The position numbers were made by a program, and so were the translations under genes. Shown piece by piece: positions 1 to 27,424 of a DNA stretch of 27,424 nt. Location: IMG/VR virus record IMGVR_UViG_2913147268_000004. One strand, 5' to 3'. Numbering within the stretch: position 1 is the first letter of the stretch; every line of letters begins with the position of its first letter. Source of the DNA: a virus (taxonomy: Duplodnaviria > Heunggongvirae > Uroviricota > Caudoviricetes). The notes beneath the pieces were generated by a model that searched no databases, had not been told where the DNA came from, and saw nothing but the letters and a program-made list of their open reading frames with translations.

Positions 1-91
1 CACAACATCCGAGGACAGCAACACCCGATACTTTTTCCTGGCTTCCAGCAACGGGGTTTCTTCCTCCGTTGCATATACAGCTCACCTTTTT

Positions 92-385
92 TCACCCACG
101 ATTAACCAACAGCCAGACCAGCAGACACGCCACCACCGGCACAGCAAAATCCATCAGGCTTGCCACATCCCAAGCTCGCGGATCAAAACCGCCCCACCAC
201 GGCATATTCATTCGCTTGCCATGCCCGAACATTTCAATCCAGCGATATTCTGCCTGGGTATGTTCACGCGCAATGAAGAACGTACAACCGGCTATCGCTC
301 CGTAAGCCCAGTTTCCGGTAAAAAGACCAACCAGTATCTGCGCAGCCACAGCACAAAGTGCATGAAGTAAGGGGCTTATATCCAT
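92..385 (-). CDS. hypothetical small membrane protein (two predicted transmembrane helices)
   Basis: 97-codon ORF; SD-like AAGGAGG 5-7 nt upstream of the ATG at 385; starts 12 nt after the stop of the preceding minus-strand gene; two long hydrophobic segments in the translation. No family recognised. Confidence 0.5.
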   Translation of the reverse strand: MDISPLLHALCAVAAQILVGLFTGNWAYGAIAGCTFFIAREHTQAEYRWIEMFGHGKRMNMPWWGGFDPRAWDVASLMDFAVPVVACLLVWLLVNRG

Positions 386-397
386 TATTTCCTCCTT

Positions 398-676
398 TCA
401 GCTCCATTCCCGAAGCGGTGTTTCCAGCTCCACGACATAATCAGAGAATACAGAAACATCAAACAAGTCATCAAGAATGCGAATGTTGACAAAATAACCG
501 TCATTCCGGACACAGACAGGTTCTCCCTCTTCTGTTACCCCTGTTTCTGTGTAGGTGAAACCAATTTCATCGACTAACAGTTTATTCTGGAGGTCTTCAT
601 CCTCCTCCCAGTCAAGAGATGACAGGAAGGATTTAAACTCTCTGTTACCAGGAAATTTCAAAGTTAAATCTTTCAT
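398..676 (-). CDS. hypothetical acidic 92-aa protein downstream of side tail fiber gene
   Basis: ATG at 676 overlaps the stf stop (ATGA overlap, translational coupling); translation is D/E-rich; not similar to lambda Tfa as I recall it. Confidence 0.5.
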   Translation of the reverse strand: MKDLTLKFPGNREFKSFLSSLDWEEDEDLQNKLLVDEIGFTYTETGVTEEGEPVCVRNDGYFVNIRILDDLFDVSVFSDYVVELETPLREWS

Positions 677-2694
677 ACTGCCTCCTTGATTTGCCTGTCA
701 TTTAATTCTTTAAACCAGACTCTGAAATTTCTGATGTGTCCAAACAAATGACGCGTTCCTGCTGCGGTCTGCCCACCAAACCGGTACGATGTTGCTGTAA
801 CTCCAAATATTTTACCATTAAGGTTTGTTGTATAATTACCATTGCATATTGCATTTACTGATAAATCAGATTTAGCTCTCACACCCACAATGAACCTTTC
901 TCCATCTGAGGCAATTTGTGGCTGAACCATTCCTACGTTGGCGCTTATCTTTCCTGTTGCAACAAACCCCAGCGATAAATAATTATCATCAATACTGTGC
1001 CCTCCAACATCAAATATCCTTGGCGCAACATTGGGCGGTGTACTCCAGTTCCTGCTTACTTCGCACAATACCGTAAAAGGCCGTGTTGACAGGTTATTCT
1101 GCGATGGGATAGTAACTACATCACTTGCGCGTGTTGTTGGCATTGTAGTTACAATAAATGACGATGCCGTATTGCCCAGTTCAATTTGCGGCGTCGTCAT
1201 GGTTAATGTTGAGTCATCATAGAATGTCTCATTACTTATTTTATTTGTCATATAAAAAGCACAGTTAACGGTATCAATGTCCGTATTAGCTGTATAAGTG
1301 GCCTCATAGTAGGTCCACTCGCCCTGTTGTTCAGCTTTGGCTGTTATAAGGGATGTATTACCGCTTACTGTTGCGATCCGGGTATCCAGATCAAGATAAG
1401 AGTCAGCAGAGAAGGTATCTGTTCCACCAATAATAACTGAAACTCTTAACCTGCATCGTGCTTTAGCGCCTTTAACCCGGCACGAAAAAGTGAAACATTC
1501 ACCACTTGCCAGCGGGAATCTGTCTGCTGCAACCACACCATGCACAGTATAGCCACCTGTTGTTCCCACTATACTTTCCGTGGGTGTCACCGTGGCATAA
1601 TTGAACCCCTGTTTATCAGTGCCAAATGTTTTATTCAGTGCGGAATGAACAGTCCATGAGTCTGGTTTATTTGAGTTCCTCAGATAATTTGTCCTCTGTC
1701 CTTCAATCAATAAGCCATCGCGCTCAAATCGCGGTTCGTCAACTTCAGCAAGCTTGAGTTGGCCGGACTTATTAATATACGTTGCTGTTGAAGCACGTTT
1801 AAACTTAACAATCTTGTCGCCTGGCATTGTTATTTCATCGTCACCAATAACTATCTTTTTATAAGATGGCGAAAAACCCGTAATCATATCCAGTGAATCG
1901 TTAAACGGTATCCACACATCAGGCAGCGGCGGCACTATATTCGCACAGGGCTCTGCAGTCACTTCCGCTGCGGCTTCTGCGCGGTCTGCCGCCTTTTCAG
2001 CTCGTGTCGCTGCCGACAGAGCCTCATCCTTTTTCTGCCCGGCCTTTGTTGCGTCTGCTGCGGCCTCCCGCGCTTTTGTGGTGGCGACTCCGGCATTTTC
2101 AGCGGCTGACTCTGCATTACGGCGGGAAGCCTCTTCACTGTCTGCGGAGGCTTCTTCTGACGCACGGGCATTTGTCTCTGAACGTTCTGCCGCTGTTGCT
2201 GCGTTTTGTGCGGCTGTTTTTGAAGAAGCTGCCGCTTTCGCGCTGTTACCTGCATTCGTCTCTGATGTTTTCGCCGCGTTCCTGGACGATGCCGCTGCTG
2301 TTTCTGATTTCTTTGCTGCCGCTGCGCTCTGAGAGGCGGCTTCAGCGTTGCGTGCCGCCTCTTCCACCATCTTTTCAAAACGATACAGTGCCTCCGGACA
2401 AACATCATCTTCTGTTGCAGCGCCCAGAAAATCATTCAATGTCCCCGGCTTAGAATCCTCATACACGGTGATGGTCCCGGCATGTGAAGGCGGAAAACCT
2501 TCAACCAGCAGGGCGACGCTGTACTGGCCATACTCAACATCCATGCTGTAACGTCCGGCTTCATCCGGATTTTCTGAGGCCACCGTGTTCACCACAACTG
2601 TGGTGCTGTTACGTTTTGCTTTGAGCTGAATGGTGCAGTTCTGTATCGGTTTTCCTGCACCGTCTTTCAGCACACCTGAAATCTGTACTGCCAT
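673..2694 (-). CDS. stf: side tail fiber protein, Stf family (lambda-like N-terminus, divergent C-terminal domain)
   Basis: N-terminal ~95 aa (MAVQISGVLKDGAGKPIQNCTIQLKA...) match my recollection of lambda Stf; followed by Ala/Ser/Glu-rich repeat region typical of Stf shafts; likely start is ATG at 2694 with GGAG SD (track ORF begins at GTG 2700). Confidence 0.85.
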   Translation of the reverse strand: MAVQISGVLKDGAGKPIQNCTIQLKAKRNSTTVVVNTVASENPDEAGRYSMDVEYGQYSVALLVEGFPPSHAGTITVYEDSKPGTLNDFLGAATEDDVCPEALYRFEKMVEEAARNAEAASQSAAAAKKSETAAASSRNAAKTSETNAGNSAKAAASSKTAAQNAATAAERSETNARASEEASADSEEASRRNAESAAENAGVATTKAREAAADATKAGQKKDEALSAATRAEKAADRAEAAAEVTAEPCANIVPPLPDVWIPFNDSLDMITGFSPSYKKIVIGDDEITMPGDKIVKFKRASTATYINKSGQLKLAEVDEPRFERDGLLIEGQRTNYLRNSNKPDSWTVHSALNKTFGTDKQGFNYATVTPTESIVGTTGGYTVHGVVAADRFPLASGECFTFSCRVKGAKARCRLRVSVIIGGTDTFSADSYLDLDTRIATVSGNTSLITAKAEQQGEWTYYEATYTANTDIDTVNCAFYMTNKISNETFYDDSTLTMTTPQIELGNTASSFIVTTMPTTRASDVVTIPSQNNLSTRPFTVLCEVSRNWSTPPNVAPRIFDVGGHSIDDNYLSLGFVATGKISANVGMVQPQIASDGERFIVGVRAKSDLSVNAICNGNYTTNLNGKIFGVTATSYRFGGQTAAGTRHLFGHIRNFRVWFKELNDRQIKEAV

Positions 2695-2752
2695 ATTCAC
2701 TCCACAAATAAAAAAGGCACCATTTCTGGTGCCCGAATTTGGGTTTTAAAAT

Positions 2753-4030
2753 TCAACTGATACTGATGCCGGCTGTTGATTTCTTCATCACGACAACAAG
2801 AAGGTCGCTGATACTGGTCGTTGGCGTCCAGTTATTTGCACCATATGAAGAAACATTGAAAGTCAGGGTGACATGGCCGTGTCCGGCAGGCATATCAATG
2901 ACTGATGAAAATACCCTGCTGACATCCGTCGCGGGTTGCTGAAAGATTTCCTGTCCGTTCTTCAGCACCTGCAGCTTACAGGTTGAATACCAGTATGACT
3001 GTTGGTTGTTGCTGTTGAAGTTTTCATGCTTACCACCGCGAAACAGAACGGGGGGGACGACTATCTGACGGTCAAAAGCCTGGTCATCGTACACAGTGAC
3101 CGTTATTGTACCGCTGGCATAACTGCCATTTCTCGGAAAGGCTTTTCCCACCGTTTTGACAATATCACCTTCAATCTGGTTAGCTGACAGTTTTCCCAGA
3201 ATCCGACAGTTCTGGTTAATCGTGACATTATTGAGCGTCCCGGAGTTCGCATTCACGTTACCGCTGATATCCGCATTTCTCGCAGAAAGTCGACCATCAG
3301 GTGTCAGTGAAAACGTTGGGGGATTGCCACCGCTGGTAATGGTGGGAGCCGTCAGATATTTCAGGAACACTTCGTTCATGAATATCTGATCGCCCTGCCC
3401 AACAAACATCGGCTTTGTATTGCCATTCGCAGGATTAATCATCGCAATCCTGTCCGCCGCCAGCAGCACCTGACTCTGCATACCGTCAGGGGTATTCTCA
3501 ATACCGGCACCAATACCCGCGATATAAAGGCGTCCGTCCTGCATCTGCTGCAGCTTCACAGCCCACATGCTGTTCAGGTTATTATTTGTATCAACCTGAA
3601 CCTTCTGTATCTGCTGGATCGCTGCACTCTGGTCTTCCAGTTTCTTATTGACGGTCTGCGTGATTTCATTGCTGACATCCGTAATGGACGTCCTGATTTC
3701 AGCCAGGTCAGGCGCAAGCTGACCGTTATCAATCTGCGTCCACAACTCCTGAGCCAGATGGGTTTTCCCTATCTCTCCTTTGAAAAAATCCAGATAGCCG
3801 GATGCATCATCACTCGGCTGGCCAACAGCCTCCACAAATGCCGATTTGCCAACGGTGTTCACACTGCGAATGTAAAAATAATAATCATGGCCCGGTTTGA
3901 TATTGATACTGGCGGCTATCCAGTACAGCGCCGTACCAAGATAACGCGCGCTGGCTTCAACCTGCCTGATATCCGCAATCCGCTTTTCCGAGAACCAGAA
4001 CTCAAACTGTAGGAACGTAGTACTCACCAA
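2753..4030 (-). pseudogene. J: 3' remnant of host-specificity/central tail fiber gene J (C-terminal ~425 codons only)
   Basis: Translation (…[62 protein letters not shown]…) matches the C-terminal third of lambda gpJ as I recall it; no ATG start (track start is TTG); 5' two-thirds of J absent; frame is continuous upstream to the esterase stop codon. Confidence 0.8.
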
Positions 4031-4063
4031 TAAATAAGCGTCAATACGGTGCTCCGTTGACGC

Positions 4064-5095
4064 TTACGGGTTTTGTTGTTGGGGAGCTGTTTTTATAGGC
4101 GCTCCCAGGTTTTTAGTAAACCACTCAACGACTCTGTTTATAATAATTGGCTGATACCATGTCTTATCGCCATGCTCGGCCCCTTCTACCAGCACGTACT
4201 CAGCGTTATCACCGTTCTTCTTCAACATCCTGAATAGTTTGGCGCTTTGCTCAGGTGAAACCAGAGTGTCTTTGCTACCATGCATAATAAGAAATGGGGG
4301 TTTTACTCCTTTCATATGTCCGATTGGACTGGCGTTTAGCGCTTTTTCTTTTGACGCTGTGATGGGGGCTCCCGCAAAATTTCTGAATGCAGGGCCATTG
4401 ATCATTAAGGCTTCGGTTACGGCAGGAGAGCGATGAACCTCCTGCACTGATTCAGGGAACCCCTCGCCAATATTCAACAAGTCAGAAATCCCATAAAGTG
4501 TGGCAACTGCCTGAACATCTGAGGATTGCTGAAGAAAGTCACCTTTATCAAAGGTTTTGTCACCATTTGTAGTTCCCATCATCTGGGCAAGCCATCCACC
4601 GGCAGAGTCACCCAGAACTCCGATTCTTTGAGGATCAATCCCATAATTGCTGGCATGCTCTCTCAGGTAACGTATTGCAGCTTTTCCATCCTCAACTGGT
4701 GCTGGAAATGTATCAGGAATTGTTCTGTATTCTACAGCGGCCACAACAAAACCAGCTTCTGCCAGAGCCATTCTCATTTCAATAAATTTGTCATGTTCAG
4801 AAGACATGAATCCGCCGCCGGGATAATAAATAATGGCTGGTTTTAAATCATTTGTTCGCGGGACAAGAACTGACATGTGAAGCTGTCTGACAGAACGAGT
4901 TCCTTTTATCTGGGAATAAACAACATCACCAATGAGATCGACCTGGTTTCTGGTCGGTGAAACACTAATGATATCTGCACCCGGGGTGTAACCAGGAAGA
5001 TTAGTCTGGACAGGTGTTGCACAACTCCCGACCGACATGGCCATTGACATACCATACAATAGTGTTGCAGATGATAATATCTTGTTAATTTTCAT
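4064..5095 (-). CDS. alpha/beta-hydrolase fold esterase/lipase (HSL-like), predicted lipoprotein
   Basis: 343-aa ORF; N-terminal signal peptide with lipobox-like SVGSC; YPGGGF oxyanion-hole-like motif and GDSAGG nucleophile motif; C-terminal HGSKD and AEHGD segments consistent with catalytic Asp/His. Family assignment by motif only. Confidence 0.75.
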   Translation of the reverse strand: MKINKILSSATLLYGMSMAMSVGSCATPVQTNLPGYTPGADIISVSPTRNQVDLIGDVVYSQIKGTRSVRQLHMSVLVPRTNDLKPAIIYYPGGGFMSSEHDKFIEMRMALAEAGFVVAAVEYRTIPDTFPAPVEDGKAAIRYLREHASNYGIDPQRIGVLGDSAGGWLAQMMGTTNGDKTFDKGDFLQQSSDVQAVATLYGISDLLNIGEGFPESVQEVHRSPAVTEALMINGPAFRNFAGAPITASKEKALNASPIGHMKGVKPPFLIMHGSKDTLVSPEQSAKLFRMLKKNGDNAEYVLVEGAEHGDKTWYQPIIINRVVEWFTKNLGAPIKTAPQQQNP

Positions 5096-5542
5096 GTTTT
5101 ACATGCCTTGACTTATCGGATGAAATTCTCTTACTAAATTTAACGGCAGTTTAATAGCCGTACAACTCGTGGTAGCCAGGGAAATATCCCAGTCGTGGTT
5201 AAGGTTGTACTTGACGGCTATTATTTCAACAATGCTTAAAGTGAGAGCTTAAGGTTATGCGTATGTTTTACAGTCCGAGTAGATTCTGACCAATAGCTTC
5301 TTTGTATAATTCTGTCAGAAATAAATCTTGGCTTGCATGAAGTTTGAGACCTTATCTTGTTTGATTATGAATAATCAATTCGCCATAATTGTATCACCGG
5401 AGCCTGAACAACTCCGGTGACTTCTGCGCTAAACGGGGACGTTTATGCGCACACACAATCCAAACTCTCTTCTCCCTTCACAGATGCAGAAATGCACCTG
5501 CGTTTTTTTGCATCTAGCGTCTGACCTCTGTGGAGGTGAAGC

Positions 5543-5998
5543 GTGAACCTACCACAAGATGGCATCAAACTGCATCGCGGTAACTTCATCGCTATCGGCC
5601 AGCAGATCCAGCCTTATCTGGAGAACGGAAAATGCTTTCGCATGGTGCTTAAACCGTGGCGTGAGAAACGCAGTCTTTCCCAGAATGCACTCAGCCACAT
5701 GTGGTACAGCGAAATCAGTGAATACCTCATCAGCAGGGGGAAATCGTTCGCTACCGCAGCATGGGTAAAAGATGCTCTCAAACACACATACCTCGGTTAT
5801 GAAACCAAGGACCTGGTTGATGTCGTAACCGGCGAAATCACTACTATCCAGTCGTTACGCCATACCTCCGATCTCGATACCGGAGAGATGTATGTCTTCC
5901 TGTGTAAGGTTGAAGCCTGGGCGGTGAATATTGGCTGCCACCTGACTATTCCGCAGAGCTGCGAGTTCCAGCTGCTGCGCGACAAGCAGGAGGCGTAA
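5543..5998 (+). CDS. ybcN: NinB/YbcN-family recombination protein (lambdoid nin region)
   Basis: 151-aa ORF from GTG 5543 with GGAGGTG SD; RSLSQN motif and length match my recollection of NinB/YbcN; syntenic with ninE-ybcO-rusA downstream. Confidence 0.6.
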
Positions 5999-6168
5999 TG
6001 GCTACACCGCTTATTCGTGTCATGAACGGACACATCTACAGAGTACCAAATCGTCGTAAGCGTAAGCCTGAGCTGAAACCATCCGAAATACCAACACTGC
6101 TCGGATATACCGCCAGCCTGGTTGATAAAAAATGGTTGCGACTGGCAGCAAGGAGGAATCATGGCTGA
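5998..6168 (+). CDS. ninE: NinE-like small protein
   Basis: 56-codon ORF not in the supplied track (below length cutoff); start overlaps ninB stop; pattern KRKP…YTA.L.D..WLR..AR resembles NinE as I recall it; synteny. Confidence 0.5.
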   Translation: MATPLIRVMNGHIYRVPNRRKRKPELKPSEIPTLLGYTASLVDKKWLRLAARRNHG

Positions 6169-6451
6169 CTTGAGAAAAGCAGCGCGTGGTCGGGAATGCC
6201 AGGTAAGAATCCCTGGCGTATGTAATGGCAATCCTGAAACGTCAGTACTGGCACATATCCGGCTGGCTGGATTGTGCGGTACCGGTATCAAACCGCCAGA
6301 CCTGATTGCCACCATTGCATGTTCTGCCTGCCACGACGAAATCGACCGTCGCACGCATTTTGTTGACGCTGGATATGCAAAAGAATGTGCGCTGGAAGGT
6401 ATGGCGAGAACACAGGTTATCTGGCTGAAAGAGGGGGTAATTAAGGCGTGA
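6161..6451 (+). CDS. ybcO: YbcO-like (DUF1364) putative Cys-cluster nuclease of nin region
   Basis: 96-aa ORF from ATG 6161 preceded by AGGAGG (6151-6156); Cys cluster CQVRIPGVC…CSACHDE; length and sequence match my recollection of DLP12 YbcO. The track ORF starts at an upstream in-frame ATG at 6122. Confidence 0.65.
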
Positions 6452-6810
6452 ATACTTACTGCATCACACTACCCTGGCCGCCGAGCAATAATCGCTATTA
6501 CCGCCATAATCGCGGACGCACGCATATCAGCGCAGAGGGGCAGGCATACCGCGATAATGTCGCCCGAATCATTAAAAACGCAATGCTGGATATCGGCCTG
6601 GCTATTCCTGTGAAAATCAGCATTGAGTGCCACATGCCGGATCGCCGTCGCCGTGACCTTGATAATCTGCAAAAGGCCGCTTTTGACGCACTCACCAAAG
6701 CAGGTTTCTGGCTGGATGATGCTCAGGTCGTTGATTACCGCGTTGTGAAGATGCCCGTTACCAAAGGTGGGAAGCTGGAGCTGACTATCACTGAACTGGG
6801 AGATGAATGA
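6448..6810 (+). CDS. rusA: Holliday junction resolvase RusA
   Basis: 120-aa translation near-identical to E. coli RusA as I recall it ([25 protein letters not shown]…). Confidence 0.9.
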
Positions 6811-6947
6811 TGTTTGAGTCTTATATGGCAGAACGTCTTCGCCGCCGCTGGGTGCGCCTGCGCTTATATCGTTTTCCTAGTTCTGTTTTGACCGATTACC
6901 GGATACTGAAGAATTACGCCAAAACACTGAAAGGAGCTGCCGCATGA
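6807..6947 (+). CDS. ylcG: YlcG-like small protein
   Basis: 46-codon ORF ([46 protein letters not shown]) overlapping rusA stop and the Q-position gene start; resembles DLP12 YlcG as I recall it. Confidence 0.55.
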
Positions 6948-7633
6948 ATACCCAATATTTACAGTATGTCCGCGAGCAACTCATTGTGGCTACCGCTGAT
7001 TTGAGCGGAGCAACGAAAGGACAGCTTGAAGCCTGGCTGGAGCATGCACAATTTGATACTGGTACATACAAACGAAAGAAGCCGCGCATTCTGGATGAGG
7101 TAACTGGCAGGATGATTACGCTGGATAATCCGCCGATTTCCGGTAAGCAGTTGTACGCAAAAGGTTCATCCATTGCACTGGTCAGCCAGGTTGAGTTCTC
7201 AACCTCGTCATGGCGCCGCGCGGTTCTGTCTCTCGAAGAACATCAGAAAGCGTGGTTGCTGTGGAGTTACAGCGAAAGTGTTCGCTGGGAACATCAGGTC
7301 ACCATAACGCAGTGGGCATGGAGCGAGTTTAAGACTCTGTTGGGTACCAGGAAAATTGCAGGTAAAACACTGGAACGTTTGAAGAAGTTGATCTGGCTGG
7401 CGGCACAGGATGTGAAGAACGAGCTGGCAGGGCGTAAGACCTATGAATACCAGGAGCTGGCATCACTGGTGGGAGTGACATCAAAAAACTGGTCTGAGAC
7501 ATTTACTGAACGCTGGGTTGCAATGAAGCACATTTTTCTACAGCTTGATAGCCAAGCTTTATTGCTTTTAACGAAAACACGTTCAAAACAAAAGACCATA
7601 TTTTCACAGCAAGATATTGCAAAACTGGATTAA
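6944..7633 (+). CDS. putative late-gene regulator at the Q (antiterminator) position; family not recognised
   Basis: 229-aa ORF with AAGGAG SD; sits between rusA/ylcG and the lysis cassette where lambdoid phages encode Q; translation has no cysteines, so it is not a lambda-Q-type zinc-finger protein. Confidence 0.45.
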   Translation: MNTQYLQYVREQLIVATADLSGATKGQLEAWLEHAQFDTGTYKRKKPRILDEVTGRMITLDNPPISGKQLYAKGSSIALVSQVEFSTSSWRRAVLSLEEHQKAWLLWSYSESVRWEHQVTITQWAWSEFKTLLGTRKIAGKTLERLKKLIWLAAQDVKNELAGRKTYEYQELASLVGVTSKNWSETFTERWVAMKHIFLQLDSQALLLLTKTRSKQKTIFSQQDIAKLD

Positions 7634-7645
7634 AAATCATATATT
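7617..7645 (+). promoter_or_regulatory. candidate late promoter (pR'-like): TTGCAA-N17-TATATT
   Basis: -35 TTGCAA (7617-7622), 17-bp spacer, -10 TATATT (7640-7645), overlapping the 3' end of the Q-position gene as pR' does in lambdoid phages. Sequence pattern only. Confidence 0.4.
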
Positions 7646-7700
7646 TTATGTAAATCTGATATTTTGCCAATGTTGTACGCACTGGCAGTAATCCAAATTC

Positions 7701-7735
7701 AAGCCCGAGGTTTAAAGCCTTGGGCTTTTCTGTTT
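7701..7735 (+). terminator. candidate intrinsic terminator (hairpin with G-U pair, then T-rich tract)
   Basis: AAGCCCGAGG…CCTTGGGCTT inverted repeat followed by TTTTCTGTTTCTG, about 55 nt downstream of the candidate late promoter. Confidence 0.35.
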
Positions 7736-7814
7736 CTGAACGGTGAGTAGCCTTCCAACCTACCCCAGCCAGGGTGTCTTCAGCTGTTGAGTTGATATTG
7801 CTTAACCCTCTGTT

Positions 7815-7840
7815 GCCAGCTACATGCTGGCTTTTTTATT
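7815..7840 (+). terminator. candidate intrinsic terminator (tR'-like)
   Basis: GCCAGC-tacat-GCTGGC perfect 6-bp stem followed by TTTTTTATT; about 190 nt downstream of the candidate late promoter, similar to the length of the lambda 6S transcript. Confidence 0.5.
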
Positions 7841-7954
7841 CCAGGCTTGCGGGGAGCATCAACTCCGTGCTTTGTCGTTAAATTACCCCGTGAGCCTGAT
7901 TTCTGACATTTAACGTCCCGGCCTTTTGTCGGCGGCGAAACATTGGCTATTCAT

Positions 7955-8260
7955 ATGCACGAAAAAGAGAGCCTTGCCGGAGCGTTCTGGCTCGTTTTGC
8001 TGATCATCGCAGGTTGGGGCGGTCTGGTCCGCTACCTGATAGATGTGAAGCAGAGTAAAGCAACGTGGAGTTGGATAAATGCTCTGGCTCAAATAGTGGT
8101 ATCAGGATTCACCGGTGTTATTGGTGGCCTGATCAGCATCGAAAGTGGATTCAGTATTTACATGATTCTCGCGACAGCGGGGATTAGTGGTGCGATGGGT
8201 TCGGTTGCACTGACGTACTTCTGGGAACGACTGACAGGGGTGAAAAATGCAAAATCTTAA
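7955..8260 (+). CDS. holin (three predicted TM segments)
   Basis: First gene of the lysis cassette, overlapping the R start; three hydrophobic segments; possible dual start (TTG at 7943 and ATG at 7955, MAIHM…). Confidence 0.7.
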   Translation: MHEKESLAGAFWLVLLIIAGWGGLVRYLIDVKQSKATWSWINALAQIVVSGFTGVIGGLISIESGFSIYMILATAGISGAMGSVALTYFWERLTGVKNAKS

Positions 8261-8723
8261 TCCTCAGCGTAAAGCCTTCCTCGATATGTTGGCGTGGTCA
8301 GAAGGAACGGATAACGGGCGACAACCGACACGTAACCACGGTTATGATGTTATTGTTGGCGGCGAACTGTTTACTGATTACTCCGATCACCCTCGCAAAC
8401 TTGTCACGCTACACCCCAAACTCAAATCAACAGCCGCCGGACGTTATCAGCTTCTTTCACGCTGGTGGGATGCTTACCGTAAACAGCTTGGTTTGAAAGA
8501 CTTCTCCCCCAAAAGCCAGGACGCAGTGGCATTACAGCAGATTAAAGAGCGTGGTGCTTTACCGATGATTGATCGCGGTGATATCCGTCAGGCAATCGAC
8601 CGTTGCAGCAATATCTGGGCTTCACTGCCGGGCGCTGGTTATGGTCAGTTCGAGCATAAGGCTGACAGCCTGATTGCAAAATTCAAAGAAGCTGGCGGAA
8701 CGCTCAGAGAGAGTGAGGTATGA
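8247..8723 (+). CDS. R: endolysin R (lambda-type lytic transglycosylase)
   Basis: 158-aa translation near-identical to lambda gpR as I recall it (…[48 protein letters not shown]…). Confidence 0.95.
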
Positions 8724-9181
8724 GCAGAATAACCGCGATTATCTCCGCTCTGGTTATCTGCGTCATCGTCTGCCTTTCATGGGCGGTTAATCATTACCGC
8801 GATAACGCGATTACCTACAAAGCCCAGCGCGACAAAAATGCCAGAGAACTGACGCTGGCGAACGCGGCAATTACTGACATACAGATGCGTCAGCGTGATG
8901 TTGCTGCGCTCGATGCAAAATACACGAAGGAGTTAGCTGATGCGAAAGCTGAAAATGATGCTCTGCGTGATGATGTTGCCGCTGGTCGTCGTCGGTTGCA
9001 CATCAAAGCAGTCTGTCAGTCAGTGCGTGAAGCCACCACCGCCTCCGGCGTGGATAATGCAGCCTCCCCCCGACTGGCAGACACCGCTGAACGGGATTAT
9101 TTCACCCTCAGAGAGAGGCTGATCACTATGCAAAAACAACTGGAAGGAACCCAGAAGTATATTAATGAGCAGTGCAGATAG
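8720..9181 (+). CDS. Rz: i-spanin Rz
   Basis: 153-aa translation near-identical to lambda Rz as I recall it; N-terminal TM segment. Confidence 0.95.
8940..9122 (+). CDS. Rz1: o-spanin Rz1 (lipoprotein, embedded in Rz in +1 frame)
   Basis: 60-aa ORF wholly inside Rz; lipobox VVGC; Pro-rich; matches lambda Rz1 as I recall it. Confidence 0.9.
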
Positions 9182-9212
9182 AGCTGCCCATATCGATGGG
9201 CAACTCATGCAA

Positions 9213-9506
9213 TTATTGTGAGCAATACACACGCGCTTCCAGCGGAGTATAAATGCCTAAAGTAATAAAACCGAGCAATCCATTTACGAATGTTTGCTGG
9301 GTTTCTGTTTTAACAACATTTTCTGCACCACCACAAATTTTTGCTGCATCGACAGTTTTCTTCTGCCCAATTCCCGAAACGAAGAAATGATGGGTGATGG
9401 TTTCCTTTGGTGTTACTGCTGTAGGTTTGTTTCCAACAGTAAACGTCTGTTGAGCACATCCTGTAATAAGCATTGCCAGAGCGGCAGAAAACAACATTTT
9501 TTTCAT
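9213..9506 (-). CDS. bor: Bor lipoprotein (serum-resistance-associated lysogenic conversion protein)
   Basis: 97-aa translation from ATG at 9506 (MKKMLFSAALAMLITGCAQQTFTV…) near-identical to lambda Bor as I recall it. The track ORF extends 16 codons upstream. Confidence 0.9.
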   Translation of the reverse strand: MKKMLFSAALAMLITGCAQQTFTVGNKPTAVTPKETITHHFFVSGIGQKKTVDAAKICGGAENVVKTETQQTFVNGLLGFITLGIYTPLEARVYCSQ

Positions 9507-9986
9507 CTTATTATCCTGCATTGTTAAAAACGGCAGAATCCTATGTGACAACAATTAAACGATAGTTAAATGGATTGATGAAAATTAAAACTACACAGGT
9601 GGGCTCAGACTATTGGAGGAAGTTGGGGACACTCAGAATCCTGTGGAATGAAATAAACCGGTCTATCCGTCCATTACCCTTTTAGCTGCGCTGTATCGTC
9701 GCCGTATTCCCGCATTAACCATGACCGTAGCCCGACGGGGAATTCCTTCTGCGTGAGTGTGCGGGAATAATTAAAAACGATGCACACCGGGTTTTTACCG
9801 CGTTAATGATTCGCGGGTTTATCCCGGTGCGATGGTGGAAGAAACAGGAAGCTGTATTACAGAAAGTGCTACTACTGTATCCCGATGCGATGTATGTAAT
9901 GTGAGTCAGATAATGGCACAGGATGTGGTGATGTGGCAGTCTGGAACACAGGATATATTGTCAGAATAAGACCCGTAGGAATAAAA

Positions 9987-10313
9987 ATGAAAAGACGCCT
10001 TTTACTACTTTTTCTGTTATCTGTCCTGGCAGTGGGATGCTCGCAGCAAAAAGCTGATGAGCCCCGGCAATTAGTGACGGTGTATCCACGATATCCGGAA
10101 TATGCTGCAGCAAATTATATCAAGGGGCTGGTTGAGGTTAAGTTCGATATTGGTGCTGATGGGACTGTGACACGGATCGTTTTTCTCCGCTCAGAGCCTC
10201 ATAATTTGTTTCGTGATGAAGTGGTGAAGGCCATGGCGAAATGGCGATTTGAAAAGAATCGCCCCTGTCAGGGAGTGAAGAGACAATTTATCTTTACGCC
10301 GTCACGTCCTTGA
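9987..10313 (+). CDS. lipoprotein consisting of a TonB C-terminal-like domain
   Basis: ATG 9987 with AGGA SD 6 nt upstream; signal peptide plus lipobox LAVGC; mature region aligns by eye to the E. coli TonB C-terminal domain as I recall it (YP…VEVKFDIGADGTV…NLFRDEVVKAMAKWRFE versus TonB …VKVKFDVTPDGRV…NMFEREVKNAMRRWRYE). Confidence 0.65.
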   Translation: MKRRLLLLFLLSVLAVGCSQQKADEPRQLVTVYPRYPEYAAANYIKGLVEVKFDIGADGTVTRIVFLRSEPHNLFRDEVVKAMAKWRFEKNRPCQGVKRQFIFTPSRP

Positions 10314-10405
10314 TGCTTCCAGGTAGAGAGGGGCTGGAAGCAGGAGAAAAATGAAAGAGCCAGCGGTTATATTTTTGTCATGGCTGACGAGGAATGATGG
10401 AAGAA

Positions 10406-10428
10406 GGCGTTGTATGCCACACAACGCC
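10406..10428. terminator. candidate terminator hairpin downstream of the TonB-C lipoprotein gene
   Basis: GGCGTTGT-atgccac-ACAACGCC perfect 8-bp stem followed on the + strand by a T-rich tract; it overlaps the 3' end of a weak minus-strand ORF, so assignment is uncertain. Confidence 0.3.
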
Positions 10429-10676
10429 TCACTGTTCATTTCTTCTTTTTCTCTGGTGGAACCCGATGAATAAGAGTTGCACTGGTTTCCGATGAGATGG
10501 CGATATACTCGGGCAAAGTATGCTGGCAGTTTTCCAACTGGTCAAAAATACCTGCTCTCGTCTGTTGCAATGCCTGCAGCATGCGGCGGCAATGCGCCTT
10601 GCTTTTACTAACCATCTTTCCTTCCTCTATCAGTCGCTGCGTGAACTCATCATGGAATACCAGGTAAATGCGGATG

Positions 10677-10928
10677 TTATCGGTTTTGGCTACGCAGCAT
10701 AGTACAAAACGGACAGGTGCATCCCGGGACGGGGGAGGCGTCACATGTCCCTGTGATGGTTGTTCCGGGTAATGTACTGTGTGGGGCATAAAAATGTCCG
10801 ATAATTTTACTTTCTACCGCAGTTAGTTGATTCGTTGGTCCTGGTAGCACATTGGGCGAGGATTTAAATGCCAGGCAACTGAAGGATGATGTCGCAAGGG
10901 AGATAGCGAGAATATTTCTGATTTTCAT
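10677..10928 (-). CDS. hypothetical small secreted Cys-rich protein (83 aa)
   Basis: ATG at 10928 preceded by AGAGG SD; predicted Sec signal peptide (MKIRNILAISLATSSFSCLA); rare-codon-rich; overlaps ORFs in other frames, so coding status is uncertain. Confidence 0.35.
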   Translation of the reverse strand: MKIRNILAISLATSSFSCLAFKSSPNVLPGPTNQLTAVESKIIGHFYAPHSTLPGTTITGTCDASPVPGCTCPFCTMLRSQNR

Positions 10929-11076
10929 TTGATGATGCCTCTGTGTGAAATGACGGTAAACGACGCACTTGTGCCGGCACATAATAGCAAGCACCATAAT
11001 AGATCAGATTCGATTCTTGCTGTAAGTGATAATTATTCTCGTTTTCGGGTCCTTTCCGTCGATCCAACAGGTTACG

Positions 11077-11088
11077 GGGCGGCGACCT
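11077..11088 (+). other. cos: cosN cohesive-end site (GGGCGGCGACCT), with cosB (Nu1/IHF binding region) downstream to about 11265
   Basis: Exact lambda 12-nt cohesive end sequence; flanking sequence (…CGGGTTTTCGCTATTTATGAAAATTTTCCGGTTTAAGGCG…) matches the lambda left end as I recall it; immediately upstream of nu1. Confidence 0.85.
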
Positions 11089-11265
11089 CGCGGGTTTTCG
11101 CTATTTATGAAAATTTTCCGGTTTAAGGCGTTTCCGTTCTTCTTCGCCGTAACTTAATGTTTTTATTTAAAACACTCCCTGAAAAGAAAGGAAACGACAG
11201 GTGCTGAAAACGGGCTTTTTGGCCTCTGTCGTTTCCTTTCTCTGTTTTTGTCCGTGGAATGAACA

Positions 11266-11785
11266 ATGGAAGTCAACAAAAAGCAGCTGGCTGACATTTT
11301 CGGCGCGAGTATCCGTACTATTCAGAACTGGCAGGAGCAGGGAATGCCCGTTCTGCGAGGCGGTGGGAAGGGTAATGAGGTGCTTTATGACTCTGCCGAC
11401 GTCATAAAATGGTATGCCGAAAGGGATGCTGAAATTGAGAACGAAAAGCTGCGCCGGGAGGTTGAAGAACTGCGACAGGCCAGCGAGACAGATCTCCAGC
11501 CAGGGACTATTGAGTACGAACGCCATCGACTTACGCGTGCGCAGGCCGACGCACAGGAGCTGAAAAATGCCAGAGACTCCGCTGAAGTGGTGGAAACCGC
11601 ATTCTGTACTTTCGTGCTGTCGCGGATCGCAGGTGAAATTGCCAGTATTCTCGACGGGATCCCCCTGTCGGTGCAGCGGCGTTTTCCGGAACTGGAAAAC
11701 CGACATGTTGATTTCCTGAAACGGGATATCATCAAAGCCATGAACAAAGCAGCCGCGCTGGATGAACTGATACCGGGGTTGCTGA

Positions 11786-11811
<26 letters not shown>
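11266..11811 (+). CDS. nu1: terminase small subunit Nu1
   Basis: 181-aa translation near-identical to lambda Nu1 as I recall it. Confidence 0.95.
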
Positions 11812-15492
<3,681 letters not shown>

Positions 15493-15512
<20 letters not shown>

Positions 15513-16812
15513 TCTCCCGCATATTGCCAGTATGGCCTTTAATGAGCCGCTGATGCTTGAACCCGCCTATGCGCGGGTTTTCTTTTGTGCGCTTGCAGGC
15601 CAGCTTGGGATCAGCCGCCTGACGGATGCGGTATCCGGCGACAGCCTGACTGCCGGAGAGGCACCCGCGGCGCTGGCGTTATCCGTTGATGATGACGGAC
15701 CACGACAGGCCCGCAGTTATCAGGTCATGAACGGCATCGCCGTGCTGCCGGTGTCCGGCACGCTGGTCAGTCGGACGCGAGCGCTGCAGCCGTATTCGGG
15801 GATGACCGGTTACAACGGCATTATCGCCCGTCTGCAACAGGCTGCCAGCGACCCGATGGTGGACGGCATTCTGCTCGATATGGATACGCCAGGCGGGATG
15901 GTGGCAGGGGCATTTGACTGCGCTGACATCATCGCCCGTGTGCGTGACATAAAGCCGGTATGGGCGCTGGCCAACGACATGAACTGCAGTGCAGGTCAGT
16001 TGCTTGCCAGCGCCGCCTCCCGACGTCTGGTCACGCAGACCGCCCGGACAGGCTCCATCGGCGTCATGATGGCTCACAGTAATTACGGTGCTGCGCTGGA
16101 GAAACAGGGCGTGGAAATCACGCTGATTTACAGCGGCAGCCATAAGGTGGATGGCAACCCCTACAGCCATCTACCGGATGATGTCCGGGAAACACTGCAG
16201 TCCCGGATGGATGCAACCCGCCGGATGTTTGCACAGAAGGTGTCGGCATATACCGGCCTGTCCGTGCAGGCTGTGCTGGATACCGAGGCTGCAGTGTACA
16301 GCGGTCAGGAGGCCATTGATGCCGGACTGGCTGATGAACTTGTTAACAGTACCGATGCGATCACCGTCATGCGTGATGCACTGGATGCACGTAAATCCCG
16401 TCTCTCAGGAGGGCGAATGACCAAAGAGACTCAATCAACAACTGTTTCAGCCACTGCTTCGCAGGCTGACGTTACTGGCGTGGTGCCAGCGACGGAGGGC
16501 GAGAACGCCAGCGCTGCGCAGCCGGACGTGAACGCGCAGATCACCGCAGCGGTTGCGGCAGAAAACAGTCGCATTATGGGGATCCTCAACTGTGAGGAAG
16601 CTCACGGACGCGAAGAACAGGCACGCGTGCTGGCCGAAACCCCTGGTATGACCGTGGAAACGGCCCGCCGCATTCTGGCAGTTGCACCACAGAGTGCACA
16701 GGCGCGCAGTGACACTGCGCTGGATCGTCTGATGCAGGGGGCACCGGCACCGCTGGCTGCAGGTAACCTGGCATCTGATGCCGTTAACGATTTGCTGAAC
16801 ACACCAGTGTAA
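15493..16812 (+). CDS. C: head maturation protease / minor capsid protein C
   Basis: 439-aa frame from GTG 15493 (TAELRNLPHIASMAF…) matches lambda gpC as I recall it. The track ORF begins at an upstream in-frame ATG at 15358, inside B. Confidence 0.85.
16417..16812 (+). CDS. nu3: scaffolding protein Nu3 (in-frame internal start within C)
   Basis: ATG 16417 in the C frame gives a 131-aa product ending at the C stop, as in lambda; established lambda gene arrangement. Confidence 0.7.
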   Translation: MTKETQSTTVSATASQADVTGVVPATEGENASAAQPDVNAQITAAVAAENSRIMGILNCEEAHGREEQARVLAETPGMTVETARRILAVAPQSAQARSDTALDRLMQGAPAPLAAGNLASDAVNDLLNTPV

Positions 16813-16821
16813 GGGATGTTT

Positions 16822-17154
16822 ATGACGAGCAAAGAAACCTTTACCCATTACCAGCCGCTGGGCAACAGTGACCCGGCTCATACCGCAACCGCGCCCGGCG
16901 GATTGAGTGCGAAAGCGCCTGCAATGACCCCGCTGATGCTGGACACCTCCAGCCGTAAGCTGGTTGCGTGGGATGGCACCACCGACGGTGCTGCCGTTGG
17001 CATTCTTGCGGTTGCTGCTGACCAGACCAGCACCACGCTGACGTTCTACAAGTCCGGCACGTTCCGTTATGAGGATGTGCTCTGGCCGGAGGCTGCCAGC
17101 GACGAGACGAAAAAACGGACCGCGTTTGCCGGAACGGCAATCAGCATCGTTTAA
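16822..17154 (+). CDS. D: head decoration protein D
   Basis: 110-aa translation ([12 protein letters not shown]…) near-identical to lambda gpD as I recall it. Confidence 0.95.
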
Positions 17155-17174
17155 CTTTACCCTTCATCACTAAA

Positions 17175-17196
17175 GGCCGCCTGTGCGGCTTTTTTT
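17175..17196 (+). terminator. intrinsic terminator/attenuator hairpin between D and E
   Basis: GGCCGC-ctgt-GCGGC stem followed by TTTTTTT, directly between the D stop and the E start. Confidence 0.55.
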
Positions 17197-17209
17197 ACGG
17201 GATTTTTTT

Positions 17210-18235
17210 ATGTCGATGTACACAACCGCCCAGCTGCTGGCGGCAAATGAGCAGAAATTTAAGTTTGATCCGCTGTTTCTGCGTCTCTTTTTCCGTGAGA
17301 GCTATCCCTTCACCACGGAGAAAGTCTATCTCTCACAAATTCCGGGACTGGTAAACATGGCGCTGTACGTTTCGCCGATTGTTTCCGGTGAGGTTATCCG
17401 TTCCCGTGGCGGCTCCACCTCTGAATTTACGCCGGGATATGTCAAGCCGAAGCATGAAGTGAATCCGCAGATGACCCTGCGTCGCCTGCCGGATGAAGAT
17501 CCGCAGAATCTGGTGGACCCGGCTTACCGCCGCCGTCGCATCATCATGCAGAACATGCGTGACGAAGAGCTGGCCATTGCTCAGGTCGAAGAGATGCAGG
17601 CAGTTTCTGCCGTGCTTAAGGGCAAATACACCATGACCGGTGAAGCCTTCGATCCGGTTGAGGTGGATATGGGCCGCAGTGAGGAGAATAACATCACGCA
17701 GTCCGGCGGCACGGAGTGGAGCAAGCGTGACAAGTCCACGTATGACCCGACCGACGATATCGAAGCCTACGCGCTGAACGCCAGCGGTGTGGTGAATATC
17801 ATCGTGTTCGATCCGAAAGGCTGGGCGCTGTTCCGTTCCTTCAAAGCCGTCAAGGAGAAGCTGGATACCCGTCGTGGTTCTAATTCCGAGCTGGAGACAG
17901 CGGTGAAAGACCTGGGTAAAGCGGTGTCCTATAAGGGGATGTATGGCGATGTGGCCATCGTCGTGTATTCCGGACAGTACGTGGAAAACGGCGTCAAAAA
18001 GAACTTCCTGCCGGACAACACGATGGTGCTGGGGAACACTCAGGCACGCGGTCTGCGCACCTATGGCTGCATTCAGGATGCGGACGCACAGCTCGAAGGC
18101 ATTAACGCCTCTGCCCGTTACCCGAAAAACTGGGTGACCACCGGCGATCCGGCGCGTGAGTTCACCATGATTCAGTCAGCACCGCTGATGCTGCTGGCTG
18201 ACCCTGATGAGTTCGTGTCCGTACAACTGGCGTAA
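17210..18235 (+). CDS. E: major capsid protein E
   Basis: 341-aa translation from MSMYTTAQLL… near-identical to lambda gpE as I recall it. Confidence 0.95.
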   Translation: MSMYTTAQLLAANEQKFKFDPLFLRLFFRESYPFTTEKVYLSQIPGLVNMALYVSPIVSGEVIRSRGGSTSEFTPGYVKPKHEVNPQMTLRRLPDEDPQNLVDPAYRRRRIIMQNMRDEELAIAQVEEMQAVSAVLKGKYTMTGEAFDPVEVDMGRSEENNITQSGGTEWSKRDKSTYDPTDDIEAYALNASGVVNIIVFDPKGWALFRSFKAVKEKLDTRRGSNSELETAVKDLGKAVSYKGMYGDVAIVVYSGQYVENGVKKNFLPDNTMVLGNTQARGLRTYGCIQDADAQLEGINASARYPKNWVTTGDPAREFTMIQSAPLMLLADPDEFVSVQLA

Positions 18236-18276
18236 TCATGGCCCTTCGGGGCCATTGTTTCTCTGTGGAGGAGTCC

Positions 18277-18675
18277 ATGACGAAAGATGAACTGATTGCC
18301 CGTCTCCGCTCGCTGGGTGAACAACTGAACCGTGATGTCAGCCTGACGGGGACGAAAGAAGAACTGGCGCTCCGTGTGGCAGAGCTGGAAGAGGAGCTTG
18401 ATGACACGGATGAAACTGCCGGTCAGGACACCCCTCTCAGCCGGGAAAATGTGCTGACCGGACATGAAAATGAGGTGGGATCAGCGCAGCCGGATACCGT
18501 GATTCTGGATACGTCTGAACTGGTCACGGTCGTGGCACTGGTGACGCTGCATACTGATGCACTTCACGCCACGCGGGATGAACCTGTGGCATTTGTGCTT
18601 CCGGGAACGGCGTTCCGTGTCTCTGCCGGTGTGGCAGCCGAAATGACAGAACGTGGCCTGGCCAGAATGCAATAA
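18277..18675 (+). CDS. FI: DNA packaging protein FI
   Basis: 132-aa translation from MTKDELIARLRSLGEQL… matches lambda gpFI as I recall it. Confidence 0.9.
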   Translation: MTKDELIARLRSLGEQLNRDVSLTGTKEELALRVAELEEELDDTDETAGQDTPLSRENVLTGHENEVGSAQPDTVILDTSELVTVVALVTLHTDALHATRDEPVAFVLPGTAFRVSAGVAAEMTERGLARMQ

Positions 18676-18686
18676 CGGGAGGCGCT

Positions 18687-19040
18687 GTGGCTGATTTCGA
18701 TAACCTGTTCGATGCTGCCATTGTCCGCGCCGATGAAACGATACGCGGGTACATGGGAACGTCAGCCACCATGACATCCGGTGAGCAGTCCGGCGCAGTA
18801 ATACGTGGTGTTTTTGATGACCCTGAAAATATCAGCTATGCCGGACAGGGCGTGCGCGTTGAAGGCTCCAGCCCGTCCCTGTTTGTCCGGACTGATGATG
18901 TGCGGCAGCTGCGGCGCGGCGACACGCTGACCATCGGTGAGGAAAACTTCTGGATAGACCGGATTTCGACGGATGATGGCGGAAGCTGTCATCTCTGGCT
19001 TGGGCGTGGCGTGCCGCCTGCCGTTAACCGTCGTCGCTGA
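18687..19040 (+). CDS. FII: head-tail connector protein FII
   Basis: 117-aa translation matches lambda gpFII as I recall it. Confidence 0.9.
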   Translation: MADFDNLFDAAIVRADETIRGYMGTSATMTSGEQSGAVIRGVFDDPENISYAGQGVRVEGSSPSLFVRTDDVRQLRRGDTLTIGEENFWIDRISTDDGGSCHLWLGRGVPPAVNRRR

Positions 19041-19051
19041 AGGGGGGATGT

Positions 19052-19630
19052 ATGGCCATAAAAGGTCTTGAGCAGGCCGTTGAAAACCTCAGCCGTATCA
19101 GCAGAACGGCGGTGCCCGGTGCCGCCGCAATGGCCATTAACCGCGTTGCTTCATCCGCGATATCGCAGTCGGCGTCACAGGTTGCCCGTGAGACAAAGGT
19201 ACGCCGGAAACTGGTAAAGGAAAGGGCCAGGCTGAAAAGGGCCACGGTCAAAAATCCGCAGGCCAGAATCAAGGTTAACCGGGGGGATTTGCCCGTAATC
19301 AGGCTGGGTAACGCGCGGGTTGTCCTGTCCCGACGCAGGCGTCGTAAAAAGGGGCAGCGTTCATCCCTGAAAGGTGGCGACAGCGTGCTTGTGGTGGGAA
19401 ACCGTCGTATTCCCGGCGCGTTTATTCAGCAACTGAAAAATGGCCGATGGCATGTCATGCAGCGTGTGGCCGGGAAAAACCGTTACCCCATTGATGTGGT
19501 GAAAATCCCGATGGCAGTGCCGCTGACCACGGCGTTTAAACAGAATATTGAGCGGATACGGCGTGAACGTCTTCCGAAAGAGCTGGGCTATGCGCTGCAG
19601 CATCAACTGAGGATGGTAATAAAGCGATGA
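19052..19630 (+). CDS. Z: tail completion protein Z
   Basis: 192-aa translation matches lambda gpZ as I recall it. Confidence 0.9.
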   Translation: MAIKGLEQAVENLSRISRTAVPGAAAMAINRVASSAISQSASQVARETKVRRKLVKERARLKRATVKNPQARIKVNRGDLPVIRLGNARVVLSRRRRRKKGQRSSLKGGDSVLVVGNRRIPGAFIQQLKNGRWHVMQRVAGKNRYPIDVVKIPMAVPLTTAFKQNIERIRRERLPKELGYALQHQLRMVIKR

Positions 19631-20022
19631 AACATACAGAACTCCGTGCAGCCGTACTGGATGCACTGGAAAAACATGACACCGGGGCGACGCTTTTTGA
19701 TGGTCGCCCCGCTGTTTTTGATGAGGAGGATTTTCCGGCAGTTGCCGTTTATCTCACCGGCGCTGAATACACGGGCGAAGAGCTGGACAGCGATACCTGG
19801 CAGGCGGAGCTGCATATTGAAGTTTTCCTGCCTGCTCAGGTGCCGGATTCAGAGCTGGATTCGTGGATGGAGTCCCGGATTTATCCGGTGATGAGCGATG
19901 TCCCGGCACTGTCAGATTTGATCACCAGTATGGTGGCCAGTGGCTATGACTACCGGCGCGACGATGATGCGGGCCTGTGGAGTTCAGCCGATCTGACTTA
20001 TGTCATTACCTATGAAATGTGA
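19627..20022 (+). CDS. U: tail terminator protein U
   Basis: 131-aa translation matches lambda gpU as I recall it. Confidence 0.9.
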
Positions 20023-20029
20023 GGACGAT

Positions 20030-20770
20030 ATGCCTGTACCAAATCCAGTAATGCCGGTGAAAGGGGCCGGGACCACCCTGTGGGTTTATAAGGGGAACGG
20101 TGACCCTTATGCGAACCCGCTTTCAGACGTTGACTGGTCGCGTCTGGCTAAAGTTAAAGACCTGACGCCCGGCGAACTGAGCGCTGAGTCCTATGACGAC
20201 AGCTATCTCGATGATGAAGATGCGGACTGGACTGCGACCGGGCAGGGGCAGAAATCTGCCGGAGATACCAGCTTCACGCTGGCGTGGATGCCCGGAGAGC
20301 AGGGGCAGCAGGCGCTGCTGGCGTGGTTTAATGAAGGGGATACCCGTGCCTATAAAATCCGCTTCCCGAACGGCACGGTCGATGTGTTCCGCGGCTGGGT
20401 CAGCAGTATCGGTAAGGCGGTGACGGCGAAGGAAGTGATCACCCGCACGGTGAAAGTCACCAACGTGGGACGTCCGTCGATGGCAGAAGATCGCAGCACG
20501 GTGACGGCGACAACCGGCATGACGGTGACACCCGCCAGTGCTTCCGTAGTGAAAGGGCAGAGCACTACGCTGACCGTGGCATTCCAGCCGGAGGGCGCAA
20601 CCGACAAGAGCTTCCGTGCGGTGTCTGCGGATAAAACAAAAGCCACCGTGTCGGTCAGCGGTATGACCATCACCGTGAACGGCGTTGCTGCAGGCAAGGT
20701 CAACATTCCGGTTGTATCCGGTAATGGTGAGTTTGCTGCGGTTGCAGAAATCACCGTCACCGCCAGTTAA
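20030..20770 (+). CDS. V: major tail tube protein V
   Basis: 246-aa translation from [18 protein letters not shown]… matches lambda gpV as I recall it. Confidence 0.95.
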
Positions 20771-20785
20771 TCCGGAGAGTCAGCG

Positions 20786-21208
20786 ATGTTCCTGAAAACC
20801 GAATCATTTGAATATAACGGCGTGACCGTCACGCTTTCTGAACTGTCAGCCCTGCAGCGTATTGAGCATCTTGCCCTGATGAAACGGCAGGCAGAACCGG
20901 CGGGATCCGACAGCAACCGGCAGGTTACTGTGGAAGACGTCATCAGAACCGGCGCGTTTCTGGTGGCGATGTCCCTGTGGCATAACCATCCGAAGAAGAC
21001 GCAGATGCCGTCCATGAATGAAGCCGTTAAACAGATTGAGCAGGAAGTGCTTACCACCTGGCCCACAGAGGCAATTTCTCATGCTGAAAACGTGGTGTAC
21101 CGGCTGTCCGGTATGTATGAGTTTGTGGTGAATAATGCCCCCGAACAGGCAGAGGACGCCGGGCCTGCAGAGCCTGTTTCTGCGGGAAAGTGTTCGACGG
21201 TGAGCTGA
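20786..21208 (+). CDS. G: tail assembly chaperone G
   Basis: 140-aa translation matches lambda gpG as I recall it. Confidence 0.9.
   Translation: MFLKTESFEYNGVTVTLSELSALQRIEHLALMKRQAEPAGSDSNRQVTVEDVIRTGAFLVAMSLWHNHPKKTQMPSMNEAVKQIEQEVLTTWPTEAISHAENVVYRLSGMYEFVVNNAPEQAEDAGPAEPVSAGKCSTVS
21184..21190 (+). other. programmed -1 ribosomal frameshift slippery site (GGGAAAG) producing the G-T fusion
   Basis: Heptamer G GGA AAG near the 3' end of G; a -1 shift enters the T frame. This mechanism is established for lambda G/T. Confidence 0.8.
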
Positions 21209-21624
21209 GTTTTGCCCTGAAACTGGCGCGTGAGATGGGGCGACCCGACTGGCGTGCCATGCTTGCCGGGATGTCATCCACGGAGTATGCCGACTGGCAC
21301 CGCTTTTACAGTACCCATTATTTTCATGATGTTCTGCTGGATATGCACTTTTCCGGGCTGACGTACACCGTGCTCAGCCTGTTTTTCAGCGATCCGGATA
21401 TGCATCCGCTGGATTTCAGTCTGCTGAACCGGCGCGAGGCTGACGAAGAGCCTGAAGATGATGTGCTGATGCAGAAAGCGGCAGGGCTTGCCGGAGGTGT
21501 CCGCTTTGGCCCGGACGGGAATGAAGTTATCCCCGCTTCCCCGGATGTGGCGGACATGACGGAGGATGACGTAATGCTGATGACAGTATCAGAAGGGATC
21601 GCAGGAGGAGTCCGGTATGGCTGA
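21190..21624 (+). CDS. T: tail assembly protein T (made as G-T fusion via -1 frameshift)
   Basis: 144-codon frame continuing from the slippery site; matches lambda gpT as I recall it. Confidence 0.85.
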   Translation: MFDGELSFALKLAREMGRPDWRAMLAGMSSTEYADWHRFYSTHYFHDVLLDMHFSGLTYTVLSLFFSDPDMHPLDFSLLNRREADEEPEDDVLMQKAAGLAGGVRFGPDGNEVIPASPDVADMTEDDVMLMTVSEGIAGGVRYG

Positions 21625-24178
21625 ACCGGTAGGCGATCTGGTCGTTGATTTGAGTCTGGATGCGGCCAGATTTGACGAGCAGATGGCCAGAGTCAGGCGT
21701 CATTTTTCCGGTACGGAAAGTGATGCGAAAAAAACAGCGGCAGTCGTTGAACAGTCGCTGAGCCGACAGGCGCTGGCTGCACAGAAAGCGGGGATTTCCG
21801 TCGGGCAGTATAAAGCCGCCATGCGTATGCTGCCTGCACAGTTCACCGACGTGGCCACGCAGCTTGCAGGCGGGCAAAGTCCGTGGCTGATCCTGCTGCA
21901 ACAGGGGGGGCAGGTGAAGGACTCCTTCGGCGGGATGATCCCCATGTTCAGGGGGCTTGCCGGTGCGATCACCCTGCCGATGGTGGGGGCCACCTCGCTG
22001 GCGGTGGCGACCGGTGCGCTGGCGTATGCCTGGTATCAGGGCAACTCAACCCTGTCCGATTTCAACAAAACGCTGGTCCTTTCCGGCAATCAGGCGGGTC
22101 TGACGGCAGATCGTATGCTGGTCCTGTCCAGAGCCGGGCAGGCGGCAGGGCTGACGTTTAACCAGACCAGCGAGTCACTCAGCGCACTGGTTAAGGCGGG
22201 GGTAAGCGGTGAGGCTCAGATTGCGTCCATCAGCCAGAGTGTGGCGCGTTTCTCCTCTGCATCCGGCGTGGAGGTGGACAAGGTCGCTGAAGCCTTCGGG
22301 AAGCTGACCACAGACCCGACGTCGGGGCTGACGGCGATGGCACGCCAGTTCCATAACGTGACGGCGGAGCAGATTGCGTATGTTGCTCAGTTGCAGCGTT
22401 CCGGCGATGAAGCCGGGGCATTGCAGGCGGCGAACGAGGCCGCAACGAAAGGGTTTGATGACCAGACCCGCCGCCTGAAAGAGAACATGGGCACGCTGGA
22501 GACCTGGGCAGACAGGACTGCGCGGGCATTCAAATCCATGTGGGATGCGGTGCTGGATATTGGTCGTCCTGATACCGCGCAGGAGATGCTGATTAAGGCA
22601 GAGGCTGCGTTTAAGAAAGCAGACGACATCTGGAATCTGCGCAAGGATGATTATTTTGTTAACGATGAAGCGCGGGCGCGTTACTGGGATGATCGTGAAA
22701 AGGCCCGTCTTGCGCTTGAAGCCGCCCGAAAGAAGGCTGAACAGCAGAGTCAACAGGACAAAAATGCGCAGCAGCAGAGCGATACCGAAGCGTCACGGCT
22801 GAAATATACCGAAGAGGCGCAGAAGGCTTACGAACGGCTGCAGACGCCGCTGGAGAAATATGCCGCCCGTCAGGAAGAACTGAATAAGGCCCTGAAAGAC
22901 GGAAAAATCCTGCAGGCAGATTACAACACGCTGATGGCGGCAGCGAAAAAGGACTATGAAACGACACTGAAAAAGCCGAAGCAGTCCGGCGTGAAGGTGT
23001 CTGCGGGCGATCGTCAGGAAGACAGTGCTCATGCTGCCCTGCTGACGCTTCAGGCTGAACTCCGGACGCTGGAGAAGCATGCCGGAGCAAATGAGAAAAT
23101 CAGCCAGCAGCGCCGGGATTTGTGGAAGGCGGAGAGTCAGTTCGCGGTACTGGAGGAGGCGGCGCAACGTCGCCAGCTGTCTGTACAGGAGAAATCCCTG
23201 CTGGCGCATAAAGATGAGACGCTGGAGTACAAACGCCAGCTGGCTGCACTTGGCGACAAGGTTACGTATCAGGAGCGCCTGAACGCGCTGGCGCAGCAGG
23301 CGGATAAATTCGCACAGCAGCAACGGGCAAAACGGGCCGCCATTGATGCGAAAAGCCGGGGGCTGACTGACCGGCAGGCAGAACGGGAAGCCACGGAACA
23401 GCGCCTGAAGGAACAGTATGGCGATAATCCGCTGGCGCTGAATAACGTCATGTCAGAGCAGAAAAAGACCTGGGCGGCTGAAGACCAGCTTCGCGGGAAC
23501 TGGATGGCAGGCCTGAAGTCCGGCTGGAGTGAGTGGGAAGAGAGCGCCACGGACAGTATGTCGCAGGTAAAAAGTGCAGCCACGCAGACCTTTGATGGTA
23601 TTGCACAGAATATGGCGGCGATGCTGACCGGCAGTGAGCAGAACTGGCGCAGCTTCACCCGTTCCGTGCTGTCCATGATGACAGAAATTCTGCTTAAGCA
23701 GGCAATGGTGGGGATTGTCGGGAGTATCGGCAGCGCCATTGGCGGGGCTGTTGGTGGCGGCGCATCCGCGTCAGGCGGTACAGCCATTCAGGCCGCTGCG
23801 GCGAAATTCCATTTTGCAACCGGAGGATTTACGGGAACCGGCGGCAAATATGAGCCAGCGGGGATTGTTCACCGTGGTGAGTTTGTCTTCACGAAGGAGG
23901 CAACCAGCCGGATTGGCGTGGGGAATCTTTACCGGCTGATGCGCGGCTATGCCACCGGCGGTTATGTCGGTACACCGGGCAGCATGGCAGACAGCCGGTC
24001 GCAGGCGTCCGGGACGTTTGAGCAGAATAACCATGTGGTGATTAACAACGACGGCACGAACGGGCAGATAGGTCCGGCTGCTCTGAAGGCGGTGTATGAC
24101 ATGGCCCGCAAGGGTGCCCGTGATGAAATTCAGACACAGATGCGTGATGGTGGCCTGTTCTCCGGAGGTGGACGATGA
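21617..24178 (+). CDS. H: tail tape measure protein H
   Basis: 853-aa translation matches lambda gpH in length and sequence as I recall it. Confidence 0.95.
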   Translation: MAEPVGDLVVDLSLDAARFDEQMARVRRHFSGTESDAKKTAAVVEQSLSRQALAAQKAGISVGQYKAAMRMLPAQFTDVATQLAGGQSPWLILLQQGGQVKDSFGGMIPMFRGLAGAITLPMVGATSLAVATGALAYAWYQGNSTLSDFNKTLVLSGNQAGLTADRMLVLSRAGQAAGLTFNQTSESLSALVKAGVSGEAQIASISQSVARFSSASGVEVDKVAEAFGKLTTDPTSGLTAMARQFHNVTAEQIAYVAQLQRSGDEAGALQAANEAATKGFDDQTRRLKENMGTLETWADRTARAFKSMWDAVLDIGRPDTAQEMLIKAEAAFKKADDIWNLRKDDYFVNDEARARYWDDREKARLALEAARKKAEQQSQQDKNAQQQSDTEASRLKYTEEAQKAYERLQTPLEKYAARQEELNKALKDGKILQADYNTLMAAAKKDYETTLKKPKQSGVKVSAGDRQEDSAHAALLTLQAELRTLEKHAGANEKISQQRRDLWKAESQFAVLEEAAQRRQLSVQEKSLLAHKDETLEYKRQLAALGDKVTYQERLNALAQQADKFAQQQRAKRAAIDAKSRGLTDRQAEREATEQRLKEQYGDNPLALNNVMSEQKKTWAAEDQLRGNWMAGLKSGWSEWEESATDSMSQVKSAATQTFDGIAQNMAAMLTGSEQNWRSFTRSVLSMMTEILLKQAMVGIVGSIGSAIGGAVGGGASASGGTAIQAAAAKFHFATGGFTGTGGKYEPAGIVHRGEFVFTKEATSRIGVGNLYRLMRGYATGGYVGTPGSMADSRSQASGTFEQNNHVVINNDGTNGQIGPAALKAVYDMARKGARDEIQTQMRDGGLFSGGGR

Positions 24179-24504
24179 AGACCTTCCGCTGGAAAGTGAA
24201 ACCCGGTATGGATGTGGCTTCGGTCCCTTCTGTAAGAAAGGTGCGCTTTGGTGATGGCTATTCTCAGCGAGCGCCTGCCGGGCTGAATGCCAACCTGAAA
24301 ACGTACAGCGTGACGCTTTCTGTCCCCCGTGAGGAGGCCACGGTACTGGAGTCGTTTCTGGAAGAGCACGGGGGCTGGAAATCCTTTCTGTGGACGCCGC
24401 CTTATGAGTGGCAGCAGATAAAGGTGACCTGCGCAAAATGGTCGTCGCGGGTCAGTATGCTGCGTGTTGAGTTCAGCGCAGAGTTTGAACAGGTGGTGAA
24501 CTGA
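24175..24504 (+). CDS. M: minor tail protein M
   Basis: 109-aa translation matches lambda gpM as I recall it. Confidence 0.9.
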   Translation: MKTFRWKVKPGMDVASVPSVRKVRFGDGYSQRAPAGLNANLKTYSVTLSVPREEATVLESFLEEHGGWKSFLWTPPYEWQQIKVTCAKWSSRVSMLRVEFSAEFEQVVN

Positions 24505-25202
24505 TGCAGGATATCCGGCAGGAAACACTGAATGAATGCACCCGTGCGGAGCAGTCGGCCAGCGTGGTGCTCTGGGAAATCGACCTGACAGAGGTCGGTG
24601 GAGAACGTTATTTTTTCTGTAATGAGCAGAACGAAAAAGGTGAGCCGGTCACCTGGCAGGGGCGACAGTATCAGCCGTATCCCATTCAGGGGAGCGGTTT
24701 TGAACTGAATGGCAAAGGCACCAGTACGCGCCCCACGCTGACGGTTTCTAACCTGTACGGTATGGTCACCGGGATGGCGGAAGATCTGCAGAGTCTGGTC
24801 GGCGGAACGGTGGTCCGGCGTAAGGTTTACGCCCGTTTTCTGGATGCGGTGAACTTCGTCAACGGAAACAGTTATGCCGATCCGGAGCAGGAGGTGATCA
24901 GCCGCTGGCGCATTGAGCAGTGCAGCGAACTGAGCGCGGTGAGTGCCTCCTTTGTACTGTCCACGCCGACGGAAACGGATGGCGCTGTTTTTCCGGGACG
25001 TATCATGCTGGCCAACACCTGCACCTGGACCTATCGCGGTGACGAGTGCGGTTATAGCGGTCCGGCTGTCGCGGATGAATATGACCAGCCAACGTCCGAT
25101 ATCACGAAGGATAAATGCAGCAAATGCCTGAGCGGTTGTAAGTTCCGCAATAACGTCGGCAACTTTGGCGGCTTCCTTTCCATTAACAAACTTTCGCAGT
25201 AA
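24504..25202 (+). CDS. L: minor tail protein L
   Basis: 232-aa translation matches lambda gpL as I recall it. Confidence 0.9.
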   Translation: MQDIRQETLNECTRAEQSASVVLWEIDLTEVGGERYFFCNEQNEKGEPVTWQGRQYQPYPIQGSGFELNGKGTSTRPTLTVSNLYGMVTGMAEDLQSLVGGTVVRRKVYARFLDAVNFVNGNSYADPEQEVISRWRIEQCSELSAVSASFVLSTPTETDGAVFPGRIMLANTCTWTYRGDECGYSGPAVADEYDQPTSDITKDKCSKCLSGCKFRNNVGNFGGFLSINKLSQ

Positions 25203-25206
25203 TCCC

Positions 25207-25950
25207 ATGACACAGACAGAATCAGCGATTCTGGCGCACGCCCGGCGATGTGCGCCAGCGGAGTCGTGTGGCTTCGTGGTGAGAACGCCGAAGGGGGAAA
25301 GATATTTTCCCTGCGTGAATATCTCCGGTGAGCCGGAGGCGTATTTCCGGATGTCGCCGGAGGACTGGCTGCGGGCAGAGATGCAGGGTGAGATTGTGGC
25401 GCTGGTCCACAGCCACCCCGGTGGTCTGCCCTGGCTGAGTGAGGCTGACAGGCGGCTGCAGGTGCAGAGCGATTTGCCGTGGTGGCTGGTCTGCCGGGGT
25501 GAGATTCATAAATTCCGCTGTGTGCCGCATCTTACCGGGCGGTGCTTTGAGCACGGGGTGACGGACTGTTACACGCTGTTCCGGGATGCTTATCATCTGG
25601 CGGGGATTGAGATGCCGGATTTTCATCGCGGGGATGACTGGTGGCGTCACGGTCAGAATCTCTATCTGGATAATCTGGAGGCCACAGGGCTGTATCAGGT
25701 GCCGTTGTCATCAGCACAACCGGGCGATGTGCTGCTGTGCTGTTTTGGTTCATCGGTGCCGAATCATGCCGCCATTTACTGTGGTGATGGCGAGCTGCTG
25801 CACCATATTCCTGAACAACTGAGCAAACGAGAGAGGTATACCGACAAATGGCAGCGACGCACACACTCCCTCTGGCGTCACCGGGCATGGCGCGCATCTG
25901 CCTTTACGGGGATTTACAACGATTTGGCCGCCGCATCGACCTTCGTGTGA
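25207..25950 (+). CDS. K: tail assembly protein K
   Basis: Frame from ATG 25207 (MTQTESAILAHARRCAPAESCGF…) is lambda-K-like by my recollection; open to 25950, overlapping the start of I. The track ORF begins at an upstream ATG at 25165, inside L. Confidence 0.8.
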   Translation: MTQTESAILAHARRCAPAESCGFVVRTPKGERYFPCVNISGEPEAYFRMSPEDWLRAEMQGEIVALVHSHPGGLPWLSEADRRLQVQSDLPWWLVCRGEIHKFRCVPHLTGRCFEHGVTDCYTLFRDAYHLAGIEMPDFHRGDDWWRHGQNLYLDNLEATGLYQVPLSSAQPGDVLLCCFGSSVPNHAAIYCGDGELLHHIPEQLSKRERYTDKWQRRTHSLWRHRAWRASAFTGIYNDLAAASTFV

Positions 25951-26521
25951 AAACGGGGGCTGAAGCCATCCGGGCGCTGGCCACACAGCTCCCGGCGTTT
26001 CGTCAGAAACTGAGCGACGGCTGGTATCAGGTNNNNNNNNNNNNNNNNNNNNNNNNNNNNNNNNNNNNNNNNNNNNNNNNNNNACAGGTGAAACGGAATT
26101 ATCAGCCCGTCTTAATGAACCGCTGGCAAATGGTGCTGTGATCCATATCGTGCCGCGTCTGGCAGGAGCCAAAAGTGGCGGTGTGTTTCAGGCTGTGCTG
26201 GGGGCGGCTGTTATGGCGGTTGCTATATGGATGCCGGGGGTAGGAATTATGGCGAGTAATCTGCTGTTTTCTCTCGGTGCCAGTATGACGCTTGGCGGTG
26301 TTGCACAGATGCTGGCCCCTAAACCCAGAACCCCCCGCACACAGACAACGGATAACGGCAAACAGAACACCTATTTTTCTTCACTGGATAATATGGTTGC
26401 CCAGGGCAATGTTCTGCCCGTTCTGTACGGTGAAATGCGCGTGGGATCACGTGTGGTATCTCAGGAGATCAGCACAGCAGATGAAGGTGATGGTGGTCAG
26501 GTTGTGGTGATTGGTCGCTGA
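25848..26521 (+). CDS. I: tail assembly protein I (interrupted by assembly gap)
   Basis: N-terminal part (25848-26032) and C-terminal part (26084-26521) both match lambda gpI as I recall it; the two parts are in different frames across the N-run, consistent with an arbitrary gap length. Confidence 0.8.
26033..26083. other. assembly gap (51 N) inside gene I
   Basis: Run of N characters in the sequence. Confidence 1.
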
Positions 26522-26581
26522 TGAAAAACGTTTTATGTGAAACCGCCTCCGGGCGGTTTTATCGTTTATGGAGCATGACGA

Positions 26582-27424
26582 ATGGGTAAAGGCAGCAGTA
26601 AGGGGCATACCCCGCGCGAAGCGAAGGACAACCTGAAGTCCACGCAGCTGCTGAGTGTGATCGATGCCATCAGCGAAGGGCCGGTTGAAGGTCCGGTGGA
26701 TGGATTAAAAAGCGTGCTGCTGAACAGTACGCCGGTGCTGGACAGTGAGGGGAATACCAATATATCCGGCGTCACGGTGGTGTTCCGGGCCGGTGAGCAG
26801 GAGCAGTCACCGCCGGAGGGATTTGAATCCTCCGGCTCCGAGACGGTGCTGGGTACGGAAGTGAAATATGACACGCCGATCACCCGGACCATCACGTCGG
26901 CAAACATCGACCGTCTGCGCTTTACCTTCGGTGTACAGGCACTGGTGGAAACCACCTCAAAGGGAGACAGGAATCCGTCGGAAGTTCGCCTGCTGGTTCA
27001 GATACAGCGTAACGGTGGCTGGGTGACGGAAAAAGACATCACCATTAAGGGCAAAACCACCTCGCAGTANNNNNNNNNNNNNNNNNNNNNNNNNNNNNNN
27101 NNNNNNNNNNNNNNNNNNNNNNNNNNNNNNNNNNNNNNNNNNNATAACCTGCCGCCGCGCCCGTTTAATATCCGGATGCGCAGGATGACGCCGGACAGCA
27201 CCACAGACCAGCTGCTGAACAAAACGCTCTGGTCGTCATACACCGAAATCATCGATGTGAAACAGTGCTACCCGAACACGGCACTGGTTGGCGTGCAGGT
27301 GGACTCGGAGCAGTTCGGCAGCCAGCAGGTGAGCCGTAATTATCATCTTCGCGGGCGCATTCTGCAGGTGCCGTCGAACTATAACCCGCAGACGCGGCAA
27401 TACAGTTCAAGGCGCACTTCGTAA
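26582..27424 (+). CDS. J: host specificity / central tail fiber protein J, 5' part (continues beyond window; contains assembly gap)
   Basis: Translation from MGKGSSKGHTPREAKDNLKSTQLLSVIDAISEGP… matches the lambda gpJ N-terminus as I recall it; open at the window end. Confidence 0.9.
   Translation: MGKGSSKGHTPREAKDNLKSTQLLSVIDAISEGPVEGPVDGLKSVLLNSTPVLDSEGNTNISGVTVVFRAGEQEQSPPEGFESSGSETVLGTEVKYDTPITRTITSANIDRLRFTFGVQALVETTSKGDRNPSEVRLLVQIQRNGGWVTEKDITIKGKTTSQXXXXXXXXXXXXXXXXXXXXXXXXXXNLPPRPFNIRMRRMTPDSTTDQLLNKTLWSSYTEIIDVKQCYPNTALVGVQVDSEQFGSQQVSRNYHLRGRILQVPSNYNPQTRQYSSRRTS
27070..27143. other. assembly gap (74 N) inside gene J
   Basis: Run of N characters in the sequence. Confidence 1.

Follow-up and report, generated by a model that had tools for sequence, protein, structure and literature searches.

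Insertion sequences of the IS66 family typically end in GTAAGCG and duplicate 8 bp of target DNA. In a viral (Caudoviricetes) record of 27,424 nucleotides, analysed here over its whole length and called the window, a remnant of one such element, ISEc23, lies between an esterase gene and part of the tail gene J. As in other ISEc23 scars, the right end is 100% identical to the full copies, all of which, when examined, have the GTAAGCG terminus and an 8-bp duplication, and a gene has been truncated with a stop codon supplied by the element, which has hopped locally within one prophage. The scar described here differs in that 56 bp are left and an internal position of the element is bluntly joined to J; since such a join is not made by transposase, a secondary deletion or an illegitimate join is needed. 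The J fragment next to the remnant (J') resembles the gpJ pseudogenes of defective Escherichia coli lambdoid prophages in keeping the C-terminal Ig_J_second, tail-tip and receptor-binding domains, in being followed by stf, and in being without the N-terminal part, start codon and promoter. In contrast to those pseudogenes, J was broken by neither a simple deletion nor a simple IS insertion; its N-terminal fragment lies elsewhere, inverted and broken at about nt 770.

The esterase gene is comparable to the nin-region morons of DLP12/lambda-like phages in lying beside ybcN, antisense to the early-right operon, and a terminator-like hairpin can be read from the sequence after the native esterase stop; the corresponding slot of K-12 DLP12 is presumably occupied by ybcL/ybcM. 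Its product, like the Bor/Iss morons, is a predicted lipoprotein, but whereas those are small and structural, it would be an enzyme (alpha/beta-hydrolase). It shares the profile, GDSAGG and GGG motifs of BD-FAE/Abhydrolase_3 (HSL-like) carbohydrate and short-chain esterases (6nkf, 6mly, 6xyc, and 6tkx), from which it differs in having a putative lipoprotein signal peptide, in being phage-borne, and in reading PGGG in place of the HSL 'HGGG'. The NanS-p O-acetyl-sialic-acid esterases of Stx prophages are likewise prophage cargo and lysogen-borne esterases, perhaps also similar in acting on acetylated sugars, but they belong to another fold family (SGNH/DUF303-type), are encoded in the late region, and are not lipoproteins.

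We interpret the region as a scar of prophage decay, neither a gene fusion nor a moron inserted into J, with a probability of roughly 85%. The following features were located in the window.

673..2700, minus strand: side tail fibre gene (stf, phage_tail_N domain), following J' in native order and collinear with strains AZ146 and AZ 186
2715..2734, minus strand: intrinsic-terminator-like hairpin and T-run just past the J stop, phage-native
2753..4011, minus strand: J' pseudogene, the 1259 nt at the C-terminal end of J (tail-tip/host-specificity gene), 100% identical to J of the AZ146 prophage
4011..4012: junction at which J nt 2225 meets, without homology, a site inside ISEc23, 56 bp short of its right terminus
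4012..4067, plus strand: ISEc23 (IS66 family) right-end (IRR) remnant, 56 bp, 100% identity to full copies
4035..4066: perfect 10-bp inverted repeat (TAAGCGTCAA / TTGACGCTTA, 12-nt spacer), arms at 4035-4044 and 4057-4066
4064..5095, minus strand: esterase gene, IS-clipped allele, 343 aa versus 347 aa in the native form
4068..4075: one copy of the 8-bp target-site duplication GGGTTTTG, from ISEc23 insertion into the esterase 3' end
5543..5998, plus strand: ybcN (NinB-like), native divergent neighbour of the esterase, from a profile search and relatives
26582..27405, plus strand: N-terminal ~770 nt of J, on the strand opposite to J' and 22.5 kb from it
27406..27424, plus strand: 19 nt not derived from J which, with the preceding G, correspond to antisense sequence from close to the 5' end of a T6SS vgrG gene

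Native context of the esterase gene

Although the esterase had been regarded as an unusual prophage cargo, it is a common accessory gene (moron) of E. coli DLP12/lambda-like phages: its product matches phrog_3341 'esterase' (E 1.8e-129), and eight lambdoid phage records carry it (99.1% identical). The phage linkage of its homologs that the original prediction proposed to look for in tail regions does exist, but in the early/nin region. The native site, read in relatives and in phage 4A7, is beside ybcN/ninB, about 22 kb from J and antisense to the early-right operon; in 4A7 the gene is flanked by ybcN and a recombinase gene, and P follows beyond. In many E. coli prophages the esterase is convergent with an inverse-autotransporter gene, and a shared terminator-like hairpin can be read between the two. 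Of 5,426 complete E. coli genomes, 443 have an uninterrupted esterase 3' end that faces the inverse-autotransporter (invasin-like) gene and 68 have the IS-clipped allele, and in none of these 68 does J sequence adjoin the esterase.

The right-hand neighbours of the esterase in the window (ybcN, ninE, rusA, and Q) are the native ones, ybcN being the start of a nin/Q/lysis/late block that reaches the right end of the window. Positions 4012-13600 are collinear with strain AZ146 at 100% identity, and in that strain a full ISEc23 abuts the same 343-aa esterase allele, whose protein (WP_029700859.1) is identical to the one encoded here. In the closest relative, this prophage type is located at icd. 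One esterase contig (L009) is without called genes past the esterase, but only through an N-run that masks the IS there. Neither literature searches on ISEc23 and ST131 prophages nor those on phages 4A7/4C10 turned up anything about this esterase.

The ISEc23 remnant and its junction with J'

Bases 4012-4067, which belong to neither J nor the esterase gene, constitute the final 56 bp of ISEc23. Full 2532-bp copies in three records (L001, L002, and L003) served as reference (100% identity), and thousands of records hold ISEc23 copies matching the 56 bp. Read on the minus strand from 4067, the remnant begins with GTAAGCGTCAACGGAGCACCGTAT (GTAAGCG terminus), which aligns with the IRL GTAAGCGTAAACTGACCGCCGTAT of the full copies, and the stop codon (TAA) of the ISEc23 transposase corresponds to 4035-4037 on the plus strand. 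The esterase stop codon, TAA at 4064-4066 (minus strand, 4066-4064), falls within the terminal GTAA, and thus it is the IS terminus that supplies the stop. In AZ146, GGGTTTTG is present on both flanks of the full ISEc23, and removal of the element and one GGGTTTTG copy restores exactly the native sequence of strain TO148, in which the esterase (347 aa) ends in ...QQQNPNANL. Other ISEc23 copies are flanked by the 8-bp target duplications AATATGAG and TCTGTATC, and independent ISEc23 insertions with 8-bp duplications were observed in TO148, within the invasin gene, and in AZ 186, within J. The window contains the remnant only: neither a complete ISEc23 (tnpA, tnpB, and DDE transposase) nor a second IS end was found in it, and an IS-end-like site with one mismatch at 6056-6067 was taken as a chance match.

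An inverted repeat had been described as a perfect 9-bp repeat straddling the boundary between the esterase and J. The repeat is present, but its arms are 10 bp long and it lies entirely within the ISEc23 remnant, its outer arm holding the esterase stop codon. It is a native sub-terminal part of the ISEc23 right end and occurs in every copy examined. In the esterase mRNA the repeat folds as a hairpin followed by UUUAUU, with a minimum free energy of -19.5 kcal/mol that is not exceptional relative to shuffled sequences (z -1.6).

A recount agrees with the original prediction that the esterase and J' open reading frames share one frame and are separated by a single TAA, with no other stop between them. 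Homology to J does not begin after 11 codons, as had been suggested: DNA identity starts at 4011, corresponding to J nt 2225 (second position of codon 742), 18 codons past the esterase stop, and the 18-codon stretch in between is antisense IS sequence. When the window was compared with both intact J and intact IS, no microhomology was seen at 4011/4012. Considering that two frames coincide with a chance of 1/3 and that 18 random codons contain no stop with a chance of about 0.4, the joint probability is about 0.14; therefore, the in-frame arrangement is no more than chance would give, and the shared frame is a coincidence. Related genomes, which the prediction had named as a check, do not share the J'/IS junction: it was detected in none of the 5,426 complete E. 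coli genomes, and no match was found in GTDB species-representative genomes, JGI metagenomes, or IMG/VR. An IS end alone can thus yield both a tidy in-frame arrangement and an inverted repeat at an apparent junction.

J' corresponds to J nt 2225-3483 of 3483 (residues 743-1160), i.e., the C-terminal 36% only, and contains the Pfam domains Ig_J_second (9e-29), Phage_Tail_Tip (8e-32), and Ig_GpJ_C (4e-38). The downstream open reading frame as called spans 2753-4030 on the minus strand, the TTG at 4030 being merely the first mechanical start codon; an exact look-up of the J' product with either a TTG or a GTG start returned nothing on record, and a simple scan of the minus strand upstream of J' found no sigma-70-like promoter. 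The window has no full-length J open reading frame (about 1160 aa) that includes the N-terminal tip-assembly domains, and nt ~771-2224 of J are missing from it. J' is a pseudogene that lacks its own promoter and start codon context, and the prophage is defective, being unable to make the tail tip. Positions 1-4011 of the window are 100% identical to the segment from sitD to J (nt 2225) in the AZ146 prophage, in the opposite relative orientation.

The N-terminal fragment of J, which contains a run of 74 N (27070-27143), breaks at about nt 770, where it is joined to the vgrG fragment; the last bases of the window are the TAA that closes this chimeric J/vgrG open reading frame. This join is a second private non-homologous junction, with no match in IMG/VR. 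A simple deletion was rejected as its source, as there is no vgrG less than 40 kb from the prophage and the essential genes lolCDE and holB lie in between.

Origin of the arrangement

The history begins with the esterase as an accessory gene near ybcN/ninB, antisense to the early-right operon, the position demonstrated in relatives. In one lineage, ISEc23 (2532 bp) then entered the last codons of the esterase with duplication of GGGTTTTG, as the AZ146 and TO148 sequences demonstrate, an event that cost the protein its last four residues (NANL) and brought in the TAA stop and the 10-bp inverted repeat. Finally, in the genome that the window comes from, a block with one end 56 bp within the IS right end and the other in J would have been inverted against the remainder of the prophage, so that the esterase, the 56 bp of IS, J nt 2225-3483, and stf follow one another in a single orientation; the resulting junction is observed directly, whereas the path to it is conjectural. 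The likeliest path may have been insertion of a second, inverted ISEc23 into J, inversion by recombination between the two copies, and a deletion that began within the IS and ended in J; alternatively, a direct illegitimate inversion might have occurred. In strain AZ 186, ISEc23 has hopped into this very J gene. Origin from that particular insertion was ruled out, as the IS there lies at the window equivalent of 3604-3611 and not at 4011, and a junction made directly by transposase was ruled out as well, the break being internal to the IS. It is highly improbable that a break 56 bp inside the right end marks an unrecognised processing site of IS66-family elements. Several points weigh against the decay history. 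The join lies 56 bp inside the IS and not where transposase junctions fall, so that at least one extra, non-transposase step is needed; we infer the inversion from orientation, and its reciprocal junction would lie beyond the window. In addition, the J/vgrG join and two N-runs in the same J region allow the possibility of a partial assembly artefact.

The last point leads to the alternative that both the J'/IS and the J/vgrG joins are products of a chimeric read or of faulty scaffolding in the draft assembly of a strain with an ordinary prophage, for which ST131 would be a fitting candidate background. Both junctions are private in the collections searched and have 0-1 nt of microhomology, and the N-runs in the J/I region, 51 and 74 nt long versus 19 and 20 nt in relatives, resemble estimated scaffold gaps. 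Moreover, a biological origin of the join between J (~770) and vgrG needs a second long-range rearrangement, because of the distance to the nearest vgrG and the essential genes in between. However, De Bruijn or overlap misjoins normally use shared sequence, which neither join has, both sides of the J'/IS join come from one prophage at 100% identity in a geometry that fits IS-mediated inversion and deletion, and ISEc23 demonstrably hops into this J gene. We regard an assembly chimera as a possible but unlikely source of the joins.

Two readings proposed earlier take the adjacency of the esterase and J' at face value. According to one, a moron entered a decaying J gene and took the place of the 5' two-thirds, the esterase stop codon marking the breakpoint. 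J' is indeed truncated, the esterase is indeed a moron, and the two are adjacent in the same orientation in the window, but the esterase was not inserted into J: its widespread native place is the nin region and its right-hand neighbours are native, an IS remnant sits between it and J', the N-terminus of J persists on the opposite strand at a distance of 22 kb, and the break falls at 4011/4012 in the remnant, not at the stop codon. This origin is scarcely credible. According to the other, readthrough or a one-codon change would yield a fusion of the esterase to the C-terminal receptor-binding part of J, for which one might cite the two frames separated by one stop and the hairpin at and right after that stop codon. 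The in-frame arrangement occurs in no other sequence of the collections searched and thus bears no sign of selection; the stop is UAA followed by G, and UAA, which both release factors recognise, is the tightest of the E. coli stop codons; the sole hairpin is the generic IS inverted repeat with its unexceptional z score; and the linker of 18 antisense IS codons would be open and in frame by chance at the frequency given above. Functional recoding is the least credible explanation that we considered.

Under the preferred reading of prophage decay, J' should be annotated as a pseudogene, 4012-4067 as an ISEc23 remnant, the prophage as defective, and the esterase gene as a common phage gene of the nin region, present here in its IS-clipped allele. 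Outside correct annotation, the importance of the arrangement is small.

The predicted lipoprotein esterase

The sole point of wider interest is this common phage-borne, predicted lipoprotein esterase of E. coli. As the original prediction had it, the open reading frame at 4064-5095 (minus strand) encodes a lipoprotein-type, HSL-like esterase: in a Pfam profile search the 343-aa product matched BD-FAE (PF20434; 153.9 bits, E 5.5e-45, cut-off 26.8) and Abhydrolase_3 (PF07859; 81.3 bits, cut-off 25), and it also matches solved esterases, best among them PDB 6nkf (E 1.6e-37). A motif search identified GDSAGG as a candidate nucleophile elbow (GDSAG 162-166, Ser164), and a GGG oxyanion-hole motif is present; Asp276 (SKD 274-276) and His308 (HGD 308-310), placed by position only, are candidate triad partners of Ser164. 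The N-terminus has a putative lipoprotein-type signal peptide, in which MKINKILSSATLLYGMSMAMSVGS followed by C25 matches, by eye, the PROSITE PS51257-type lipobox pattern. A simple scan of the minus strand upstream of the gene found no sigma-70-like promoter. The IS-clipped esterase is probably still a working lipoprotein serine esterase that is expressed in the lysogen. More speculatively, and with considerable doubt, it might be a lysogenic-conversion factor, i.e., a lipoprotein carbohydrate O-acetyl or short-chain acyl esterase remodelling the cell surface or host glycans. If so, it could influence superinfection, colonisation, or nutrient access; its adjacency to J' has no role in this proposal. 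Iss/Bor, also a predicted lipoprotein, occurs in the same prophage as the esterase.

Sequence between the esterase and J frames

Five features of the window bear on the relation between the esterase and the tail-tip gene J.

4064-5095, minus strand: esterase ORF, 343 aa
2753-4030, minus strand: next downstream ORF, in the same frame as the esterase (5095-4030 = 1065 = 3 x 355)
4012-4067: final 56 bp of ISEc23 (an IS66-family insertion sequence), by identity to the IS of strain Ecol_AZ146
4035-4037, plus strand: ISEc23 transposase stop TAA
26582-27405, plus strand: J N-terminal part, after the tail genes in native order

Pfam searches assign the 343-aa esterase to BD-FAE (PF20434; E 5.5e-45) and Abhydrolase_3 (E 1.1e-22), and the translated downstream frame to Ig_J_second, Phage_Tail_Tip, and Ig_GpJ_C, the C-terminal domains of lambda-type tail-tip protein J. 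The two frames are separated by a lone TAA (4064-4066), and a perfect 10-bp inverted repeat has its arms at 4035-4044 and 4057-4066, so ORF coordinates, translation, and a repeat check bear out the shared frame, the single stop, and the repeat noticed originally. The position given for the junction, at the esterase stop codon, and the role given to the repeat, as spanning it, did not hold. The tally of 11 sense codons had ended at the first mechanical TTG start; 18 codons (17 of antisense IS sequence and 1 hybrid) separate the TAA from the first whole J codon.

The region was not found in one piece in any of the complete Escherichia coli genomes compared, in which the match divides at 4011/4012, placing the break there. 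Window 4012-13600 is collinear with AZ146 at 100% identity, and in AZ146 a complete ISEc23, with tnpA, tnpB, and DDE transposase genes, directly adjoins the identical 343-aa esterase allele (WP_029700859.1). On the minus strand, starting from 4067, the IS terminus reads GTAAGCGTCAACGG..., which pairs with the left end GTAAGCGTAAACTG.... The 2532-bp element of AZ146 lies between 8-bp direct repeats (GGGTTTTG), one copy of which is kept at window 4068-4075, and its in silico removal together with one repeat copy gives exactly the sequence of strain TO148, in which the esterase has 347 aa (ending ...QQQNPNANL before its stop), is followed by a hairpin-plus-T-run terminator, and is convergent with a large inverse-autotransporter (invasin-like) gene, whose 3' end it faces. 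Comparison with the intact IS and this empty site shows that the esterase TAA is that of the IS terminus GTAA and that the inverted repeat is ordinary ISEc23 sub-terminal sequence, both being unconnected with J. Of 5,426 complete E. coli genomes, 68 carry the IS-clipped allele and 443 have an uninterrupted invasin/esterase junction. A further IS66-type terminus with one mismatch (GTAAGCGTAAGC, window 6056-6067, plus strand, within the ninE/ybcO region) is probably a chance match, since at least two matches were obtained in 1 of 100 shuffles.

Native place of the esterase

In the icd-integrated prophage, presumptively of ST131 type, the gene order runs int ... O, P, invasin (rightward), ISEc23, esterase (leftward), ybcN (rightward), ninE, ybcO, rusA, ylcG, and Q, followed by holin, lysozyme, Rz, iss, terminase ... 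tail ... J, stf, two small genes, and sitDCBA. Eight lambdoid phage records (two of 4A7, Lambda_4C10, D2, 1W, 3W, Perceval, and PhiR47_2) have the esterase at 99.1% identity, and phage PHB10 has a counterpart at 73%. Its neighbours in 4A7 are ybcN on one side and a recombinase gene on the other, P lying further along; this is the nin-region slot in which DLP12-like phages classically carry morons. Considering these records, this placement, and a match to phrog_3341 'esterase' (E 1.8e-129), the gene is a recognised and common phage accessory gene linked to the early rather than the tail region; it is thus a moron, as had been proposed, but not an unusual prophage cargo.

The nearest solved structure is a metagenomic lipase (6nkf, E 1.6e-37), and further solved relatives are carbohydrate or acetyl-xylan esterases (6mly, 6xyc, and 6tkx). 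A motif search detected a GGG oxyanion motif and GDSAGG (Ser164), with Asp276 and His308 as candidates only, and by eye the N-terminus is consistent with a lipoprotein pattern (Cys25).

Other cargo was also observed. A 1421-aa inverse autotransporter (1199-5464 of the relative locus L001; IAT_beta and many Big_1/Invasin_D3 repeats) is nin-region cargo convergent with the esterase; it lies upstream of the esterase in relatives and is missing from the window, and 4A7 carries the esterase without it. After the lysis genes, the window has genes for an Iss/Bor serum-resistance lipoprotein (~9213-9554, minus strand) and a TonB-C-domain protein (9933-10313, plus strand), both called from annotation of the identical AZ146 sequence.

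Breaks in J and their origin

Window 1-4011 matches the AZ146 prophage at 100% identity over the stretch that begins just past sitD, crosses stf, and ends at J nt 2225, in an orientation relative to the 4012-27424 block opposite to that in AZ146. The AZ146 J gene has 3483 nt, of which nt 2225-3483 are kept in this fragment, the break falling at codon 742 position 2; aligned with intact J and intact IS, the join at 4011/4012 is blunt, with zero shared bases. On the opposite strand, within the ORF at 26582-27424, J identity ends at 27405 (J nt ~770); beyond it, the closing 19-20 nt of the window are identical to antisense sequence close to the 5' end of a T6SS vgrG gene adjoining tssH. Judged by its sequence, the J/vgrG join is a second private, non-homologous junction. 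No vgrG was found within 40 kb of the AZ146 prophage, and the essential genes holB and lolCDE lie in between; a simple deletion is therefore rejected for this join. The window ends exactly at the TAA of the chimeric J/vgrG ORF and starts one base past the sitD stop, as if its edges had been cut at gene boundaries by a provirus caller.

Direct comparison shows a moron in the nin region and then an ISEc23 insertion with target-site duplication (TSD). From the orientation, a third step would have inverted one segment, running from IS position -56 into J, with respect to the J C-terminus, stf, and sit. The likeliest route starts from a second ISEc23 copy, inverted and lying in J on the 5' side of nt 2225. 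Homologous recombination between the copies would then have produced the inversion, giving esterase-IRR...IRL-J(C-term), and a subsequent deletion reaching from the IS interior into J would account exactly for a 56-bp remnant fused to nt 2225; alternatively, the inversion may have been a one-step illegitimate event. For both routes, the reciprocal junction falls outside the window. ISEc23 copies inserted independently, each with its own TSD, are found in the TO148 invasin gene (AATATGAG) and in J of strain AZ 186 (TCTGTATC), the latter inverted relative to the esterase-site copy. Three independent insertions in one prophage type in different strains (esterase 3' end, invasin gene, and J) suggest repeated local hopping. 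The copies in three relative loci (L001 and L002, 5525-8056; L003, 6525-9056) each have their own 8-bp TSD and differ from one another by 0-4 nt.

It is less likely than not, but quite possible, that part of this architecture is an assembly chimera. Two blunt private joins within one gene would fit such an origin, as would the gap-like runs of 51 N (26033-26083, in a tail-assembly gene by the relatives' annotation) and 74 N (27070-27143, in the J N-terminal region), which may be scaffold gaps or masking and do not preserve sequence length, the otherwise identical AZ146 prophage having 19 and 20 nt there. However, assemblers misjoin through shared sequence, of which these joins have none, and the geometry matches the product of an IS-mediated inversion. 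Whether chimera or real rearrangement, the biological conclusion on a fusion is unchanged. An esterase-J(C-term) fusion or stop readthrough has no support and is not credible: the junction was absent from the 5,426 complete E. coli genomes, GTDB representatives, JGI metagenomes, and IMG/VR; the stop is UAA, the least leaky in E. coli; the J fragment showed no promoter-like site of its own in a simple scan and lacks a credible start codon; and an in-frame (1/3), stop-free (~0.4 over 18 codons) arrangement is expected by chance at ~0.14. The IS repeat itself forms the hairpin seen at the stop; this hairpin is of no unusual stability (-19.5 kcal/mol, z -1.6) and with its UUUAUU tail might, if anything, cause weak transcription termination. 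Thus, of the original prediction, a decaying J (split between opposite strands) and a moron esterase stand, but not insertion into J, because the esterase is native to the nin region and an ISEc23 remnant separates it from the J fragment. What we observe is ordinary IS-driven decay of a defective prophage, the type of which is located at icd in the closest relative.

Beside the J fragment, the side tail fibre (673-2700, minus strand) is a single unbroken 675-aa ORF with a low-complexity, Ala/Glu/Ser-rich middle; AZ146 and AZ 186 carry an identical sequence, for which RefSeq has two partial pseudogenes (tail fibre N-terminal domain and 'head spike fiber' domain).

Follow-up and report, generated by a model that had tools for sequence, protein, structure and literature searches.

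The question raised by this locus is what a phage-borne lipoprotein that is essentially a stand-alone C-terminal domain of TonB may do in the cell that carries it. The gene was studied within a window of 27,424 nucleotides (IMG/VR record IMGVR_UViG_2913147268_000004), the window being the whole stretch of DNA that was analysed. The sequence-only reading of this DNA had claimed a 108-aa ORF at positions 9987-10313, and the start and stop codons were found exactly there, whereas the mechanical ORF began further upstream, at a GTG at 9933. The features of the locus are collected in Table 1. The gene was compared with a variant of 70% identity, here called variant B, the window copy being variant A. 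The dN/dS ratio was 0.12 for the gene, at a saturated dS of about 1.5, and 0.16 for the signal peptide alone. These two values indicate that the protein, its export signal included, is under strong purifying selection. The lipobox cysteine was aligned in 30 of 35 family members and was also kept in variant B. Because of the low dN/dS value and this conserved cysteine, the ORF was confirmed on comparative grounds as a real gene and not a chance reading frame.

Table 1. Features of the locus (positions are counted from the first nucleotide of the window).
Feature	Positions	Strand	Basis
Rz i-spanin gene, with embedded Rz1 o-spanin gene (8940-9122)	8720-9181	+	ORFs; 97-100% identical to Rz/Rz1 of phage 21
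bor/iss lipoprotein gene, divergent neighbour	9213-9506	-	Pfam Lambda_Bor, E=1e-30; iss in the Nissle 1917 annotation
Conserved structured non-coding element, after Rz in lambdoid phages and here 5' of the gene	9693-9783	+	432 phage records
Remaining left half of an operator-like palindrome, GAATAAG	9964-9970	+	Upstream-region alignment; Fur scoring
Shine-Dalgarno AGGA, 6 nt 5' of the ATG	9977-9980	+	Read from the sequence; ribosome binding site in the phage 21 annotation
CDS of the TonB_C-only lipoprotein, 108 aa	9987-10313	+	ORF; ATG at 9987, TGA ending at 10313, stop included
Predicted lipoprotein signal peptide, lipobox LAVG-C18 (Cys codon 10038-10040)	9987-10040	+	Sequence pattern
Flexible tether between lipid anchor and folded domain, residues 19-29 (SQQKADEPRQL)	10041-10073	+	AF2 pLDDT
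TonB C-terminal domain, residues 30-104 (E. coli TonB 157-231)	10074-10298	+	AF2; Foldseek; ungapped alignment
Antisense promoter-like site inside the CDS, TTAACC-16-TGnTATAAT	10114-10141	-	Highest promoter score of the region, no lower than the 95th percentile of shuffles
cosN cohesive-end sequence GGGCGGCGACCT	11077-11088	+	Exact lambda match

The relationship of the protein to TonB was evaluated by profile, sequence and structure comparisons. Pfam TonB_C (PF03544) matched with E=7.3e-13 and 49.2 bits against a cutoff of 24.6, and TIGR01352 (tonB_Cterm) matched with E=1.8e-12 and 47.4 bits against a cutoff of 27.1; judged by these profile scores, the product is a member of the TonB_C domain family. 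In phmmer searches against the PDB, an ungapped match with E of about 1e-14 was obtained to every chain of the E. coli TonB C-terminal domain, and BLASTP aligned residues 23-103 with residues 150-230 of E. coli TonB, gap-free and at 41% identity. A first AF2 model from an 8-sequence alignment (pLDDT 58) was superseded by a model from a 35-sequence alignment, in which the pLDDT was 86 overall and above 96 for residues 31-100. The predicted secondary structure comprised a helix at 38-42, strands at 47-55 and 61-70, a helix at 76-83 and a strand at 94-103. [quoted passage not shown] The 11 best PDB matches (E <= 6e-6) were all TonB or FusB C-terminal domains at rmsd values of 0.9-2.8 Å, with 0.9-1.7 Å for the six best. 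The protein spans the portion of TonB that aligns to the chains present in receptor complexes. Hence, the claim of an isolated TonB C-terminal domain attached to a lipoprotein anchor was upheld, with the HMM, the PDB sequence match and the confident AF2 model in agreement.

At the residue level, the alignment retained the equivalents of TonB Y163, P164, F180, G186, F202, W213 and F230, and Y215 was replaced by phenylalanine; TonB mutagenesis studies point to these eight positions as important. The equivalents of Q160 and R166, which we take to be receptor-contacting positions of TonB, were Tyr33 and Tyr39. Compared with E. coli TonB (C-terminal domain about 150-239; PDB 1U07, 1XX3, 2GSK and 2GRX), the phage protein has the same alpha/beta fold at an rmsd of about 1 Å, and the YP motif and the aromatic core are conserved along an ungapped alignment. 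In contrast to TonB, neither a transmembrane helix nor a Pro-rich spacer was found in the 108-aa protein, as the earlier reading had claimed for the spacer and the N-terminal membrane anchor; residues 1-18 form a predicted cleavable lipoprotein signal. The last four residues of TonB are also missing. The TonB equivalog profiles were matched over their C-terminal third only, and the best score was 69 bits, far below all cutoffs (265-448, one of them 315). The product is not a true TonB, because the ExbB/ExbD-contacting membrane anchor and the Pro-rich spacer were both sought in it and neither was present.

The mode of attachment was deduced from the N-terminus, which reads MKRRLLLLFLLSVLAVG followed by C18-SQQ. 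A basic n-region, a hydrophobic core and the lipobox pattern L-A-V-G-C were recognised, and the layout MKRR-LLLLFLLSVLAVG-C18 is that of a signal peptidase II substrate with predicted lipidation at the cysteine. The residue at +2 was serine in this protein and S, T or A in its relatives, and aspartate was found in no member. In E. coli, a lipoprotein without aspartate at +2 is sorted to the outer membrane; therefore, outer-membrane sorting is predicted, whereas TonB itself is anchored to the inner membrane. The AF2 pLDDT fell below 50 at residues 17-19, and the ten-residue means were 51 (11-20), 82 (21-30) and 96 (31-40), with about 12 residues separating the lipid anchor from the TonB_C domain.

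The genome neighbourhood agreed with the proposed placement of the gene between bor, on the minus strand, and cos, since the Lambda_Bor match and the exact cosN sequence flank it. Some 760 nt separate the gene from the right end of the packaged DNA. Further neighbours are the holin gene at 7943, the endolysin gene at 8247 and, from 11266, Nu1 and terminase A. With Rz/Rz1 on one side and cosN on the other, the gene occupies the cargo slot that follows the lysis genes and precedes cos. Family searches with the small flanking ORFs at 9832-9969 and 10351-10473 gave no matches, and indels distinguish variants A and B in the upstream region that contains the first of these. A lambda-like tail module (97% DNA identity) is also present in the window. 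The position was then surveyed in 47 IMG/VR loci and in sequenced phages. Wherever a late gene was recognised, the TonB_C-only gene was co-oriented with the late genes, and the order in those prophages was holin, endolysin and spanin genes, then the TonB_C-only gene, then terminase; in one locus (L008) the gene lay between two spanin sets. In lambdoid phages, this position is the classical place for cargo genes. As the gene lies on the late strand past the lysis genes, Q-dependent late transcription must read through it.

Two descriptions of the locus were ruled out. PHROG 1267, which contains the protein, is labelled 'Rz-like spanin', but the locus encodes Rz and Rz1 besides it, and its fold is that of TonB_C. 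Moreover, an o-spanin is a short, Pro-rich lipoprotein of the outer membrane and is paired with or embedded in an i-spanin gene, whereas this product has a TonB_C fold and its gene stands alone. A linkage to ColV/iss plasmids, which would have hinted at self-protection against TonB-dependent colicins, was also discarded, because the iss loci of the plasmids match only to position 9786. ColV plasmids thus carry iss without this gene.

The gene was widely distributed. Phage 21 has the same DNA at 100% identity, annotated as CPT_21_73, 'TonB C-terminal domain protein', and sitABCD is carried by this phage as well. Identical DNA was found in phages ev017, PhiR47_2, PhiR57_1 and PhiR63_2, and 99.9% identity was found in Perceval. 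An identical copy is present in Nissle 1917 (WP_000830178.1), 480 nt from iss. At least 80% of a 901-bp region was held by 1219 of 5426 complete E. coli genomes (about 22%), and the exact 108-aa protein occurred on at least 1000 contigs. Variant B was found in E. coli Stx1a phages and JLK-2012, between Rz1 and an HNH-terminase module. The database label is 'TonB family protein' only; no match for the protein was returned by PADLOC among known defence systems, and no functional study of the gene was found in full-text literature searches. Public annotation already names the TonB C-terminal domain, and the observation as such was therefore known. The present analysis adds the definition of the family and its chromosomal members, the position on the late strand in prophages, and the Fur boxes of the relatives with their loss in this copy.

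An exhaustive HMMER search and a profile search recovered many relatives of 105-135 aa that were 31-49% identical over the whole length, nearly all with a lipobox. Their source names included Salmonella enterica, the Klebsiella pneumoniae complex, Raoultella, Serratia, Erwinia, Pantoea, Rahnella and Gibbsiella, and the motifs SEPxHLFD and KWRFExxKP characterised the family. In a neighbour-joining tree of the domain, computed without bootstrap, the lipoproteins formed a clade separate from the enterobacterial TonB C-terminal domains, and the window protein clustered with members from prophages of Salmonella and Klebsiella and from the chromosomes of Klebsiella and Raoultella. A recent capture of the 3' end of a host tonB gene was ruled out by this separate clade. 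The chromosomal members lay between ycgN and dsbB in Serratia grimesii, next to a Spy-like protein gene and yagU in Raoultella, and amid metabolic genes in Pantoea, and no phage lysis or terminase homologues were found near them. According to the tree, the TonB_C-only lipoproteins are an Enterobacterales clade of their own that includes chromosomal, non-phage members. The unrelated neighbourhoods of these members suggest a housekeeping role that phages merely borrowed.

The regulation of the family was explored by scanning the 140 nt 5' of the start codons for a 19-position Fur match in 22 upstream regions, with 300 dinucleotide shuffles of each. Most lineages had Fur-box matches of 14-17 out of 19, the distance from the end of the match to the start codon being 6-55 nt. 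For nine of the 22 regions, none of the 300 shuffles attained the observed score. For chromosomal members, the scores were 16 in Klebsiella, 15 in Raoultella, 17 and 16 in Serratia, 16 in Erwinia and 16 in Pantoea. Because of these scores and their excess over the shuffles, the family appears by sequence to belong largely to the iron-starvation regulon. In the Salmonella prophage group, a box scoring 15-16 overlapped a promoter-like site TTGAGT-18-TATTAT, this promoter being marked by the sequence AGTATTGATAATTATTATC, and a strong terminator lay about 400 nt 3'; locus L002 has a downstream terminator besides its Fur-box promoter. In the Klebsiella prophage group, the score was 13-14, and the first GATAAT of the box formed the -10 element of a TCTACA-17-GATAAT site. 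The Salmonella and Klebsiella prophage copies therefore look like true morons.

The window copy differed from these relatives. Its best Fur match was 10/19, a score reached by 281 of 300 shuffles, and its best plus-strand sigma-70 promoter score was 8.8, below the median shuffle maximum of 9.8. No intrinsic terminator was found 3' of the gene. In variant B, a 13/19 Fur-box match lay within the perfect palindrome GAATAAGaCTTATTC, whose end lies 10 nt from the ATG; variant A has lost the right half of this palindrome through a 13-nt deletion. The proposal of a moron with its own promoter was hence borne out for the prophage relatives of Salmonella and Klebsiella, whose promoters carry Fur boxes, but not for the window copy, which lies on the late-operon strand. 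Late-operon expression is the sole expression that is certain, by position, for this copy. As neither a promoter nor a Fur box was recognised, expression in the lysogen is only a candidate reading.

The favoured explanation, to which we give about an even chance, is that the protein acts as an outer-membrane-tethered, unenergised competitor, or decoy, for host TonB at the TonB boxes. A tether of about 12 residues would hold a complete TonB C-terminal domain on the periplasmic side of the outer membrane. Energy transduction would be impossible, because there is neither a transmembrane helix nor a contact with ExbB/ExbD. Most likely, the ligands would be those of the C-terminal domain of TonB, namely the TonB boxes of TonB-dependent transporters in the outer membrane and perhaps of incoming group-B colicins, bound through beta-strand addition to the exposed strand 94-103. 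Occupancy of the boxes without pulling would then compete with host TonB and damp TonB-dependent uptake, which may lower the sensitivity to TonB-dependent phages, colicins and microcins at the price of some loss of siderophore and B12 import. In most relatives, a Fur-repressed promoter would lead to synthesis of the protein at iron scarcity, when the receptors are most abundant, whereas the copy of E. coli and phage 21 has lost this operator. The outer-membrane location, the binding to TonB boxes, the inhibitory outcome and the time of expression are the steps that we infer. The domain and fold matches, the conserved lipobox, the purifying selection, the Fur boxes of the relatives and the slot beside bor/iss speak for the competitor, whereas the replacement of the receptor-contacting Q160 and R166 by tyrosines and the housekeeping role that the chromosomal neighbourhoods suggest speak against it.

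Several reported observations bear on these steps. In the FhuA-TonB structure, the TonB C-terminal domain is described as binding the TonB box through parallel strand addition to beta-3 (PMC11658791). Engineered periplasmic TonB fragments, which are likewise TonB C-terminal domains in the periplasm without an energised anchor, were dominant-negative (Howard, Herrmann, Stratilo & Braun 2001, J Bacteriol 183:5885, as cited in PMC9841981) and, according to the same citing paper, are reported to inhibit FecA and FhuA transport. PMC9841981 also cites the inhibition of iron import via TonB-dependent transporters by an overexpressed periplasmic TonB domain, and the lowering of phi80 infection and colicin killing by a TonB-box pentapeptide. 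These engineered fragments are the direct functional precedent, and the phage protein would work as they do; unlike it, they were artificial, soluble and overexpressed, whereas the phage protein is natural, lipid-anchored and a diverged paralogue.

Known phage lipoproteins provide a further comparison. Llp of T5 and Cor of phi80, N15 and HK022 are small lipoproteins of the inner leaflet of the outer membrane, the location that is predicted here, and they inactivate FhuA from the periplasmic side and so exclude superinfecting phages. No sequence or fold relationship to Llp or Cor was detected, and the only family matches were TonB_C and the protein's own PHROGs. Moreover, Llp and Cor are each specific for FhuA, whereas a TonB-box binder could in principle act on all TonB-dependent receptors. 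The lysogenic-conversion outer-membrane proteins of lambdoid phages, Bor/Iss and Lom, are encoded in the same cargo slot, downstream of the lysis genes. Of these, bor/iss lies directly next to the gene, and its product is also a small outer-membrane lipoprotein, as predicted for the protein studied here. Lysogens express bor, which runs on the opposite strand, whereas the present gene is oriented with the late genes and no own promoter was detected for it.

Some features of the family sit uneasily with a strong inhibitor and are the ground of other explanations. Induction of an uptake inhibitor by iron starvation would be paradoxical unless its effect is mild or selective, and the Fur induction of the relatives together with carriage by the siderophore-dependent strain Nissle 1917 argue against a strong constitutive block. 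The window copy may also be made in lytic growth only, where the exclusion of TonB-dependent phages gains little. The strong Fur boxes of most relatives, including those on the chromosomes of Serratia, Raoultella, Klebsiella, Erwinia and Pantoea, could instead mark an accessory of iron uptake, with the tethered domain assisting or regulating TonB-dependent transport. It might keep TonB boxes in place or arrange them in advance, share out scarce TonB among the receptors or modulate receptor signalling, and a prophage would profit from the better iron economy of its lysogen, as with sitABCD in phage 21. The presence of sitABCD on that same phage, the chromosomal members without nearby phage genes and the siderophore-dependent carriers such as Nissle 1917 are in line with such a role. 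However, no route is known by which an unenergised TonB C-terminal domain would promote transport, the sole experimental precedent found for free TonB C-terminal domains is inhibition, and the window copy has no Fur box, so that this role is considered unlikely. A different ligand is rather unlikely too. The TonB_C fold would then serve as a generic periplasmic binder of peptidoglycan, of another outer-membrane protein or, as a heterodimer, of host TonB. The separate clade with its own motifs, apart from true TonB, and the changed residues at positions 160 and 166 allow for it, and Pfam TonB_C and related NCBIfam models include proteins of other roles, such as AgmX/PglI. Nevertheless, the structural core and the edge strand that pairs with the TonB box are kept at about 1 Å from receptor-bound TonB, and Fur regulation links the family to iron and TonB physiology.

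The late-strand position of the gene raises the further possibility of a lysis or egress accessory, in which a protein made from the late transcript alone would act at the outer membrane or the peptidoglycan, or would spare progeny from loss to debris. Its location after the spanins and before terminase wherever a late gene was recognised, its place between two spanin sets in L008, the failure to find an own promoter for the window copy and the PHROG 1267 label would all fit. This possibility is nonetheless improbable. An intact Rz/Rz1 pair closes the lysis cassette, and therefore the spanin role is already filled; the fold is TonB_C and not that of a spanin. Furthermore, the prophage relatives have Fur-regulated promoters of their own, and the chromosomal relatives have no adjacent lysis genes. 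Masking of a receptor for the benefit of the phage's own progeny is a poor fit as well, because the tail module is lambda-like and the lambda receptor, LamB, is TonB-independent. The last candidate, a decaying and functionless fragment of a captured tonB gene, could appeal to older annotations as 'partial' or 'truncated' tonB-like protein and to the many truncated copies in databases. It is effectively refuted by the low dN/dS at saturated dS, the newly acquired and conserved signal peptide and lipobox, the occurrence of one and the same 108-aa sequence on so many contigs and the distinct, old clade.

The competitor for TonB boxes may be extended to the family as a whole, although with less confidence and only as a tentative proposal. 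Enterobacterales and their prophages would share TonB decoys, mostly induced by iron starvation, that provide pan-receptor exclusion of TonB-dependent phages, colicins and microcins, together with a tuning of iron uptake. TonB-dependent receptors admit siderophores, vitamin B12, many phages, group-B colicins, microcins and siderophore-conjugated antibiotics, and a natural lipid-anchored TonB mimic would hit all such gates together via the shared TonB box. If this proposal is true, a one-step, receptor-independent tolerance would be present in about one-fifth of E. coli genomes, and beside iss in ExPEC and Nissle 1917. Since the gene is very common, in complete E. coli genomes, phage 21, Stx1a phages and the Salmonella and Klebsiella prophages, and adjoins the virulence marker iss, it may affect the host range in phage therapy, the colicin and microcin ecology of the gut and the susceptibility to "Trojan-horse" (siderophore-conjugated) antibiotics. 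The Fur boxes of the relatives point to iron limitation as the condition under which a phenotype might appear.

Some minor observations were made around the gene. The non-coding element of about 90 nt upstream of it had no Rfam match; its z value was -2.4, RNAalifold gave five pairs with compensatory changes, and the U-G pairs favoured the plus strand. Homology with lambda and with ColV plasmids stops at the 3' edge of this element, at about 9786-9795. Tail-fibre genes in inverted orientation, together with a fragment of J, abut ninB in the leftmost 5 kb of the window, and the prophage is therefore rearranged. Finally, at the same offset as the antisense promoter-like site inside the CDS, variant B has the sequence TTCACA-16-TATAAT, and both sites are putative promoters.

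The regions upstream of the start codons in the TonB_C gene family were scored against the Fur-box consensus. Fur boxes matching 14–17 of the 19 consensus positions were located upstream of relatives of the TonB_C gene and ended 6–55 nt 5' of the start codon. The loci concerned were L002–L010, L011–L016, L017–L047, L053–L062, L065 and L068, and they included chromosomal relatives in Serratia, Raoultella, Klebsiella, Erwinia and Pantoea as well as prophage relatives in Salmonella and Klebsiella. No Fur box was found upstream of the window's copy, which carries a 13-nt deletion in this region relative to variant B (the 70%-identical E. coli copy of Stx1a phages); the box is absent after the deletion. 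The TonB_C gene of phage 21 is identical to that of the window. Phage 21 (OL657228.1, 21967–24502) also carries the iron/manganese ABC importer sitABCD in its b region, which is a second iron-related cargo beside the TonB_C gene. Import of Fe2+/Mn2+ by Sit is not known to need TonB.

The window's TonB_C lipoprotein falls in PHROG 1267 (E = 5e-43), the database label of which is "Rz-like spanin". This label probably derived from the gene position and the lipoprotein nature of the product, and it could propagate as a mis-annotation. The label of VT2-Sakai orf48 is to be compared with it.

A conserved structured non-coding element was present directly 3' of Rz in lambdoid phages. The 432 phage records that contain it comprise those of lambda, 933W, VT2-Sakai and a Salmonella phage among others, and no Rfam family was found for it. 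The outer stem was GUAUCGU/ACGAUAC and the inner stem was UAUUCCCGCAU/GUGCGGGAAUA, with compensatory changes at five pairs; U-G pairs favoured the plus strand (i.e., the late mRNA). Variant B and variant A (the copy of the window and phage 21) differed less in this element than in the TonB_C coding sequence. The homology to lambda extended as far as window position 9795, and that to the ColV iss plasmids as far as 9786.

Features of the window discussed in this part
Feature	Window position	Strand	Remarks
Tail fibre gene	673-2700	minus	
J C-terminal fragment	2753-4030	minus	425 aa; receptor-binding domain
BD-FAE esterase	4064-5095	minus	
Structured non-coding element	9693-9783		second hairpin to about 9825
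Antisense promoter-like site	10114-10141	minus	inside TonB_C gene; TTAACC-16-TGnTATAAT; 2612-2639 in compared locus L050
Candidate ORF, 59 aa	within 10436-10997	minus	matches phrog_4843
Candidate ORF, 60 aa	within 10436-10997	plus	matches phrog_3744; RefSeq-annotated

The antisense promoter-like site of the window was strong: its score reached or exceeded the 95th percentile of the shuffled sequences. At the corresponding position in variant B, +154 relative to the ATG, the sequence was TTCACA-16-TATAAT (11/12). Transcription from the site would cross the 5' end of the TonB_C gene towards bor/iss.

The minus-strand block at 1–5100 is inverted relative to the plus-strand block at 5543–7633, and no immunity or replication region was found between them. 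The prophage is rearranged or mosaic because the inverted tail fibre, J and esterase genes directly adjoin ninB/ybcO/rusA/Q. Candidate ORFs on both strands overlapped at 10436–10997, each with a PHROG match of unknown function. A minus-strand ORF starting MKIRNILAISLATSSFSCLA in this interval, for which the family search gave no match, had a signal-peptide-like N-terminus and several Cys residues.
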